Shown: positions 1 through 64,000 of the stretch, piece after piece
Numbering within the stretch: the first letter of the stretch is position 1
Layout of the letters: each line of letters opens with the position of its first letter
Source of the DNA: Pseudomonadota bacterium
GTDB lineage: Bacteria; Myxococcota_A; Polyangia; GCA-2747355
Direction of reading: 5' to 3'
DNA length: 64,000 bases
Assembly: GCA_016711215.1 (NCBI GenBank)
Contig: JADJTL010000001.1
Location: 1,144,067 to 1,208,066 of the forward strand
Made by a program: the position numbers and the translations under genes
The notes under the pieces: generated by a model
The model's database searches: none
Told to the model about the DNA's origin: nothing
Seen by the model: the letters and a program-made list of their open reading frames with translations, nothing else

Positions 1-878
1 CGCGCGTACCAGATCGTCTCCTCGGGTAGATTGCCGTACCAGATCAGCATGAACTGCGAGAAGGCGATATAGGACCAGAAGACCGTGAAGCCGAAGAGCA
101 GCTTGCCGAGATCATGGTAGTGCTCGACGCTGATGACGTCGCCGAGCACCCCGGCGCTACGCAAGAGCAGCCCGACCAGCGCGAGAAAGGCGAAGATCGC
201 GACGACGCAGCCGGAGAAGTAGTAGACGCCGAACATCGTCGAGTACCAATGCGGATCGAGCGACATCAGCCAGTCGAAGGCCGCGAAGGTCACTGTAAGC
301 GCGAAGAGAATAATGGCCGGGCCGCTCAGTCGCTGCAGGCGCAGGGTCGCCTCTGGGGCACCGTCCTGATCCTGTCGCAGGGAGCGCCGATAGAAGGCCC
401 AGGCCAGGGCGGTCCAGATGCCGAAATAGCCCAGCGCGCGCGCCACGAAGAAGGGGATGTTGAGGTAGGGCGTCTTGCTCGCCAGCAGCGCATCGTGCCT
501 GAGCGCGTCGGGGTGGGTCCAATGAAAGAGCTCATGGAGACCGCCGACGACGGGTAGAAAGAGCAGGCCGAGCAGGGGCAGCGTGATCATCGCGTGCTCG
601 GCCAACCGCCGCACGACGACGCTCCAACCCGCCCTGGTGGCGAACTGCACGATGACGAAGAAGAGCGCACCGAGCGCGATGCTGAGCCAGTAGAGCAGCG
701 CCACGAGGTAGGAGAAGTGAGCCTGGCGTGCAGCGCCCGCGCCGCGACCAAGCAGCCAGTGGGCCATCAGCGCGAGCAACCCGACGCTAGCCGCCGCCAA
801 GGAGAGCGCGCGCCAGGTCTTGGAGCGGGGCAGGCGGAGCTGCTCAGGGCGCAGGGTCGAAGGGGCGGCGTGCGTCAC
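1..878 (-). CDS. actF: Alternative complex III subunit ActF (second NrfD/PsrC-like membrane subunit); C-terminus runs off the window
   Basis: Absent from the ORF track because it has a GTG start (complement of cac 876-878) and no stop inside the window. My minus-strand translation from 878 reads VTHAAPSTLRPEQLRLPRSKTW...HWYSTMFGVYYFSGC...FSQFMLIWYGNLPEE, a polytopic hydrophobic sequence. GTGA overlap with the actE stop. Gene order matches actABCDEF. Confidence 0.8.
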   Translation of the reverse strand, partial: MTHAAPSTLRPEQLRLPRSKTWRALSLAAASVGLLALMAHWLLGRGAGAARQAHFSYLVALLYWLSIALGALFFVIVQFATRAGWSVVVRRLAEHAMITLPLLGLLFLPVVGGLHELFHWTHPDALRHDALLASKTPYLNIPFFVARALGYFGIWTALAWAFYRRSLRQDQDGAPEATLRLQRLSGPAIILFALTVTFAAFDWLMSLDPHWYSTMFGVYYFSGCVVAIFAFLALVGLLLRSAGVLGDVISVEHYHDLGKLLFGFTVFWSYIAFSQFMLIWYGNLPEETIWYA

Positions 879-1546
879 GGCGTCCTCCAGCCGCGTCGCA
901 CGACGACGTCAGGCGGTAGCTGATCGAGGGTGGCGTGGCCGGCGAGCTGGAGCGCGCGGACATAGGCGGCGATGGCCCAGCGATCGGTGACCGGGATGGC
1001 CCAGGCGTAGGAGGGCATGCTGCGCACGCCCTCGCTGATGACGCCGAAGAAGTGACCGATCGGCGCCTGGAGCAGACGCTGCTCGTGGTAGGAGGGCGCG
1101 GGTACGGCCATCTTGCGCGCGCGCAAGATCGACTCCCCATTGCCACTCGCTCCATGACAGGGTTGGCAGTAGATGTCGAAGCGCTCGCGGCCGCGCTGTA
1201 ACAAGTCGGCGGTCAGCGCCACGGGCAGGCGATCGGCTGGCTTTCCGTCAAGGGTGCCGCGATAGAGATGCTCGCTCTCGCGCAGCGCGCCGTGGGCGAT
1301 GGTGTTGGCCGGTGGCGTGCGCATCGCCCGCCCGTCGGCGAAGAAGGCATTGCTCTGCTGGGCGCCAAAGCGCGCCTGTGAAGCCATGTTCTGCTGCAGA
1401 TGAACCGGCGGTGAGCTCGATCGCCCACCGCGACAGGCGGAGAGGCCGAGCAGCAGCAGCGCCGCGACCCGAGCCGCCGCAACGAAGCCGCGTGCGTGGC
1501 GCCATCGCCGCGCCAAGAGCCTTGCTGCTTGCCTCAGCACGCCCAT
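875..1546 (-). CDS. actE: Alternative complex III subunit ActE, monohaem c-type cytochrome lipoprotein
   Basis: 223-aa ORF with signal peptide and lipobox (LLLLGLSAC) and a single CxxCH (CQPCH). Lies between actD and actF. Confidence 0.8.
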   Translation of the reverse strand: MGVLRQAARLLARRWRHARGFVAAARVAALLLLGLSACRGGRSSSPPVHLQQNMASQARFGAQQSNAFFADGRAMRTPPANTIAHGALRESEHLYRGTLDGKPADRLPVALTADLLQRGRERFDIYCQPCHGASGNGESILRARKMAVPAPSYHEQRLLQAPIGHFFGVISEGVRSMPSYAWAIPVTDRWAIAAYVRALQLAGHATLDQLPPDVVVRRGWRTP

Positions 1547-1586
1547 CGGGGGCCTCCGTATGAGGGGGTCATTGGGCTTGGGGGCA

Positions 1587-2124
1587 TCATTGGGCCAACA
1601 GCTCGACGTGCGTCGCGCCGAGCTCCTTCAACCAACCGGGGGTCTGGTCGGGATCGAAACGCGGGTCCGCCGCCTCGACCGAGATGAAGAAGCGATCGTC
1701 GCCGACCCCGGCGAAGCGCTCGCTGCGAAACACAGGATGGTAGTGGCGAGGGAGCCGGTTGAAGTGCAGCATCCCCAGAACGCAGGTCAACGCGGCCGCC
1801 AGCACGCCGACCTCGAAGGTCACGGGGACGAAGGCGGGCCAGCTAAAATAGGGTTTGCCAGCGATCACCATCGGATAGGCGATGGTGCTGGTCCACCACT
1901 GCAGGCCGAGGCCGCCGGCGGCCCCGAGCATGCCGCCGACGAAGACGACCCAGGGCAGGCGCGAGGGGCGCAGACCCATCGCGCGGTCGAGTCCATGCAC
2001 TGGAAAGGGGCTATGGGCGTCCCAGCGCGAGAAGCCGCCATCGCGTAGGCGCTCGCAAGCGCGATAGAGCGCCGTCGGGTCGGCGAATTCCGCCAACACG
2101 CCCCAGGTCTCGGTGGCTGGCGTT

Positions 2125-2132
<8 letters not shown>
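1587..2132 (-). CDS. actD: Alternative complex III subunit ActD (DUF3341-like)
   Basis: 181-aa ORF with a soluble N-domain and two hydrophobic helices ([22 protein letters not shown]; [22 protein letters not shown]). 8-nt overlap with the actC 3' end. Confidence 0.75.
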
Positions 2133-3612
<1,480 letters not shown>

Positions 3613-3641
3613 ACGATGTGAACCTAGATCAGCGAGCCGGC

Positions 3642-6600
3642 TCAGCCGAGCTTGGGGTTGGGGTTGCGCACGCGCGCGAGGTAGGTCGTGCGCGGCTTGA
3701 GATTCATGTCGCCCAGCACCGCGTAGTTGCGGTCGCGCTGCTTGAGCTGCGCGACGCGGCTCCGCGGGTCATTGAGATCGCCGAAGACGATCGCCTCGGT
3801 CGGGCAGACCTGCTGACAGGCCGGCACCACCGTGCCGTCGGCGATGGTATCGCTGCCCGCGGCCTTGGCCGCGAGGCGGGCGCCGTTGATGCGTTGCACG
3901 CAGTAGGTGCACTTCTCCATCACCCCGCGAAAGCGCACGGTGACGTCGGGGTTGCGCTGCATCGCCAGCAGCGCGTTCTGCCGGTCGTGCTCGGCCTGGT
4001 AGTTGAAGAAGTTGAAGCGCCGCACCTTATATGGGCAGTTGTTGGCACAGTAGCGTGTGCCGATGCAGCGGTTGTAGGCCATGTCGTTCAGCCCCTCGGG
4101 GCTATGCGCGGTGGCGCCGACCGGGCAGACGCTTTCGCAGGGCGCCGTCTCGCAATGCTGGCAGGCCATCGGCTGCGTGACGGGCAGGGCGTCGTCGCTC
4201 TCGCCGCTGAAATAGCGATCGAGGCGAATCCAATGCATCTCGCGGCCGTTGAGCACGCGCTCCTTGCCGACGACGGGGATCGTGTTCTCTGACTGGCAGG
4301 CGATCGTGCAGGCGTTGCAGCCGATGCAGCTGCTGAGGTCGATCGTCATGCCCCATTGCCGACCCGTCGTGGGGTTGGGCGGCTCCCAGAGCAGGGTCTT
4401 GACCTCGGCGTCGGGCAGGAGCTGCGCGGCGCGGGCGAAGTCAGGGTCGCGCTGGTACTGCGCCAGCGTTGCCTCCTGCACGATCGGGCGGCGCTGGCCG
4501 GTCAGGGGCTCGATCAGCGTGCCGTGGTCCTGCGTGCAGGCGAGCGCGTAGTGCCCGCGCAGGTGGCGCAGCCTGACGCCTTGGGCGAAGCGCGAGGCGT
4601 CGACGGTGCGCAGCGCGTTGGCGTTGAAGCCGCGGCCGTCGGCCACCGGGCCGCTATGCTGGCGACCATAGCCCAGCGCCAAGGCGACGCAGCTCTCTGC
4701 GACGCCCGGCGTGATCCAGACGGCGGCCTGCAGGCGGCGACCATCATGTTCGAGCTCGATCAGCTCCTCGGACTTGAGCCCGAGCCGGCGCGCCGTGGCT
4801 GCCCCGATCAACGCCGCGTTATCCCACGTCAGCTTGGTCACCGGATCGGGCAGCTCTTGCAGCCAGGCGTTGCCGGCGAAGCGGCCGTCGTAGAGCGTCG
4901 CGTCGAGCTGAAAGACCAACTCCAGGCGTTGGTCGGTGGGGGCCGGTCTATCGAGGGCGTCCTGCGGGCGCGCCGTCCGGGCGTCCCGATCGGCCGAGCC
5001 GCTCGAGCCCTCGAGCGTTGGTCGCGCTGCGGGCCTGCCGGCGAGCTGGGTCGCAAGCGCCTGCCACTCGTAGGTGGGGCTGAGCGCGGCGAGCTCAGCC
5101 GGGCGCTGCCCGTCATGGACCAGCGCGCGCCAGCGACGCTCGTGGCTGGCCTCATCGGCCCCGGCCGGCAGCAGGCCTGCATAGGCTGCGGTCGCCGGGC
5201 GGCGCAGCAGCGTGTAGCCATCGTGGAGCTTAGAGGCGATCAGGCGCGCAACGAGCTCGATCGGCGAGAGCGAGGCGAAGAGGGGCGCGATCAGCGGCTG
5301 CTGCACGCTGATCGTGCCGTCGGCGGCGCGGAGATCGCCCCAGGCCTCGAGGAAGTGGCTTTGGGGCACGACCCAGCGCGCCAGCGCCGCGGTCTCGTTG
5401 GCCGTGGGGCAGAGGTAGATCGTCGACGGGACGCGGCGCAGCAAGGTGCCGAACTCGAGATCGGCCGGCGCGTCATAGACCGGGTTTCCGCCGACGATGA
5501 CCAGCGATGAGACGGTCTCGGCCCGCAGCGCCGCGGCGAGGGCCTCGATCCCCTCGCAGTCCGCTGCCAGGTCGGGGTAGTAGCTGACCGTCTGGCCGAC
5601 GCTGCCGAGCAGCGCGTTGGTCAGCTGGCCGAGCGCATGGACCAGCGGCGGCTGCCCTTCGCCAACGATGATCAACGCCCGCCCGCGATGGGCGAGGAGG
5701 TCCTCGGCCAGCGCGCCAATCCAGCGCTGATGCGCGGCGCTCGGCGCGCGCGCCCGCAGGCGCGCCAGGAGCTGCTCGGCGCCGGCGGGCGCCGGCAGGG
5801 AAGGCGCGAGCTTGGCGACCAGGTCGGCGAGAAAGCCACCCACCTGCGAGGCCGCCAGGCGCAGGCGATTGTCGGCGTTCATCCCCGTGACGGTGAAGGC
5901 TGGCTCGACCACGTAGAGCCTGTTCATCCCGTCGCGCGGGCTGGTGAGGCGCCGTCGTTGGGCAAAGGCGCGGGCCTGGCGGACGACGTCGCCCTCGAGG
6001 CCGAGCGGATCGGCGTCGAGGGCTAGCACGACATCGGCGCGATCGAGCGCATAGCAGGGCCGAGCCCCCTTCAGCCCGACGAGTGCTGCGCCGGCCAGGC
6101 TCTGCCGTGGTTGGGCCGCGTCGTGGACGTAGAGGCGTGCGTGCGGGTAGCGAGCGCGAAGCTCGCCCAGCAGCGCGTGGAGCGTCGGCGAACGGAGGTC
6201 CTGCAGCAGCAGCGCCAGGCCGCGCCCCTGCTGCCGCTCGAGGCGCGCCGCGAGCCCGGCCAGCGCGGCATCGCGCTCGCGCGTGGAGACCGAGCGGTCG
6301 CCGAGGCGCGTGCGCCGCAGGCGCTGCGGGTCGTAGAGATCGAGCACGCTCGCCTGCAGGAAGGTGTCGGTGGCGCCGCGACTCATCGGATGGTCGGGGT
6401 GGCCCTCGATCTTGGTCGGGCGTCCGTCCTGGCTCTCGACGAGCAGGCCGACCACCCCCCCCGTGAGCTGGGCGGCGGTGGCGTAGTAGCGCGGCTGTCC
6501 AGGGACCAGATCCTCGGGCCGCTGGTTGAAGGGCAGGATCAGCTCGCGTGGCTTGCGCACGCAGCCGCTCAGCGTGGCGCCGGCGAGGGTTAGCGAGGCG

Positions 6601-6797
6601 CCCATCACCCCGAGGAAGTCGCGGCGCCCGACGTGGTCGAGGTCGAGCTGCGCGGCATTGGGCGGAAACTCGTCGCGCTGGGCAGCCTGCGCTGGATCGA
6701 TCGGCGCGCCCTCGGCATTGAGGCTGCGCCAATGACGCGGGGCGGTGGCGTTTCCCTCGGCGGTGGCAGCGGGGGCGTGCACTCTAGGCGTAGTCAT
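3642..6797 (-). CDS. actB: Alternative complex III subunit ActB (molybdopterin-oxidoreductase-like domain fused to a 4Fe-4S ferredoxin-like domain)
   Basis: The ORF track extends to 7019. The ATG at 6797 overlaps the actA stop (ATGA) and precedes a twin-arginine motif ([17 protein letters not shown]). The C-terminal part carries ferredoxin-type Cys clusters ([43 protein letters not shown]). Confidence 0.85.
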
Positions 6798-7522
6798 CGG
6801 TGGCACCCCGAGCAGTGCAAGGGCGGCTCGAGCTGGCGCTTGCGCCGCGGATCGCGCGCGGCGACGTAGCCCGCGGCCGCCGGGTCGTAGCCGAGGTCGG
6901 TGACTTTGTCCAACGGACCCACCCGGCCCGCTGGGTTGCGGTGGCAGTCCAAGCACCAGCTCATGCTCAGCGGCTGGACCTGGCGCACGACCGTCATCTG
7001 GTCGACGCGGCCGTGACACTGCACGCAGCCGACGCCCGCGGCCACGTGGACGCGGTGATCGAAGAAGGCGTAGTCGGGCAGCAGGTGAACGCGCACCCAG
7101 GGGAGCGGCAGCCCGCTGGCATGGGCGATGCGCAGGGGCGCGAGCTTGACGGTCTCGGGCAAGATCAGCTTCTCGTGACAGCCCATGCAGGTCTGCGTCG
7201 GGGGCACGGCGGCGACCGGCGCCCGCTCGACGGTGCTGTGGCAGTAGCGGCAGTCGAAGCCGAGCTCGCCCGCGTGGAGCTTATGGCTGAAGGGGACGGG
7301 CTGGATCGGCTCGTAGCCGACGTCGGTAAACGAGGGAGAAAACCAGTACCAGATCGCGCCGACGACCGTCGCCAAGACCACGGGCAAGGCCAGGCCGAGG
7401 TAGAGCGGAAGACGATTGGTCCAGCGCGGGAAGAGCGGGGTCACGGCTTGTCGACGCTCCCTCGGTAGCAGTAGTCGCCGGCAGTCGCCCCAGCGGCTTC
7501 GATCCCGGGCGACCTCGAGCAC
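6794..7522 (-). CDS. actA: Alternative complex III subunit ActA, membrane-anchored pentahaem c-type cytochrome
   Basis: Five CxxCH motifs (CRYCH, CMGCH, CVQCH, CLDCH, CSGCH) after an N-terminal TM helix (LPLYLGLALPVVLATVVGAIWYWF). First gene of the operon. Exact start uncertain. Confidence 0.8.
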   Translation of the reverse strand: MLEVARDRSRWGDCRRLLLPRERRQAVTPLFPRWTNRLPLYLGLALPVVLATVVGAIWYWFSPSFTDVGYEPIQPVPFSHKLHAGELGFDCRYCHSTVERAPVAAVPPTQTCMGCHEKLILPETVKLAPLRIAHASGLPLPWVRVHLLPDYAFFDHRVHVAAGVGCVQCHGRVDQMTVVRQVQPLSMSWCLDCHRNPAGRVGPLDKVTDLGYDPAAAGYVAARDPRRKRQLEPPLHCSGCHR

Positions 7523-7642
7523 ACGATGCAGCGGCCTCTGCGTGCCCGCGCCACGAACTCGACCGACGGGGGCGGCCGCGCTCGTCTTGGGCTCAGGAAG
7601 GCCGCAGGGCGGAGCGTCGGCTTGCCCCGCCGGAACGCGCGC

Positions 7643-7671
7643 ACCCTAGCGATAACGCCCCGCGTTGGCAA
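7643..7671 (-). promoter_or_regulatory. Candidate sigma70-type promoter for the act operon (TTGCCA-N17-TAGGGT on the minus strand)
   Basis: Hexamers read directly from the sequence upstream of actA. No experimental or comparative support. Confidence 0.2.
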
Positions 7672-7672
7672 G

Positions 7673-7745
7673 GGCCAGCGGCGACGGCCAGCGGCGACGG
7701 CGGAGGTGCGGCGACGGCGGACATGCGGCGACGGCGGACGTGCGG
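7673..7745. repeat. Degenerate tandem array (ggccagcggcgac x2, then ggcggaNNtgcggcgac x2.8) in the actA/aroF divergent intergenic region
   Basis: Read directly: ggccagcggcgac ggccagcggcgac ggcggaggtgcggcgac ggcggacatgcggcgac ggcggacgtgcgg. Confidence 0.8.
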
Positions 7746-7885
7746 GGCAGCTGGTGGTGCGGGGTCTGCAGCGGTGGCGCTGGCCTCCCTCGCGCTGCCG
7801 AGCCTCGACGGGGTGCGCGCGGGCGGGGGAGGGAGGCTGACTTTCGCAGTAGACAGCCGGGGCGCGCTGAGTAGACTGTGCGGCG

Positions 7886-9007
7886 ATGATTATTGTGATG
7901 CGCCCCGAATGCGGGCCTGAATCCCCCGAAGTGGCCGAGGTCGTGCGCCTGGCGCGGACCTTCCCCGACGTGCAACCAGAGGTACGGCAAATCCAGGGCG
8001 CCACGCGCTCGCTGACGGAGGTCTACCTGATCGGATCGACTGGCCAACTGCCGCTCGATCGCTTCGCCGACAGCCTGGGCGTCGAGCGCGCGATCCGCGT
8101 GCGAGAGAAATATCGTGCGATTGGCCGCCACGAGGGGCAGGTCGAGGCGCTGGGCTTCGAGTACAACGGGCTCCGCTTCGGCGATGATAGCTTCCATGTC
8201 TTCGCCGGGCTCTGCGCGGTCGACACCCGTGAGAACGTCGAGCAGATGTTCCGCGCGCTGAAGCAGCTCGGGCTGCAGACGACGCGTGCCGGGGCCTACA
8301 AGCCGCGCACCAGCCCCTACGATTTCCAGGGGCATGGCCGCGCCTGTCTGCCCTACGTCTTCGAGCTGGCCGGCAAGTACGACATCAAGTGCGTGGCGAT
8401 GGAGATCACCCACGAGACGCAGCTCGACGAGATCCGCGAGGCCCTCGAGCGCGCCGGGCAGCCGACGGGTGTGCTGATTCAAATCGGCACGCGCAACGCG
8501 CAGAACTTCGAGCTGCTGAAGCACGTTGGGCAGCAGCAGGACTTTCCCGTGCTCTTCAAGCGCGGGATGGGCATCACGCTGGCCGAGTCGCTGAATGCCT
8601 GTGAATACATCGCCAGCGGCGGCAACCATCGAATCATCTTCTGCCTGCGCGGGATGAAGACGAACCTCGGCGATCCGCACCGAAACCTCGTCGACTTCGC
8701 GCATGTGCCGGTGGTCAAGCGCCTGACGCGCTTGCCGGTCTGTATCGACCCGTCGCATTCGGTCGGCCAGCGCCTGGTGGCGTTGGACGGCTTGCTCGAC
8801 ATGCATCACGCGGCAGCGCAGGGCATCGTCGCCGGCGCGAACATGGTGCTGGTCGACTTCCATCCGACGCCAAAAGAGGCGCTCTGCGACGGCCCGCAGG
8901 CCCTCTTGCTCAAGGAGCTCGAGCACTTCGTCGCCGACACCCAGCTCGTGCGCAAGGCCTACCTCGACCGGATAGCCCTCGGTCGGCGCCTGCTCCAAGA
9001 GCGCTAG
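7886..9007 (+). CDS. aroF: 3-deoxy-7-phosphoheptulonate (DAHP) synthase, type I-beta, with N-terminal ferredoxin-like regulatory domain
   Basis: The 373-aa ORF aligns by eye end to end with Thermotoga-type DAHPS. Shared motifs: MIIVMRP start, GAYKPRTSPYDFQG, IQIGTRNAQNF, CIDPSHS. Confidence 0.9.
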   Translation: MIIVMRPECGPESPEVAEVVRLARTFPDVQPEVRQIQGATRSLTEVYLIGSTGQLPLDRFADSLGVERAIRVREKYRAIGRHEGQVEALGFEYNGLRFGDDSFHVFAGLCAVDTRENVEQMFRALKQLGLQTTRAGAYKPRTSPYDFQGHGRACLPYVFELAGKYDIKCVAMEITHETQLDEIREALERAGQPTGVLIQIGTRNAQNFELLKHVGQQQDFPVLFKRGMGITLAESLNACEYIASGGNHRIIFCLRGMKTNLGDPHRNLVDFAHVPVVKRLTRLPVCIDPSHSVGQRLVALDGLLDMHHAAAQGIVAGANMVLVDFHPTPKEALCDGPQALLLKELEHFVADTQLVRKAYLDRIALGRRLLQER

Positions 9008-9025
9008 ACACTCGTTCGCCGCTGC

Positions 9026-9039
9026 GGCCCCGCGGGGCC
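9026..9039 (+). terminator. GC-rich perfect palindrome (ggccccgcggggcc) 19 nt after the aroF stop; possible terminator hairpin
   Basis: Self-complementary 14-mer seen in sequence. No U-tract. Confidence 0.25.
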
Positions 9040-9047
9040 CGCCCTGC

Positions 9048-9092
9048 GCACGCCACGCACGCCACGCACGCCACGCACGCCACGCACGCCAC
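9048..9092. repeat. 9-bp perfect tandem repeat gcacgccac x5
   Basis: Read directly; intergenic, downstream of aroF. Confidence 0.9.
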
Positions 9093-9337
9093 CTTTGGCG
9101 GGCCCGGCGTGCGCCCCTGTGCCCGAGCCGCCAGCTCAGCGCGAAGGCCAATTGCGAGCCACGGGTATCTGGGGTTGAATGGCCCCGCTTTCGAACGAGC
9201 GATCTCGGGAGCTTGCGGTCTCATGTCCCCAGGTAGCGCTTCGCGATTACTGCAACCATCCGGAAGGACAATGGTCATGCCATGGCACGAGAGCTGCTTC
9301 TAATGCTTCTCGGCAGCGTTCCTAGGAGGGGCAAGCG

Positions 9338-10540
9338 ATGACGAATCAAGACGCTCGACCAGATGCTCGACCAGATGCTCGACCAGATGCTCCACGCGAC
9401 GGCCGAGGCGTTGGCGTGCAGGCGCTGAGAGCCAGGCGGTGGGTCGCAATGCTCGGCCTTTGCGCACTGCAACTTGGCTGCGCGGGCAGCGTCGACTCGG
9501 GTGCTGCGGGGGGCGATGCCCTGGGCACCGGTGGGTCGATCTACGACGTCACCAACACCGCCGGGGCCGTCGGGTCGACCGCCAGCGAGAGCGCTATTTC
9601 GAGCGGCACGAAGCTCTTCGTCATCGCCGACGGGGCACGGGTCAACGTGACGGTGGCCGGCAGCAGCACCCCGGTGATCTGGGGCAAGCTGTCGACGGGC
9701 GACGTGCTCGGCTTCGGCTATCTCGACAAGGCCTATCGCTATGAGCACGGCGGCACGGCCACGGAGCTGCTGCCCAGCGGTTCTGCGGGCGGGATGGTGA
9801 CGAGCTCGATGGTCGCGCCGGGCGCGGAGATCGGGCTGCCCAGCCTCAACCTCACGGGGACGACCCAACCCTACGTGCTGATCGTGCGGGGACCGGAGGC
9901 CAGCGGTGCCTACGGTTATATACTTTCGCCCTGCGGCGACGCTGCCTGCTCCAACGGCCCGACGGATGCCACCGTGCGGACCGCGGTGGCCAATCAACCG
10001 GTCAACGTCGGGGGTGATTACACGCTCGAGTTCCGCCCGGTCGAGCTGAACGGCGTTGCGAAGACGCTCTTCTCGCTGCGGAGGACGACGGCCGTCGCCA
10101 CCAGCGCGAGCACCAGCGCGAGCACCAGCGCGACCACCGCGGCGACCAGCAGCGTGGCCCCGGCCGCTCCCACCCCGCCACCCCCGCCGCCCACGGCCCC
10201 CACGGCCCCCACCGCGCCGGCAAAGGCCGCCGACGACGGCTGGTCGATGACCGATTGGCTGCTGCTCGGTGGCGCCGCGGTGGGCGGGTACGTCCTGTGG
10301 ATGAAGAAATGCGACTGGTTCGATATCGCCTGCAACGGCGCACAGACGAACGCTGCCGGCGGCGGTCCCAACTGGGGTGGTAATGATCCTAGCCTTCTGA
10401 ACGGGACGGTGGGAGGCAACACAGCCGCCTTTCCTTATGGCTATCAGTCCGCGACGGGAGCTGGCTGCTACGTCGATGCGAATGGACAGGTGCGGCTCAG
10501 ATCGACGCACCTTCTCGGCGACACTTGGAGCTGCTACTAG
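9338..10540 (+). CDS. Hypothetical repeat-containing envelope protein (putative lipoprotein with C-terminal TM helix and Cys-rich tail)
   Basis: AGGAGG 8 nt upstream of the ATG. N-terminus is MTNQ(DARP)3, followed by signal/lipobox MLGLCALQLGCAGS. Low-complexity TSAS and PTA repeats, Pro-rich linker, TM WLLLGGAAVGGYVLW, and a tail with 4 Cys. I recognise no family. Confidence 0.6.
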   Translation: MTNQDARPDARPDARPDAPRDGRGVGVQALRARRWVAMLGLCALQLGCAGSVDSGAAGGDALGTGGSIYDVTNTAGAVGSTASESAISSGTKLFVIADGARVNVTVAGSSTPVIWGKLSTGDVLGFGYLDKAYRYEHGGTATELLPSGSAGGMVTSSMVAPGAEIGLPSLNLTGTTQPYVLIVRGPEASGAYGYILSPCGDAACSNGPTDATVRTAVANQPVNVGGDYTLEFRPVELNGVAKTLFSLRRTTAVATSASTSASTSATTAATSSVAPAAPTPPPPPPTAPTAPTAPAKAADDGWSMTDWLLLGGAAVGGYVLWMKKCDWFDIACNGAQTNAAGGGPNWGGNDPSLLNGTVGGNTAAFPYGYQSATGAGCYVDANGQVRLRSTHLLGDTWSCY

Positions 10541-10623
10541 CGAGGCATGCTCACGGTTGTTGCCCCCCACAGGCCACGCCCTCGTCCACCCCAATCTGCT
10601 CAGCCGGCCCAGCTCAGTATCCG

Positions 10624-10652
10624 CGGCGCCCAGCGTCCACCGCAGGGCGCCG
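10624..10652. terminator. Inverted repeat (cggcgccc-N13-gggcgccg) between convergent genes; possible bidirectional terminator
   Basis: 8-bp stem read from the sequence, lying between the stop at 10540 (+) and the stop at 10655 (-). Confidence 0.25.
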
Positions 10653-10654
10653 AA

Positions 10655-11869
10655 TCAGCCGCAGCCGCCACTCTTCTTGCCCTTCGGTCGCAGCTTCACC
10701 GTGGGCGTGTAGGGTAGCTTCGGCGCATGCTCGGGGTCGAGCGCGGCCGCCGGATGGCGATCGCCGAGGGCGGCCGCGAAGCGCCAATGCAGCCGGTCGT
10801 CGCCGGCGACGGCGGTCGTGATCGGCTCGACGCCGGTCGATCCCGCTCCATAGGTCGCGATCCAGCGGTTGAGGCCGCCGGCGAGGACGTAGACATTGGG
10901 CACACCGAGCAGCGCCAGGTGGCGCCAGGCGGCCGTGGCGGACGTCTCGTCATTCGAGATCAGGATCACGACGCTGGGATCCGGTAGGCTGATCAGCCTC
11001 CGCCGCTGGCTCGGCAACGCCGCGATCGAGACGCGCTCGGCGTTGGCGAGGTGAAAGCGGTTCCAGTCGCTCTCGGGCCGCAAGTCGAGCGTCACGAGCT
11101 TCAGATCGCGGTCGCCCTGCAGGGCCAGCAGCTCGGCCGGCACGATGAAGACCTCGCGGCGCGCGAGCTGGGGCTGGTACTTGGCGCCCAGTCGCTCCCA
11201 CTTGGCGTCGAGTGAGGGCTGGCCGAGCGCTGCGACGGCGCCCACGCCGCCGAGGAGCAGCGCCGTGCCGGCCATCGCCTTGGGCCAGTGGACGGGCCGC
11301 TCGTGACCGAGCCGTCGCGCCACGAATTTCAGGCCGCCGAAGAAGGCGAGGGCCAGCAGAGCGACCAGCCCCACCGCGGTGGCCGTCGAAACGCCGAAGA
11401 GGTCGGTGAGTTGGAGTGGACCGAAGTGGCCGGCGTAGTAGAACGCGCGGAAGTAATCGGCCGTCTCGCCGAAGGCGAACATGCCGAGCAAGCTGCCGAG
11501 CACGAAGAAGAACCCGTCGATCTTACCGGTAGCCAACGAGGCCAGCGACGTTCCCGGGCAGTAGCCGCCGATCGCGAAGCCGACGCCAAAGATCAGCCCG
11601 CCGAGGGCTACCGAGGGGACGTAGGTCGGATTGACCCAGAGCTGGTCGAGGTCGAGCCAGCGCAGGCCCGAGCTGAGATAGAGCAAGAGCATCGCCGTGA
11701 CGATCGCCGTGAACATCGCCTGCACGACGCGCAGCTCGCGGAAGTAGAACTGCGCCGCGAGTCGCCGCGCGTCGCCGAAGCCGGTGGACTCGAGCACGAA
11801 GCCGAAGGCCAGCCCGATCAGCACCTCGACCAGATGGGCCGACCAGCCGCCCAACGCGAAGGGGCCCAT
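10655..11869 (-). CDS. YeeE/YedE-family sulfur-transport membrane protein (half-size) fused to a C-terminal rhodanese-like domain lacking the active-site Cys
   Basis: The N-terminal ~190 aa are polytopic, with the GGYCPGTS motif typical of YeeE/YedE. An extra TM helix follows, then a rhodanese-fold region (LVTLDLRPESDWNRFHLANAERV ... VVILISNDETSATAAWRHLALLGVPNVYVLAGGLNRW). The usual Cys position is Ser. The protein ends KGKKSGGCG. Confidence 0.75.
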   Translation of the reverse strand: MGPFALGGWSAHLVEVLIGLAFGFVLESTGFGDARRLAAQFYFRELRVVQAMFTAIVTAMLLLYLSSGLRWLDLDQLWVNPTYVPSVALGGLIFGVGFAIGGYCPGTSLASLATGKIDGFFFVLGSLLGMFAFGETADYFRAFYYAGHFGPLQLTDLFGVSTATAVGLVALLALAFFGGLKFVARRLGHERPVHWPKAMAGTALLLGGVGAVAALGQPSLDAKWERLGAKYQPQLARREVFIVPAELLALQGDRDLKLVTLDLRPESDWNRFHLANAERVSIAALPSQRRRLISLPDPSVVILISNDETSATAAWRHLALLGVPNVYVLAGGLNRWIATYGAGSTGVEPITTAVAGDDRLHWRFAAALGDRHPAAALDPEHAPKLPYTPTVKLRPKGKKSGGCG

Positions 11870-11872
11870 GGC

Positions 11873-12415
11873 TTAGCCTTCCTCGCGGCCGGGGGTCCAT
11901 AGTCGCCGCACGAAGAAGGCGCAGCCGTAGGCCCCGGCAAAGCAGGCGAAGAGGAAGATCCACGAACCCACGGCGAGCGTCGCTCCGCCGCTGAGGCCCT
12001 GCCCCGAGGTGCAGCCACGCGCCAGCCGGGCGGCATAGCCCACCAGCGCGCCCCCGACGAGGGCGGCGATCCAGCGCACGCGCGCTGTGATCCGCGGACC
12101 GTGGAAGGTCTCGAGGCGCACGCGCCGGCGGAGCAGGCCAGAGGTCAGGCCGCCGAGCAGCACGCCACCGATCGACCAGACGATCCAGTGATCGAGAGGC
12201 CCGCCGGCGCCGCGCATGAACTCGGCCACGGCCGGGGTGCGGGCCACATGGCGCGGGGCGACGCGCTGCTCGGCCGCGGCCACGAGGCGCGCCGTGCCGC
12301 CCGAGCTGCCCAGCCCGTGGCCCGTGACGAAGAACGCCGCAAAGAGCACCAGTCCGAGCATCAGCCCGCCGAAATAGGGATTCCAATAGCGTGGGTTTTC
12401 GCCCGGCATCGTCAC
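11873..12415 (-). CDS. YeeE/YedE-family sulfur-transport membrane protein (half-size)
   Basis: 180-aa hydrophobic ORF with the conserved LARGCTSGQGLSG motif. ATGA overlap with the upstream cytochrome gene and a 3-nt gap to the downstream YeeE-rhodanese gene. Confidence 0.75.
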   Translation of the reverse strand: MTMPGENPRYWNPYFGGLMLGLVLFAAFFVTGHGLGSSGGTARLVAAAEQRVAPRHVARTPAVAEFMRGAGGPLDHWIVWSIGGVLLGGLTSGLLRRRVRLETFHGPRITARVRWIAALVGGALVGYAARLARGCTSGQGLSGGATLAVGSWIFLFACFAGAYGCAFFVRRLWTPGREEG

Positions 12416-15400
12416 TCCTTCGGCTTCGGTCGCAATGGGCCGCGTTGGGCGGCGGTGGCCAGCGGTCGCGCCGGCCGATAGGCTAGCGCGCCGTCGCTGC
12501 CGCGCTCGAGCGCGCCGTCGAGGGCGACCGTCTCGGCGCTGGCAGCGGCGGCCAACGTCGGCCTCAGGCCACCGGGCAGATAGGGGGCGACGACGAAGGA
12601 TCGCCGCGCCGCCTCTGAGCTCGGGTGGCAGCGCGCGCAGGCCCGGCTCGCTGCCGCCCCGAGCCCCACGCCGTGGTAAATCGGGTAGGGGCGCAGCTCA
12701 CCCTGGATGACGGCGCCGGCCGCGCCGAGGGCCGCGATCCCTTTGGCGACCAGCGCCACCTTGGCGGCGGTGTCGAGTCGTAGCTCCCTGTCGGTGACGC
12801 GGCCATCGTGGTTACTGTCGAGCGCGGCGATGATCTCGGCGCGATAGCCGTCACGGTCGCGGAAGACCCGCTGCACGAGCGCGGGTGGCACCGGCCGCTT
12901 ACCGACGATCCAGCGATAACTGGCCACGAGGTTCGCGGGCGTCAGCCGCGTGATCCCGTCGCCACCGCGCGCGCGCACGAGCGCTGGTTCGTAGCCCGCG
13001 AGGTAGAGCGTCGCCGGATCGACGACCTCGCCAGCGGCGGGGTCAGCGGCGGCGCTAGCGATGCCGCGGTAGAGCAGGCGAGGGGAGCCGTCCGGGCGCA
13101 CGACGGTGGCGTCGACGAGCGATCGCGCGGGGAGCGCGAGGCGTGGCACGTGGCAGGCCTCGCAGGCGACCTTGGCGAAGTGCTGCTGCTGGGCCGGCAG
13201 CCAGGGGTGCAAACCCTCCAGGCTGTGGCAGCTCTGACAGCGGCGTCGCTCGCCGGGCTTGGCTGCCCGCGCCTTGGCGATCGCGCCGCCGAGCTGCGCG
13301 GGCCGTCGGCCGCTGTAGTGGCAGGCACCGCAGCTCACCAGCCGCTGGGCGTGGATATCCCAGGGCTGCCCCTGCTGGTCTTTTTGCATCAGGTTCAACG
13401 CCGAGCGGCGTATCGCCTGCCAGGAGAACACCTGGCCGGTCGTTTCCGTCACCCACTGCGTGCCGTCGAGGACGACGTTCAGCGGCGCGCTGCCGTTATC
13501 GACCAGGCCATGGCAGGCGCCGCAGCTCGCTTCGCCCGTCCGCCCGAGCTTTAGCTCTACCGCGCCCTCGGCGTCGAAGGCCGCGGGACGCCAGCGCCAG
13601 CGTTGCGCGGCCGCCTCCTCGATCAGCGCGGCGGGCAGCGTGGCGCCGATCGACCACTCCGGCTGATCGCTGGCCAGGGCGCGCCCTCGCGCCGCGTGAT
13701 CGGCGGCCTCGAGATGACAGAGGAAGCAGTTGGTTTCTTCGCCCGTGGCGGGGGGCAGGCGGGGCCCCCAGCGCAAGAGCTCGCTGCGTGGCTGCGGCAA
13801 GGCCTCCAGCGCGAGCCCTGCGTGCAGGCGGTGGGTCGCCACGAAGCTCGCGTCCGCCAGCTCATGGCAGCCGCCGCAGGTCTGGGCGGTAGAGAGCGGC
13901 GCGGCGCTCTCAAATACCGATTGTCCGACGCGGTCCTTGAGCGTGATTCGCGGATGCTCCACGGCCTCGCGCGCGAGCGGGTCACGCGGATAGCCCAGGG
14001 CCCGCCAATCGAGGCGTCCGCGCTCGCCGTGACAGTCGCGGCAGGTCAGGGCCGCTTCCTTCCGTTGCACCATATGCGAGAGCGGCCAGAACATCTCCGT
14101 CGCCGCGAAGCCGTAGCGTCCGCTGTAGGGCAGCCCCGTGGCTTTCGCCCCCTCACGCGCCGCGAGGTCCCAGTCGAACTTGGTCCAGTAGCCCTTCGGC
14201 CCGCTGGTATTGGGCAGCAGCAGGTGGCGATGGTCTTGGTCGTAGAGCTGCTTGCCCAGATGGCGCTTGAAGGGCCAGAGCTTGGCGCTGGGATCGTGGC
14301 GGTCGCCGAGCGGTGAGGTGATCGCGGTCACGCCGCCGGGGTCGATCTTGTCGCCCAGCAGGTAGCGCGTCGAGCGCCCGTTGTACCAGCGGTACTCGGG
14401 GAGGGCGCCCTTGGCCCAGGTGAAGCGGCCCTTGATCTTGAGATAAGCGTGTGGGTCCGTGCTCGGGAGATCCTTTCCGGCCTCGGACCAATCCCAGCTC
14501 AGCTTCGTGCCCTCGGTCACGGACATCGACGGGATGTGGCAGGCCTGGCAGGCGACCCGGGCGGTGTGTCGGTTGAGCTGGCTATCGTGATGAGGCTGCG
14601 CCGCGTGGCAGTCGCCGCAGCTGACCTGGTGGGCGCTCTCGACGCTGACCGACATCGCGCGTCCGCGCAGCCGATGGTTCTGGGTGCGGTGGCAGTCGAC
14701 GCACTGCAACTCCAAGCGACCCATATGCACATCGACCCCTTCGCTGGGAAAGAGCAGGCTGCGGTCCATGTCGCCGTGCTTGACCGCGTCGCCGCCGCCG
14801 CCCATGAAGTGGCAGGCACCGCAGTTGGCGCGTCGCGGCCGGCCCACCGAGCGCGCCACCGCCAGCAGATCGACGCTCGGATCGGGCAAGCCGGCGCCCT
14901 TTGCCTGCTTGCTGTAGGTGCCGCTCTGGTCGTGACAGACGAGGCAATCGACCAGGCTCGGGTTGTTGAAGTCGAAGTCCGGTCCGTTCCAGCCGAAGCC
15001 GGCATGGCAGCTCGTGCAGGCGCCCCAGTTGGAGCTGATGCCGATGCAGAAGTTGTTGATCGCGTTCTTCTTGCCGATGCGATGCAGGCCCCGATGCCCG
15101 GGAACCGAGACCGGGTCGCCCTGCCAGGTCCAGTGCACCGTGCTCATCAGCTCGCGCGCCGCCCTCGGGTGGCACTCGAGGCAGGCGCGCGTCACCGCCG
15201 GCCCGTCCCGAAAGGGCGTGTCGAAAAACGTGCTGTGACTGACGGGCGGCGGCCGCAGCGGCAGTTGTGCGAGCCCAAGGCCAGCGGTTGGGTTGCGCTC
15301 GCAGCCGGCGGCGTAGCAGACGAAGCAGGCGGCGCCGACCACGAGCGCGCCCGCGCGAAAGGAACGCGGGCGGCCATCGCGTCGCGCGAGCTCGCCGCGC

Positions 15401-15441
15401 CGAGTACGGGTGCTCTTCACGATCAGCCCATGCGGGTCCAC
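12412..15441 (-). CDS. 15-haem c-type cytochrome, predicted lipoprotein: octahaem tetrathionate-reductase (OTR)-family-like N-half plus 7-haem C-terminal extension with an EF-hand loop
   Basis: I count 15 CxxCH in 1009 aa. Motifs 1-8 (CLECH, CTSCH, CLVCH, CGACH, CVDCH, CGDCH, CQACH, CRDCH) have spacing and flanks (MSTVHWTW, NNFCIGISSNWGACTSCHAGFGW) that I recall from the OTR family. Motifs 9-15 lie in residues ~520-940. Lipobox CYAAGC. DSNHDGRVTDRE matches the EF-hand loop consensus. Confidence 0.75.
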   Translation of the reverse strand: MDPHGLIVKSTRTRRGELARRDGRPRSFRAGALVVGAACFVCYAAGCERNPTAGLGLAQLPLRPPPVSHSTFFDTPFRDGPAVTRACLECHPRAARELMSTVHWTWQGDPVSVPGHRGLHRIGKKNAINNFCIGISSNWGACTSCHAGFGWNGPDFDFNNPSLVDCLVCHDQSGTYSKQAKGAGLPDPSVDLLAVARSVGRPRRANCGACHFMGGGGDAVKHGDMDRSLLFPSEGVDVHMGRLELQCVDCHRTQNHRLRGRAMSVSVESAHQVSCGDCHAAQPHHDSQLNRHTARVACQACHIPSMSVTEGTKLSWDWSEAGKDLPSTDPHAYLKIKGRFTWAKGALPEYRWYNGRSTRYLLGDKIDPGGVTAITSPLGDRHDPSAKLWPFKRHLGKQLYDQDHRHLLLPNTSGPKGYWTKFDWDLAAREGAKATGLPYSGRYGFAATEMFWPLSHMVQRKEAALTCRDCHGERGRLDWRALGYPRDPLAREAVEHPRITLKDRVGQSVFESAAPLSTAQTCGGCHELADASFVATHRLHAGLALEALPQPRSELLRWGPRLPPATGEETNCFLCHLEAADHAARGRALASDQPEWSIGATLPAALIEEAAAQRWRWRPAAFDAEGAVELKLGRTGEASCGACHGLVDNGSAPLNVVLDGTQWVTETTGQVFSWQAIRRSALNLMQKDQQGQPWDIHAQRLVSCGACHYSGRRPAQLGGAIAKARAAKPGERRRCQSCHSLEGLHPWLPAQQQHFAKVACEACHVPRLALPARSLVDATVVRPDGSPRLLYRGIASAAADPAAGEVVDPATLYLAGYEPALVRARGGDGITRLTPANLVASYRWIVGKRPVPPALVQRVFRDRDGYRAEIIAALDSNHDGRVTDRELRLDTAAKVALVAKGIAALGAAGAVIQGELRPYPIYHGVGLGAAASRACARCHPSSEAARRSFVVAPYLPGGLRPTLAAAASAETVALDGALERGSDGALAYRPARPLATAAQRGPLRPKPKE

Positions 15442-15459
15442 GTTGGGCGCTGCCTACGA

Positions 15460-15678
15460 TCAGCCCTCGGTCTCGTTCGGTCGCTCGACGCGCACGGCCT
15501 TCGGTTTCCCGAGGCGCGAGACTCCGACGCGCACCCGCACCGGGTCGCCGACCTTGGGCTCGTAGGTGCAATTGAAGGCATCGAAGGGGATCTGGCGACC
15601 ATCCTCGAGCTCGACGGTGCCAAAGCCCTGTTCGCGGGCGAAGCTGAGCACCTTTCCGGGAAATAGCTCATCAGACAC
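15460..15678 (-). CDS. Small (72 aa) OB/cold-shock-domain-like protein, divergent
   Basis: GTG start with GGAGG upstream. The ORF-track N-terminus upstream of this start is implausible. Pattern GKVLSFAREQGFGTVELEDGRQIPF...VGDPVRVRV loosely resembles CSD proteins. Lies 18 nt upstream of the cytochrome gene on the same strand. Confidence 0.45.
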   Translation of the reverse strand: MSDELFPGKVLSFAREQGFGTVELEDGRQIPFDAFNCTYEPKVGDPVRVRVGVSRLGKPKAVRVERPNETEG

Positions 15679-15937
15679 GAAGCACCTCCGTCGGCTGAGG
15701 AGGAGGGGATCCGCACCCACGCCTCCCCAGCAAAGCACCTGAGGCAGTACGCCTCCGCATTCCATTCATACCTGCAAGGTCCGCGCGCCACAACTCCGCC
15801 GCGCGCCCTCTGCCGGGAGCCCGCCGCAGATCGTGCCCGACCCCAACGACGGGGCCGGCCAAGGCGCGGTGCCCTGTTCGTCACCGTCCAAGGGGGGGAA
15901 GAGGGCCTCAGGTAACTCGGGCGCGAGTGGCCGCAGC

Positions 15938-16693
<756 letters not shown>

Positions 16694-16697
<4 letters not shown>

Positions 16698-17632
16698 GCT
16701 GGCTGCTCCGCCGGCTCGTGCACGAGGCTGACGAAGATGTCCTGAAGCGAACTCTGGCTGGTATGGAGGTCTTTGAAGTCGATGTCGAGCGCGCGCAGTC
16801 GCTCCAGCAGCGAGGCGATGCCCGTCTCCTCTCGTTGCGCGTCGAAAGCATAGACCAGCGCGCGATTGGCATCGGCGAGCTCGAGCGCGAAGTCCGAGAG
16901 CTCGGCCGGGAGCTGGTCGAGCGGCGCTCGCAGGGTCAGCTTGAGTTGCTTCTTGCCGAGCTTGGCCATCAGCGTGTTCTTGTCCTCGACGAGGATCAGC
17001 TCGCCCTTGTGGATCACGCCGATGCGGTCAGCCATCGCTTCGGCCTCCTCGATATAGTGCGTCGTCAGGATGATCGTGACGCCCTGTTCTCGGAGGCGGC
17101 CCACCATCGTCCACATGTCGCGTCGTAGGTTGACGTCGACGCCGGCCGTCGGCTCATCGAGAAACAGGATTCGCGGCTCGTGGGCCAGGGCCTTGGCGAT
17201 CAAGACCCGTCGCTTCATGCCACCCGACAGCGTCATGATCTTGCTGTCTCTCTTTTCCCACAGCGAGAGCTCCCGCAGCACCCGCTCGAGGTAGGCGGGG
17301 TCCGGGGCCTTGCCGAAGAGGCCGCGGCTGAAGTTGACCGTGGCCCAGACGTTCTCGAACGCGTCGGTCGAGAGCTCTTGCGGCACCAGGCCAAGCTTGG
17401 AGCGCGCGGCCCGGAAGTCGCGGATGATGTCGTGGCCGTCCGCGTTGACCGTGCCGCTGCTAGGGTTGACGATGCCGCAGACGATGCTGATCAGCGTCGT
17501 CTTGCCAGCGCCGTTTGGGCCCAGCAGCGCAAAGATCTCCCCACGCCGAATCTCGAGGTCGAGCGCCTTCAGCGCGCGGAAGCCGGACGCGTAGGTCTTG
17601 CTCAGCTGACGAATGCAAACGATCGGATCCAC
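16694..17632 (-). CDS. ABC transporter ATP-binding protein (YadG-like, partner of the ABC-2 permease)
   Basis: Walker [10 protein letters not shown], signature LSGGMKRR, Walker B ILFLDEP. ATGA overlap with the permease start. I prefer the GTG start at 17632 (GGAG upstream) because the longer ORF-track N-terminus overlaps tRNA-Ser. Confidence 0.85.
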
Positions 17633-17701
17633 GCGAGCTCCGGCGGCAAGGGCGCAGCGTAGGGGAGGCATAGCCCCGGACGCTGGCGAAGGCGAGCGCT
17701 C

Positions 17702-17737
17702 GCGCCGATCGCGCCGAGCGCGCCGAGCGCGCCGAGC
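17702..17737. repeat. 9-bp tandem repeat gcgccgagc x4 (first copy gcgccgatc)
   Basis: Read directly; intergenic, between the ABC ATPase start and tRNA-Ser. Confidence 0.85.
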
Positions 17738-17783
17738 GGCTGGTGCGTCAGGGCCAGAGCGCTGGGACCGGGTCAGGCAAATA

Positions 17784-17873
<90 letters not shown>

Positions 17874-17945
17874 GCGGGGGGCTGATTGTGCCGGTCTCCG
17901 CGGCTGGCAGCAAGCCTGCCGTGCGCTTGAGCTCGCTCCCTTCGC

Positions 17946-18638
17946 TCAGCGGCGATCCTCGAGCAGGACGTGCATCGAGCGATGCAGCACCTCCTCCAGT
18001 CCATCGAGGTCGGTGCCGTAGCGGCCGCGGATCCAACCCTGCTGATCCACCAGCACCAGGCCCGCGCTATGGGCGATGTCGATCAACCCGCTGCCCTCTG
18101 GCACCGGCTGGCCCATGTGGGTCTGGAAGCCAGTGCCGACGAGCGAGCGGATGGCCTGCTCGGTGCCGGTGAGGAAGGTCCAGCGGCTCGCGTCGGCGCC
18201 GTAGCGCGCGGCGTAGGCCCGGAGGCGCTCGGGCCTGTCGTGCTCGGGATCGACCGAGATGCTGACCAGGCGCACGTCGACGGCATAGCGATCGTACTGC
18301 TGCTGCAGCCGATGAAGGGCTTGCATGAGCTTGGGGCAGACGGAGGGGCAGCGCGTGAAGAAGAAGCTGGCGACGTAAACGTGTCCACGCAGCGCGCTGC
18401 TGCCGAAGCGCCGACCTTGCTGATCCAGTAGCGTGAAGGCCGGGAGCTGAGCCAGGCGCGGCGGTGGCGGGGGCACGCGTCGCAGCAGCGGGCGCAGCGC
18501 CGGCAAGGTGAGCAGAGCGATGACGGCCGCCCAGAGCCAGGGGTTGCGGTACCACGGGGCGCGATGCGCGGGGTCGAGCGTAGGGGTCGACGGGTTCGCG
18601 GCTGAGGTCGGCGCCGTCGCCGCGGGCGCTGGGATCAT
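17946..18638 (-). CDS. SCO1/SenC family copper chaperone (thioredoxin fold, membrane-anchored)
   Basis: CxxxC motif FFFTRCPSVCP, downstream DIAHS, and an N-terminal TM anchor. The ATG at 18638 overlaps the stop of the upstream permease (ATGA). The longer ORF-track N-terminus is rejected. Confidence 0.85.
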   Translation of the reverse strand: MIPAPAATAPTSAANPSTPTLDPAHRAPWYRNPWLWAAVIALLTLPALRPLLRRVPPPPPRLAQLPAFTLLDQQGRRFGSSALRGHVYVASFFFTRCPSVCPKLMQALHRLQQQYDRYAVDVRLVSISVDPEHDRPERLRAYAARYGADASRWTFLTGTEQAIRSLVGTGFQTHMGQPVPEGSGLIDIAHSAGLVLVDQQGWIRGRYGTDLDGLEEVLHRSMHVLLEDRR

Positions 18639-19507
18639 GTCTGGGACCCCGCCGGGCGGCGCCCGGTGGCCCAGACGGCCCAGGCCAGCCCCGCGATGGT
18701 CATCCCGCCGAGCACGAGGCAGCTCGTGAGCAGGCCGATCGGCGAGCCGACGCCGCCGAGGGTCAGCCGCACCGCGGCGACGATATAGGTCAGCGGATTG
18801 AGGCGCATCACCACCCCGAGCCAACCGTCGGGCACGGGAAACATCGCGCCCGAGATCACCCAGAGTGGGAGGAGCACGACGCTCATCAGCGCGTGATAGC
18901 CCTGCGACGAGTTGAGCAGCCAGGCCATCGCGAAGTTGATCGCCGTCAGCCCGGCACTGCCGAGGACGAGGACCGCGGCCAGCGGCAGCCAGCGCACCTC
19001 TGCCCACGGATAACCGGCGAGCGGCGCCAGCAGCAGCAGCAGCGCGGCCTGGATCAGCGCCAGCGAGGTGACGCCGGCGGTCTTGCCCAGGACCGTCGCG
19101 GCGCGCGATCCGGGCGCGACGAGCACGCCCTGCAAGAAGCCGGACTGGCGATCTTCGATGACCGAGATGGTCGCGAAGATCGTCGTGAAGAGCAGCACCA
19201 TGACGATCGTGCCGGGGAAGAAATAGACCAAGTAGCTTGCGCCACCATGCTGGGGCGCGCGGAAGCTGCCCGAGAGGCCGCTGCCGAGCAGGAGCCAGAA
19301 GAGCAGCGGTTGCAGCACTACCCCGAGCCAGCGCGAGCGCTCGCGCAGCAGGTGCAGCATGTCACGCCGCCACAGCGTGCTGATCACGCTGAGCTCCTCC
19401 GCGAGGCAGCTCCGCGCCTCGGGGCTGGCGCCGCTCGGGGCGAGGGCGCTCGTCATGCCGGCCGCGGATGGTTGACTCGTTGCTTGCTCAGACATGTCTC
19501 CCCCCAA
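18635..19507 (-). CDS. ABC-2 type transporter permease with no adjacent ATPase gene
   Basis: 290-aa ORF with six hydrophobic segments and a typical ABC-2 N-terminal region (TLWRRDMLHLLRERSRWLGVVLQPLLFWLLLG). Confidence 0.7.
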   Translation of the reverse strand: MGGDMSEQATSQPSAAGMTSALAPSGASPEARSCLAEELSVISTLWRRDMLHLLRERSRWLGVVLQPLLFWLLLGSGLSGSFRAPQHGGASYLVYFFPGTIVMVLLFTTIFATISVIEDRQSGFLQGVLVAPGSRAATVLGKTAGVTSLALIQAALLLLLAPLAGYPWAEVRWLPLAAVLVLGSAGLTAINFAMAWLLNSSQGYHALMSVVLLPLWVISGAMFPVPDGWLGVVMRLNPLTYIVAAVRLTLGGVGSPIGLLTSCLVLGGMTIAGLAWAVWATGRRPAGSQT

Positions 19508-19583
19508 CTAGGCCGCCCTTATAGCGCGCTCGCCGCCACCTGTGCACCTGCGCCTCGGGGCGGCATAGGCTAGAGTCCGCGCC

Positions 19584-21833
19584 GTGGAACTCGTCGTCAC
19601 CGGCCCCATCAAGCTCGAAGCCGTGCTCGCAGCCGAGCTGCGCGCCTTCGGCGCGAGCAGCGTCCGCGAGCTCGAGGGCGCAGTGGCGGCGACGGGTGGG
19701 CTCGAGCTGGCCTACCGCGCCTGTCTCTGGTCACGCGTGGCCAGCCGCGTGCTCGTGCCCGTGGCGCGCTATCGCGCCGAGAACGCCGAGGCGATCTATC
19801 AGGGCGCGCGGCGGGTGCCGTGGGTCGAGCACCTCTCGGTCGACGCCACGCTCGCGCTCGATGTCGACGGCAATACCGCCACGAACGTCGATAACACGCG
19901 CTTCGCGATGCTGCGGGTCAAGGACGCGATCGTCGACGAGCTGCGCCAGCGCACGGGGCGACGTCCGACGATCGATGCGCGCGACGCTGCCCTGCGGGTT
20001 CACGTCTACCTGCGCGGCGACGAGGTCCAGCTCGGCATCGACCTGGCGGGGCGAGGGCTGCACCGGCGCGGCTATCGGGAGTCCGTCGCTGCACCGCTGA
20101 AGGAGAACGTCGCTGCGGCGCTCTTGCTCTTGGCCGAGTGGCCGGCGCTGGCAGCCGAGGGCGGCTGGCTGGTCGATCCGATGACGGGGTCGGCGACGCT
20201 GCCGATCGAGGCGGCGCTGATGGCCTGCGATGTGGCACCGGGGCTGCTCAGTCAGCCGCGGGGCTTCCTCGCCTGGCGTGGCCACGACCCTGCCCTCTGG
20301 CAGCGCCTGCAGCGCGAAGCGCGGGGGCGCGACCTGCGCGAGCGCCTGCGCGGCGATGGACGCGGGCGGCGTTGGAGATTGACGGGCCTCGACCGCGATC
20401 CCGGCGCGCTGCGCGCCGCACGCCGCGCTGTCGAGAGCGCTGGCCTGCAGCAGCTGGTGCACCTCGAGCGACGGGGGGTCGATGAACTCGCGACCTGGCC
20501 GGCAGGGGAGGCGAGCGGTCGCGCGACGCTGCTGGTCTGCAACCCGCCCTATGGGGAGCGACTGGGTGAGGCGGCGGCGCTCAAGGGACTCTACCTGGCC
20601 TTCAGTCGGCTCTTGCACCAACGCTTCTCCGGCGCCACCGCCTGGGTCCTGAGCAGTGATGCCAAGCTCACACGCTGCCTCGGGCTGAAGGCGACGCGCA
20701 GCCAACCGGTGAGCAACGGCGGAATTGCCTGCCGTTGGCTGTGCTACCCGATCGCCCGGTCGCCTGCGCCTGCCGCGACACTCGCGCCCTCGGCGCTGTC
20801 CGCGCCAGCGGAGACGCCGACGCCCGCCGACGCGCCTGCGCCGCGCGCCCTGGGGGAAGCGGGCGGACCGACCTTGCTGCGCCTGGCGCATAGCGCCCAG
20901 GCGGAGGCCTTCGCCAACCGCTTGCGCAAGATGGCACGCCACTGGCGGCGCTGGGCGAAGCGCAGCGGGGTGCAATGCTATCGCGTCTACGACGCCGACA
21001 TCCCCGAGTATGCAGCGGTCATCGACGTCTACGAGCAGTGGGTGCATCTGCAGGAGTACGCACCGCCGGCGACGGTCTCGCCGGAGCGAGCCGAGGAGCG
21101 GCTGCACGACATGGCGCTGCTGACGGCGGAGGTGCTGCAAGTCGGCGCCCAGGATCTCTTCGTCAAGGTGCGGGAGCGCCAGCGTGGGGGCGGTCAGTAC
21201 ACGCGACTGGCGCGCAGTGGAGCGTTCCACGTCGTGCGCGAGGGCGGCCACAGATTCTGGGTCAACCTGGCCGATCGGCTCGACACGGGGCTCTTCCTCG
21301 ATCAGCGGCAGGTGCGCGCGTTGGTTGCGCAGGAGAGCGCCGGCAAGCGCGTGCTCAACGCCTTCTGCTACACGGCGGCGACGACGGTCTATGCGGCCAA
21401 GGGCGGCGCAGTGGAGTCCGTGTCGGTCGACCTCTCAGCGACCTATCTCGATTGGGCCCGACGCAACTTCGTGCTCAATGGCGTCGACGAGGGGCGGCAT
21501 CGCCTCGAGCGCGCTGACTGTCGCGAGTGGCTGGCACACGATCGTCAGCGCTACGATCTGATCTACCTCGACCCACCGACCTTCTCGCGCTCGAAACGGA
21601 TGAGCGGGGATTTCGATGTTCAGCGCGACCAGCTGCCGCTGATCGCCGCGGCGCGTGCCCGGCTGGCGCCGGGTGACGTGCTGATCTTCGCGACCAACGC
21701 GCGTCGCTTCCGCCTGGAACCCGAGGCCGTCGCCGGCGCCGATTGTCGCGAGCTCACGGCCGCCACGCTGCCGCCTGACTTCGCGCGCAGCCCGCGACTG
21801 CGCCAGGTGTGGCGCATCGGACCGGCCCGCTGA
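19584..21833 (+). CDS. rlmL: Bifunctional 23S rRNA methyltransferase RlmKL (THUMP plus two class I SAM-MTase domains)
   Basis: 749-aa ORF (GTG start). The N-half has a THUMP-like region and the NPPYGERLG motif. The C-half has a second MTase (LNAFCYTAATTVYAA, IYLDPPTFS). An Ala/Pro-rich linker separates the halves. Confidence 0.85.
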   Translation: MELVVTGPIKLEAVLAAELRAFGASSVRELEGAVAATGGLELAYRACLWSRVASRVLVPVARYRAENAEAIYQGARRVPWVEHLSVDATLALDVDGNTATNVDNTRFAMLRVKDAIVDELRQRTGRRPTIDARDAALRVHVYLRGDEVQLGIDLAGRGLHRRGYRESVAAPLKENVAAALLLLAEWPALAAEGGWLVDPMTGSATLPIEAALMACDVAPGLLSQPRGFLAWRGHDPALWQRLQREARGRDLRERLRGDGRGRRWRLTGLDRDPGALRAARRAVESAGLQQLVHLERRGVDELATWPAGEASGRATLLVCNPPYGERLGEAAALKGLYLAFSRLLHQRFSGATAWVLSSDAKLTRCLGLKATRSQPVSNGGIACRWLCYPIARSPAPAATLAPSALSAPAETPTPADAPAPRALGEAGGPTLLRLAHSAQAEAFANRLRKMARHWRRWAKRSGVQCYRVYDADIPEYAAVIDVYEQWVHLQEYAPPATVSPERAEERLHDMALLTAEVLQVGAQDLFVKVRERQRGGGQYTRLARSGAFHVVREGGHRFWVNLADRLDTGLFLDQRQVRALVAQESAGKRVLNAFCYTAATTVYAAKGGAVESVSVDLSATYLDWARRNFVLNGVDEGRHRLERADCREWLAHDRQRYDLIYLDPPTFSRSKRMSGDFDVQRDQLPLIAAARARLAPGDVLIFATNARRFRLEPEAVAGADCRELTAATLPPDFARSPRLRQVWRIGPAR

Positions 21834-21866
21834 GCGCCGCGCGCGGGACGCGATCGGGGCGCTTCG

Positions 21867-22784
21867 TCAGCGGGATGGCGGGTCGCCTGGCAGCGCGCGC
21901 TCGCCGAGCAAGGCCCCGTAGCCCTCGCGAAAGGTCGGATAGCGGAGCGCGTAGCCTGAGGCGAGCAGTCGGCGATTGCTGCAGCGCTTGTTTTGGCCGC
22001 TGCTATGGGCCGTCTCCGAGGGGGTCGCTTCGCTCGTCGGTGGCGATGCAACGCCGAGCTGCTTTGCGATCCACGCCAGCACCTCATTCTGCGGTGCTGG
22101 GTCGCTGTCCGTGCCGAGATAGAGCGGCTGTGGGTCGGCGAGCGTCAGCAGATGCGCGAGCAAGCCCGCGCAGTCATCGCGGTGAATCCGGTTGGTGAAG
22201 CTCGGTGGGCCCCCGTGAAGGCGCGCGGCGCCGCTGCGGACCTGATCGACCAGCCGCGTGCGTCCCGGGCCGTAAATGCCAGTCAGTCGCACGGTCGTGC
22301 CCGGGAAGGACGCGTTGGCCAGCAAGGTCTCGCCGGCCAGCAGGTGCCGGCTGGCTGCTCGCGCGGGCTCGGCGGGGCTCTCCTCGTCGACCCACTCGCC
22401 CTCGTGCTGCCCGTAGACGCTGGTGCTCGAGACGAAGATCACGCGCCGTGGGCGCTGGCGTTGGGCTCGCAGCGCGTCGAGCAGATGCGCCAAGCCGTCG
22501 CGGTAGGTCGCCGCGTAGGCAGCGTCGTCGCCGCGATCCGCCGCGGCGGCGTAGACCACCGCGTCGAGGGCGGGCGGCAGCGCGCCCAGGGTGCTGGGTC
22601 GCGCGAGGTCGGCCTGCAGAGGTTGGATACCCGCGGGTAGGGCGGCGGGCTGGCGGCGCAGGCCCCAGACCTGATGGCCCGCGGCGGCGAGGCGGCAGCC
22701 GAGCTCGGTGCCGACATAGCCGCAGCCAGCGATCAGCACCCGCCAGCAGGCGCTTGGGCTGTAGCGTGTGCCGGTCTCAGGCAT
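21867..22784 (-). CDS. NAD(P)-binding SDR/epimerase-family protein
   Basis: Rossmann motif VLIAGCGYVGTELG near the N-terminus when started at ATG 22784. The longer ORF-track N-terminus overlaps the upstream gene. Confidence 0.7.
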   Translation of the reverse strand: MPETGTRYSPSACWRVLIAGCGYVGTELGCRLAAAGHQVWGLRRQPAALPAGIQPLQADLARPSTLGALPPALDAVVYAAAADRGDDAAYAATYRDGLAHLLDALRAQRQRPRRVIFVSSTSVYGQHEGEWVDEESPAEPARAASRHLLAGETLLANASFPGTTVRLTGIYGPGRTRLVDQVRSGAARLHGGPPSFTNRIHRDDCAGLLAHLLTLADPQPLYLGTDSDPAPQNEVLAWIAKQLGVASPPTSEATPSETAHSSGQNKRCSNRRLLASGYALRYPTFREGYGALLGERALPGDPPSR

Positions 22785-23322
22785 GGGATTGGCCGTCGCT
22801 GGGGTCGAGCTCGATCTGCAAGGCCAGCTCCTCGCCGAGGCGCTCGAGCTGCACCGCGAGCGTCTCCACCGCCGCGTCCGCGGGCAGCTCCACCTCGGCA
22901 TCCAGGTTGAAGACCGGCGTCCCGCTGAAGGCCGCATGGGTGAGGCGCGACTCGAGCGAGGCGATGTTGGCGCCATGCCCGGCGATGAGATCGCCGATGC
23001 GGTGGACGATGCCGGGCTGGTCCGCGCCGGCCAGCCGCACGCGATAGCGGCGTCGCGGGAGGGCGGTCGCTACGGCCCGCGTATCCTTGAGGGCGATGCG
23101 GAACTCGAGCTTCTCGGCCAGCGCTGCGGTGGCCTGCTCGGCTCGCAGGACAGCCTCGGCGGCGCCGCTGAAGAGCAGGATCAAGGCGAACTCCCCCGCC
23201 AAGACCGCCATGCGGCTGTCCTCGAGGTTGCAGCCGGCGGCGTGGATCGCGCCGGAGAAGGCCTTGACGATGCCCGGGCGGTCGGAGCCCACGGCGGTGA
23301 GGACGACGTGACGCTGGTTCAT
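22777..23322 (-). CDS. GcvR-like protein with two ACT domains (glycine-cleavage transcriptional-repressor family)
   Basis: Two tandem ACT-like units (VVLTAVGSDRPGIVKAFSGAIHAAGCNLEDSRM and RVRLAGADQPGIVHRIGDLIAGHGANIASLESR) when started at MNQRH. Confidence 0.7.
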   Translation of the reverse strand: MNQRHVVLTAVGSDRPGIVKAFSGAIHAAGCNLEDSRMAVLAGEFALILLFSGAAEAVLRAEQATAALAEKLEFRIALKDTRAVATALPRRRYRVRLAGADQPGIVHRIGDLIAGHGANIASLESRLTHAAFSGTPVFNLDAEVELPADAAVETLAVQLERLGEELALQIELDPSDGQSHA

Positions 23323-23506
23323 CTCTTGCCTCGCGCCGCCACTCTGCCAAATTCCACGGCTGCTGGCGAGCCGGGGAGGGCGGTGCGGGCGAGCGCGGCC
23401 GCTCACGCGCACTGGCTCGCCTGCGGCGGCTTGGTGTAAGCAAGGGACGAGTCTTGCTGTCGTCTACTGGCGCGTTGCAGGCGCGCTCGGCGCGCGCGAG
23501 GAGCGG

Positions 23507-24148
23507 GTGAGGGACATGGTTGGGAGTGAGCGGCGGCCGATGGTGATCGCGATCGCGGGTGGCACCGGTTCGGGCAAGACGACGGTAGCCCGCGAGCTGG
23601 CGGCGGCCTTGCCGGCAGGGAGCGCGGTGATCCTGGATCACGATGCGTACTATCGCGATCAGCGGACGCTGCCCCTGGCCGAGCGCGCCCAGCTCAACTT
23701 CGATCATCCCGATGCGCTGGAGACAGAGCTCCTGGTGACCCACGTCGAGACGCTGCGGCAGCGTCAGCCGGCGGAGCTGCCGGTCTACGACTTCAAGACC
23801 CATCGCCGGCGCGCGGAGACGCGCCGCGTCGAACCGGCGGCCGTGGTGATCGTCGAGGGCATCCTCGTGCTGGCGCACGAAGCGCTCCGCGCCCTCTGCG
23901 ACCTCAAGGTCTTCGTCGACACCGATGCCGACCTCCGCGTGATGCGGCGCGTGCGGCGCGACATGGAGGAGCGCGGGCGCAGCTTCGCGAGCATTCGCGA
24001 GCAGTACTATGGCACCGTGCGCCCGATGCATTTGCAGTTCGTCGAGCCCTCCAAGCGCTGGGCGGATCTGATCATTCCCGAGGGCGGTCGCAACGCCGTC
24101 GCGCTCGACACGATCGTCGGCAAGCTGCTACATGTCCTCGGCGGATGA
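23507..24148 (+). CDS. udk: Uridine kinase
   Basis: P-loop IAIAGGTGSGKTT, FDHPDA, and the VIVEGI...DTDADLR pattern. 213 aa. Confidence 0.85.
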   Translation: MRDMVGSERRPMVIAIAGGTGSGKTTVARELAAALPAGSAVILDHDAYYRDQRTLPLAERAQLNFDHPDALETELLVTHVETLRQRQPAELPVYDFKTHRRRAETRRVEPAAVVIVEGILVLAHEALRALCDLKVFVDTDADLRVMRRVRRDMEERGRSFASIREQYYGTVRPMHLQFVEPSKRWADLIIPEGGRNAVALDTIVGKLLHVLGG

Positions 24149-24185
24149 GCCCCCCGCGCGCTGGCCTCGGCGCCAGCGGCGGCGA

Positions 24186-24270
24186 GGGATGATGCGAGCG
24201 CGATGGATGCCAGCGAGCGCGATGGATGCCAGCGAGCGCGATGGATGCCAGCGAGCGCGATGGATGATGC
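24186..24270. repeat. 19-bp tandem repeat gcgatggatgccagcgagc (~4.5 copies), ending 16 nt before tRNA-Val
   Basis: Three perfect copies at 24200-24256, flanked by partial or variant copies. Confidence 0.9.
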
Positions 24271-24286
24271 GGCAGAGCAGCAGTAG

Positions 24287-24361
24287 GGGCGGTTAGCTCA
24301 GCGGTAGAGCGCCTGGTTTACACCCAGGTGGTCGGGGGTTCGAACCCCTCACCGCCCACCA
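24287..24361 (+). tRNA. tRNA-Val (anticodon UAC)
   Basis: 75-nt cloverleaf folded by hand. Acceptor GGGCGGT/ACCGCCC, anticodon loop TTTACAC, T-loop TTCGAAC, encoded CCA. Confidence 0.9.
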
Positions 24362-24450
24362 GCAGCGGTGCCCCAGCAGTGGTGCCGCCAGTGGCGGCGC
24401 AGCGGCGCGCGCTGCGCGGACGCGCGTGTCCTGCCGCCAACGGTGTCCTG

Positions 24451-25092
24451 CTAGGAACCGAAGGCAAAGCGCAAATAGCCCAGCGCCTGGAAATCCCAGC
24501 CGGCCGAGTTCAGGTCGGTCTCGGTCGGATCGTCGTCTGCCCCGCCGAAGAAGTAGTGGTAGCCGAGCTGCGGCGTCACGCCGAGCGAGAGGACGCGCCA
24601 GAAAGAATAGCGTAGACCGATCCCGCCGCGTCCCCCCACGCCGCGCGTATTGACGCGTTGGCTGTCGACCAGCTTGCCGTCGAAATCGTGCGTCTGGGCC
24701 TCGAGCGAGCCGAGATAGAAGGTGCCGACCAGGCGCATCACGACGCTGAGCCCGTGGCCGATATCGATCGAGCCATCACCGCCGAGGTTGAGCCCGATCA
24801 GATGCGCGTCGGCATCGCCGTCGAAGAAGCGCAGGTAGTCGAGATAGGCGCTGATGAAGAGCAGTCGCGCACCGACCTCGAAGCCTCCGGCCGGGCCTCC
24901 GGCCCAGCGGTAGAAGTCGCGGCCGGTCTTCCCATTGCCAGTGGCGGCGCCGACGAGGCCCGAGCCCCAGAACTCGAGCACGCGCGCCCCCGCGACGCTG
25001 GGTGCGATCAAGAGCATGCCCGCGAGGAGCGCGGCGCAGGCCGTCCGCGAGCGGCGATCGAGGCAAGCAGTGCTGCACGGGCGGTGTTTCAT
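24451..25092 (-). CDS. Small outer-membrane beta-barrel-like protein (hypothetical)
   Basis: Signal peptide (LLAGMLLIAPSVAGA), alternating hydrophobic and Gly/aromatic-rich strands, aromatic-rich C-terminus (LGYLRFAFGS). ATGA overlap with the upstream gene. Confidence 0.5.
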   Translation of the reverse strand: MKHRPCSTACLDRRSRTACAALLAGMLLIAPSVAGARVLEFWGSGLVGAATGNGKTGRDFYRWAGGPAGGFEVGARLLFISAYLDYLRFFDGDADAHLIGLNLGGDGSIDIGHGLSVVMRLVGTFYLGSLEAQTHDFDGKLVDSQRVNTRGVGGRGGIGLRYSFWRVLSLGVTPQLGYHYFFGGADDDPTETDLNSAGWDFQALGYLRFAFGS

Positions 25093-25832
25093 GTCAGTCG
25101 ACCTCCAAGCAAAGCCGTGATCCGCGCCGCGTCGAACCCCTCGATCAGGGTGCCACCGACGTCGAGCACGGGCACGCCCGACGGCGAGATGCCTTGGCGC
25201 TGGGCCTTGGTCATCAGCTCAGCGCTGGCCGCGGGGTCGCGCTCGATGTCACGTTCGACAAAAGCCACGCCATGCGCCGTCAGCCAGGCGCGAGCCGCGC
25301 GGCAGGCGGGGCACCACGAGGTCGCGTAGAGCACGACGCGAGGCTTGCTCGGAGGCTTGCCCGGCGCCGGCGTGCCCGTGGCCGCGCTGCCGGTCGTCGG
25401 CGTGCCCGTGGCCTCGGCGCCGCCGAGCGCCCGCCGCGGCGCGAGCTGCTCGAAGGTCGCCCGTGGCAGCACGACATAGGGATAGCTGGCGTCGGCTCGC
25501 GCGGCGCGAAGATCGGCGACGTAGACGAGTTGATGGTCCTGGCGCTGACCTGGGCGCAGCGCCAGATCGACGACGCGGACCCAGTCTCGGCTGGCCACGG
25601 GAACGTCGGCCAGCCGGGTCGTCGACGCGAAGGCACCCTGCGCCGCGGCGAAATAGGTGAACAGCAGCTTGCGATCGGCCTTGATTGCCAAGCGCGGCAG
25701 GGATGAGGCCTGCGGCGCCGTGGCTGGGGCGGGCGGGGTTGGCTCCCGGCAGCCGACCAGCGCCGCGAGCATGCTCAGGGCTAGGGGCAGCCCGAAGCCG
25801 ACCTGTCGGTGGGCCGTGAGGGCGATAGGCAT
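25089..25832 (-). CDS. Periplasmic lipoprotein with C-terminal glutaredoxin/thioredoxin-fold domain (CPAC)
   Basis: Lipobox LAALVGC, an unknown N-domain, a Thr/Pro/Gly linker, then VVLYATSWCPACRAARAWL...GVPVLDVGGTLIEGF, typical of the Grx/NrdH fold. Confidence 0.7.
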   Translation of the reverse strand: MPIALTAHRQVGFGLPLALSMLAALVGCREPTPPAPATAPQASSLPRLAIKADRKLLFTYFAAAQGAFASTTRLADVPVASRDWVRVVDLALRPGQRQDHQLVYVADLRAARADASYPYVVLPRATFEQLAPRRALGGAEATGTPTTGSAATGTPAPGKPPSKPRVVLYATSWCPACRAARAWLTAHGVAFVERDIERDPAASAELMTKAQRQGISPSGVPVLDVGGTLIEGFDAARITALLGGRLT

Positions 25833-25859
25833 AGCGGCGAGCTTATAGCACCGGCGACC

Positions 25860-27077
25860 TCAGCGCACCTGCCGTAGCAGCGCCAGCAGGCGGCTGGGAT
25901 CGAGTCCCTCGCCGCCGCGCGCCGCCTCGTGGCCGTCGCTGCCGAGCAGGACGAGCTGCGGCAGCTCGTGGGCGCGGTACTTGGCTTGCAGCGCGCGGTC
26001 GAGGGCGGTGTCGCGTGAGACGTCGACCTTCAGCAGCACGAAGCGGCTGAGCGCGCGTCGCACGGCCGGATGCGTGAGTACGCGGCTCTCCAGCAGCCGG
26101 CAGGGGCGACACCACGAGGCCGAGAAGTCGATCAATATCGGTCGCCGGCGGCGCGTGGCCTGCGTCAGCGCGGCGCTCTCGTCGTGCAACCAGGGCAGCT
26201 TGACGGGTGGTGTCAGCACGAAGTTCAAGAGGCCCAGCAGCGCCAGACTCGCCAGCAGGATGCCGGTGGTCTTGCGCACCACGCGCCAGAGCGGCGCCGC
26301 GCGGAACTCGCGCTGGAGCTGGGCCAGGAGCAGGCCGCCCAGAGCGAGGGCTGCGTTGAAGGCGGCGAAGTGCCACGCGCTCGAGGTGTAGCGCGCCAGC
26401 GGGGTGACGAGGTCCTGCAGGTAGTAGAGCGCCGTCGTGACCAGGGCCACGCCGAAGATCCCGCTGACGAAACGCATCCAGGGGCCGGCCTTCGGGAGAC
26501 TGACGGCGAAGGTCGCGAGCAACCAGAAGAGCACGCCGATGCCGCTGGCATAGCTGAAGAGCAGACTGGCGCCGAGGGCGACGTTGCGGGTGCTGGCGAC
26601 GTAGGCCAGCAGGCCAGCGAGCACCGGGCCGGTGCAGGGCGCGATGATCACACCGCCGACCAACCCCATGGCGAAGGCGCCACGCTTGCCCCGTCCTCCG
26701 ACCAACGCCATGCGACTCGTCAGCCAGTGCGGCAGGTGGATCTCCCAGAGGCCAAACATCGACGCGGCGAGCGCCAGCAGCAGCGCGCAGAGCGGCAGCA
26801 CCACCCAGGGCGACGCCAGCAGACTGCCGGCCGCCCAGCCGCCGAGGGCAGCCAGCACGCCCATGGTCGTATACATCGCCGCGATGCCCATCACGTAGCA
26901 GGTGGCCAACCAGAAGGCCGCCCGGCGCGTCGGCGCGCGGCGCGCGCCAAAGATGCTGACGGTGATCGGTATCATCGGGTAGACGCAGGGCGTCAGGCTC
27001 GTCGCCACGCCGGCGCCGAAGACGCTGAGCAGCGCCCAGCCGGTGCCCCGCGCCAGGGCTTCTTCGAAGGAACCCAT
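25860..27077 (-). CDS. Short DsbD/CcdA-type thiol:disulfide electron transporter with C-terminal thioredoxin domain
   Basis: Started at MGSFEE (ATG 27077). TM-embedded Cys motifs LTPCVYPMIP and IIAPCTGPVLAG. C-terminal LIDFSASWCRPCR. The ORF-track N-terminal 200 aa are Arg/Ala-rich and overlap the upstream gene, so I reject them. Confidence 0.8.
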   Translation of the reverse strand: MGSFEEALARGTGWALLSVFGAGVATSLTPCVYPMIPITVSIFGARRAPTRRAAFWLATCYVMGIAAMYTTMGVLAALGGWAAGSLLASPWVVLPLCALLLALAASMFGLWEIHLPHWLTSRMALVGGRGKRGAFAMGLVGGVIIAPCTGPVLAGLLAYVASTRNVALGASLLFSYASGIGVLFWLLATFAVSLPKAGPWMRFVSGIFGVALVTTALYYLQDLVTPLARYTSSAWHFAAFNAALALGGLLLAQLQREFRAAPLWRVVRKTTGILLASLALLGLLNFVLTPPVKLPWLHDESAALTQATRRRRPILIDFSASWCRPCRLLESRVLTHPAVRRALSRFVLLKVDVSRDTALDRALQAKYRAHELPQLVLLGSDGHEAARGGEGLDPSRLLALLRQVR

Positions 27078-27082
27078 CGGCG

Positions 27083-28996
27083 CTACTCGCTCGCGCCGGC
27101 CAGGCGGTAGACGGCGACCTGCTTCGGCGCCAGCGCCAGGCGTGTCTGGCCCGCGTGCAGCGCCGGCGCGCCGATGGTCAGCGCGCCGCCGCCGGGGCTG
27201 TCGATCAGCGGCGCGCGCGCCTCCCAGCTCCGATTGAGCACCCACAGCAGGGGAGCTCCGTCCGTGGTTTCCACCTCGCGCAGCTGTACCAACGGGTCGC
27301 TGGAGCGCAGCGTCGGCTGGAGCCCCGCGGCGGCCGCCAGCAGGCCGTAGAGCGCTTCGCTCTGGTCCCGCGCGTTGATGTCGGACTGCTCGGCCAGGTA
27401 GTACTCGAGCGGACAGTGCAGCAGCAGCATTTGGCCTGCGCCGTGGCGCTTTCGCGTCAGCGCCGGCCGACCCCGCTGGTCGTGGGCGAGCACCACCGTG
27501 CCATGGCCGGAGAGCGGCTCGATCGGCAACACGGCCCGCGGATAGGGCCGCGCGCCGACCTTGGTCGCGAGCGCCAGCGCGAGGCCGTCGCCGCGCAGCA
27601 GGAGCTCGTCGTCGGGCAGGTCGAAGCAGCCATAGCGCAGCGCATGGCGACAGCCCGTCAGCTCCTCGAAGTTGCTGCACCAGGCGCCCTGATGGAAATT
27701 GTAGTCGCCGCCGAAGTACGACCAGTAAACCGTGGCGCCAGCGCGCGCCGCTTGGAGCAGGGCGCTCCAGGTCGGACTGAGCAGCTTCTGCGTCGCCGGG
27801 GCGAGCAGTAGCTGGTAGCTCCGGTTGGCCAGCGCCGCTTCGGGCACGAGCTCGACCTCGAAGCCGGCCTTCACGCAGAGCACATAGGCCTGCAGCAGCG
27901 TCCGCCGCATGCGGTCGCGCTCTTCCCAGCTGAAGGGGTAGGTGGTGTTGAAGTAGGAGGGCACGATGATCGCGGCCCGCGGGGTCGGCGGGATCAACGT
28001 CGCGGCGTCCACGGCGCGCAAGAGCGCTGCGACTGCGCGGAGCTCGTCACAGGCGGGCTTTTCGCTGCCGTCGGCGCGCGTGATGCCGAAGGTCAGCTCG
28101 AAGGCGTGGTGGTCGTAGGGCGTCTCGTCGGCAAGGTCGAAGTCGCTGTAGCACCAGCCCAGCGCGCCCGCCGCGCCGACGGAAAGACAGCTATGCACCA
28201 CCTCGCGGTAATAGAGGGCCTGCTCCTGCTCGCCGGCCTGATTGGAGGAGCAGCCGAACTCCTCGAAGAGCACGGGCAGCCCGAGATAGCGCAACGAGCG
28301 CACGCAGAATTCGACATTGAGCGCCTGGCGCAGCGGGTCGCTGTCGCCGTAGTAGCTGTGGGGTCCGACGAAATCGAGCGTCCCGCGCAGGGCGTCGACG
28401 TCGAAGCCATTCTGCCCGCCCTTGAGGTTCATCACGCCGTCGCCGAGGCTGAAGGGCCGCGCCGGATCCGCGCTGCGCAGCGCCCGACGCAGCGTCTCGG
28501 CCCAGGCCACGATCGTCTCCGGGCTGCTCTTGCCGCCCCAGAGCGGCATCTCGTTGCTCGCCAGGTAGGCGGCCACCGCCGGGTGGCCGGCGCCCGCCGT
28601 GCCCAGCGCCCGCATCAGCGCCACCTGCCACTCGATCACCTCGCTGGCGCTGTAGGGAGAGCGCCCGTGTTGCCCGGGGAAGTCGAAGTTCTGACCCGAC
28701 ATGTGCCCCACGAGGGCCGAGGGAATCGTGTGCAGCCCGCTGGCCTGGCAGATATCGAAGAACTGACGCAGGCGCTCGATGGGGGCCTGGGCCAGCACCC
28801 CGGGCTGCGGCATGAAGCTCGGAATGAAGGCGAAGCTGCGGCAAACATTGAGCCCGATCGCTCGCATCTGATCGGTCTCGGCGCGCACGCGCTCGGCGTC
28901 GAAGCGCTCCCACATCCGCGGCCCGCCGGCCCGTGACCAGTAGTTGACGCCAAGCAAGAAGGCCGGTCGGCCGTCGAGCGTGAGCAAATGGGACAT
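27083..28996 (-). CDS. Clan GH-A glycoside hydrolase (GH42/GH5-like TIM barrel plus GH42-like C-terminal domains), no signal peptide
   Basis: Started at MSHLLTL. Candidate acid/base YLASNEMP and nucleophile VLFEEFG motifs at the spacing expected for a (beta/alpha)8 GH-A enzyme. Family assignment is tentative. Confidence 0.55.
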   Translation of the reverse strand: MSHLLTLDGRPAFLLGVNYWSRAGGPRMWERFDAERVRAETDQMRAIGLNVCRSFAFIPSFMPQPGVLAQAPIERLRQFFDICQASGLHTIPSALVGHMSGQNFDFPGQHGRSPYSASEVIEWQVALMRALGTAGAGHPAVAAYLASNEMPLWGGKSSPETIVAWAETLRRALRSADPARPFSLGDGVMNLKGGQNGFDVDALRGTLDFVGPHSYYGDSDPLRQALNVEFCVRSLRYLGLPVLFEEFGCSSNQAGEQEQALYYREVVHSCLSVGAAGALGWCYSDFDLADETPYDHHAFELTFGITRADGSEKPACDELRAVAALLRAVDAATLIPPTPRAAIIVPSYFNTTYPFSWEERDRMRRTLLQAYVLCVKAGFEVELVPEAALANRSYQLLLAPATQKLLSPTWSALLQAARAGATVYWSYFGGDYNFHQGAWCSNFEELTGCRHALRYGCFDLPDDELLLRGDGLALALATKVGARPYPRAVLPIEPLSGHGTVVLAHDQRGRPALTRKRHGAGQMLLLHCPLEYYLAEQSDINARDQSEALYGLLAAAAGLQPTLRSSDPLVQLREVETTDGAPLLWVLNRSWEARAPLIDSPGGGALTIGAPALHAGQTRLALAPKQVAVYRLAGASE

Positions 28997-29055
28997 AGCG
29001 TCGGCTCCATCAGCGCTGCTAGCGCGACAGCGGCGCGCTCGGGCGCCGAAGGGGT

Positions 29056-30459
29056 TCAAGGCATCGCCACCGAGGGCCCGCAGGGTGGGCGTTGGTCCTG
29101 GCGACAGAAGGGCAGCGTGCGGCAGACCGCGCTGCTCGCCGCGGCGGCGGTGCAACGTAGCATCATGCGGCTCGCCGGGTAGTCGAGATCAGTCTCGAAA
29201 AAGGACAGCCACTCGCCGCCCAGCACGATGTCGAGATCGGGAACGCGAGGCCGCAGCTCCTGGCGCAGACCCTGGAGCAGCGGCGAGCGATCGTCGACGA
29301 TCGCGAAGGCGATCGGGGCGCCGACCCAGGCCACCGCCGCGCCTCGTTCGTCGCGATCCTGCGCCGCATCGAGCGCAAAGCGGTCGAGACGCAGCAGGCG
29401 CCAGCGCCGCGCGAGCTCGCCGCAGGGGCCAAAGTTACGCCGCGGGTCGTCGAGCGTGCGGGTCATGTCGGCCACCAGGGCGGCACGCGGAATCGACACC
29501 AGCGAGACGATCTCGCTGCCGGTTGGCAGATAGAGCGTGTGCCCGGGCGCTTCCTGCAGCTCGGGATGGCGCGCCTGGAGCTGCTCGAAGGCCGAGCGAG
29601 CGATCAGCGGAGTGCCCACCCCCGAGGCCACGATCGCCACCGCGTCGAGACCGCTGGCCGCGGTCGGTGGTGCGGCGTCACCGGTGGGATCGTAGTCGTC
29701 GGGCAGCAGGCAGAGCGGCGCGATCACGCGGCGGCCGGGGAGCACCGTGCTCTCGCCGGCGATCGAGGCGCGCCCGCCGCCGCGCAGCCCGCCGGCGAAG
29801 ACGGCCGCGCAGCGCTCACTGCGCAGGCCGTCGGCGGTGACAAGGCGCGTGACGTCGCAATCGGCTGCCAGCTGGTCGTTGCTGCCCGCCAACTCGGAGC
29901 GCAACGTCAGCGCGCGGGGCGCGGCCGTGGCGCTGCCTCCGTCTGCTACCCCCAGGTAGTTGAGCGTGACGGCGAAATGCGCGAGGACGTCGACGCCGAG
30001 CAGCAGGTCGACGGCCAGCGGCGCATCAAGACCAATCGGACCGGCGCTGGCCTCGAGCAGCTCGAGGTCGTGAAAGACGAAGCGCGTGACGGTTGGACGC
30101 AGCGCATCGAGCAGGCGCAGCGCCACGCGCCGGCGACGACTGCGGAAACCCTCGCTCTGCCTGAGTAAGGTCAGCGACGCGGCGTTGTCGACGACCGCGC
30201 GCAGCGGGGGACCGTCGTCGACGCGCACCCGCGCGACGAGCACGCCCTGTTCGAGGGTGGCCGGAATCGGCTCGCCAAGAAAGCCCTCGTAGCGCAGCTC
30301 ACCGCAGCCGCCGAGGCCCAGCGCGAGCAGCACTGCGCATGCTGCGCATGCCGCGCATGCTGCGCACGCTGCGGAGCGTCGCCCTGGTCGGCCAGCGCCT
30401 TGAGGCGCTCTAGGCCGGGTCCTTGAGCTTGCTCCGCAGCTTCTCGACGAGTGCGCCAT
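29056..30459 (-). CDS. Hypothetical lipoprotein (two internally similar halves, faintly retropepsin-like, no intact DTG/DSG)
   Basis: Signal peptide containing (CAA)4 then lipobox LGLGGCG. Both halves end in LLG.D.L..F...L.Y-type segments. First-half motif is VVDNAAS. Start uncertain (the ATG at 30459 overlaps the upstream gene by 50 nt). Confidence 0.45.
   Translation of the reverse strand: MAHSSRSCGASSRTRPRAPQGAGRPGRRSAACAACAACAACAVLLALGLGGCGELRYEGFLGEPIPATLEQGVLVARVRVDDGPPLRAVVDNAASLTLLRQSEGFRSRRRRVALRLLDALRPTVTRFVFHDLELLEASAGPIGLDAPLAVDLLLGVDVLAHFAVTLNYLGVADGGSATAAPRALTLRSELAGSNDQLAADCDVTRLVTADGLRSERCAAVFAGGLRGGGRASIAGESTVLPGRRVIAPLCLLPDDYDPTGDAAPPTAASGLDAVAIVASGVGTPLIARSAFEQLQARHPELQEAPGHTLYLPTGSEIVSLVSIPRAALVADMTRTLDDPRRNFGPCGELARRWRLLRLDRFALDAAQDRDERGAAVAWVGAPIAFAIVDDRSPLLQGLRQELRPRVPDLDIVLGGEWLSFFETDLDYPASRMMLRCTAAAASSAVCRTLPFCRQDQRPPCGPSVAMP
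30334..30369. repeat. 9-bp tandem repeat tgcgcatgc x4 (encodes Cys-Ala-Ala x4 inside a signal peptide)
   Basis: Read directly; in-frame within CDS 29056..30459. Confidence 0.85.
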
Positions 30460-31027
30460 ACGACTGCCGCTGGATGATGCGGTTGAACTGCGAGCGGTAG
30501 TTGCGGACCACGCTGACGTCGTCGGTGATGACATCGTAGACCATCCAGCCATCGGTGCCTTGGCGCATCTTGTACTGGATCTGCAGCGCTTCGCTACGCC
30601 CCTTGCGCTTGACGTCGATCGCCGTGGTGATCGCGGCCTTGTCGCCGACGATCTCCTCTCCGAGGTAGCGGACGGCGTAGTTCAGATTCGAGCGCAGCTG
30701 CTTGAGGTAGTTGCGTTCGATCAGCTGGCGCAGCAGCTCGCTGAACTCCTGACGCTCGGCGTTGGTGCGCTTCTCCCAGTGTCGGCCGAGGGCCAGCCGC
30801 GCGAGCTCGGGGAAATCGAGGAACTGCGCGACGACGCGAGTCAGCTCGCGATCGATCGGCTTGGGGGCGCGGCCGCGCGTCTGTTTGCGCAGCAGCATCG
30901 CGATCTGGTCGTTGGTGCGCCTTACCTTGATCAGCGGCCCGTCGGTGCGCGCGGCCGCCGCGTGCCCCGTGACGCCGATCAACGAGAGCGCTGCCAGCAA
31001 GATCAGCGGATGCCGGGCGTGGCGCAT
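30410..31027 (-). CDS. MlaC/Ttg2D-family periplasmic lipid-binding protein
   Basis: Signal peptide MRHARHPLILLAALSLIGVTGHA. Family-like segments ALGRHWEKRTNAERQEF..LLRQLIERNYL and WMVYDVITDDVSVVRNYRSQF. AGGGGG upstream of ATG 31027. Confidence 0.75.
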   Translation of the reverse strand: MRHARHPLILLAALSLIGVTGHAAAARTDGPLIKVRRTNDQIAMLLRKQTRGRAPKPIDRELTRVVAQFLDFPELARLALGRHWEKRTNAERQEFSELLRQLIERNYLKQLRSNLNYAVRYLGEEIVGDKAAITTAIDVKRKGRSEALQIQYKMRQGTDGWMVYDVITDDVSVVRNYRSQFNRIIQRQSYGALVEKLRSKLKDPA

Positions 31028-31179
31028 CGTTGGCCCCCTTCGTGTGGTGTGCATAGTCTAGTTCATACACGAGGGGTGGCGACTCAACAACGTGTGGCGG
31101 CGGGATTTCCCGCCAGCTGCTCAGCGCGCGAAGCGAGACAGGAAGGCGATGCGCGCGACCATGTGCCTCGGCGCGGCGC

Positions 31180-32622
31180 CTAGCGGGCGGCGCTGGGCGC
31201 GGGGGTCCGAACCAGGGTGCGTTGCAGCTCGGCGGTCGCCAGGCCGACCTTGCGGGCCAGCTCGGACCAGCCCACGTTGACGTCGAAGCTGGACTGAAGG
31301 GAGGTCAGCCGCAGGCGGAAATACGCGACGAGGGCGTCGGTCAGCTCCTTGGGCTCGGCCAGGCCGGCGCTGAGGTTCTGCGAGGTGGCGACCAGCCAGC
31401 TCCGCGCGCTGCGCGTTCCACGCTCGGCGACGACAAGGCGCTGCTGAGCCTCCTGCAGCTCGAGGTAGGCTTTTTCGAGCTCGAGCGTCATAGCGCTCAA
31501 TGCCGCTTGTCGCTGCGCCGCCAGGCGGCGCGCGTCGGCCAGCGCCTCGCGCAGGCGGCCCACCTGTTGCACAGTGTCGAGCTGCCAGTGCAGGGCGAGC
31601 CCGAGCGCCGCGCTGCTGAAGTTGAAGGGGTTGTTGAAGAAGGCGTTCTGCGGGAAATCGACGTTGGTTGCGCGGCCGATCCCGGCTCGGCCGACGAGGA
31701 GCAGATCCGGCCAGAGGCGCGCGCGCTCGAGGGCGCTACGGGCAGCCACCGCGCGCAGCGCCGCCTCGAGCAGGTGCAGCTCCGGTCGCTCGTGCATGGC
31801 CGCGCGCTGGTAGTCGGCGCTGTAAAGCAGCTCGGCGCTCGAGGCCTCGAGGGGGAGGGCATCAAGCGTGAGCTGATCGGCGCGGAGGCCCGTCAGCGCG
31901 GTCAGTGAGCGCAGGGCGAGCTGCTCCAGCTTCTGCGCCTCCAGGGTGCGGGTATCAATCTCGACGGTGTAGGTCTTGAGTCGCAGCTCATCGGTGACGG
32001 TGGCGTCGCCGGAATCGTCCTCGAGCTGTTGGGCGATGCGGGCACTGGCCTTGTCGAGGTGCTCGCGCCCTTCGTGAATCATCTCCAAGATCGCGCGGGC
32101 CAGCTTGGCTCCCCAGTAGGCCTTGGTGACGTTGAGCTCGAGGTCCCGCCGCGCTGCCACCAGGCGGGCCTGCTCCGCCGCGACGCCAGCGTGGGCCGCG
32201 TGGCTCAACGCTGAGAGCTTGCCAAAGGTGTAGAGCGGCATCCCGAGCTCGACCTGCGCCCGCCCGAACACGCCGTTGAGATTGAAGGCGATCTGTTTGA
32301 TGTTGGTGCGCACGCAGCTCTGCTCGTCGGGATTGCCCGCGGCGTCAAAACAGCGGATCTCGGGCGTTGGCGCGAAGAGCGCGTTGAACTCGCCGCGTGG
32401 CGCCCAAGCCCAGCGCGCCTGAAAGAGCTTCTGCTCCATCGCCGTCACCGCATGCTCGGCCGCCTCGATGCCGGGATAGTGGCTTTGGGCGCGGGCGATC
32501 AGCGCGGCGAGCGCATAGCCTGCGCCAGGGGACGGGGCCGGCTGGGCGGCGAGGGGGCCGCCAAGGGCAAGCGCGGTGAGCAGTATGGCGGAGCCAAAAG
32601 CGATCGACGAGCGGCGCGGCAT
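31180..32622 (-). CDS. TolC-family outer membrane channel protein
   Basis: Signal peptide, ~480 aa, two-repeat coiled-coil-rich architecture with the typical N-terminal LALAALIARAQSHYPGIEAAE segment. The start could also be 32643. Confidence 0.7.
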   Translation of the reverse strand: MPRRSSIAFGSAILLTALALGGPLAAQPAPSPGAGYALAALIARAQSHYPGIEAAEHAVTAMEQKLFQARWAWAPRGEFNALFAPTPEIRCFDAAGNPDEQSCVRTNIKQIAFNLNGVFGRAQVELGMPLYTFGKLSALSHAAHAGVAAEQARLVAARRDLELNVTKAYWGAKLARAILEMIHEGREHLDKASARIAQQLEDDSGDATVTDELRLKTYTVEIDTRTLEAQKLEQLALRSLTALTGLRADQLTLDALPLEASSAELLYSADYQRAAMHERPELHLLEAALRAVAARSALERARLWPDLLLVGRAGIGRATNVDFPQNAFFNNPFNFSSAALGLALHWQLDTVQQVGRLREALADARRLAAQRQAALSAMTLELEKAYLELQEAQQRLVVAERGTRSARSWLVATSQNLSAGLAEPKELTDALVAYFRLRLTSLQSSFDVNVGWSELARKVGLATAELQRTLVRTPAPSAAR

Positions 32623-32785
32623 GCTGAACTCCGGCGCGGGCATGCCCCGATGGGCGGGTTAAGGTGGCTTGTAGCGCGGCCGACACGCGGGCAGCAAGGG
32701 GCGGGCCGGCACCTCTTCGGGCCGGCACCCTTGGCTGCCGGCTGACGCGCTTGCGGCGCCTGGGTCGCGCTGCTATGACGCGCCG

Positions 32786-33010
32786 ATGTCGGCAAGCTTC
32801 CATGAGTACCTTGAACTCTTCGACTACTTCGGTCGTGGGGGAATGGTGCGGCTCAACCGCGGGGAGTTCGAGGCACGGACGGCGGAGCTTGAGGGGCTAT
32901 TGCGGCAGCAGGAGCCTTTCAGCGACGAGCAGCTGGCCCGCCTCGTCGCGCTGCGGGCGGCGCTCTTCCACGAGCGCCCGAAGCTCGAGCAGCTCGTACG
33001 GGGCCGCTGA
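32786..33010 (+). CDS. Small hypothetical protein (74 aa), translationally coupled to ygfZ
   Basis: Balanced amino-acid composition, unlike the overlapping Arg-rich frame. Its TGA (33008-33010) lies 1 nt before the GTG of the next gene. Confidence 0.5.
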   Translation: MSASFHEYLELFDYFGRGGMVRLNRGEFEARTAELEGLLRQQEPFSDEQLARLVALRAALFHERPKLEQLVRGR

Positions 33011-33011
33011 G

Positions 33012-34103
33012 GTGGCGCCGCGCGACGAAGCGGGGCCGCGCGAGCCCGGCAATCCGGCGGCTGGGCGCCCGGCTGCTGGCGTTGCGCTGCAAGCCCAGTT
33101 GGCGGCGCTGCGCCAGGGCCTCGTGAGCTGTAGGCGCGAGGATCTCGGCCGGGTCGAGGTCAGCGGCCCGGGCGCGCGGGCCTTCCTGCAGCGCCTCGTG
33201 ACCGCGGACCTGCGCGCGCTTGCGCCGGGCGACGCGGTGCCCGCCGCGCTGCTGACGCCGAAGGCGCAGGTCGTCGCCTTGCTCCGCGTGATCGTCCGCG
33301 GCGAGGAGGCGCTGAGCTGCGTCGTCGATCGCGCGCTGGTGCCGACGGTCTTGGCGCTGCTCGACCGCTACAGCATCGGCCACGCCGTCAACCTCGAGGC
33401 CTCCGCCGGCGAGGTGGTCGGGCTCTACGGTCCCGGGCTCCGTGCTTGCACCGCGCTCGGCGCGGCGGCAGCGCTCGCGCCCTACGCGCAGGCGACGTTG
33501 GTGGCGGGCGGCGCATGCTGGCTCGCCCTGGGTGATGATGAGCTCGGCGGTGCCGGGCTGCTCTTGTTCGGGCCTGCGGACAGCCACGCGGGAGCGGCGC
33601 TCAGCGAGTGGCTGCGGCCCGCGCCGGTGCTGGCGCTGGAGCCGGCCGCGTTTGAGGTCGCGCGGCTCGAGGCCGGCGCGCCGCGAATGGGCGTCGACGT
33701 CGACGCTGAGACGATGCTGCTCGAGGCCGGGCAGCTCAGCGCCGTGAGCTTCGAGAAGGGCTGCTATCCGGGACAGGAGCCGGTCTGTCGCGTGCATAGC
33801 CGTGGCCAGGTGAACTGGCGGCTCTTGGCCCTCCGGGCGGCGGCGGACCGCCTGCCCGCGGCGGGTGAGACGCTGCGGCACAGGGCCCTTGCCGAGGCGG
33901 GCCGCATCACCTCGGCGGCCTACTCGCCGACGCTCGACGCCATCGTGGCCCTGGGCTACGTGCACCGCCGCGCGCTCGAGAACCCCGGAGCGCTGGAGCT
34001 GGCCGGTGGTGGCCGCGCGGAGGTCGTCGCGCTGCCGCGCGTCCCCGGCTTGCTCGTCCCGCTCAGCGCTCCGCGCTACGGGGAGGGCGCGGCAGCGCGC
34101 TGA
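33012..34103 (+). CDS. ygfZ: YgfZ/CAF17-family folate-binding protein (GcvT-like fold)
   Basis: GcvT-like N-region (VEVSGPGARAFLQRLVTADL) and family signature FEKGCYPGQE. The GTG at 33012 is chosen because the ORF-track upstream part is compositionally non-coding and overlaps the small ORF. Confidence 0.75.
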   Translation: MAPRDEAGPREPGNPAAGRPAAGVALQAQLAALRQGLVSCRREDLGRVEVSGPGARAFLQRLVTADLRALAPGDAVPAALLTPKAQVVALLRVIVRGEEALSCVVDRALVPTVLALLDRYSIGHAVNLEASAGEVVGLYGPGLRACTALGAAAALAPYAQATLVAGGACWLALGDDELGGAGLLLFGPADSHAGAALSEWLRPAPVLALEPAAFEVARLEAGAPRMGVDVDAETMLLEAGQLSAVSFEKGCYPGQEPVCRVHSRGQVNWRLLALRAAADRLPAAGETLRHRALAEAGRITSAAYSPTLDAIVALGYVHRRALENPGALELAGGGRAEVVALPRVPGLLVPLSAPRYGEGAAAR

Positions 34104-34187
34104 TCGCGCAGGGCCTGCGACGCCCTCGCGGTGGACAGCGCGCCGCGGGCGATGGTAAGCGACCAGGACTTCAGTGGTGAGGGCGTG

Positions 34188-35291
34188 ATGGCTGAGCTCG
34201 AGCAGGTTCCGGCGGCGATGGCGATGGGCAAGGTCCTGGTGACCGGCGGCGCCGGGCACCTCGGGGCGAATCTGGTGCGGCGATTGTTGGCGGATGGAGT
34301 CGTCGTGCGAGCGCTCGTGCGGCGCGACAGCAACAACGCCGCGCTGCACGGCCTCGATGTCGAGTGGTGCTTTGGCGATCTGCGCGACGCCGAGGCCACC
34401 GCGCTGGCCGCGCGGGGCTGCACCCACGTCTACCACTGCGCGGCCAGTCTCTCGACGGTCTACGGCAGCGTGGACGCGGCGCGCGAAATCTATGAGAGCA
34501 ACGTCCTGGGCACGCGCAACCTGCTGCGGGCGGCGCGCCTCGCCGAGGTGGCGCGGGTGGTTGTGACCGGATCGTTCAGCGCCACGGGCTACGACCTCGA
34601 CGATCCGAGCCGTCCGGCCAATGAGACGATGCCCTTCTTCCCCTTTGCGCGACCACTGCCCTACGAGCAATCGAAGGCCCTCGCCGAGCACGAGGCGCTG
34701 AAGGCCTTTGCCGACGGCCTCGACGTCGTGGTGGCCACCTCTTGCGCGATTCTCGGCCCCCACGACCACAAGCCCTCGCGGATGGGGCAGGTGCTCTGCG
34801 ACTTCGCCCGCGGGCGCGTGCCGGCCTATATCCCGGGCGGCTTCGAGTTCGTCGCCGCGCGCGACATCGTGCAGGGTCATCTGCTGGCGATGGCGCGCGG
34901 ACGCGCCGGACAGAAGTACATCTTCGCCACGCGCTTCTGCACGATGGACGAGCTGATGGGTTGGTTCGAAGAGGTGACCGGGCGGCGGCGCCCGCGGCTG
35001 CGGCTGCCGCCGGCGCTGATGGCCGGCATCGCCGAGCTCGTGACCCCCGTGCTGGCGCGCCTACGCCCCGACGCTTCGCAGCGGCTGACGCCGGGCGCCG
35101 TGCGCATCCTGCGCATGCAACGGCACGCCGACTGCACGAAGGCGCGGCAGGAGCTGGGCTACGAGCCGACCGCGATCGTCGACGCGATTCGCGAGGCCTA
35201 TGACGACTTCGTGCGCCGAGGGCTGATCGATCGCCCGCGCAGGGCGGCCGGGGGGGAGTCCGAGGCCAGCGCGTCGGCCAGCGCGGGCTAG
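34188..35291 (+). CDS. NAD-dependent epimerase/dehydratase family protein (HpnA / dihydroflavonol-reductase-like)
   Basis: VLVTGGAGHLGANLVRRL Rossmann motif, catalytic-region YEQSK. The ATG at 34188 has GAGGG upstream. The start could be 34131-34224. Confidence 0.75.
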   Translation: MAELEQVPAAMAMGKVLVTGGAGHLGANLVRRLLADGVVVRALVRRDSNNAALHGLDVEWCFGDLRDAEATALAARGCTHVYHCAASLSTVYGSVDAAREIYESNVLGTRNLLRAARLAEVARVVVTGSFSATGYDLDDPSRPANETMPFFPFARPLPYEQSKALAEHEALKAFADGLDVVVATSCAILGPHDHKPSRMGQVLCDFARGRVPAYIPGGFEFVAARDIVQGHLLAMARGRAGQKYIFATRFCTMDELMGWFEEVTGRRRPRLRLPPALMAGIAELVTPVLARLRPDASQRLTPGAVRILRMQRHADCTKARQELGYEPTAIVDAIREAYDDFVRRGLIDRPRRAAGGESEASASASAG

Positions 35292-35368
35292 CGCACGACA
35301 GGTCGGCGCCTCGACCGACGGTCGGCGCCGTGGCATGGTGTGAGCTGACGCGGCAGGAAGTAGCTCGG

Positions 35369-35854
35369 ATGAGTGCCTCGGTCCAGACCATCCACGACTT
35401 CTTCGAGCGCTACGGCTGGCAGTGTGACTTCGACGGTGCGACCGCGACCTGGGTCACGGGCTTTCGCGGCAAGACCGCGAACTTCAACATCATGGTCCAC
35501 CTGACGGAGAACTGGCTCTACTTCATCGTCAGCCCCTTCGCGAACGCGCCGCAGACCGTCGTTTGCGAACAGCGCCTCAGTCAGTATCTGCTGCGTCTCA
35601 ATCACACGATCAACCTGGCGAAGTTCAGCGTCGACGGCGAGGGCGACGTCGTGCTCACGGTGGAAATACCAACCGAGGGCCTGACCTATAGTCAGTTCCG
35701 CGATGGGCTCAACGCCGTCAGCTACTACGCTGACTGCCACTACCTCGATGTGATCAACCTGGCGCAAAGCGCGAGCTATGTGCCGGCGCCGGTCGCCGAC
35801 GAGAAGTGGTGGGCGAGCGAGGTCGAGGCCTTCGAGCTAGAGAAGCCCAACTGA
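35369..35854 (+). CDS. YbjN-domain protein (putative chaperone/sensory-transduction-regulator fold)
   Basis: Family-like pattern: IHDFFERYGWQCDFD...FRGKTANFNIMVHLTENWLYF...INLAKFSVDGEGDVVL. Confidence 0.6.
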   Translation: MSASVQTIHDFFERYGWQCDFDGATATWVTGFRGKTANFNIMVHLTENWLYFIVSPFANAPQTVVCEQRLSQYLLRLNHTINLAKFSVDGEGDVVLTVEIPTEGLTYSQFRDGLNAVSYYADCHYLDVINLAQSASYVPAPVADEKWWASEVEAFELEKPN

Positions 35855-35881
35855 GCGCGATCGCAGCAGCGCGCCCCACCG

Positions 35882-37549
35882 CTAGCGCCGCCAGGCTCGA
35901 TTGCGCGCCACGAGCTCGTGGTAGGCGACGACCTGGCGCGCGCGCTCGTCCGCGCTCCAGCCGAGCGCCTCGGCCAAAGCCTCCGCGACCGCTTCGCTGG
36001 CCGCCAGCCCCTGGTCGCTCGCTCGATAGAAGAGCTGGACGCGGCGCACCAGGACGTCGTCGAGGTTGAGCGCCAGCTCCTCGCGCGCGGCGTGCGCGAC
36101 TTCGGCCCAAATGAAGGGCAGGCCGCTGACGATGCGCCGCCCGAGCGCCGGCCGCTCGGCGACCCGGGCGACCAGGCGCGTCGCGACGACGCCATAGGTC
36201 GTCGCCAGGTGGTGCGCGAGGCGCTCGTCGCCGCCGAGTCCCTCGCGCAGCCCGGCAACGAGGCGCTGCAGCTCCGCCTCGCTGCGCAGGCCGCTGGCGC
36301 CCGGCAAGGGTCGATCGGCGGTGGTGCTCGGTCCGCGGGGCGGGCGGTCGGCGTCGAGCAACGGACGCGCTGCCTCGAGGGTCTCAGCGGCCAGGCGACG
36401 GTAGGTCGTCAGCTTCCCTCCGGCGACGACGATGATCCCGTCGGCGCGGATCGCGATGCGGTGTTCGCGCGAGACGGCGCTCGTATTGCCGTGCTCGGAC
36501 GTGGCCGACGCCAGCAGTGGACGCACGCCGCTCCAGCTGGCGAGGACGTCGTCGGCGCGCAGCCCGGCGTCCGGGAAGTAGTGGTTCGCCGCCGCCAGCA
36601 GGTATGCGACCTCCTCGGCCGCGGCCTGCGTGCCCGCGGCTGGCGCTTGGAGGTCGGTGTCGGTCGTGCCGACCACCGTATGCTCGAAGAAGGGAAGCAC
36701 GAAGAGCACGCGAGCGTCCCGCGGATGGTAGGCCACCAGCGCGCGCGGCACGCTGAGGCGATCGCCCCGCAGGACGATGTGCACGCCCTTTGTCGGCCGC
36801 AGCCAGGGATGGTGTTGCGGATCGACCAGCGTCAGCAGCTCGTCGGTTTGTGGGCCGGCGGCGAGGACCCAACAGCGCCCCCTGATCTGCAGCCGCGCGC
36901 CGCTGAGTTGATCGCGCAGGGCTGCCGTCGCAACCCGACCCTGAAGCGTCTCGAACGCCTCGAGCGCGCAGTAGCTGGCAGCGGCCGCACCGGCTTGCCG
37001 GGCGTCGAGCACGTTCTCCAGCACGAGGCGCGCATCGTCCGTCTGGCCATCGTAGTAGAGGACACCGCCGCGCAGCTCCTGCTGGCGTAGCCCTGGCAGC
37101 AGTCCGACCAGGCGCCTCGGGCCGAAGTATTGGTGGCGCGCGTGGCCTTGGAAGAGCGCCAGCGCGTCGTAGATCCAGAGCCCGAGCTCGACGAGCGCGG
37201 CCGGCCAGCGATCACCGCGATAGACCGGCGCGACGAAGGGCAGCGGTCGCACGAGATGGCGCGCGAGTCGGCTCAGCTGTCGGCGCTCCGCCAGGCTCTC
37301 GGCGACCAAGGCCAGCTCGCCATGCTCGAGGTAGCGCAGACCGCCGTGGATCAGCCGACTCGAGCGGCTGGAGGTGCCCGACGCCCAGTCGCGGCGCTCG
37401 ACGAGCGCGACGCGGTAACCGCGCAACGCAGCGTCGCGCGCGATCGCGGCGCCATTGATTCCGCCACCGACGACGACCAGGTCGAAGCACTCGGACGCCA
37501 AGCGCGCCAGCGTCGCACGTCGTTGATCGGGGGCCGAGGGTGGCTGCAT
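35882..37549 (-). CDS. glpD: FAD-dependent glycerol-3-phosphate dehydrogenase
   Basis: FDLVVVGGGINGAAIARDAALRGYRVALVERRDWASGTSSRSSRLIHGGLRYLE matches the GlpD N-terminus almost residue for residue. The start could be the GTG at 37582. Confidence 0.9.
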   Translation of the reverse strand: MQPPSAPDQRRATLARLASECFDLVVVGGGINGAAIARDAALRGYRVALVERRDWASGTSSRSSRLIHGGLRYLEHGELALVAESLAERRQLSRLARHLVRPLPFVAPVYRGDRWPAALVELGLWIYDALALFQGHARHQYFGPRRLVGLLPGLRQQELRGGVLYYDGQTDDARLVLENVLDARQAGAAAASYCALEAFETLQGRVATAALRDQLSGARLQIRGRCWVLAAGPQTDELLTLVDPQHHPWLRPTKGVHIVLRGDRLSVPRALVAYHPRDARVLFVLPFFEHTVVGTTDTDLQAPAAGTQAAAEEVAYLLAAANHYFPDAGLRADDVLASWSGVRPLLASATSEHGNTSAVSREHRIAIRADGIIVVAGGKLTTYRRLAAETLEAARPLLDADRPPRGPSTTADRPLPGASGLRSEAELQRLVAGLREGLGGDERLAHHLATTYGVVATRLVARVAERPALGRRIVSGLPFIWAEVAHAAREELALNLDDVLVRRVQLFYRASDQGLAASEAVAEALAEALGWSADERARQVVAYHELVARNRAWRR

Positions 37550-37630
37550 CGTCGAATCGCGCCGGCGATGATAGCAGGGCACCCGCGCAAAAGGGGAGGT
37601 GCCCAGCGCGCGGCGCGGAGCCGCCGCCGA

Positions 37631-39535
37631 TCAGTCGGCCAGCCGCACGTGCAGCTCGCGCAGCTGCGCCGCCTCCGCCGGGCCAGGAGCGCTGGTCAGC
37701 AGGCAGGTGCCCTTCTGGGTCTTGGGGAAGGCGATGACATCGCGCAGCGAGGTGGCGCCGCACATCAGCATCACCAGCCGATCGAGGCCGATGGCGATGC
37801 CGCCGTGCGGCGGGGGACCGAAGCGAAACGCCTCGAGCAGGAAGGAGAACTTGGCCTCGGCTTGTGCTGGGCTGAGGCCGATCGCGGTGAAGAGCTGCGC
37901 TTGGATCTCCGGCTCGTGATTGCGAATCGATCCGCCGGCGATCTCGACGCCGTTAAGCACGAAGTCGTAGGCGCGGGCGCGCACGGAGCCCTGCGCCGGG
38001 GTGCCGAGCAGCGGCAGGTCCTCCGGGCGCGGCGCGGTGAAGGGATGATGGCAGGCGACCCAGGCGCCAGCCTCGCTGCGCTCGAGCAGCGGAAAATCCG
38101 TGACCCAGAGCGGCGCCCAGGCAGCGTGGTCGATCAGCCCGAAGCGCTCGGCCATCTGCGCGCGCAGCAAGGCGAGCGCGTTGTTGGCGATGCCCGGTTG
38201 ATCGGCGAGGAAGAGCAGCACGTCGCCCGCCGTGGCGCCGAGCCGGGCGTCGATCGCGCGCATCGTCTCCGGCCGCAAGGCCTTGGCGAAGGGGGCCTGC
38301 CAGCTCGTCTCGCCAGCGGCCGGCTGTAGGCGCGCATAGGCCACGCCCTTGGCGCCGACCGGACGCACCAGCTCAGGTAGGGCGTCGAGGTCCTTGCGCG
38401 AGAGCTCGCTTGCGCGGCCGGGCAGGCGCAGCGCCTTGACGATCCCCCCGGCCTCGATCGCGCCGTCGAAGACGCGGAACCCAGAGCCGGCGCAGAGATC
38501 GCTGACGTCGGTCAGGCGCAGGTCATAGCGCAGATCGGGCTTGTCGCAGCCGTAGCTGGCGATGGCCTCCTGATACGTCATCCGCGGAAAGGGCACGGGA
38601 AGCGTCACGCCGAGCGCCTGGGTGAAGAGCCGGGCCATCAGGCGCTCGACGATGCCGTAGAGCAGCTCTTCATGGGCGAAGGCCAGCTCGAGGTCGATCT
38701 GCGTGAACTCGGGCTGCCGGTCACCGCGCAGATCCTCATCGCGGAAGCAGCGCACGATCTGGAAATAGCGGTCGAAGCCAGCCACCATCAGCAGCTGCTT
38801 GAAGAGCTGCGGCGACTCCGCCAGCGCGTAGAACTGCTGTGGGTTGAGGCGACTCGGCACCAAGAAGTTCCGCGCTCCACCCGGCGTGTGCTTGATCAGC
38901 ACCGGTGTCTCGAGCTCGAGAAAGCCCTCCGCGCTGAGCTGCTCACGCGTGGCGCTGCTAACCGCCGCCCGCAGCGCGAAGTTGCGCTGCAGGGCGGGGC
39001 GCCGCAGATCGAGGTAGCGGTAGCGCAGGCGCAGGCTTTCGCGCGTGTCGGTCTCGTCGTCGAGGGAGAAGGGCGGCGTTTGCGAGCGCGAGAGGATCTC
39101 GAGCTGCGCCACGCTGACCTCCACGGAGCCGGTTGGGAGCTTGGGATTGACGTTGTCGCCGCGGTCGGCGACGCGCCCGCGCACGGCGATGCAGAACTCG
39201 CCACGCAGATCGCCAGCCAGGCGATGAGCCTCGGCGCCGACATCCGCGCGAAAGACGAGCTGCGTGATGCCGTAGCGGTCGCGCAGGTCGACGAAGATCG
39301 CGCCGCCGTGATCGCGGCGGTTGGCGACCCAGCCCATCAGCACGACCTCCTGGTCGCGATGCTCGGGACGCAGGTCGCCGCAGGTATGGGTGCGACCGAC
39401 CGCCAGCAGGACGCTCGGCGTCGTGGCCGCGGCCTGCGGTGCGGCGGCGGGGTCGGCCGTTGACGAGACTGCGGACGGTGGTGCGGTAGTCGCGGTAGTG
39501 ATGTCGGACACGAGGACCTCCAGCGACCTCCTCAT
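37631..39535 (-). CDS. aspS: Aspartate--tRNA ligase (bacterial type) with low-complexity N-terminal extension
   Basis: OB-fold HTCGDLR...VVLMGWV...RDHGGAIFVDLRDRYGITQ. Class II motifs FRDEDLRGDRQPEFTQIDLE and GGIAIGLDRLVM. Alternative GTG start at 39511, preceded by GGAGG. Confidence 0.9.
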   Translation of the reverse strand: MRRSLEVLVSDITTATTAPPSAVSSTADPAAAPQAAATTPSVLLAVGRTHTCGDLRPEHRDQEVVLMGWVANRRDHGGAIFVDLRDRYGITQLVFRADVGAEAHRLAGDLRGEFCIAVRGRVADRGDNVNPKLPTGSVEVSVAQLEILSRSQTPPFSLDDETDTRESLRLRYRYLDLRRPALQRNFALRAAVSSATREQLSAEGFLELETPVLIKHTPGGARNFLVPSRLNPQQFYALAESPQLFKQLLMVAGFDRYFQIVRCFRDEDLRGDRQPEFTQIDLELAFAHEELLYGIVERLMARLFTQALGVTLPVPFPRMTYQEAIASYGCDKPDLRYDLRLTDVSDLCAGSGFRVFDGAIEAGGIVKALRLPGRASELSRKDLDALPELVRPVGAKGVAYARLQPAAGETSWQAPFAKALRPETMRAIDARLGATAGDVLLFLADQPGIANNALALLRAQMAERFGLIDHAAWAPLWVTDFPLLERSEAGAWVACHHPFTAPRPEDLPLLGTPAQGSVRARAYDFVLNGVEIAGGSIRNHEPEIQAQLFTAIGLSPAQAEAKFSFLLEAFRFGPPPHGGIAIGLDRLVMLMCGATSLRDVIAFPKTQKGTCLLTSAPGPAEAAQLRELHVRLAD

Positions 39536-39733
39536 AGCCCGCTGCTCCCGGGCCCGTCAACGCAGCGGGTCGCTGCGCGATCGGTTCTTCGGCTCCTGGG
39601 CGCCAGGCGCCAGGCCGTGGCGCTGATCCCGCGCCGTCGGCAATGGGGCCTTACCAGTGGAGCATTGCCCGCGGGGCATTAGCGCTGGGGCATCGCATTG
39701 CCGTGGGCGATGAATAGTCATAGCGTACGCGCG

Positions 39734-40615
39734 ATGCGCATCGCTCACCTCTCGGATCTGCATCTGCGCACCGACCTGCCGATACCGCGCAGGGCGTGGC
39801 TGAGTCAGCGGGTCCTCGGCGCGATCAACCTGTCGCTGAGGCGCGGGCGGGAGTACCCGGAGCGCCTCGTCGAGGTGCTTTGGGCCGAGCTGAGGCAGGT
39901 GGCGCCCGATCATCTGATCGTCTCGGGCGAACTGACGAACCTCTCGCTGGGCGGCGAGTTCGAGCGGGCGCGGCGCGCGCTCCTGGCCCTGGGCCTGCCG
40001 AGCGCGGCGATCACGGTCGTCCCGGGCAATCATGACGCCTATACCTGGGGCAGCGTGCGCGACGGCGACTTCGCGCGGGTGATGGCTGACTTCCTGCACA
40101 CAGACCTGCCTAGCGGCAGTGCGGGGCCCTATCCGCTGGTGCATCTGCGCGGACCCGTCGCGATCGTCGGTCTCAGCAGCGCCGTATGGTCGCCGCCGCT
40201 GATGGCTACCGGCCGCGTGGGCGCGACCCAGCTCGCGGCCGCCGAGGCGCTGCTCGGCCATCCCGAGGTGCGCACGCGTACGCGAATCGTCGTCGTGCAT
40301 CACCCGCCGCGCTCGCCGCATGCACACTGGCATAAGCGGCTGGTCGACGGCGCGTCGCTGCTCGCGATGCTTGAGCGGACCGGCGCCGACCTGCTGCTCC
40401 ACGGCCATCTGCATCGAAGCTGCGCCGACAGTCTGCCCGGCCCCGCGGGCCAGGCGATCCGCGTGATCGGGCTGACCTCGAGCACCTGGCTCAGCCCGGA
40501 TCCCGCGCGGCGGGCGCGCTACAACCTCTTGGAGGTCGACGCCCCGGGCGCGTCGCCAAGGGTAGGGTCGCGCCGCTTCGCCCCGGCGCTGCGGGCCTTC
40601 GTCGCCGATTCCTGA
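39734..40615 (+). CDS. Calcineurin-like metallophosphoesterase
   Basis: Motifs HLSDLHL, GELTN, VPGNHD, VVHHPP, GHLH in canonical order. Confidence 0.8.
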   Translation: MRIAHLSDLHLRTDLPIPRRAWLSQRVLGAINLSLRRGREYPERLVEVLWAELRQVAPDHLIVSGELTNLSLGGEFERARRALLALGLPSAAITVVPGNHDAYTWGSVRDGDFARVMADFLHTDLPSGSAGPYPLVHLRGPVAIVGLSSAVWSPPLMATGRVGATQLAAAEALLGHPEVRTRTRIVVVHHPPRSPHAHWHKRLVDGASLLAMLERTGADLLLHGHLHRSCADSLPGPAGQAIRVIGLTSSTWLSPDPARRARYNLLEVDAPGASPRVGSRRFAPALRAFVADS

Positions 40616-40627
40616 GCGCCGCGGTCG

Positions 40628-41488
40628 TCAGTAGACCACGCCGGCGTAGCCGACGAAGCTGGCATTGGGGCGCACGTCGGCGCTGGTGGCGTAGCGCAGG
40701 CGCTCGCCGCTGCTCGCGCCCAAGCGCTGTGCGCATTGCCAGGCGGCGGCCACGGCACCAGGGCAACACGCATTGCGGTGCAGGCGGCCGGTTTGCAGCA
40801 CCTCGAGGGGCGTGCCCTCACAGGCTGCGGCGAGGAAGAGCGGGTCATTGGTCTCGCGCACCCAGCGCTCGGCGCCGGCGCCGCTGCCCTGTGGCGTCCA
40901 GCCGTAGTTCGGACCGTAGTGCGTCAAGTCCGTCGAGGCGATCACCGCGATCGGACGGCCGAGTCGTCTCGCGGCCTCGACCACGGCGTCCGCGAGCTGC
41001 AGCGTCGCGGCCCGCGGCGGCGCGCCGAGGATCACGAGGCGCGCGGCCGGGAAGAAATGCTTGATCAGCGGAAACACCACCTCGGCGGAGTTGTCCTGCG
41101 TGTGGTTGAGGGGGCTCTCCGCGCGCAGCGGCGCGGCGGTGGCGAGCTGCTGCACGAGGGCCTCATCGGTGTCGAGCGGGCCGAAGGGCGTCCAGCACTG
41201 GCCGTGCTGCATCACCGTGCTCGCGGCGTCGGGCCCGAGGTGGCCAGCGAAGAGCACGATCGTCTCGGAGGCGCTGGCGGCCGCAGCGAGCTCGCGCACG
41301 ACGTTGTAGGCGATCGCGCCAGAGAAGGCCCAGCCGGCGTGCGGCACGATGCCCCCGACGAGCTGCGTGCGCTGGCTGTCGACCGCGCCGCGCTCGAAGC
41401 GACCGAAGCTCGCCTGGCAGCCCGCGGGCGTCGCGGGATACCAGCTTCCGGCCAACTCGGCCACGCGAAGCTGTTGCGGTCTGGCCAT
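40628..41488 (-). CDS. Memo-like protein (AmmeMemoRadiSam system protein B family)
   Basis: GSWYP...VPHAGWAFSG...LFAGHLG...STDLTHYGPNYG pattern when started at ATG 41488. Confidence 0.75.
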   Translation of the reverse strand: MARPQQLRVAELAGSWYPATPAGCQASFGRFERGAVDSQRTQLVGGIVPHAGWAFSGAIAYNVVRELAAAASASETIVLFAGHLGPDAASTVMQHGQCWTPFGPLDTDEALVQQLATAAPLRAESPLNHTQDNSAEVVFPLIKHFFPAARLVILGAPPRAATLQLADAVVEAARRLGRPIAVIASTDLTHYGPNYGWTPQGSGAGAERWVRETNDPLFLAAACEGTPLEVLQTGRLHRNACCPGAVAAAWQCAQRLGASSGERLRYATSADVRPNASFVGYAGVVY

Positions 41489-41678
41489 CGATCGCTCCCC
41501 GCGCGGCCGCGCGAGGTTCGCCCGCGCAACAGGTTTCGCCCGCGCAACACAGAGTGCCACTCGTGGCGGTGAGGTCAACGTTATCGCCCGGGCGGCCGGG
41601 GTCGTGGTGGCAGCGGGGCGTGTATACTCCCGCCCGAGGCGCGCGGCGCTTGACGGGGAACGCGCGCGGGATGGGGAG

Positions 41679-43004
41679 ATGATGAACGCATTGGACGAGC
41701 GACTGGATCGGGCCGATGAGGCGTGGATCGCCGGACAACAGGCCGCGGCGCTGCGCCGCTACTGCGAGCTGCTGCGCGGGGCGCCTGATTCCCTCTACCT
41801 CTGGTATCGCACGGCGGCTGCTTTGGGCGCGCTGCAGGGCTGGGCGGAGGCCGCGCGGGGGCTCGAGCTCTGCGCAGAGGCGCTCGCGGAGCAGGGCCAG
41901 CTCCTGCTCGCCTTGGGCGCGGCGCAGGACCTCGGGCACGCCGATCCTGCTGCGGCTGCGCGGGTCCTGCGCGCGATCGCCGAGCGCTATGGTGCCGGCT
42001 CCCCGCGTCTGGCCACGGGGCGATCGAAGCCGCCCCCGCCACCGGCCCCCGACGCCATTGCTCCCGAGCCCGAGGAGCTGAGGGTGGCCGAGGGCCCGGC
42101 CTTGTTTGCGTTGGCGCATGAGCTTTGCGGCGACGCGCTCCAGCACTGGCGCCGGATCAGCGCGGAGCCCTCCCCGCTGCCGCCCCACGCGCTCCTTTCG
42201 GCGCTCAGCGCGGAGGATATCGTCGAGCTCGGTGGCCTCCTGCAGCGGCGCGAGCTGGCGGCGGGAACGGTGATCGTGCGGCAGGGCGACGCGGGGACCT
42301 CGCTCTTCCTGCTCGCGCATGGGCTGGTGGCGGTGGAGCGCGACGGCGTGACGCTGGCGCACCTGCGGCCCGGCGCGTTCTTCGGCGAGATGGCCCTGCT
42401 GACGCAGGAAGGGCGCCTGGCCAGCGTCACGGCTGAGCGGCCGGCGCTGGTCTTCGAGTTGGCGCGCGGCGCGCTCGAGGACGCCGTCAGCGGTGCACCG
42501 CGCCTGGCCGAGGGGCTCGCGCGTGCGGCGCGGCAGCGCCTGTTGCGGGCGCTGCTTGCGACCTCGCCGCTCTTTCGGCCCCTCGAGCCCGAGCGGCGCG
42601 AGGCGTTGGTCGCGCTCTTCAGCGCGCAGGTCTATGAACGCGGTGAGGTGGTCGTGCACGAGGGGGGGGCGGCCGAGGGGCTCTACGTCGTGCTCAGCGG
42701 CACCGTGCGCGTGGTTCGCGACGACCAGGGGGAGCCGCTGCTGCTGGCCGACTTCGGTCCGGGGCAGGTCTTCGGTGAGATCTCGCTGCTGCACCAACGT
42801 CCGGCCACAGCGACCGTGACAGCCGTCGACCGCGCCGTCGTGCTCTGTCTACCGCGCGCGGCCTTCAATGCGCACGTCAGTGAGTTCCCCGAAGTGGTGG
42901 CGCACGCCTATCAGCTCGCCCTCGAGCGCGAGGCCAGCAACGCCGAGCTGGGGCGGAGCCGACCGCTTCTCATCGACGAGCTCGATGGCGCAGTGATCGT
43001 CTAG
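41679..43004 (+). CDS. Protein with N-terminal helical (TPR-like) region and two cyclic-nucleotide-binding domains
   Basis: Two CAP-effector-type segments: GDAGTSLFLLAHG...FFGEMALL...RLASV and GGAAEGLYVVLSG...VFGEISLL..RPATATV. Start at MMNAL (41679), with GGGGAG upstream. Confidence 0.8.
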   Translation: MMNALDERLDRADEAWIAGQQAAALRRYCELLRGAPDSLYLWYRTAAALGALQGWAEAARGLELCAEALAEQGQLLLALGAAQDLGHADPAAAARVLRAIAERYGAGSPRLATGRSKPPPPPAPDAIAPEPEELRVAEGPALFALAHELCGDALQHWRRISAEPSPLPPHALLSALSAEDIVELGGLLQRRELAAGTVIVRQGDAGTSLFLLAHGLVAVERDGVTLAHLRPGAFFGEMALLTQEGRLASVTAERPALVFELARGALEDAVSGAPRLAEGLARAARQRLLRALLATSPLFRPLEPERREALVALFSAQVYERGEVVVHEGGAAEGLYVVLSGTVRVVRDDQGEPLLLADFGPGQVFGEISLLHQRPATATVTAVDRAVVLCLPRAAFNAHVSEFPEVVAHAYQLALEREASNAELGRSRPLLIDELDGAVIV

Positions 43005-43116
43005 TCGCGCGTCAGACGGGCGTCCTGATTCCGCGTGGCGGGAGCCTTGCCAAGGCTCCGGCTGCTGATCTAGAGAGCTGATCCCACAGGGGCGTGAAGC
43101 GAGGAGGAGGGGTCGA

Positions 43117-44460
43117 ATGTTGCAGATAGGGACGAGGCGCGCGCTGCTCGCCTGTGTCGGTCTGGTGGGCGTGCTCGCGTGTGTCGAGCAAGAGCCCGAT
43201 CGCCCGACCGCCACCGACTGGGCGGCGATCGGCAAGCAGTTGCTCAAGAGCGATCCCAAACCGCAGTTTCCGGTGAACGCCGACCTCGAGGGCAAGGTGA
43301 TCTACCTCGGGCTCGATGTCAGCCCGCAGCCGATCATCGCCGGCAAGCCCTTCACGCTGACGCACTACTGGCGAGTCAAGCAACCGGTGCCGGGCTGGGA
43401 GACCTTTACGCATCTCACCGACCCCAGCCTGAAGCAGTTCATCAACGCCGACCACCGGGCGATCGGTGGTCGGTATCCGGCGAGCATGTGGAAGGCCGGC
43501 GACGTGATTCGCGACGAGCACACCGTCTCGCTGCCCGCAGGGTGGCCGGCGACCCGACTCGAGGTCTTCACGGGGCTCTGGCGCGAGAGCCTGCGGATGC
43601 GGATCAAGGGCCCGCAGGACGATAAGAGTCGCGTGCTCGCCGCTTCGATCCCCGTCGCTGCCGGCCCGACGACCCGTCAGGAGCGCCCAGCGTTGGTGCG
43701 TCTGATCGCGCGACAGGCCACGGGCGCGCTGAAGATCGATGGCAAGCTCGACGAGGCGAGCTGGCGCGCGGCCGCGCCCACCGGCGCCTTCGTCGATACC
43801 TTGACCGGCGCGGCCGGCGAGGTGAGGACGACCGCCCGGATGCTTTGGGACGCGCGCGGGCTCTATGTCGCCTTCGAGAACGCCGACAGCGACATCTGGA
43901 CCACCCTGAAGCAGCGCGACGACAAGCTCTGGACCCAGGAGGCCGTCGAGATCTTCCTCGACGCCGACGGGGACGGGCGCGACTACATCGAGCTGCAGGT
44001 CAACCCAGCCGGCGCGATCTTCGACAGCTACCTGTCCGACTACCGCGAGAACGACAATGCGTGGAACTCGGCGATCGAGGCCGCAGTGCAGGTCGACGGC
44101 ACGCTAGACCGGCGGGACGACGTGGACCGTAGCTGGACGGTGGAGCTCTTCTTGCCGTGGCGCGACGTGCGCGGCAAGGAGGGCGTGGTGGGCCTGGGCA
44201 CACCCCCCTCCCTCGGCGACCGCTGGCGGATCAACTTCTTCCGGCTTGATGCCCCGAAGGGGAAGGCGCAGCTTGCGGTCGGATGGTCGCCCCCGCTGGT
44301 CGGCGACTTCCATAAGGTCGACCGCTTCGGTGAGCTGGTTTTCGGCGACGCGACCGGTGCCACCGTCGCCGCCACGGCCACGCCTCCAGCCCCTGCCGCA
44401 GCGGCGAAGGCCGCGCTCAGCACGACGAAGCAGAAGCAACACAGGCCGGCGCAGAAGTAG
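43117..44460 (+). CDS. Lipoprotein with C-terminal CBM9/DOMON-like carbohydrate-binding domain
   Basis: AGGAGG upstream; lipobox GVLAC. C-terminal IDGKLDEASW...ARMLWDARGLYVAFE...EAVEIFLDADGDGRDYIELQVNP...WRINFFR resembles CBM family 9. Confidence 0.65.
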   Translation: MLQIGTRRALLACVGLVGVLACVEQEPDRPTATDWAAIGKQLLKSDPKPQFPVNADLEGKVIYLGLDVSPQPIIAGKPFTLTHYWRVKQPVPGWETFTHLTDPSLKQFINADHRAIGGRYPASMWKAGDVIRDEHTVSLPAGWPATRLEVFTGLWRESLRMRIKGPQDDKSRVLAASIPVAAGPTTRQERPALVRLIARQATGALKIDGKLDEASWRAAAPTGAFVDTLTGAAGEVRTTARMLWDARGLYVAFENADSDIWTTLKQRDDKLWTQEAVEIFLDADGDGRDYIELQVNPAGAIFDSYLSDYRENDNAWNSAIEAAVQVDGTLDRRDDVDRSWTVELFLPWRDVRGKEGVVGLGTPPSLGDRWRINFFRLDAPKGKAQLAVGWSPPLVGDFHKVDRFGELVFGDATGATVAATATPPAPAAAAKAALSTTKQKQHRPAQK

Positions 44461-44468
44461 CAGCTCCC

Positions 44469-45986
44469 GTGGCGCTCTCAGCGGCGGCGGCGGATGCGCA
44501 GCCCGTTCTGCGCCCTGGCGTTAGCGCGCAGGAGCGGCGCAGGCGAGCCTTGCGGCGCGGCGCTGCGCTGGCCGTGGCCAGCGTTGGGTTGACGGCCTGC
44601 GCCTCCTCGCGCCCCCTCTCCCCAGGCGCCCGCCCGGCGCTGTCGCCAGGGCTGTCGCCAGGCGCGTCGGCCACGAGGTCGCGCGTCTCGCTCCGACCCG
44701 GTGGCGCGCCGGCGACCCACTACGGGCTGGCGTCACCCTGGCTACCTCAGGGCGTCGCCCTTCGCCTTGCCGCCGCAGTCGGGCGCGCAGCGCGCGATGC
44801 GCAGGTGCCGTCGCCATGGCTCGACCGCGAGGCGGTTCAGGCCGCGCGCGACGTTTGCCGCGGACTGCCGCGCGCAGGCCCGCCGTCCCCCCGGCTGCTG
44901 GAGTTCGCGCTGCGGACGCGGGGATTGATCGAGCCGTTGCCCGATGTCGTGGTCGGCGACTGGCTGGCTACCGGGACTGAGCATGCCGCGGAGGCGCTGC
45001 GAGAGCGCCTTGCCGGCCTGCTGAAGCGGACGCGCTACGCCCGGGCGGGCGTCGCGGTCTGTCGATCGCTGCTTCGACCCGAACGCCGGCGCGTCGTCGC
45101 GCTGCTCTTGGAGAGCGCTGTGCGACTGGAGCCAGTGCCGCGCCAGGCGGCACTGGGGCAGCGCCTGCGCCTCCGCTTCCTGCGCCGCCAGCCCGGTCCC
45201 GCCCTCGCGTTGACCGTGACCTTTCCAGACGGGAGCGTGCGCGGCCTGCCGCTGCAGGTCCGCCAGGGCGGCTACGATGCCCTGGTCACCTGCGAAGCGC
45301 GCGGAAGGTACCGGATCGAGATCAGCGGGGAGGGCCCCTACGGCGACGAGGTGCTGGCGAACTTCCCGCTCGATTGCGCCGCCGCGCCGCCCACCACGCT
45401 CGAATTGCCGCCGAGCGCGCCGACGCTTGGGGCTGGGCCATCGACTGGGCTATCGACTGGGCCATCGACTGGGCTATCGACTGGGCCATCGACTGGGCTA
45501 TCGACTGGGCTATCGACTGGGCCCGCCGGATCGACGGCGGAGCAACTCGAGGCGGAGCTGTCGCTGCTGACGGCGACGCTACGCAGCCGATCGGGTCGGG
45601 CGGCGCTCGAGCCCGACGCGACGCTGGCCGGCGTGGCCCGCCGGCACGCGGAGGACATGCTAGCGCAGGGCTATCTCGGACATCGGGCGCCGCGCTTTGG
45701 CGGGCCGGTCGAGCGATTGCGCCGCGCTGGCCTGGCCTGTGCCGTGCTGCGCGAGAACGTCGCGCGTGGCTACGCTGTAGACGAGCTGTTGCACGCGTTG
45801 GCCGAGAGCCCTGCCCACCGCGCCAACCTGCTCGCCGAGGACGTCACGACCCTCGGCAGCGGCCTGGCCATTGACAGGGAGGCTCAGCCGCCCGTGCTCT
45901 TCGTGGCCCAGCTCTTCGCGGGGGGCCCCTGCACGCGTGTCACCCCCACGCCTGCTGCCTCCACGCCCGTCGCCCCCACGCGTTGA
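44469..45986 (+). CDS. Lipoprotein with C-terminal CAP/SCP (YkwD-like) domain and internal tetrapeptide repeat
   Basis: Lipobox VGLTAC. CAP-like region LAGVARRHAEDMLAQGYLGH...ENVARGY...ESPAHRANLL. (GLST/GPST) x7 linker. Confidence 0.65.
   Translation: MALSAAAADAQPVLRPGVSAQERRRRALRRGAALAVASVGLTACASSRPLSPGARPALSPGLSPGASATRSRVSLRPGGAPATHYGLASPWLPQGVALRLAAAVGRAARDAQVPSPWLDREAVQAARDVCRGLPRAGPPSPRLLEFALRTRGLIEPLPDVVVGDWLATGTEHAAEALRERLAGLLKRTRYARAGVAVCRSLLRPERRRVVALLLESAVRLEPVPRQAALGQRLRLRFLRRQPGPALALTVTFPDGSVRGLPLQVRQGGYDALVTCEARGRYRIEISGEGPYGDEVLANFPLDCAAAPPTTLELPPSAPTLGAGPSTGLSTGPSTGLSTGPSTGLSTGLSTGPAGSTAEQLEAELSLLTATLRSRSGRAALEPDATLAGVARRHAEDMLAQGYLGHRAPRFGGPVERLRRAGLACAVLRENVARGYAVDELLHALAESPAHRANLLAEDVTTLGSGLAIDREAQPPVLFVAQLFAGGPCTRVTPTPAASTPVAPTR
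45435..45518. repeat. 12-bp tandem repeat gggc(c/t)atcgact x7 inside the CAP-domain gene
   Basis: Read directly; in-frame, encoding alternating GPST/GLST. Confidence 0.9.
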
Positions 45987-46087
45987 CCGGCGGCGAAACC
46001 GCATGCTAGAGACCCGCGCGGCGGGTGGACGCCGTGTGCGAGGCCGCGACAGACCGCGACAGACCGCGACAGACGGGGAGTGTGCGA

Positions 46088-46987
46088 ATGTCGGCTCCAG
46101 CCATTGGCGTGGTCGGTGGAAGCGGTCTCTACGAGATCGAGGGCCTCACCCAGGCGCGTGAGCTGCGGCTGGAGACGCCCTTTGGTGCGCCCTCGGACGC
46201 CTACGTCGTCGGCGAGCTCGCCGGGCGACGGGCAGTCTTCCTCCCACGGCATGGCCGCGGCCATCGCTTGCTGCCGGGCGAGATCAACTACCGCGCCAAC
46301 GTGCACGGCTTCAAGCAGCTCGGCGTGCGCTGGCTGGTCTCTGTCAGCGCCGTCGGCAGCATGCGCGAGCAGATCGCGCCGGGTGAGCTGGTTATCGTCG
46401 ATCAGTTCATCGATCGGACGCAGGGTCGCGCGGGCAGCTTCTTCGGCGAGGGCGTCGTCGGCCACGTTCAATTCGCGGATCCGATCTGTGGCGGGCTCGC
46501 CGCGGTGTTGGCCGCGGCGGCCGAGCAGAGCGGGGCAGTGGTGCATCGCGGTGGCACCTACCTTTGCATCGAGGGGCCCCAGTTCTCGACCCGCGCCGAG
46601 TCCCGGCTCTACCGGCAGTGGGGCGTGGACGTGATCGGCATGACCAACCTGCCCGAGGCGCGCCTGGCCCGCGAAGCCGGCATTTGCTACGCGACCTTGG
46701 CGATGGCCACCGACTATGACTGTTGGCATGAGGGCCACGAGGACGTCTCGGTGCAGGCCGTCCTCGCTGTCATGGCCGGCAACGTCCAGCGCGCGCGCGG
46801 TATTCTCGCCGCGACGATTCGCACCGTCGATCTCGGCGGCGCCTGTCCGCATGCCGAGGCTGGACGACGGGCGGTGGTGAGCTCGCCGGAGGGCCTCGAC
46901 CCCCGCAGTCGATCGCGCTTGGACGTTATCCTCGGCGAGAGCATCGCCAGCGAAAATCGCCCCCAGGCAGAAGGACCTGCCAAATGA
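46088..46987 (+). CDS. mtnP: S-methyl-5'-thioadenosine phosphorylase
   Basis: IGVVGGSGLY...TPFG.PSD...FLPRHGRGH...NYRAN...VSAVGS...IGMTN...EA pattern of MTAP/PNP family 2. Start at ATG 46088. Confidence 0.85.
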   Translation: MSAPAIGVVGGSGLYEIEGLTQARELRLETPFGAPSDAYVVGELAGRRAVFLPRHGRGHRLLPGEINYRANVHGFKQLGVRWLVSVSAVGSMREQIAPGELVIVDQFIDRTQGRAGSFFGEGVVGHVQFADPICGGLAAVLAAAAEQSGAVVHRGGTYLCIEGPQFSTRAESRLYRQWGVDVIGMTNLPEARLAREAGICYATLAMATDYDCWHEGHEDVSVQAVLAVMAGNVQRARGILAATIRTVDLGGACPHAEAGRRAVVSSPEGLDPRSRSRLDVILGESIASENRPQAEGPAK

Positions 46988-47901
46988 GCCTGCTCGTCGT
47001 CGGCAGCGTGGCGCTCGACTCGGTCACCACCCCCCTCGATGCTCGCGAAGAGATGCTCGGCGGCTCGGCGTCGTTCTTTGCCATGGTCGCCTCGCTGATT
47101 ACGCCCGTGCGCCTGGTGGCGGTGGTCGGGGAGGACTTCCCCGCGGAACACCTGGCGCTCTTGCGCGAGCGCGGCGTTGACCTGGAGGGGTTGCAGCGGA
47201 CGCCAGGACGCACCTTTCGCTGGCGCGGGCGCTACCTCCCCAACTTCGTCGACCGCGAGACGCTCGATACTCAGCTCAACGTCTTCGAGCACTTCCATCC
47301 GCGACTGCCCGCGCCTTGGCGCGACTCGCGCTACGTATTCCTCGGCAACATCGCTCCACAGCTGCAGCTCGAGGTGCTGCAGCAGGTCCAGCGACCGGCG
47401 CTGGTCGGCTGCGACACGATGAACTTCTGGCTGCACGAGCCCTGTGTGACGACGTTGAAGGAGGTGCTGAAACGCACCCAGGTGCTCTTCCTCAACGATG
47501 AGGAGGCGCGCCTGCTCTCGGGTCAGCATAACCTCGTCAAGGCGGCCGCGGCGATCCGCCTGCTCGGCGTGGATCATGTGGTGATCAAGCGCGGCGACGC
47601 CGGGGCGCTGCTCTTCGACGACGGTGGGCCCTTCTGGGCGCCGGCCCTTCCGCTCGCGCAGGTGGTCGACCCGACGGGCGCAGGGGACTGCTTTGCCGGC
47701 GGCTTCATGGCGTACCTGGCGCACACCGGCGACCTCGGCCTGGCCAATATCCGGCGCGCGATGATCTTCGGTAGCACGACGGCCTCCTTCGCCGTCGAGG
47801 ATTTCAGCGTCGACCGCTTTCGCTCGGTGAGCCGCGCTGACCTGTTGCAGCGTTGTGCTGAGTTCGCGCGCCTCGTGCACTTCGATCCGGTGCAGCTCTA
47901 G
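46984..47901 (+). CDS. PfkB-family carbohydrate/nucleoside kinase
   Basis: N-terminal GSVALD...LGGSA and C-terminal [13 protein letters not shown] signature. ATGA overlap with the mtnP stop. Confidence 0.8.
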
Positions 47902-47932
47902 GGCGCCGCGCGGGACGCGCCTCAGGTCGTTC

Positions 47933-48418
47933 GTGAACCACGACGTCGGCACGATTGCTTGCAACACCGCGCGGCGCACGCGCACCTGCGGCCGCCGGCT
48001 CGGGCTGCTGCTCCAGCCGGGCGACGTCGTCGGGCTCGAGGGCGAGCTGGGCGCTGGCAAGACGCTCTTCGTTGGCGGTGTGGCGGCTGGACTGGGCCTC
48101 GCGCCGGGCTACCGGGTGGCGAGCCCGACCTTCACCTTGATCAACGAGTACCCGGGCCGCTTGCCGATCGTTCATGTGGATCTCTATCGGCTCGACGACC
48201 AGGCCGAGATGCAGGAGATTGGCATCCTCGATTACCTCGGCGGTCCCTGCGTCTGCCTGGTCGAGTGGTTCGGTCGCCTCGCCGGCGCCCGGCTGCCCGA
48301 CCATCTGCAGGTGACGATCGAGGTCACCGGCGACCACACGCGGCGCTTGAGGGTTGCGGGTAGCGGCCCGCGCGCGAGCGAGCTGGTGCGGCGCTGGATC
48401 GCCGCGTGCGCGTCTTGA
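47933..48418 (+). CDS. tsaE: tRNA t6A37 biosynthesis ATPase TsaE
   Basis: [31 protein letters not shown] motifs. The GTG at 47933 is chosen to avoid overlap with pfkB. Confidence 0.8.
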
Positions 48419-48456
48419 CGTTGGCGCGGCGTGCCGCCGATACTGCGGCGTGCGTT

Positions 48457-48533
48457 GCGCCCGTAGCTCAGTCGGATAGAGCGTCGGACTTCGAATCCGC
48501 AGGTCGGGTGTTCGAGTCACCCCGGGCGCACCA
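48457..48533 (+). tRNA. tRNA-Arg (anticodon UCG)
   Basis: 77-nt cloverleaf folded by hand. Acceptor GCGCCCG/CGGGCGC, anticodon loop CTTCGAA, T-loop TTCGAGT, encoded CCA. Confidence 0.85.
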
Positions 48534-48548
48534 AGCCAGCCTCCGCCG

Positions 48549-50760
48549 CTACGACGCGCCCGGCCCCGGCGCAGGCGATCGCCGAGGCGGCTGCAACGCT
48601 GCTCGACGCGGTCGTTGCGGACGGCGATTCCCAGCGCCTTGCGGCTGCCGACGATGACCACCAGCCGTCGAGCGCGGGTCAGCCCGGTGTAGACCAGGTT
48701 GCGCTGAAGCATCGCATAGTGCTGCGTGTGCAGCGGCATGACGACGACGGGGTATTCGCTGCCCTGGGCCTTGTGGATCGAGCAAGCGTAGGCCAGCACG
48801 AGCTCGTCGAGCTGGCCGTGCTCGTAGCGCACCAGGCGCTCGTCATAGCTGACCGTGAGCTGCTGCTCGTCCTCGTCGATCGACGCGACCCGGCCGATGT
48901 CGCCGTTGAAGACGTCGAGATCGTAGTTGTTGCGGAGCTGCATCACCTTGTCGCCGATCCGCAGCAAGCGGCTACCGCGGACTAACGCCGGTCCCGTGGG
49001 ATTGAGCAGGGACTGTAGCTCGGCGTTGAGGTTGATCACCCCGAGCAGCCCCTTTCGCATCGGCGTCAGCACCTGCACGCCGAGGGTCGGGTCGACCTTG
49101 AAGCGGCGCGGGATGCGCTCGCCGACGAGGTCCTTGATCGTCGCGAGGATCTGGTCTGGGTCGCCCCGCTCGATGAAGTAGAAGTCGCTGAGTTCTCCGC
49201 TCTCCTGCTCGCTCGTCATCGGCGGTAGCTCGCCGTGGTTGATGCGATGGGCGTTGACCACGATCTGGCTGCGCTGCGCTTGGCGAAAGATCTCGGTCAG
49301 GCGCACGACGCCGGCCCAACCCGAGCCGATGAGGTCGCGCAGCACGTTGCCCGGCCCGACCGAGGGGAGCTGATCGACGTCGCCGACGAGGATCAGCTGC
49401 GCCGCCGGCGGCAGCGCCTGCACCAGCGCGTGGAATAACACGATGTCGATCATCGAGGTCTCGTCGACGATCAGGGTGTCGACCTCGAGTGGACGCTCGC
49501 CGTCGCGCTCGAAGCGCTGCGTGCGCGGCGAGAACTCGAGCAGGCGGTGAATCGTGCGCGCCTCCTGGTCCGTGGTCTCGGCGAGGCGCTTGGCGGCGCG
49601 GCCCGTCGGGGCGCAGAGGAGGATACGGCGCCGTCCCCTACGAGCAGGCGCAGGATCGCATTGACGATCGTGGTCTTGCCGGTACCCGGGCCACCGGTGA
49701 TCACCAGCACCTTGCGCCGGGTGGCCTCCTCCACGGCCTGGCGCTGCTGCTCGGCAAGAGCGAGCTCGCGTTCCCGCTCGAAGCCCTCGATCGCCAGCGC
49801 GGCCCCCGCCAGGGGCGCCAGCGGGACCTCGCCGAGCTCCAGCAGTCGGGCCGCGGCTCCGCTCTCCGCGGCGTGCAGGGCCTTGAGGTAGATCGCGTCG
49901 TCCTCGGGGAGGGGCTCGCGCACGAGGGTGCCGGCGGCGAGCTGCGCGGCGATGGCCTCTTCGACCGGCAGCACGTCGAGCTCGAGGAGCTGCGTGGCGG
50001 CCGCGACTAGCCGCTCGTGCGGGAAGAAGACATGGCCCTGGTCCGCCAACTCGCCGAGCAGGTAGCGCACCCCGGCCTCGGCCCGCTGGGGTGAGTCGCG
50101 CGGGATCCCGAGCGAGGCGGCGATCTTGTCGGTGCTCTTGAAGCCGATGCCGACGACGTCCGAGGCGAGCTGGTAGGGGTTCTGGCGCACGACGGCGATC
50201 GCTCGCTCGCCGTACTGCTTGAAGACCCGCACGGCGTAGGCGGTGGAGACCCCATGCGTCTGCAGGAAGATCATCACCTCCTTGATCGCGCGTTGCTCAA
50301 GCCAGGCCTCGCGAATGCGCAGCGAGCGCAGGGGTCCGATGCCCGCGACCTCCCGCAGACGCTCGGGCTGGTTCTCGATCACGTTGAGGGTCTCGAGCTG
50401 GAAGCGCTCCACCAGGCGCGCCGCGATGCCGCGACCGAGCCCCGGGACGAGGCCCGAGGCGAGGTACTTCTCGATGCCGACGAGCGTCGCCGGTTGGATC
50501 GTCAGGTAGCTGTGGACGCGGAACTGCTCGCCGTACTTGCGGTCGTTGACCCACCAGCCGCGCAGGCGCAGGTTTTCACCCGGCTGCACGCCGAGCAGGC
50601 TACCCACCGCGGTGACCGTGCGCTGCTGCTGCAGGACGGTGATCCGCACCACGCTCCAGGCCGTCTCTTCGTTGGCGTAAACGACGCGGTCGAGCGCACC
50701 CTCGAGGACCTCGGGCGGGTCGCCGACGGGAGCTTCGGCGCGATGGCGATGGCCAGACAT
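48549..50760 (-). pseudogene. recD2: RecD2-type SF1 helicase (ATP-dependent RecD-like DNA helicase), disrupted by a 1-nt frameshift near 49627-49632 and lacking an in-frame stop at the expected 3' end
   Basis: Frame A runs MSGHRHR...VYANEETAWSVV...[23 protein letters not shown]. The homology then continues in another frame: [20 protein letters not shown]...TIHRLLE...[11 protein letters not shown]...[16 protein letters not shown]...[17 protein letters not shown]. 3' limit uncertain. Confidence 0.8.
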
Positions 50761-51067
50761 GCCGCGGCATCCTAACAGGGCGCTCGCCGGGCCGAAACCG
50801 CCCCCCGGGGCGCTTGCGGCCCGGCGCGCTGGGGCTTGCGCGGCGGGTCGGCCGAGCGGCGGGCGAGACTGGCGATCGGCCGCCCTCGACATGCCGCGGG
50901 TTGTCGACCAGAGGCAGCGGCGGTTGCGTGCGGCAAGCCGAACGCGCCCACCTGCCGTCGCCGTGTGAGCGCTCCGGTGAAGGCCCGTCGTGCGCGCCAG
51001 CGGGTGCCGGCGTGCGTGGCGTCTCCCGTCTGTGGTCGTCAGCAGCCCGCGACCACCCGGCCGGGGC

Positions 51068-53539
51068 TCAGCGAGCCGGCCTTTCCTTTGGCCGCGCGCT
51101 CTCGGTGCCGAGGCGCAGGACGAGTTGATCGAAATCGCGCCGCGAAATGGGCCCTGTCCGGCCGCGGAAAGGGCGGAAGCCGCCGTCGCCCTCGGGTGGT
51201 GTGTGCTCGGAGAGCCCCGGCACGTTCCAGATACCCTTGGACTCACTATCGGCCGGATCGTTTGGCGGCAGGCAGGCAAGCAGCGGCGTGGCGACCATCT
51301 GAGAGGAGGCCTTGGCGAGCGCCCGCCGATACGCTGCGTCGAGCTCCGAGGTCCACGGCCCGTGGCCACCCGACGGGGGGTTCTGCGGATCGATTCCCGC
51401 CGGAAGCTCGCCGGCGCGCTCCAGCCAGGTGAGCAGCTCGTAGCGCCAATGCGGTAGGCGCGCTTGCCAGCGGCTCGCCTCCTCGTCGGAGATCTTGCCC
51501 AGGCGGCGGAGCAGCCGGAGGTCAGCGCCATTCCATACCGCCCCGACGGGCGGCATGTCCCAGGTGGAATACGCCGCCAGCGCGCTCGACTCGTAGGACC
51601 TCGGCGACGCGAGGGGTGGAACGACGCTCCCTCGGAAGGCGTCCCAGTCGTAGGCCCAGCGGGCCAGCGCGTAGCCGTAGAGCCCCGCCTGTCTTCTCTT
51701 CTCGTCGAAGCCAGCGGGTGGGGTGCCGAGGTTCTCGGCGATCACCAGGCAGTGATGGCGACGACTCAGGAGGGTGATCACCGCCATCAGCTCCGGGAAG
51801 GGGTAGGCCACGTAGCCAGATCGCGCTGCGTCAAAGGCGCCGTCGGCAGTCCAGGCCGGCGAGAAGAGCCCGTGGATCCAGAACGCGTTGTCGAGACGTA
51901 GCCCGCCGGCGTTCGCCATCGAGCGCGTCAGCCTCGCCGCGAAGCGCGTCAGCCCATCGCGGATCATCGCCAGCGGATTTCGGATTGATCCGCCCCAGTC
52001 CTGGGGCAGATTCGGCGAGGTATCGTCGGGTGGCGCCCCTGCGTGCATGCCGCGCAGGTAGCCGTCGGGCCATTGCTCAACCTGAGGACCATTGGTGACG
52101 ACGGGCTGGTCCCTGATCCAACCGAGGGCCATCGGGGCTGCGCCGTCGGCGCGCGGATCGACGGCGGCCTCGCGAACTGCCAGCTCTTGCACCGCATAGG
52201 CCCACTCTGTGAAGAGCGCGAGCTCCGGATCGCGCAGCTTGCGGCGGCGGCCCAGGTCGAGGCCGGCGTCGCGTTGGGCTGGATGCTGGGCGACCCAGGC
52301 CTGGTACGCGCCCCAGGCCTTCCCCGGGACGCCGCCAGCGCCTGCCTGCGCCTTGAACCAACCCCAGAGAGTAACGAGCCCCTGCGTCGTCAGCCTCGAG
52401 ATCAACGTGGGATTGAGCTGCCGAGCGCTAAGGGCCCTTGTGCGCCGCGAGGCAAGGGATCCCTGGAAGACCGGGTCTGAGAAGCCGATCTGCCGCGCCA
52501 GCACGCCGAGATCGACCATTCGCGGGTCGCCGTGACCGGTGTGCAGCGTGTCGTAGGGGCTCGCCGCGCTCGGGTTCACCATCGTCGTCGGTGGCGTCGA
52601 CACGCCGTCAAAGCCGGCGCTGCGCGCCGCCGCCACGACCCGCCGCAAGGTCTCGAGATTCCCCGCGCCGACGCCCTGCGCGCCCTCGAGGTTGAGCGCC
52701 GCGATCGGCGTCTCGAGGATGGCGATGCGCTTGCCCGCGGGAAGCTCGTGCGCCCGCTGTGGCGCGATCACGAGCGTCATCGCGCCCGCTATGCTCCGAG
52801 GCGAACCGCCCAGCCCGTGGCTCACGCGAACCTGGTGCATGCCGAAGCGCCGCTCGCCGACCTCCGCAGTGAGGGTTCGCACCAGCGCGGGCACATCGAG
52901 CATCCGGTAAGCGGGTGCCGGCGACGCGTCCGACTCGGCACCACCAAAGGCTGTGCCTCCTGCGCGGCGGCGAGGCGCAGGCCGCAGGCGCGCGCTGATG
53001 TCCCTCCAGGCGCCTGCTTCCTTCGCTTCGTCCTCGAGGCGCAGCTCGACCTTGAGGCCAGACCACGCACCCGCTGCGCCACCCGCCAGGCCGAGGCGCA
53101 AGCGCGGCATGCCCTCCGTCTCCGGATGACCTTCCTGGAAGGCATGGAGCCAGGGCAACGCGTTGGCCCGCCGCTCGGCGTTCAGCGCCTTGAGCGCTGC
53201 GCCGAAGCCCATGCCCTCGCCGCGCCACGGCGCGATCACCGCCCCGCCGACGCGCTCGAAGAAGCGAGGGTCGGCGTGCACCTCGCGCCAATCGACCGAG
53301 CTCAGGTATTTGGGGTGGGCGAAATGCGCACCGAGGTGCCGCTGGGCACGGGCCTCAGCGGTCCGCTTCGCGCTTGGCTCGGCTGCAGCGACGTCCTGCG
53401 CCGCTGCCAGCGACAGGAGGGCCGCGAGCAGCAGGGCAGACGGGTCGGCCGCCGCCGCCCTAACCAAGGCCTGGCCCGCGACGATCGCTTGGCTGCGGTT
53501 GGCGCTCGCGTCTGGTGTTCGTGTCTGGCGCCATTCCAA
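51068..53539 (-). CDS. GH77 4-alpha-glucanotransferase-like protein, divergent, with ~250-aa N-terminal extension and apparent signal peptide
   Basis: Family blocks in canonical order: SPYDTLHTGHGDPRMVDL, GAPPDD..PQDWGGSIRNP, GLRLDNAFWIHGLF, LVIAENLGTPP, AAYSTWDMPPVGAVW. Confidence 0.6.
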   Translation of the reverse strand: MEWRQTRTPDASANRSQAIVAGQALVRAAAADPSALLLAALLSLAAAQDVAAAEPSAKRTAEARAQRHLGAHFAHPKYLSSVDWREVHADPRFFERVGGAVIAPWRGEGMGFGAALKALNAERRANALPWLHAFQEGHPETEGMPRLRLGLAGGAAGAWSGLKVELRLEDEAKEAGAWRDISARLRPAPRRRAGGTAFGGAESDASPAPAYRMLDVPALVRTLTAEVGERRFGMHQVRVSHGLGGSPRSIAGAMTLVIAPQRAHELPAGKRIAILETPIAALNLEGAQGVGAGNLETLRRVVAAARSAGFDGVSTPPTTMVNPSAASPYDTLHTGHGDPRMVDLGVLARQIGFSDPVFQGSLASRRTRALSARQLNPTLISRLTTQGLVTLWGWFKAQAGAGGVPGKAWGAYQAWVAQHPAQRDAGLDLGRRRKLRDPELALFTEWAYAVQELAVREAAVDPRADGAAPMALGWIRDQPVVTNGPQVEQWPDGYLRGMHAGAPPDDTSPNLPQDWGGSIRNPLAMIRDGLTRFAARLTRSMANAGGLRLDNAFWIHGLFSPAWTADGAFDAARSGYVAYPFPELMAVITLLSRRHHCLVIAENLGTPPAGFDEKRRQAGLYGYALARWAYDWDAFRGSVVPPLASPRSYESSALAAYSTWDMPPVGAVWNGADLRLLRRLGKISDEEASRWQARLPHWRYELLTWLERAGELPAGIDPQNPPSGGHGPWTSELDAAYRRALAKASSQMVATPLLACLPPNDPADSESKGIWNVPGLSEHTPPEGDGGFRPFRGRTGPISRRDFDQLVLRLGTESARPKERPAR

Positions 53540-53613
53540 GCTCCAGCGCTGAGTGAAAGGGGGCGCCGCTCCAATCAGCGCCGCCCGAGGGGGCGTGCAT
53601 GCCCCGGCGGCCC

Positions 53614-54660
53614 TTACACGTTGAAGCGGTAGTTCACGACGTCGCCGTCCTGGATCTCGTAGTCTTTGCCTTCCAATCGGATCTTGCCGGCGGTCTTGAG
53701 GGCCGCTTCTGTGCCGAGGCGCTCGAGGTCCTCCAGACGATAGACCTCGGCGCGGATGAAGCCGCGTTCGATGTCGCTATGGACCTTGCCGGCCGCGCGC
53801 CGGGCCACGGTGCCTCGCCGCAGCGGCCAGGCCCGGCATTCATCCGGACCCGCGGTGAGGAAGCAGATCAGGTCGAGCAGTCGGTAGGCGGCGCGGATAA
53901 AGACGTTGCGCGCCGGCTCGCCCAACCCGAGCCCGACGAGAAACTCCTGCTGCTCCTCTGCAGGCAAATCGGCGATCTCGGCCTCGATCGCGCCGCAGAG
54001 GCCGAGCGAGAGGGCGGAGGGACCGCGCTCCTGAAGCTCTCGCAAGCTGGCCTGCGCCGGATCGCCCCACGCGGTTTCGCTCAGGCTGAAGAGGGTGATC
54101 GATGGCTTGATCGACAGGAGCTGGATACCGACGAAGGTGGCCTCCTCCTCATCGCTGAGCCCCAGCGCGCGCAGGGGCTGGCCCGCTTCGAGCTGCGCCA
54201 CGCAGCGCTCGTTGATCGCCACCTCGGGACCCTTCTTTGACTCCTTGCGCAGTCGCTCCTGGCGGCGCTCGAGCACCTGCAGATCGTGAAGCACCAGCTC
54301 ATCGCTGAAGAGGGCGTCGTCGCGCGCCGGATCGGCCGGGCGGGCAACCAGGGGGTTGTCGAAGCCGCGGACGACGTGCACCAAGACGTCGACGTTGCGC
54401 ATGTGCTGCAGCACGTCAGGGCTGAAGGCCCCCGTATCGGCGCGGCCCCCTTCGCCACCGACGTCGACGAAGGTGACCTCGCCGTAGGTCTTGCGCTTGG
54501 GCGAGAAGATCGTGGCCAGGCGGTCGACGCGGACGTCGGGCACCTTGATATTGCCGAGCGCGACGCCGCCGCGGTCGCTGCGAGCGCCGGGCGCCAACGC
54601 CGAAAACACCGTCGATTTTCCAGAGCCGGCGTAACCGGCGAGTCCCACGCGCATGGCCAA
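53614..54660 (-). CDS. ychF: YchF/OLA1-family ribosome-associated ATPase (divergent)
   Basis: P-loop GLAGYAGSGKST, central helical insertion, C-terminal TGS-like KVHSDIERGFIRAEV...GKIRLEGKDYEIQDGDVVNYRFNV. Confidence 0.75.
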   Translation of the reverse strand: MAMRVGLAGYAGSGKSTVFSALAPGARSDRGGVALGNIKVPDVRVDRLATIFSPKRKTYGEVTFVDVGGEGGRADTGAFSPDVLQHMRNVDVLVHVVRGFDNPLVARPADPARDDALFSDELVLHDLQVLERRQERLRKESKKGPEVAINERCVAQLEAGQPLRALGLSDEEEATFVGIQLLSIKPSITLFSLSETAWGDPAQASLRELQERGPSALSLGLCGAIEAEIADLPAEEQQEFLVGLGLGEPARNVFIRAAYRLLDLICFLTAGPDECRAWPLRRGTVARRAAGKVHSDIERGFIRAEVYRLEDLERLGTEAALKTAGKIRLEGKDYEIQDGDVVNYRFNV

Positions 54661-54930
54661 CCTCCCGACGCCGCTGCGCGGCCAGTGTCGTCTACAGCAG
54701 GGCGTGCGAGGCGTCCAGCGTTGGTTTGGCGCGGACGCGGTGTCGTACCGGCAGCGACGAGCAAGAGCAACCGCCCATGATCAAGGGCGAAGTCGTCGCC
54801 CTTGCCGCGCCTCTCAGGCACTGCGGGAGGTTAACCCGCTACAGCGCGCGCGGACTCCGCCTTCTACCGTCGTCGCCCCTCGCTTCGACCCCGCCCGCGC
54901 CGTGCAACCCTTTGCGATCGTACCCCTGCA

Positions 54931-55926
54931 GTGCAGGCGGGTGCAGCGCCGGTGCGTTGCTTCCGGCCACCCGGCGGTGCGCCCCGCGTAGTGGCGCCGG
55001 AGCTGCCAACGCCACTACTGGATGCGCACACGCACGTCTACAGCAGGCAGCTGGTGCGCCAGGTCAACGGGCGGTTGGGCCGGTCGGAGTTCACGGAATT
55101 CACCGCGGCACAACTGGTCGAGCGCCTTGACCGCCAGGGCATTCAACGCGCAATCGTCATCTCCGGCGCGTACCTCGCTGCGGCCGACGTCTACCCGAAC
55201 GCGTTGCCGCCGAAGGAGGAGCTCGCAGCGACGCGCAGAGAGAACGACTTCGCCGCCGCTGAGGTCTCTGGCTGGTCCGATCGCCTGATCCTTTTTTGCA
55301 GCGTGAACCCCAAGCGCCCGTGGGCAGCCGACGAGGCTGCGCGTTGCCAGCGTGAGCTTGGCGCACGCGGGCTGAAACTGCACTTCTGGAACTCGCTGGT
55401 CGATCCGCAGGAGGCGAGTCACCGCACGGCGCTGCGTGCAGTGCTGATCCGAGCCGAGGCGCTCGACTTACCCGTGCTGCTGCACGCGTACAACGGCCAG
55501 CTAACGCACTTCGGTGCGCCCCAGATCGACTGCGTCGTCGCAGACACCCTCCAAGCGTGCCCGGAGCTACGTGTCTGTTTCGCTCACGTCGGAGGAGCGG
55601 GGGGCTTCGATCCCTCGGTGGAGGAAGCCTTCGAACGCCTGACCACCTTGGCCGCACGGCCGGCATTCGCCCAACGAAGCTGGGTCGACCTGGCAGCGGT
55701 GGCCTTCGCGCGGAGGACGCGAAGCTACGAGCGCTCCTCAGTGGCCCAGCTCTCCCGACTCGCCCGGCTACTTGCGCGCTGGGCTCCCGACCGCATCCTC
55801 TGGGGCAGCGACAACATCGAGGACTACCTGGCCCAGACTGCCGCCGTCTGGCCGCTGGCGCCCGAGGTTTGGCGGACCATCGCGCAGAGCGACGGGCACC
55901 ACTTTGTCACGCGGGCGACACGGTAA
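54931..55926 (+). CDS. Amidohydrolase-2 family metal-dependent TIM-barrel hydrolase
   Basis: LLDAHTHVY metal-binding start, GARGLKLH, LPVLLHA, and a late WGSDN motif. Start uncertain (GTG 54991 also possible). Confidence 0.6.
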   Translation: MQAGAAPVRCFRPPGGAPRVVAPELPTPLLDAHTHVYSRQLVRQVNGRLGRSEFTEFTAAQLVERLDRQGIQRAIVISGAYLAAADVYPNALPPKEELAATRRENDFAAAEVSGWSDRLILFCSVNPKRPWAADEAARCQRELGARGLKLHFWNSLVDPQEASHRTALRAVLIRAEALDLPVLLHAYNGQLTHFGAPQIDCVVADTLQACPELRVCFAHVGGAGGFDPSVEEAFERLTTLAARPAFAQRSWVDLAAVAFARRTRSYERSSVAQLSRLARLLARWAPDRILWGSDNIEDYLAQTAAVWPLAPEVWRTIAQSDGHHFVTRATR

Positions 55927-56020
55927 GCGACGCCCCGTCGCGACGCCCCGCCTTCTGTAGAGGGCGTGCGCGCGCCTGGCGCGCTAGGCTGGGCGTCCCA
56001 GGTCCAGGAGGGCGAAGGCG

Positions 56021-56620
56021 ATGGTCGAGGCAGCAGAGGTCCTAGCGTTTTGGTTCGGCGAGATCCGCGCGGATGGAAGCGTCGACGGCCAGCGCGCCGC
56101 GCTGTGGTGGAAGAAGGATCCCCTGACCGACGAGACCATCCGCGGGCGCTTCGAGCCGCTGGTGCGGCAGGCTGCGTCGGGAGAGCGCGACAGCTGGGCA
56201 GAGACGGCAGAGGGCCGGCTGGCGCTGATCATCTGCCTCGATCAGTTCCCCCGCAATATCTACCGCCAGGACCCACGCGCTTGGGCCTTCGACGCGATCG
56301 CCCAACGCCTCTGCCTGGAGGGCCTGGACCGCGGCCACGATCAGCGGCTACCGGTGATCCAGCGCGTCTTCCATTACATGCCGCTGGAGCACGCCGAGGA
56401 TCGCGACTTGCAGCAGCGCTGCCTCGAGCGCTTCGAGCAGCTACAGGTCGACGCGCCGCCGGCGCTGCAGGAGGCCTGCGCCGCTTACCTGAGCTACGCC
56501 GAGCAGCATCACGCGATTATCCAGCGCTTTGGCCGCTTTCCGCACCGCAACCAGGTTTTGGGCCGGAAGTCGACCGAGGAGGAGACGGCGTTTCTCAAGC
56601 AACCCGGGTCGTCATTCTGA
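56021..56620 (+). CDS. DUF924 family protein
   Basis: VLAFWFG, LALIICLDQFPRNIYR, HYMPLEH, IIQRFGRFPHRNQVLGR are family hallmarks as I recall them. GGAGG upstream. Confidence 0.8.
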   Translation: MVEAAEVLAFWFGEIRADGSVDGQRAALWWKKDPLTDETIRGRFEPLVRQAASGERDSWAETAEGRLALIICLDQFPRNIYRQDPRAWAFDAIAQRLCLEGLDRGHDQRLPVIQRVFHYMPLEHAEDRDLQQRCLERFEQLQVDAPPALQEACAAYLSYAEQHHAIIQRFGRFPHRNQVLGRKSTEEETAFLKQPGSSF

Positions 56621-56642
56621 CCTCGGGTCGTCGTTCTGACCT
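56605..56642. repeat. 19-bp direct duplication of the DUF924 gene 3' end including its stop codon
   Basis: cgggtcgtcattctgacct followed by cgggtcgtcgttctgacct (1 mismatch). Confidence 0.85.
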
Positions 56643-56754
56643 TCCCACGGCGAGCCGGCGTCGCTCCGGAGGCGAGCGCCCTGCCGCGCAACGAGACGGC
56701 TATTGACAGCCCGCGCGCAGGTTGCTCTACTGCGCCGCCGCCACGAGGGAACGC

Positions 56755-57318
56755 ATGTACGATACCTCCGACTTCCGCAAGGGACTGAAGGTCCTGATCG
56801 ACGGCCAGCCGTATATCGTCGTCGATTTTCAGTTCGTCAAGCCGGGCAAGGGCGTGGCCTTCACGCGCGCGCGCGTCAAGAACATGCTGACCGGCTCGGT
56901 GCTCGACAAGACCTACCGCTCCGGCGAAAAGCTCGAGCCCGCCAACATCGACGAGCGCCAGATGCAGTACCTCTACCAAGAGGGAGAGAACTACTGCTTC
57001 ATGGACCAACAGAGCTTCGATCAGGTCTTCGTGCCGGGGGAGATCCTCGGCGACAGTGCCAAGTACCTCTCGGATAACCTAGAGGTCTCGGTCGTCTTTT
57101 TTGCAGAGCGCCCCGTCGACGTGACCTTGCCGAACTTTGTCACACTCGAGGTGGTCGAGACCGACCCCGGTTTCCGCGGCGACACGGCGACCGGCGCCAC
57201 CAAACCCGCGCGGCTCTCGGCGGGCGCGGTGATCAACGTGCCGCTCTTCGTCGAGCAGGGCGAGTGGCTCAAGGTCGATACCCGCACGGGCAGCTACGTC
57301 GAGCGCGTGAAGCGCTGA
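56755..57318 (+). CDS. efp: Elongation factor P (Lys-type loop PGKG)
   Basis: MYDTSDFRKGLKVLIDGQPYIVVDFQFVKPGKGVAFTRARVKN... aligns with E. coli EF-P over its full length and ends GSYVERVKR. Confidence 0.95.
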   Translation: MYDTSDFRKGLKVLIDGQPYIVVDFQFVKPGKGVAFTRARVKNMLTGSVLDKTYRSGEKLEPANIDERQMQYLYQEGENYCFMDQQSFDQVFVPGEILGDSAKYLSDNLEVSVVFFAERPVDVTLPNFVTLEVVETDPGFRGDTATGATKPARLSAGAVINVPLFVEQGEWLKVDTRTGSYVERVKR

Positions 57319-57422
57319 CGCAATTACGTCGAGCGCGTGAAGCGCTGACGCAATTACGTCGAGCGCGTTACGTCGAGCGCGTGAAGCGCTGACGCAATTA
57401 CGTCGAGCGCGTGAAGCGCTGA
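57295..57422. repeat. 30-bp tandem repeat (tacgtcgagcgcgtgaagcgctgacgcaat), 4 full or near-full copies plus one 14-nt partial; the first copy is the efp 3' end and stop
   Basis: Copies at 57295, 57325, 57355 (14 nt), 57369 and 57399. They fill nearly the whole efp-epmA spacer. Confidence 0.95.
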
Positions 57423-57432
57423 TCCCCTGACG

Positions 57433-58719
57433 ATGGCCACGGCACGCTGCCTCTGCGCCGAGCTCGGTCCCGAGCGCCTGGCCCAGGGGGAGGCCTTCGT
57501 CTGTGGGCGCGTGTTGGGCGTCGATCCTGCGCGGCGTGAGCTGATCGTCGTCGACCGCTCAGGTCGGGCCTGCGTCGCCTTACCGGAGCCCTTGCCGCTG
57601 CCGAGCCCGGGGGACATCGCGCGCCTCGAGCTGGGCCCCGCGTGGCCGGCCTGCGCCGCCGCTCTTCAGGTGCTGACGCCCTATCGTCGCGCCGAGCCCT
57701 TTCCCTCGCCCGGCGCGGATTACTATCGGCTGAACGCGGGCACCAGCAGCCGCGCGGAGCGGCTTCGCTTGCGCGCGCGTTTGTTGGCCGCCGTGCGCGG
57801 GTTCTTCGACGCAAGGGGCTTCGTCGAGATTCAGAGCCCGCAGCGCGTCGCCTGTCCGGGGCTAGAGCCGCAGCTCCTGGCCGAGCCGGCGGGGGAGGGG
57901 TTCTTGATCACCTCCCCCGAGTATCAGCTCAAGCGCCTGTTGGTCGCCGGTTTCGAGCAAATCTACTTTCTCGGCGGCTGCTGGCGCGCCGACGAACGCG
58001 GACCGCTGCACCTCAATGAGCTCTGCATGCTCGAGTGGTACCAGGCCTACGATGAGCTCGAGGCGCTGCTGCTGCTGACCGAGGCGCTGCTGCGCGCGGT
58101 GGCGCAGCAGGTCCTCGGCACGCTGCGACTGCGCTGGGGCGGTATGGAGGTCGATCTCGGACAGCCCTTCCGCCGCCTGAGCGTCACGCAGGCGCTGCGC
58201 GAGCTCGCCGGGCTGCAGCTCCGCGGGCCGCTCGACGATCCGCGGATGCTGCGTGAGGCCGCGCTGGCGGCGGGTATCGGCCCCTTCGCTGCCGACGCCG
58301 ACTACGACGAGGTCTTCTCGCGCATCGTCCTCGAGCGCATCGAGCCAGCCCTGGCGACGATGGGCGCCGTCTTCTTCACCGACTTCCCGGCCCCGCTCGC
58401 CGCGCTGGCCCGCCGCCACCCGCGCGATGCAGCGCTGGCGCGACGCTCTGAGCTCTATGTGGCGGGCGTCGAGCTGGCCAACGCCTTCGAGGAGCTCACC
58501 GATCCAGACGAGCAGCTCGCCCGACTCCGTGCTGATCAGGCGCTGCGCGCGCGCCGTGGGCTGCCCATCTACCCGATCGATCAACGCTTCATCGAGGCGC
58601 TGCGCGAAGGCATGCCACCGAGCAGCGGTATCGCCCTCGGCGTCGACCGCCTACTGCTGCTGCTGAGCGGCGCGAGCCACATCGACGAGACGGTGGCCTT
58701 CGCCACCCCTGAGCTTTGA
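57433..58719 (+). CDS. epmA: EF-P lysine aminoacylase EpmA (PoxA/GenX, class II LysRS paralogue) with ~95-aa N-terminal extension
   Basis: From residue ~105: RARLLAAVRGFFDARGFVEIQSP...LITSPEYQLKRLLVAG...NELCMLEWY...ELANAFEEL...GIALGVDRLL matches the E. coli EpmA order. Adjacent to efp. Confidence 0.85.
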   Translation: MATARCLCAELGPERLAQGEAFVCGRVLGVDPARRELIVVDRSGRACVALPEPLPLPSPGDIARLELGPAWPACAAALQVLTPYRRAEPFPSPGADYYRLNAGTSSRAERLRLRARLLAAVRGFFDARGFVEIQSPQRVACPGLEPQLLAEPAGEGFLITSPEYQLKRLLVAGFEQIYFLGGCWRADERGPLHLNELCMLEWYQAYDELEALLLLTEALLRAVAQQVLGTLRLRWGGMEVDLGQPFRRLSVTQALRELAGLQLRGPLDDPRMLREAALAAGIGPFAADADYDEVFSRIVLERIEPALATMGAVFFTDFPAPLAALARRHPRDAALARRSELYVAGVELANAFEELTDPDEQLARLRADQALRARRGLPIYPIDQRFIEALREGMPPSSGIALGVDRLLLLLSGASHIDETVAFATPEL

Positions 58720-58788
58720 GGGCGCTGACCGAGGCGTCTTCGCTCCGGATCGCCTGCGGCAGCGAAGGGCCAAGCCGTTGGCGGCGCG

Positions 58789-58818
58789 GATGTTGCATTG
58801 CGATTGCAAGATGTTGCA
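58789..58818. promoter_or_regulatory. Candidate operator: gatgttgca direct repeat 21 bp apart, enclosing the imperfect palindrome TTGCA-N7-TGCAA in a locally AT-richer patch
   Basis: ggatgttgcattgcgattgcaagatgttgcaattatt, read directly. Lies ~65 nt upstream of ATG 58883. Confidence 0.25.
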
Positions 58819-58882
58819 ATTATTCTCTCGGATGGTGGCCCAGGGCAGAATCCCCTCTCGTTTTCAGCGAGCAGCGTCGGCG

Positions 58883-60304
58883 ATGCAAGCGACAACAAGA
58901 GCGACCGGGCAAACGACAGGGCGGCGAAGACTGCTGGCGGCGCTGGTCGCAGCGCTCGTTGCACCCCAGTTGCCATCGCTTGGCGCCAACCGCGGGCCGC
59001 AGGGGCGGGCCTGGATCAGGCTGGCCGCGGCTCGGCCTCAACCCAGGGCGCGCCGCCTCTCCGCCGCGGCGTGGGCGATCGCGGAGCACGCGCCACAGAC
59101 CTTGGCACGGGCCAGATGGGCTTATGGCGTGGTCTGGATGGGAGATATCACGCCGGTGCAGCTCATGGCGCACGCGCTGCTGGAGAATGCCTACGCGACT
59201 GCGTCGACCGCTCCTGCGGCGGCCAAGCTCTATCCCTACGAGACCTTCCTGGCGTGGCGCCTTCGCGACCTCAGCCTGGTGGAAATCCTGCAAGTGCGGC
59301 GCGCGGTGAAGGCCGGGGCGAGGCAGTGGGCCGAAGCGGCAAGGATTCGGGGACCCAGAGCGAAGCCGGAGGGCAGGAGTGATCGGGGCAGCGAGGTGGA
59401 TGCGGTGGTCCGGACCCGTCGGCTGGCGCTGGAACTGACGCGTAGGGCGTGGCACGACGCGGCGAGCATGGAGCGCTTGCTGCGCGCATCGCTGCCGCCA
59501 CAGACCCTTCGAGCGCATGACGAGCCGTTGGCCGCGTCGCTCGCGACCGCCGCGGACTTGCGCCCTGGGGGAGCGAGGGTTGGGCTCCTCGGGGCGCTCG
59601 CCTGGAAGGTCGATACAGCCCGAAGATCGCTTATCCCCCCCGCGCTGCGTCCGAGGGAAATCGAGCGGTGGGTCGAGGCGCTGCATGGCGACCTGAAGCT
59701 GCGCGTTGGATTGGGCGACGGTTCAGCGGGCCCGGTCAGAGTGCTGGTCGGATCACTGAGCGAGGTGTCGTGCCCGACGCCTAATGTGAACGGCTCATAC
59801 GCCTTCACCACCGGCGAGGCGGAGACGATGCACCGATCGGCTGAGCGCCGGCGGCAGCTCGCTGAGGTTATGGTGGATACCTTGCTGCACGGGAGGTGTC
59901 CTCGCGAAGTTCTGCCCCGCGCGCGGGACGCGATAGTTCGTCTTGCTGGGCACTTTGAGAGGGATCTCAAGGAGGCTTTCCCGGGCGAGGGCGGCGCCCC
60001 TGACCTCACTGACGGCCAACCCGGCGTCGAAGCGCGCCTGCGCCGCGTCGAAGCGCGCCTGAGCACAGCCGTGCAGGCGCTGCCCGCTGACTTGCACGAG
60101 CTCCTCCGTCCTCTGGGCGAAGTGGCGACCGAAAGCGCTGGATCAGCAAATGGCGAGGCTTCGCCTGGGGAAGGGTGCTGGTCGCGGCTGGATCGCCATT
60201 GGACCGCCCTCGAGGCGCTGGTCGAGGCCCAGGATGACCTCGAGGCTTGGGCTGAGGTCGCCGCTGCCCTTGAACCGGAGCGACCCCGCCGCGTTCGCGA
60301 GTGA
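58883..60304 (+). CDS. Hypothetical protein with possible twin-arginine signal
   Basis: MQATTRATGQTTGRRRLLAALVAALVA N-terminus. Coding-like composition over ~470 aa. I recognise no family. Confidence 0.45.
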   Translation: MQATTRATGQTTGRRRLLAALVAALVAPQLPSLGANRGPQGRAWIRLAAARPQPRARRLSAAAWAIAEHAPQTLARARWAYGVVWMGDITPVQLMAHALLENAYATASTAPAAAKLYPYETFLAWRLRDLSLVEILQVRRAVKAGARQWAEAARIRGPRAKPEGRSDRGSEVDAVVRTRRLALELTRRAWHDAASMERLLRASLPPQTLRAHDEPLAASLATAADLRPGGARVGLLGALAWKVDTARRSLIPPALRPREIERWVEALHGDLKLRVGLGDGSAGPVRVLVGSLSEVSCPTPNVNGSYAFTTGEAETMHRSAERRRQLAEVMVDTLLHGRCPREVLPRARDAIVRLAGHFERDLKEAFPGEGGAPDLTDGQPGVEARLRRVEARLSTAVQALPADLHELLRPLGEVATESAGSANGEASPGEGCWSRLDRHWTALEALVEAQDDLEAWAEVAAALEPERPRRVRE

Positions 60305-60356
60305 GCGGCCCGCGTTAGCCGCAGTCGGCGCGGGGCGCCCGCCCCCGACGGGGTCG

Positions 60357-60383
60357 ACCAGATCAGTCGCGGGTGCGACCGGA

Positions 60384-60396
<13 letters not shown>
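60357..60396. repeat. ~20-bp imperfect direct duplication of the fumarase gene 3' end including its stop
   Basis: accagatcagtcgcgggtgcg followed by accggatcagtcgtgggcg. On the minus strand this places two TGA codons 21 nt apart, in frame. Confidence 0.7.
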
Positions 60397-62012
<1,616 letters not shown>

Positions 62013-62197
62013 GTGAGGATCCCCCGCCGGCCTTTTTAGCGCGAGGGAGGGTTTGACTCCAGTGGCACGGTGGCCTCCTCAGCGTCCCCTAATCAGCGCG
62101 AGACGGGTCAGCTCAGCGCGAGACTGATCAGCGCGAGGCGGCTGCTGTGCCCCAGGGCAAACTCGAAAATGAAGGGGCCTCGGCCGGCATCCTTCGC

Positions 62198-64000
<1,803 letters not shown>

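Follow-up and report, generated by a model that had tools for sequence, protein, structure and literature searches.

What would a cytochrome of the octahaem tetrathionate reductase (OTR) family do beside a split YeeE-type channel that carries a rhodanese fold? This question is raised by a locus within the 64,000-nt window, i.e., the whole stretch of DNA that was analysed. OTR-family cytochromes are abundant (a single search matched over 7000 clusters); the family is annotated from a single in-vitro activity, and its physiological role is still unclear. In vitro, OTR also reduces nitrite and hydroxylamine. Reduction of tetrathionate by OTR homologues has been observed in vitro (PMC6449678), and tetrathionate induced an environmental otr gene 36-fold (10.1101/2020.10.01.322446).

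Gene layout and the 15-haem cytochrome

The open reading frames lie where the initial annotation had placed them, all on the minus strand. In the direction of transcription, a small gene (15460-15678, or to 15765; 72 aa; GTG start with GGAGG ahead) is followed by the gene of a 15-haem c-type cytochrome (12412-15441; 1009 aa), by YeeE/YedE half A (11873-12415; 180 aa), and by YeeE half B fused to a rhodanese domain (10655-11869; 404 aa). The junction sequences bear out the reported 18-nt gap that separates the stop of the small gene from the GTG start of the cytochrome (15441), as well as the 3 nt (GCC) separating the two channel genes. As had been noted, the stop of the cytochrome and the start of half A share four nucleotides at 12412-12415; the bases, however, are GTGA instead of ATGA. 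An alternative in-frame ATG for half A is located at 12409, two codons downstream, preceded by AAGGAG. Since a scan for promoters and terminators gave no signal above the shuffle expectation, the operon boundaries were taken from gene spacing and strand. The small gene has no Pfam or NCBIfam match and is lineage-specific: the only relative carrying it is the closest one (89% identity). It was thus dropped as a member of the module, and of the proposed four-gene operon, three genes are conserved.

The cytochrome contains exactly 15 CxxCH motifs, the number counted initially, of which eight fall within residues 87-471 and seven within 522-939, and all 15 are invariant in 15 homologues. Its N-terminal half, residues 68-484 (13990-15240), is a true OTR domain in which the active-site residues are kept. 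It scores 573.3 bits against TIGR04315 (curated cutoff 375), covering profile positions 2-440 of 440, and residues 69-491 match the Shewanella oneidensis OTR structure 1SP3 end to end (E=3e-146, 51% identity over 420 aligned positions). The suggested OTR likeness of the first eight motifs was therefore borne out well above the family threshold. The eight CxxCH motifs (87, 142, 166, 207, 247, 275, 298, and 467) are in register with those of 1SP3. Lys124, located in GKKN (15070-15072), aligns with Lys56 of 1SP3, and Cys132 (15046-15048) with the nearby free Cys64. Lys56 is reportedly, from work by Mowat et al. in 2004, the ligand of active-site haem 2, outside the CxxCH motifs. Lys124 is invariant in the 15 homologues, and the pattern GK...NN[FY]C occurs in 73/73 related OTR domains. 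At the N-terminus, Cys47 (15301-15303) follows the residues AAG, within a probable signal peptide/lipobox, and a cysteine after G, A, or S stands at the aligned position in 9 of the 15 homologues; the cytochrome is plausibly a lipoprotein with a lipid anchor.

The remaining seven haems, which the initial annotation had correctly assigned to residues of about 520-1009, form a module at residues 492-1009 (12415-13968) that also holds an EF-hand-like DxDxDG...E sequence motif (12784-12819). In homologues, all seven CxxCH motifs are accompanied by seven more invariant or near-invariant histidines. The structure of this half was predicted poorly (mean pLDDT 58), and a fold search with the model returned noise, with 1SP3 as the top match at E=0.09; its homology was for this reason read from hhalign, by which OTR residues 152-307, i.e., haems 3-7, have their counterpart in residues about 67-277 of the seven-haem half (probability 98%, E=2e-13). 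Outside Proteobacteria, the seven haems have a gene of their own, in many cases joined to that of a membrane cytochrome b of PF01292. No cytochrome b gene of this module type was found anywhere in the 64,000-nt window. The fusion to cytochrome b in relatives points to the seven extra haems as a separable electron-transfer module that would serve as a wire to the quinone pool. Cytochromes b of PF01292 include both quinol-oxidising and quinone-reducing members (FdnI and HyaC, for instance, reduce quinone), so the direction of electron flow is not fixed by this partner.

The split channel and the rhodanese domain with its cysteine tail

By their profile matches, the two membrane proteins are complementary halves of YeeE, of the PmpA/PmpB type, in agreement with the split channel first proposed. 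Half A, PmpA-like, reaches 73.6 bits against Sulf_transp PF04143 (cutoff 27) over profile positions 175-309, corresponding to the C-terminal half of YeeE, and half B, PmpB-like, reaches 53.3 bits over positions 10-149, corresponding to the N-terminal half. The membrane part of half B (11216-11869) comprises the PmpB-like region and two extra transmembrane helices. Single-sequence PDB searches with both halves gave no match for the membrane parts; a half B profile reached the N-terminal half of StYeeE weakly (E=0.01), and the membrane part was modelled at a pLDDT of about 50-75. PmpA and PmpB are described as heterodimeric halves of the YeeE/YedE type, and the correspondence between PmpA and Cys293 was taken from the same source (PMC11582611). 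The counterpart of Cys293 is Cys135 of half A in ARGCTSGQ (12011-12013), kept in at least 90% of 58 aligned half A homologues, and the equivalent of Cys91 is Cys104 of half B in GGYCPGTS (11558-11560), invariant as GGxCPGTS in the homologue alignment. The 3-nt spacing and the 100% co-occurrence of the genes are consistent with a putative heterodimer.

The rhodanese fold noted initially on one channel half is clear: residues 244-338 of half B (10856-11140) score 45.9 bits against PF00581 (cutoff 22.2), were modelled at a pLDDT of 84-94, and match rhodanese structures. The active-site loop, at 10946-10957, reads SNDE, with Ser305 at the position of the catalytic cysteine of 6MXV, and is SNDE or GNDE in most homologues; no catalytic cysteine was found in it. 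YeeE is oriented N-out, and helix H7 sets its two halves in opposite orientations (PMC7449682). The homology of half B to the N-out half and its K+R counts per successive loop (0.2/3.1/0.2/0.05/1.15/5.0 over 20 sequences) argue for an N-out topology. Together with the stand-alone rhodanese forms, which begin with MK(K/R) and a hydrophobic signal-like segment, they make it probable that the rhodanese domain and its arm are located in the periplasm. A loop lacking cysteine and this predicted location led us to reject the domain as a cytoplasmic sulfurtransferase of the YeeD/TusA kind.

A different cysteine, overlooked in the initial annotation, is present at the very end of the protein. The window protein terminates in GGCG (10658-10669; Cys403 at 10661-10663), and a GC-x end was found in 59 of 61 complete homologues and also in the stand-alone rhodanese forms. 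The GGC-x tail was modelled at a pLDDT of less than 50, as would suit a flexible segment, and Cys403 is likely a reactive thiol. The canonical SoxY motif is VTIGGC, and in lucinid symbionts a divergent soxY adjoins otr (PMC11237559); a sulfur relay from the SoxY cysteine to the channel cysteines of SoxT/YeeE has been proposed (PMC11582611). By analogy, the arm cysteine is a rather probable sulfur carrier, a candidate swinging arm. The half B/rhodanese protein has no Pfam or NCBIfam match to a SoxY or SoxZ domain, and none was detected by Pfam in ten scanned neighbours.

Conservation and alternative gene fusions

A genome scan yielded 138 matching genomes, and the best 80 loci, from about ten phyla, were examined. 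Of the related loci that extend at least 2 kb downstream, 60/60 retain the cytochrome followed by half A, half B, and rhodanese, and half A is present in 69/69 loci with at least 600 nt downstream. The neighbourhood is thereby conserved for cytochrome, channel, and rhodanese, much more strongly than could be foreseen in the initial annotation, and with 60/60 loci keeping it the arrangement is far from chance. Reverse look-ups starting from fused half B/rhodanese proteins led to cytochromes in 4/4 cases, and another one, begun from a stand-alone rhodanese, did the same. Next to the stand-alone OTR genes of Shewanella algae and Malonomonas rubra, no partner gene of the module was found. Chromatiales and other Gammaproteobacteria account for many carriers; others are Anaerolineae, Calditrichia, Myxococcota, and Acidimicrobiia.

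The same parts are joined in different ways. The OTR and seven-haem modules are fused in the window and in 31 other loci, the seven-haem module and cytochrome b are fused in 35 ORFs, and half B and rhodanese are fused in some lineages and split in others. In one locus (L090), all six parts are separate genes with overlapping stops and starts. Such alternative fusions argue for a physical complex.

ArsR-type regulators occur upstream in 25 loci. They have no consistent BigR/SqrR-like cysteine pair, and persulfide sensing is not claimed for them.

In the literature searched for OTR combined with YeeE, rhodanese, or cytochrome b, this module is not described, in line with the original impression that the architecture was new. 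MccSep, a pentahaem selenoenzyme of Geobacter, and the octahaems of Dethiobacter are distinct from the proteins seen here.

A candidate sulfur relay, its alternatives, and known systems

We read the locus, tentatively and with a little less than even confidence, as a variant of a widespread, undescribed six-part sulfur-redox module at the outer face of the cytoplasmic membrane. Its parts would be the OTR domain, the seven-haem wire, cytochrome b (absent here), the PmpA-like and PmpB-like halves, and a periplasmic rhodanese with a GGC-x arm. Electrons would enter through seven bis-His haems, supplied in most phyla from quinol through the fused cytochrome b and here, where the module has no cytochrome b, from another periplasmic donor. 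They would pass to the Lys-ligated haem 2 of OTR, where the S-S bond of a tetrathionate-like substrate would be cleaved reductively. The cysteine of the channel-tethered arm would capture or present sulfur covalently in a SoxY-like manner, as an S-thiosulfonate or persulfide, and hand the product over at the channel's periplasmic opening, after which it would enter the cytoplasm by way of the conserved cysteine in each channel half. A point against this scheme is that no cytoplasmic sulfur acceptor is conserved near the module. Among the separate elements of this scheme, a reductive direction of electron flow is the favoured one, whereas the action of OTR upon arm-bound sulfur is a possibility we hold with somewhat less than even confidence. 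That all of this constitutes one covalent relay, in which a SoxY-like arm shuttles sulfur between the active-site haem and a cysteine-lined pore, is speculative and, as a whole, rather doubtful.

The opposite direction is conceivable and, in our judgement, unlikely. In an oxidative mode similar to that of SoxXA or TsdA, OTR would couple thiosulfate (or sulfide/polysulfide) onto the arm cysteine, electrons would run out along the seven-haem wire, either to cytochrome b and quinone or, in this locus, to another acceptor such as the neighbouring alternative complex III or cytochrome c chain, and the arm-bound sulfur would be imported via the channel for cytoplasmic oxidation or assimilation. The quinone-reducing members of PF01292 would suit this direction, as would the many gammaproteobacterial carriers. 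Moreover, SoxXA conjugation to a GGC arm and SoxT import of SoxY-bound sulfur are established or proposed (PMC11582611), and sulfur-oxidising symbionts have a soxY-otr-soxZ cluster (PMC11237559). Nevertheless, characterised OTR homologues were assayed as reductases, most carrier phyla (Anaerolineae, Calditrichia, Myxococcota, and Acidimicrobiia) are not known as sulfur lithotrophs, and sox, dsr, and shdr genes were not found nearby in the window.

The model of the initial annotation, which we consider still less probable, was that free tetrathionate is reduced to free thiosulfate and taken up by a heterodimeric YeeE, with a cytoplasmic rhodanese replacing YeeD/TusA. OTR membership agrees with it, as does the fact that YeeE/TsuA transports thiosulfate and requires a cysteine-bearing partner (PMC7449682; PMC11582611). 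Within the neighbourhoods of the 80 relatives, no small TusA/YeeD-like CPxP protein is conserved, and the conserved neighbour clusters (ORFs of at least 90 aa) include no TusA/YeeD-like gene, in keeping with such a substitute. The proposed stand-in, however, has no loop cysteine and is placed outside by charge, homology-based orientation, and signal-like N-termini, and the TsuA equivalog models (NF041049 and NF052577) score far below their cutoffs (half A 13.6 vs 645 and 29.4 vs 400; half B 15.8 vs 400).

Selenium or tellurium handling, in which a YedE-like channel would move selenium, the cytochrome would reduce selenite, and the arm thiol would then bind selenium as a selenotrisulfide or perselenide, appears improbable. 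Half A has its top NCBIfam match in the selenium-linked YedE/FdhT model (E=9e-8), and a rhodanese-related (seleno)protein model is weakly matched by the rhodanese domain (E=4e-4); yet both are far below curated cutoffs (31.6 vs 350 and 20 vs 115). A YedE-like protein of Methanococcus transports selenium (cited in PMC11582611), and known from Geobacter are a multihaem enzyme whose activity depends on selenite and a rhodanese lipoprotein tied to selenite uptake (PMC13510729), but neither selenoprotein nor sel genes were seen in the window or the conserved neighbourhood, and the OTR active site shares 51% identity with that of a tetrathionate-reducing enzyme. Least probable of all is a nitrite/hydroxylamine reductase for detoxification or respiration beside functionally unrelated channel and rhodanese genes, for which in-vitro nitrite reduction by the S. 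oneidensis OTR (reference 85 in PMC11237559) and a Beggiatoa homologue (PMC6449678) could speak, and which is opposed by the 100% co-occurrence, the stop/start overlaps, and the varied fusions seen in about ten phyla, with partners from sulfur-handling families.

A large subset of OTRs is thus locked, in about ten phyla, to a YeeE-type channel and a cysteine-arm carrier, and this tie suggests that the real substrate is protein-bound or channelled sulfur. The module offers a natural split YeeE with a predicted extracytoplasmic partner, which bears on how sulfur is delivered to YeeE/SoxT in the periplasm, and a concrete way into the cellular function of OTR-type cytochromes. The module may also be the sign of a route, so far unrecognised, by which communities in soils, sediments, and wastewater turn over tetrathionate, thiosulfate, or sulfane sulfur. 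A covalent relay, if true, would join periplasmic redox chemistry to transmembrane sulfur transfer and give OTR-family enzymes the physiological role missing for twenty years; to our knowledge, no cytochrome or transporter has been described that channels its substrate in such a covalent manner.

Each part of the proposed module resembles a known system and departs from it. The cytochrome shares 51% identity, eight CxxCH motifs, the Lys ligand, and the free cysteine with the S. oneidensis OTR, and differs in its 518-aa seven-haem extension, probable lipid anchor, and channel/arm operon. In the CbcL type, a dihaem cytochrome b is fused to a multihaem cytochrome c, forming quinol oxidases of Geobacter; relatives outside Proteobacteria, which fuse the seven-haem module to PF01292, resemble these in architecture, while the window version has no cytochrome b. 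Sud of Wolinella succinogenes (1QXN), a proposed sulfur donor to a respiratory reductase, is likewise a periplasmic single rhodanese fold with weak sequence and fold matches to the domain; it has the canonical loop cysteine, in contrast to the SNDE loop and the conserved cysteine confined to the tail here. With SoxYZ, the arm shares a GGC near the C-terminus on a flexible periplasmic tail, and a soxY variant is linked to otr elsewhere; the likeness is a functional analogy confined to a four-residue tail, which in the window sits on a rhodanese fold tethered to a channel. Finally, PmpA/PmpB, YeeE (TsuA), and SoxT share with the two halves the equivalents of Cys293 and Cys91 and adjacent genes. 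YeeE (TsuA) differs by its YeeD/TusA partner and by the equivalog scores given above, and relative to all three, half B of the window adds two transmembrane helices, a rhodanese fold, and the GGC-x tail.

The fifteen-haem cytochrome and its operon

Four genes lie on the reverse strand of the window: a small gene encoding 72 aa (15460-15678, with a GTG start preceded by GGAGG), a cytochrome of 1009 aa (12412-15441), a 180-aa membrane protein, referred to here as half A (11873-12415), and a 404-aa membrane protein in which half B is joined to a rhodanese domain (10655-11869). Read from the sequence, their junctions are as described in the initial annotation, apart from the bases of one overlap: the cytochrome stop and the start of half A do share four nucleotides, but these are GTGA and not ATGA. 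An alternative start of half A, an ATG two codons past this overlap, is preceded by AAGGAG. The small gene had been counted as an operon member; however, it is outside the conserved unit and present only in the closest relative (its only match, locus L005 8056-8298, 89% identity), and it is without any family match. The strand flips at the gene downstream of the module, and scans for promoter and terminator consensus sequences around the module were uninformative.

Short tandem repeats of 9 and 12 bp occur at 9047-9092, 9349-9392, and 10098-10154. The second of these lies in a 400-aa ORF (9338-10540, forward strand), where it specifies N-terminal DARP repeats; no family match was found for this ORF. 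A tRNA-Ser(tga) gene is located at 17786-17873 on the reverse strand; the long ORF called by the ORF finder at 16694-17830 extends into it, so the true start of this ABC ATPase gene must lie further downstream.

The cytochrome contains exactly 15 CxxCH motifs, as previously counted, eight at residues 87-471 and seven at residues 522-939. The proposed resemblance of its N-terminal half to octahaem tetrathionate reductase (OTR) was borne out, with residues 68-484 scoring 573 bits against TIGR04315 (cutoff 375) and aligning end to end with 1SP3, the Shewanella oneidensis OTR structure (E=3e-146, 51% identity across 420 positions). Lys124 of the window cytochrome aligns to Lys56 of 1SP3, the ligand of the active-site haem, and Cys132 aligns to the free Cys64 close by. 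Both residues are invariant in 15 full-length homologues, and all 73 related OTR domains carry the signature GK...NN[FY]C.

The seven-haem half carries seven invariant or near-invariant histidines beyond those in CxxCH, a pattern that fits electron-transfer haems with bis-His ligation. By hhalign, its core shows homology to haems 3-7 of OTR (probability 98%, E=2e-13). We interpret this half as an electron wire that arose from a duplicated OTR and lost the active site. The predicted structure of this half was of too low quality for use. An invariant EF-hand-like DxDxDGxxxxxE loop within it (cytochrome residues 875-886, window 12784-12819) is probably a calcium site.

Membrane halves and the cysteine-tailed rhodanese domain

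Against the Sulf_transp profile, half A aligns to the C-terminal half and residues 1-180 of the 404-aa protein to the N-terminal half. Li et al. (PMC11582611) described a split YeeE in which the essential Cys293 has its equivalent in PmpA and Cys91 in PmpB. Halves A and B correspond to the PmpA and PmpB types, with both cysteine equivalents conserved; they score far below the cutoffs of models for the thiosulfate transporter TsuA.

The rhodanese fold spans residues 244-338 of the 404-aa protein and is confidently predicted (pLDDT 84-94), while the tail is modelled as disordered. The catalytic cysteine is replaced, with Ser305 aligning to the Cys of 6MXV, and most family members have SNDE or GNDE as their loop. 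The sole further conserved cysteine occupies the penultimate position: the window protein ends in GGCG, and a GC-x end is present in 59 of 61 complete homologues. An exhaustive search yielded 224 clusters at E<=1e-10, dominated by two length classes, fused proteins of about 410 aa and stand-alone ones of about 210 aa; most stand-alone forms also have this end.

The N-terminus of YeeE is outside, and helix H7 flips the orientation of its two halves (PMC7449682). Since half B matches the N-out half and is followed by two more transmembrane helices, the rhodanese domain would lie outside. Mean K+R counts alternate along half B in 20 homologues (0.2, 3.1, 0.2, 0.05, 1.15, and 5.0 for the N-terminus and loops 1-5), fitting the N-out topology. 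In split forms, half B has a basic C-terminal tail, and the separate rhodanese protein starts with MK(K/R), followed by a hydrophobic segment and GQP, resembling a signal peptide or signal anchor. The orientation by YeeE homology, the K+R counts, and these signal-like N-termini make it quite likely that the rhodanese domain and its cysteine tail are periplasmic, on the same side as the cytochrome.

Conservation, fusions, and neighbouring genes

One genome per species was scanned with a profile of the seven-haem half. Matches were found in 138 genomes, and the best 80 loci of these, all from MAGs, were examined; they belong to Gammaproteobacteria, Myxococcota/'Deltaproteobacteria', Chloroflexota, Calditrichota, KSB1, Eisenbacteria, Gemmatimonadota, Acidimicrobiia, Acidobacteriota, and Bacteroidota. 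Among the carriers are MAGs labelled Caldilinea aerophila and Ardenticatenaceae (L042, L052, L054, and L068). The neighbourhood is indeed conserved in relatives, the order cytochrome, half A, half B, rhodanese recurring in 60 of 60 loci with at least 2 kb downstream, and half A in 69 of 69 with at least 600 nt downstream. Reverse look-ups from fused half-B/rhodanese proteins recovered cytochromes directly upstream in four of four cases. In contrast, Shewanella algae and Malonomonas rubra have stand-alone OTRs without the partner genes, so the module marks a subset of OTR genes. In the S. algae locus (L092 3814-7401), a DUF3373 protein and a monohaem cytochrome precede the OTR, which is near a Psr/Phs-like molybdoenzyme operon, a setting unlike that of the module.

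Chloroflexota, like most of the remaining phyla, encode OTR on its own as a protein of about 480 aa, and their seven-haem part is a second protein with a PF01292 membrane cytochrome b fused at its C-terminus. In one variant, cytochrome b is a separate gene; in locus L090, all six parts are separate genes with overlapping stops and starts, and in many Gammaproteobacteria the rhodanese protein is split from half B. The fusion of OTR with the seven-haem part, lacking cytochrome b, is found in the window and 31 other loci, one of the latter having such a cytochrome b gene on the opposite strand, about 6 kb off. Alternative fusions of this kind classically mark proteins that function in one complex.

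Directly upstream of the module, 25 loci from many phyla (e.g., L043 7645-8244, L002 7685-7990, and L086 2055-2378) carry an ArsR/HTH_5 regulator, absent from the window; no consistent cysteine pair was found in these 25 regulators, which gives no grounds for proposing persulfide sensing. In L001 (10965-12271, GCA_041320475.1), the half B and rhodanese gene is broken into several small ORFs next to an intact cytochrome and half A; either gene decay or misassembly might explain this.

An alternative complex III set lies 3 kb past the module on the same strand (875-7522), comprising an ActA-like multihaem protein (6794-7522), a molybdopterin/FeS ActB (3642-7019), an NrfD-type ActC (2125-3612), ActD (1587-2132), and a monohaem cytochrome (875-1546). 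This set could conceivably act as electron partner of the form lacking cytochrome b. In about 15 gammaproteobacterial loci (including L025 14266-16905 and L014 5735-7885), the module is flanked by an outer-membrane porin of the MtrB/PioB type together with additional multihaem (and cytochrome b) genes, a tentative sign that it is connected with extracellular electron transfer in Gammaproteobacteria.

Proposed function and comparison with known systems

All functional statements on the module are inference. Electrons would pass through the seven-haem wire to OTR haem 2, where the S-S bond of a tetrathionate-like species would be cleaved; the arm cysteine would capture or present this sulfur species, and the arm would pass the product on to the channel. 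Oxidative operation of the same module, as in SoxXA, is also possible. Known quinol oxidases include fusions of cytochrome b with multihaem cytochrome c (Geobacter CbcL), which favours reduction, and most of the carrier phyla are not known as sulfur lithotrophs, which argues against oxidative running; the reductive direction is thus somewhat more likely. A role in selenium chemistry may also be considered. OTR homologues reduce tetrathionate in vitro (PMC6449678), and one environmental otr was responsive to tetrathionate (10.1101/2020.10.01.322446).

Full-text literature searches turned up no account of this gene set. SoxY is a covalent carrier of sulfur intermediates, and the GGCG tail is similar to the canonical VTIGGC motif of its swinging arm. 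Two published observations suggest that this analogy is more than cosmetic; one is that, in symbionts of lucinids, a divergent soxY separates otr from soxZ (PMC11237559). The component families are all known already; what appears to be new is the combination of parts, the predicted periplasmic rhodanese that lacks its catalytic cysteine and ends in GGC-x, and the strict linkage with an OTR.

Follow-up and report, generated by a model that had tools for sequence, protein, structure and literature searches.

A tandem array copied from the 3' end of efp separates efp from epmA and is probably a coding-anchored minisatellite

Several kinds of tandem or intercistronic repeats have been described, and the array between efp and epmA is similar to each of them in part. 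MIRUs are tandem units of tens of nucleotides which lie between co-oriented genes of an operon, vary in number and interplay with the flanking stop and start codons (PMC12548453). The efp array is likewise intercistronic in an operon, tandem and variable. In contrast, MIRUs form a dispersed and apparently mobile family whose ORF is coupled to the start codon downstream, whereas the efp unit is local within the window (the whole stretch of DNA analysed here, 64 kb) and no ORF joins efp to epmA. Borg elements contain dense, perfect and fast-evolving tandem repeats with locus-specific units, and their periods are divisible by three inside genes but not between genes (PMC9879509). On the basis of 64 kb, the window shows the same excess of repeats, the same period rule inside ORFs and units reaching gene ends. 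Unlike the archaeal, extrachromosomal Borgs, it belongs to a GC-rich bacterial chromosome (70% GC, 1.33-Mb contig), and the A-bias of Borg repeats is not present in it. REP/BIME elements place stable hairpins between unequally expressed cistrons, and one efp unit is also predicted to fold at –14.3 kcal/mol. However, REP/BIME elements are dispersed imperfect palindromes, whereas the palindrome of the efp unit, AGCGC-N5-GCGCT, had only 3 further occurrences in the window beyond the array, against 1.3 expected. The efp unit has no dispersed family, its structure is not conserved over the arrays of relatives, and its hairpin is largely due to coding sequence. Bacterial VNTRs or minisatellites are similar to the efp array in their head-to-tail units (here of 9–32 nt), near-perfect young copies, non-coding site, and loss and re-expansion. 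The unit size falls within the range of about 10–100 nt of a head-to-tail VNTR, and copy-number variation at the strain level was found in the homologous locus of two related species. The efp array differs from the usual VNTR in that its unit comes from the upstream gene's 3' end, stop codon included, and not from anonymous intergenic DNA. One copy is thus permanently guarded by coding constraint and able to reseed the others. This coding anchoring is a special case within the known VNTR kind and not a new kind.

The two genes flanking the array were well assigned. The efp gene (elongation factor P) is located at 56755–57318 on the plus strand and encodes 187 residues with a lysine in the PGKG loop. 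Its product matched Pfam EFP_N, EFP and Elong-fact-P_C, the last over positions 1–56 of 56, and is identical to the protein MBK8480458.1. The epmA gene (genX/poxA), encoding the EF-P lysine aminoacylase of 428 residues, is located at 57433–58719 on the plus strand. Residues 104–424 of EpmA matched Pfam tRNA-synt_2 (class II tRNA-synthetase-like), and the protein is identical to MBK8480459.1, named 'EF-P lysine aminoacylase GenX' by NCBI. The first-pass annotation had placed the array between EF-P and the enzyme which modifies it, and both gene identities are upheld by the Pfam and NCBI protein matches. Residues 1–103 of EpmA (57433–57740) form an N-terminal extension of about 100 residues ahead of the tRNA-synt_2 core. 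The extension also occurs in homologues of about 400–460 residues and is conserved against the EpmA of the relative L001 from R5 onward, and a Pfam search with it gave no credible match. EpmA of E. coli has about 325 residues and is not known to carry an N-terminal domain.

In the window, 114 nt separate the efp stop from the epmA start. The 3' end of efp reads TAC GTC GAG CGC GTG AAG CGC TGA, and the 30-nt sequence TACGTCGAGCGCGTGAAGCGCTGACGCAAT is present at 57295–57324, 57325–57354 and 57369–57398 with 0 mismatches, all on the plus strand. Unit 1 (57295–57324) is the native efp 3' end, 24 nt including the TGA, followed by the linker CGCAAT. It is the anchor of the array, with coding constraint on its first 24 nt. 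Unit 2 (57325–57354) is a perfect 30-nt copy. It is followed by a 14-nt partial copy, TACGTCGAGCGCGT (57355–57368, plus strand), matching unit positions 1–14, as had been reported from the first reading. Alternatively, this partial copy marks where the two halves of a secondary 44-nt duplication (57325–57412) meet. Unit 3 (57369–57398) is again a perfect 30-nt copy, in which the efp frame is not kept. Unit 4 (57399–57422, plus strand) is a distal 24-nt copy which ends with TGA. Four sites of the 24 nt plus CGCAAT had been proposed; those at 57295, 57325 and 57369 are perfect, and the copy at 57399 consists of the 24 nt without the linker. The 10-mer TCCCCTGACG (57423–57432, plus strand) fills the space from the last TGA to the ATG of epmA. 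In shorthand the array reads AB AB A AB AB', with a length of 14 nt for A and 16 nt for B. It was described by TRF with a period of 30 and 2.5 copies at 100% matching, and rows with periods of 44 (57324–57412) and 14 were also 100% matching; the scores of 148 and 178 are the maximum of the window. The perfect 44-nt and 14-nt duplications indicate at least two kinds of slippage event on top of the 30-nt period. None of the dinucleotide shuffles contained a match to the unit or to the partial copy.

The copies derive from efp and not the reverse, because the 24 nt encode the canonical C-terminus of EF-P (...YVERVKR) in relatives with and without the array. The longer C-terminal sequence ...TGSYVERVKR is common to all relatives compared. 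Outside the array, no enrichment of the unit, of its palindrome or of its cores of 14 and 11 nt was seen within the 64-kb window. On this scale the array is therefore no member of a dispersed family of the REP or MIRU type. Scattered identical arrays were looked for in the 64-kb window and none was found, which agrees with the earlier proposal of a local, efp-specific array. A dispersed motif or operator family was also considered and rejected, as there was no excess beyond the array in 64 kb. As a possible source of the linker, the 8 nt that precede the unit within efp were considered. The comparison of CGGGGAGC gave 6 of 8 matches with CGCGGCGC and 3 of 8 with CGCAATGT, which is suggestive of a linker taken from these 8 nt. 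The origin of the 6–8-nt linker is unproven, and thus the first event is not demonstrably a simple duplication.

The homologous junction was compared in 19 contigs of the clade, with EpmA identity of about 78–82% and efp nucleotide identity of 89–93% to the window, and in several outgroups with EpmA identity of 52–59%. A homologue search and the members of the EF-P 90% cluster supplied most of these loci, and EpmA scans of genome contigs and metagenome contigs gave one and two loci, respectively. The nearest named homologues are from Kofleriaceae and Deltaproteobacteria MAGs, and activated sludge is recorded for a sample of one relative. Arrays derived from the efp 3' end were found in 18 contigs from relatives in differing forms, with one, two or three extra copies at a period of 31–32 nt or with arrays of a 9-nt sub-unit. 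The simplest array, in L019, consists of TGA, CGCAATGT, one 24-mer ending with TGG, ATCCCCTGATC and the ATG (spacer 43 nt). Two extra copies with the linkers CGCAATCT and CGCGGCG are present in L011 and L015 (spacer 74 nt). Three extra copies with the additional linker CGCAGTGT are present in L009, L010, L012, L013 and L016 (spacer 106 nt), and L005, L014, L017 and L018 are of the L009 type but truncated by the contig end. In these L005/L009-type arrays the distal copy has 5 mismatches in 24 nt and its TGA is changed to TGG. From the comparison with L005, L009 and L019, unit 4 of the window is homologous to this decayed distal copy. L001 and L004 share the order TGA, GGCGGCGC, ACG, (TCGAGCGCG)n, TCGAGCGCTGA, with n = 3 for L001 and n = 2 for L004; counted as TCGAGCGC, the repeats are four and three, respectively. 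The spacer of L001 is 68 nt when counted to the GTG start. In L002, L021 and L022 the 9-nt arrays are degenerate, the terminal TGA is changed to CGA and the spacer is 59 nt.

One clade member, L023, has no array. Its junction reads ...AAGCGCTGA TCCCCTGACG ATGGCC..., with a spacer of 10 nt. This 10-mer is identical to the 10 nt behind the last copy of the window, and variants of it precede epmA in every relative. The outgroups L003, L006 and L007/L008 are repeat-free, and their epmA start overlaps the efp stop, lies 24 nt away from it or stands behind an unrelated stretch. The P0007 contig, for which gene calls only were used, has an efp–epmA gap of 8 nt. EpmA identity to the window is 52–57% for the outgroups with these junctions. 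Two further features of L001 and L004 were observed. At the codon homologous to the epmA ATG this species has CTG, and a GTG three codons further on (4001–4012 in L001) is the following candidate start. In the other direction the epmA frame contains no stop across the 9-nt array as far as an ATG within efp, from which gene callers annotated a product of 463 residues. Just past the epmA stop of L001, which is a long-read MAG, there is a 91-nt CT-rich low-complexity stretch (TTTTTTTTTCCCCCTCTTTCTTTTC..., about 5307–5397). The stretch is absent in the 99%-identical short-read contig L004 and may be an assembly artefact or a true indel.

In a neighbour-joining tree of efp, the window and the array-free L023 were paired, with 92.7% nucleotide identity as nearest relatives, and the remaining array-bearing loci formed their sister group. 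The linker CGCAAT is common to the window, L019 and the L009-type arrays, across this split. The shared linker therefore indicates an array in the common ancestor which collapsed in L023. The junction sequences thus argue for a single ancestral origin with a loss in L023, and an independent origin is less favoured. Five of the six sampled clade lineages still have the array or a derived form. The efp genes of L009 and L015 are 100% identical over 564 nt and their arrays differ by one 32-nt unit. More widely, the L009-type and L011/L015 alleles are one 32-nt unit apart at 99.8–100% efp identity. L001 and L004 are 98.5–99.3% identical over 3.8 kb and one 9-nt unit apart. The turnover of copy number outpaces point substitution. 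The first-pass annotation had listed a slippage-prone VNTR as the plainest of its possibilities, and this one is strengthened by a copy number and unit length that vary among close relatives and, in two cases, from one near-identical strain to another, by the array-free state of the close relative L023, by the decay of distal copies and by the richness of the window in other tandem repeats. The proximal copies are perfect and the distal ones decayed, and old diverged linkers stand beside pristine 24-mers. The copies themselves seem to be free of sequence constraint, and the array appears dispensable, L023 being without it.

The efp array is not an isolated repeat. In the window, 21 TRF loci with a score of at least 50 were found against a mean of 1.3 (range 0–3) in 20 dinucleotide shuffles, which is an excess of about 16-fold. 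According to a GC3-based gene map, 8 loci are inside coding-like ORFs, 10 are non-coding and 3 lie across a stop codon. The periods inside ORFs are 9, 12, 12, 15, 17, 18, 21 and 24, divisible by three in seven of eight with 17 as the exception, and the periods of the non-coding loci are not bound to multiples of three. Many repeats of the window are perfect and intergenic with periods of 9–24 nt; examples of repeat loci are 45433–45523, 24172–24271, 9047–9092, 7673–7745, 46044–46074, 30333–30373 and 62093–62132. A 12-nt repeat with 3.7 copies (AGATGCTCGACC) is also located at 9339–9392, a few codons past an ATG with GGAGG ahead, and it would encode (DARP)n at the extreme N-terminus if the ORF is real. 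The other two stop-spanning repeats are behind a DUF924 gene and behind the gene of class I fumarate hydratase. The DUF924 gene lies directly upstream of efp and its stop is at 56618–56620; its 3' end is covered by a 19-nt × 2 repeat across the TGA (56605–56642, CGGGTCGTCATTCTGACCT / CGGGTCGTCGTTCTGACCT, one mismatch), a duplication built like the efp array. The stop of the fumarate hydratase gene (60384–62078, minus strand; Pfam Fumerase and Fumerase_C) is spanned by a 21-nt × 2.2 repeat on the minus strand (60351–60394, CACGACTGATCCGGTCGCACC / CGCGACTGATCTGGTCGACCC). A rough binomial estimate for three stop-spanning loci among the 13 non-coding ones gave P of about 0.05–0.16 depending on the assumed amount of non-coding DNA, which is not significant in this small sample. 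A stop-spanning duplication is among the few placements near a gene which spare the protein. Therefore, such arrays are expected in a slippage-prone, gene-dense genome. The clade loci carry further tandem repeats, and the outgroup loci (1.7–4.8 kb) have none at a score of at least 40. The 64 kb and the few kb of relatives together suggest Borg-like generation of repeats across the whole lineage, here on a bacterial chromosome.

Taking these results together, we consider with a probability of roughly 70% that the array is a coding-anchored VNTR or minisatellite, a tolerated by-product of slippage and not a dedicated regulatory device. Two of the alternatives concern the RNA and the translation of the spacer. 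The array could act as an RNA element, in which a series of GC-rich hairpins serves as a REP/BIME-type stabiliser or a terminator without a U-tract, shielding the efp segment against 3' exonucleases or partly ending or processing the transcript before epmA. REP stabilisers, as in malE-malF, act where a strongly expressed cistron is followed by a weakly expressed one, and the array lies at such a place. The best fold of a single unit is one bulged 9-bp hairpin, CGUCgAGCGC-GUGAA-GCGCUGACG, with the stop codon in its 3' arm, and pairing of GACG with CGUC between units is an alternative fold. The unit hairpin has z = –2.5, with 2 of 200 shuffles equally good, and this observation speaks against a purely passive array. 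Serial small hairpins had been proposed from the AGCGC/GCGCT and GACG/CGUC inverted repeats. As a whole, the array shows no excess of stability over shuffled sequence: the z values are –0.9 in the window, +0.1 in L001, –1.5 in L009 and –1.6 in L002, so that none of the four lineages stands out. The hairpin largely comes from coding sequence (two xAG-CGC codon pairs), and hence selection for it is not required; moreover, the hairpin unit is not preserved in the 9-nt arrays of L001 and L004. A scan of 57250–57450 for promoter-like or terminator-like consensus sequences found none. The units are followed by CGCAAT and not by the T-run which an intrinsic terminator has behind its GC-rich stem-loop, kinds without a U-tract lying outside these scans. 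No Rfam family reached its threshold in the array. The only match, COG3610-DE (RF03066), was rejected, as it reached 25 bits where the gathering threshold is 73.5 (E = 0.013–0.044); it stems from the repeated GCGC-GUGAA-GCGC hairpins. The role in attenuation or termination suggested earlier is therefore disfavoured by the missing terminator consensus, the Rfam scan and the shuffle-like folding, and mRNA stabilisation or a protein-binding array received little or no support from folding, Rfam or motif excess. We regard an RNA element as improbable. A selected, tunable spacer is unlikely too, though it is the alternative that we would place first. Here the distance from the efp stop to epmA, raised from about 10 to 43–114 nt, would break or grade the coupling of the two genes in the manner of a contingency locus, keeping EpmA far below the abundant EF-P. 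The efp stop and epmA start of L023 and the outgroups, 8–24 nt apart or overlapping, are near enough for termination-reinitiation and typical of coupled pairs. An added distance of less than 20 nt can substantially cut the efficiency of translational coupling (review, PMC12548453). Growth of the spacer from 10 to 114 nt, with about four stable hairpins in the intercistronic RNA, would weaken termination-reinitiation coupling, and with such a distance and such hairpins epmA probably leans more on independent initiation. By eye, no obvious Shine-Dalgarno motif was seen ahead of the epmA ATG. On the other hand, L023 manages without the array, the lengths of spacers with an array are scattered (43, 59, 68, 74, 106 and 114 nt) with none preferred, similar stop-spanning duplications lie behind unrelated genes without a downstream coupling partner, and the genome region is repeat-rich throughout. 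Both the tunable spacer and the RNA hairpins are retained as alternatives because a lower EpmA:EF-P ratio is biologically sensible and because the array is present in most lineages of the clade. The array has been retained although it turns over rapidly and a single-copy state may be absorbing, which might point to selection on the length or structure of the spacer. A combined form, in which a Borg-comparable duplication regime of the clade supplies an array that is then selected as a spacer or hairpin dial, uncoupling epmA and tuning the EF-P:EpmA ratio by slippage, is slightly less likely than the spacer alone and slightly ahead of the RNA element.

The remaining alternatives concern the stop codons and the assembly. 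Serial in-frame UGAs might be a fail-safe behind a leaky UGA-C stop of the highly expressed efp, so that read-through would add only a short tail (+RNYVERVKR). The TGA of efp is indeed followed by C, and a second homologous in-frame TGA is found 30 nt downstream, at 57346 in unit 2. The translation in the efp frame is ...YVERVKR*RNYVERVKR*RNYVERVTSSA*, with stops at 57316, 57346 and 57382. However, the TGA at 57382 is non-homologous and arises from GCG-TGA-AG, and the homologous TGA at 57390 is out of frame. Only two homologous TGAs are in the efp frame because the 14-nt partial copy shifts the register, moving later copies by 2 nt; of the three in-frame TGAs claimed by the first-pass annotation, the third is thus lost. 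In the translated window no ORF bridges the efp stop and the epmA ATG. The distal TGA is also lost in relatives (TGG in L005, the L009-type arrays and L019; CGA in L002, L021 and L022), the 9-nt arrays are without an in-frame stop copy until their end, L023 has no back-up copy, and a GC-rich 3' flank of any kind gives a stop soon enough. A fail-safe function is hardly credible on these grounds. Mis-assembly of the MAG, as an explanation of the array or of its copy number, is very improbable, if a little less so. The source MAG comes from a single assembly, exact-protein look-ups of EF-P and EpmA found no second one for this strain, the size of tandem arrays is often wrong in assemblies, and the CT-rich insertion of L001 is suspicious when compared with the near-identical L004. 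Nevertheless, homologous arrays were found in 18 independent contigs from varied projects and assemblers (NCBI MAG, JGI, ENA MEGAHIT, Logan). Therefore, the phenomenon is real, whatever the exact number of units in the window.

For the coding-anchored minisatellite, the following course is proposed. In the ancestor of this small clade, efp and epmA would have been separated by about 10 nt, the arrangement that L023 still has. A tandem duplication would then have occurred across the efp stop codon. The first copy keeps the full C-terminus and the stop, so EF-P was unchanged and the duplication could be tolerated. Later changes would be made by slipped-strand mispairing or unequal recombination. 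In this process the proximal unit, whose 24 nt are fixed by coding constraint, would be duplicated repeatedly together with its linker and reseed the array, while downstream copies drift or vanish. Reseeding from a constrained first unit explains the pattern without selection on the copies. The GC-rich hairpin of the unit and its internal 9-nt quasi-repeat (TCGAGCGCG / TGAAGCGCT) probably promote slippage, and the 9-nt arrays would be products of the same quasi-repeat. The array of the window may reflect a recent homogenisation which left a little over three 30-nt copies, with a secondary duplication of 14 or 44 nt.

As a lone locus, the efp array would be of minor importance, since it is read here as a tolerated product of slippage. 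Its interest lies first in the manner of its renewal. With a stop-spanning duplication, a repeat is continually reseeded from coding-constrained sequence, and this accounts for perfect copies beside diverged linkers; selection on the copies is not invoked. Besides, the alleles with 0, 1, 2, 3 and 3.5 extra units and the 9-nt variants form a natural series of stop-to-start distances from 10 to 114 nt. Within an otherwise conserved efp–epmA operon, this series is material on how translational coupling depends on distance. More broadly, the excess of about 16-fold in tandem repeats hints at an unusual repeat-generating regime in an uncultured lineage.
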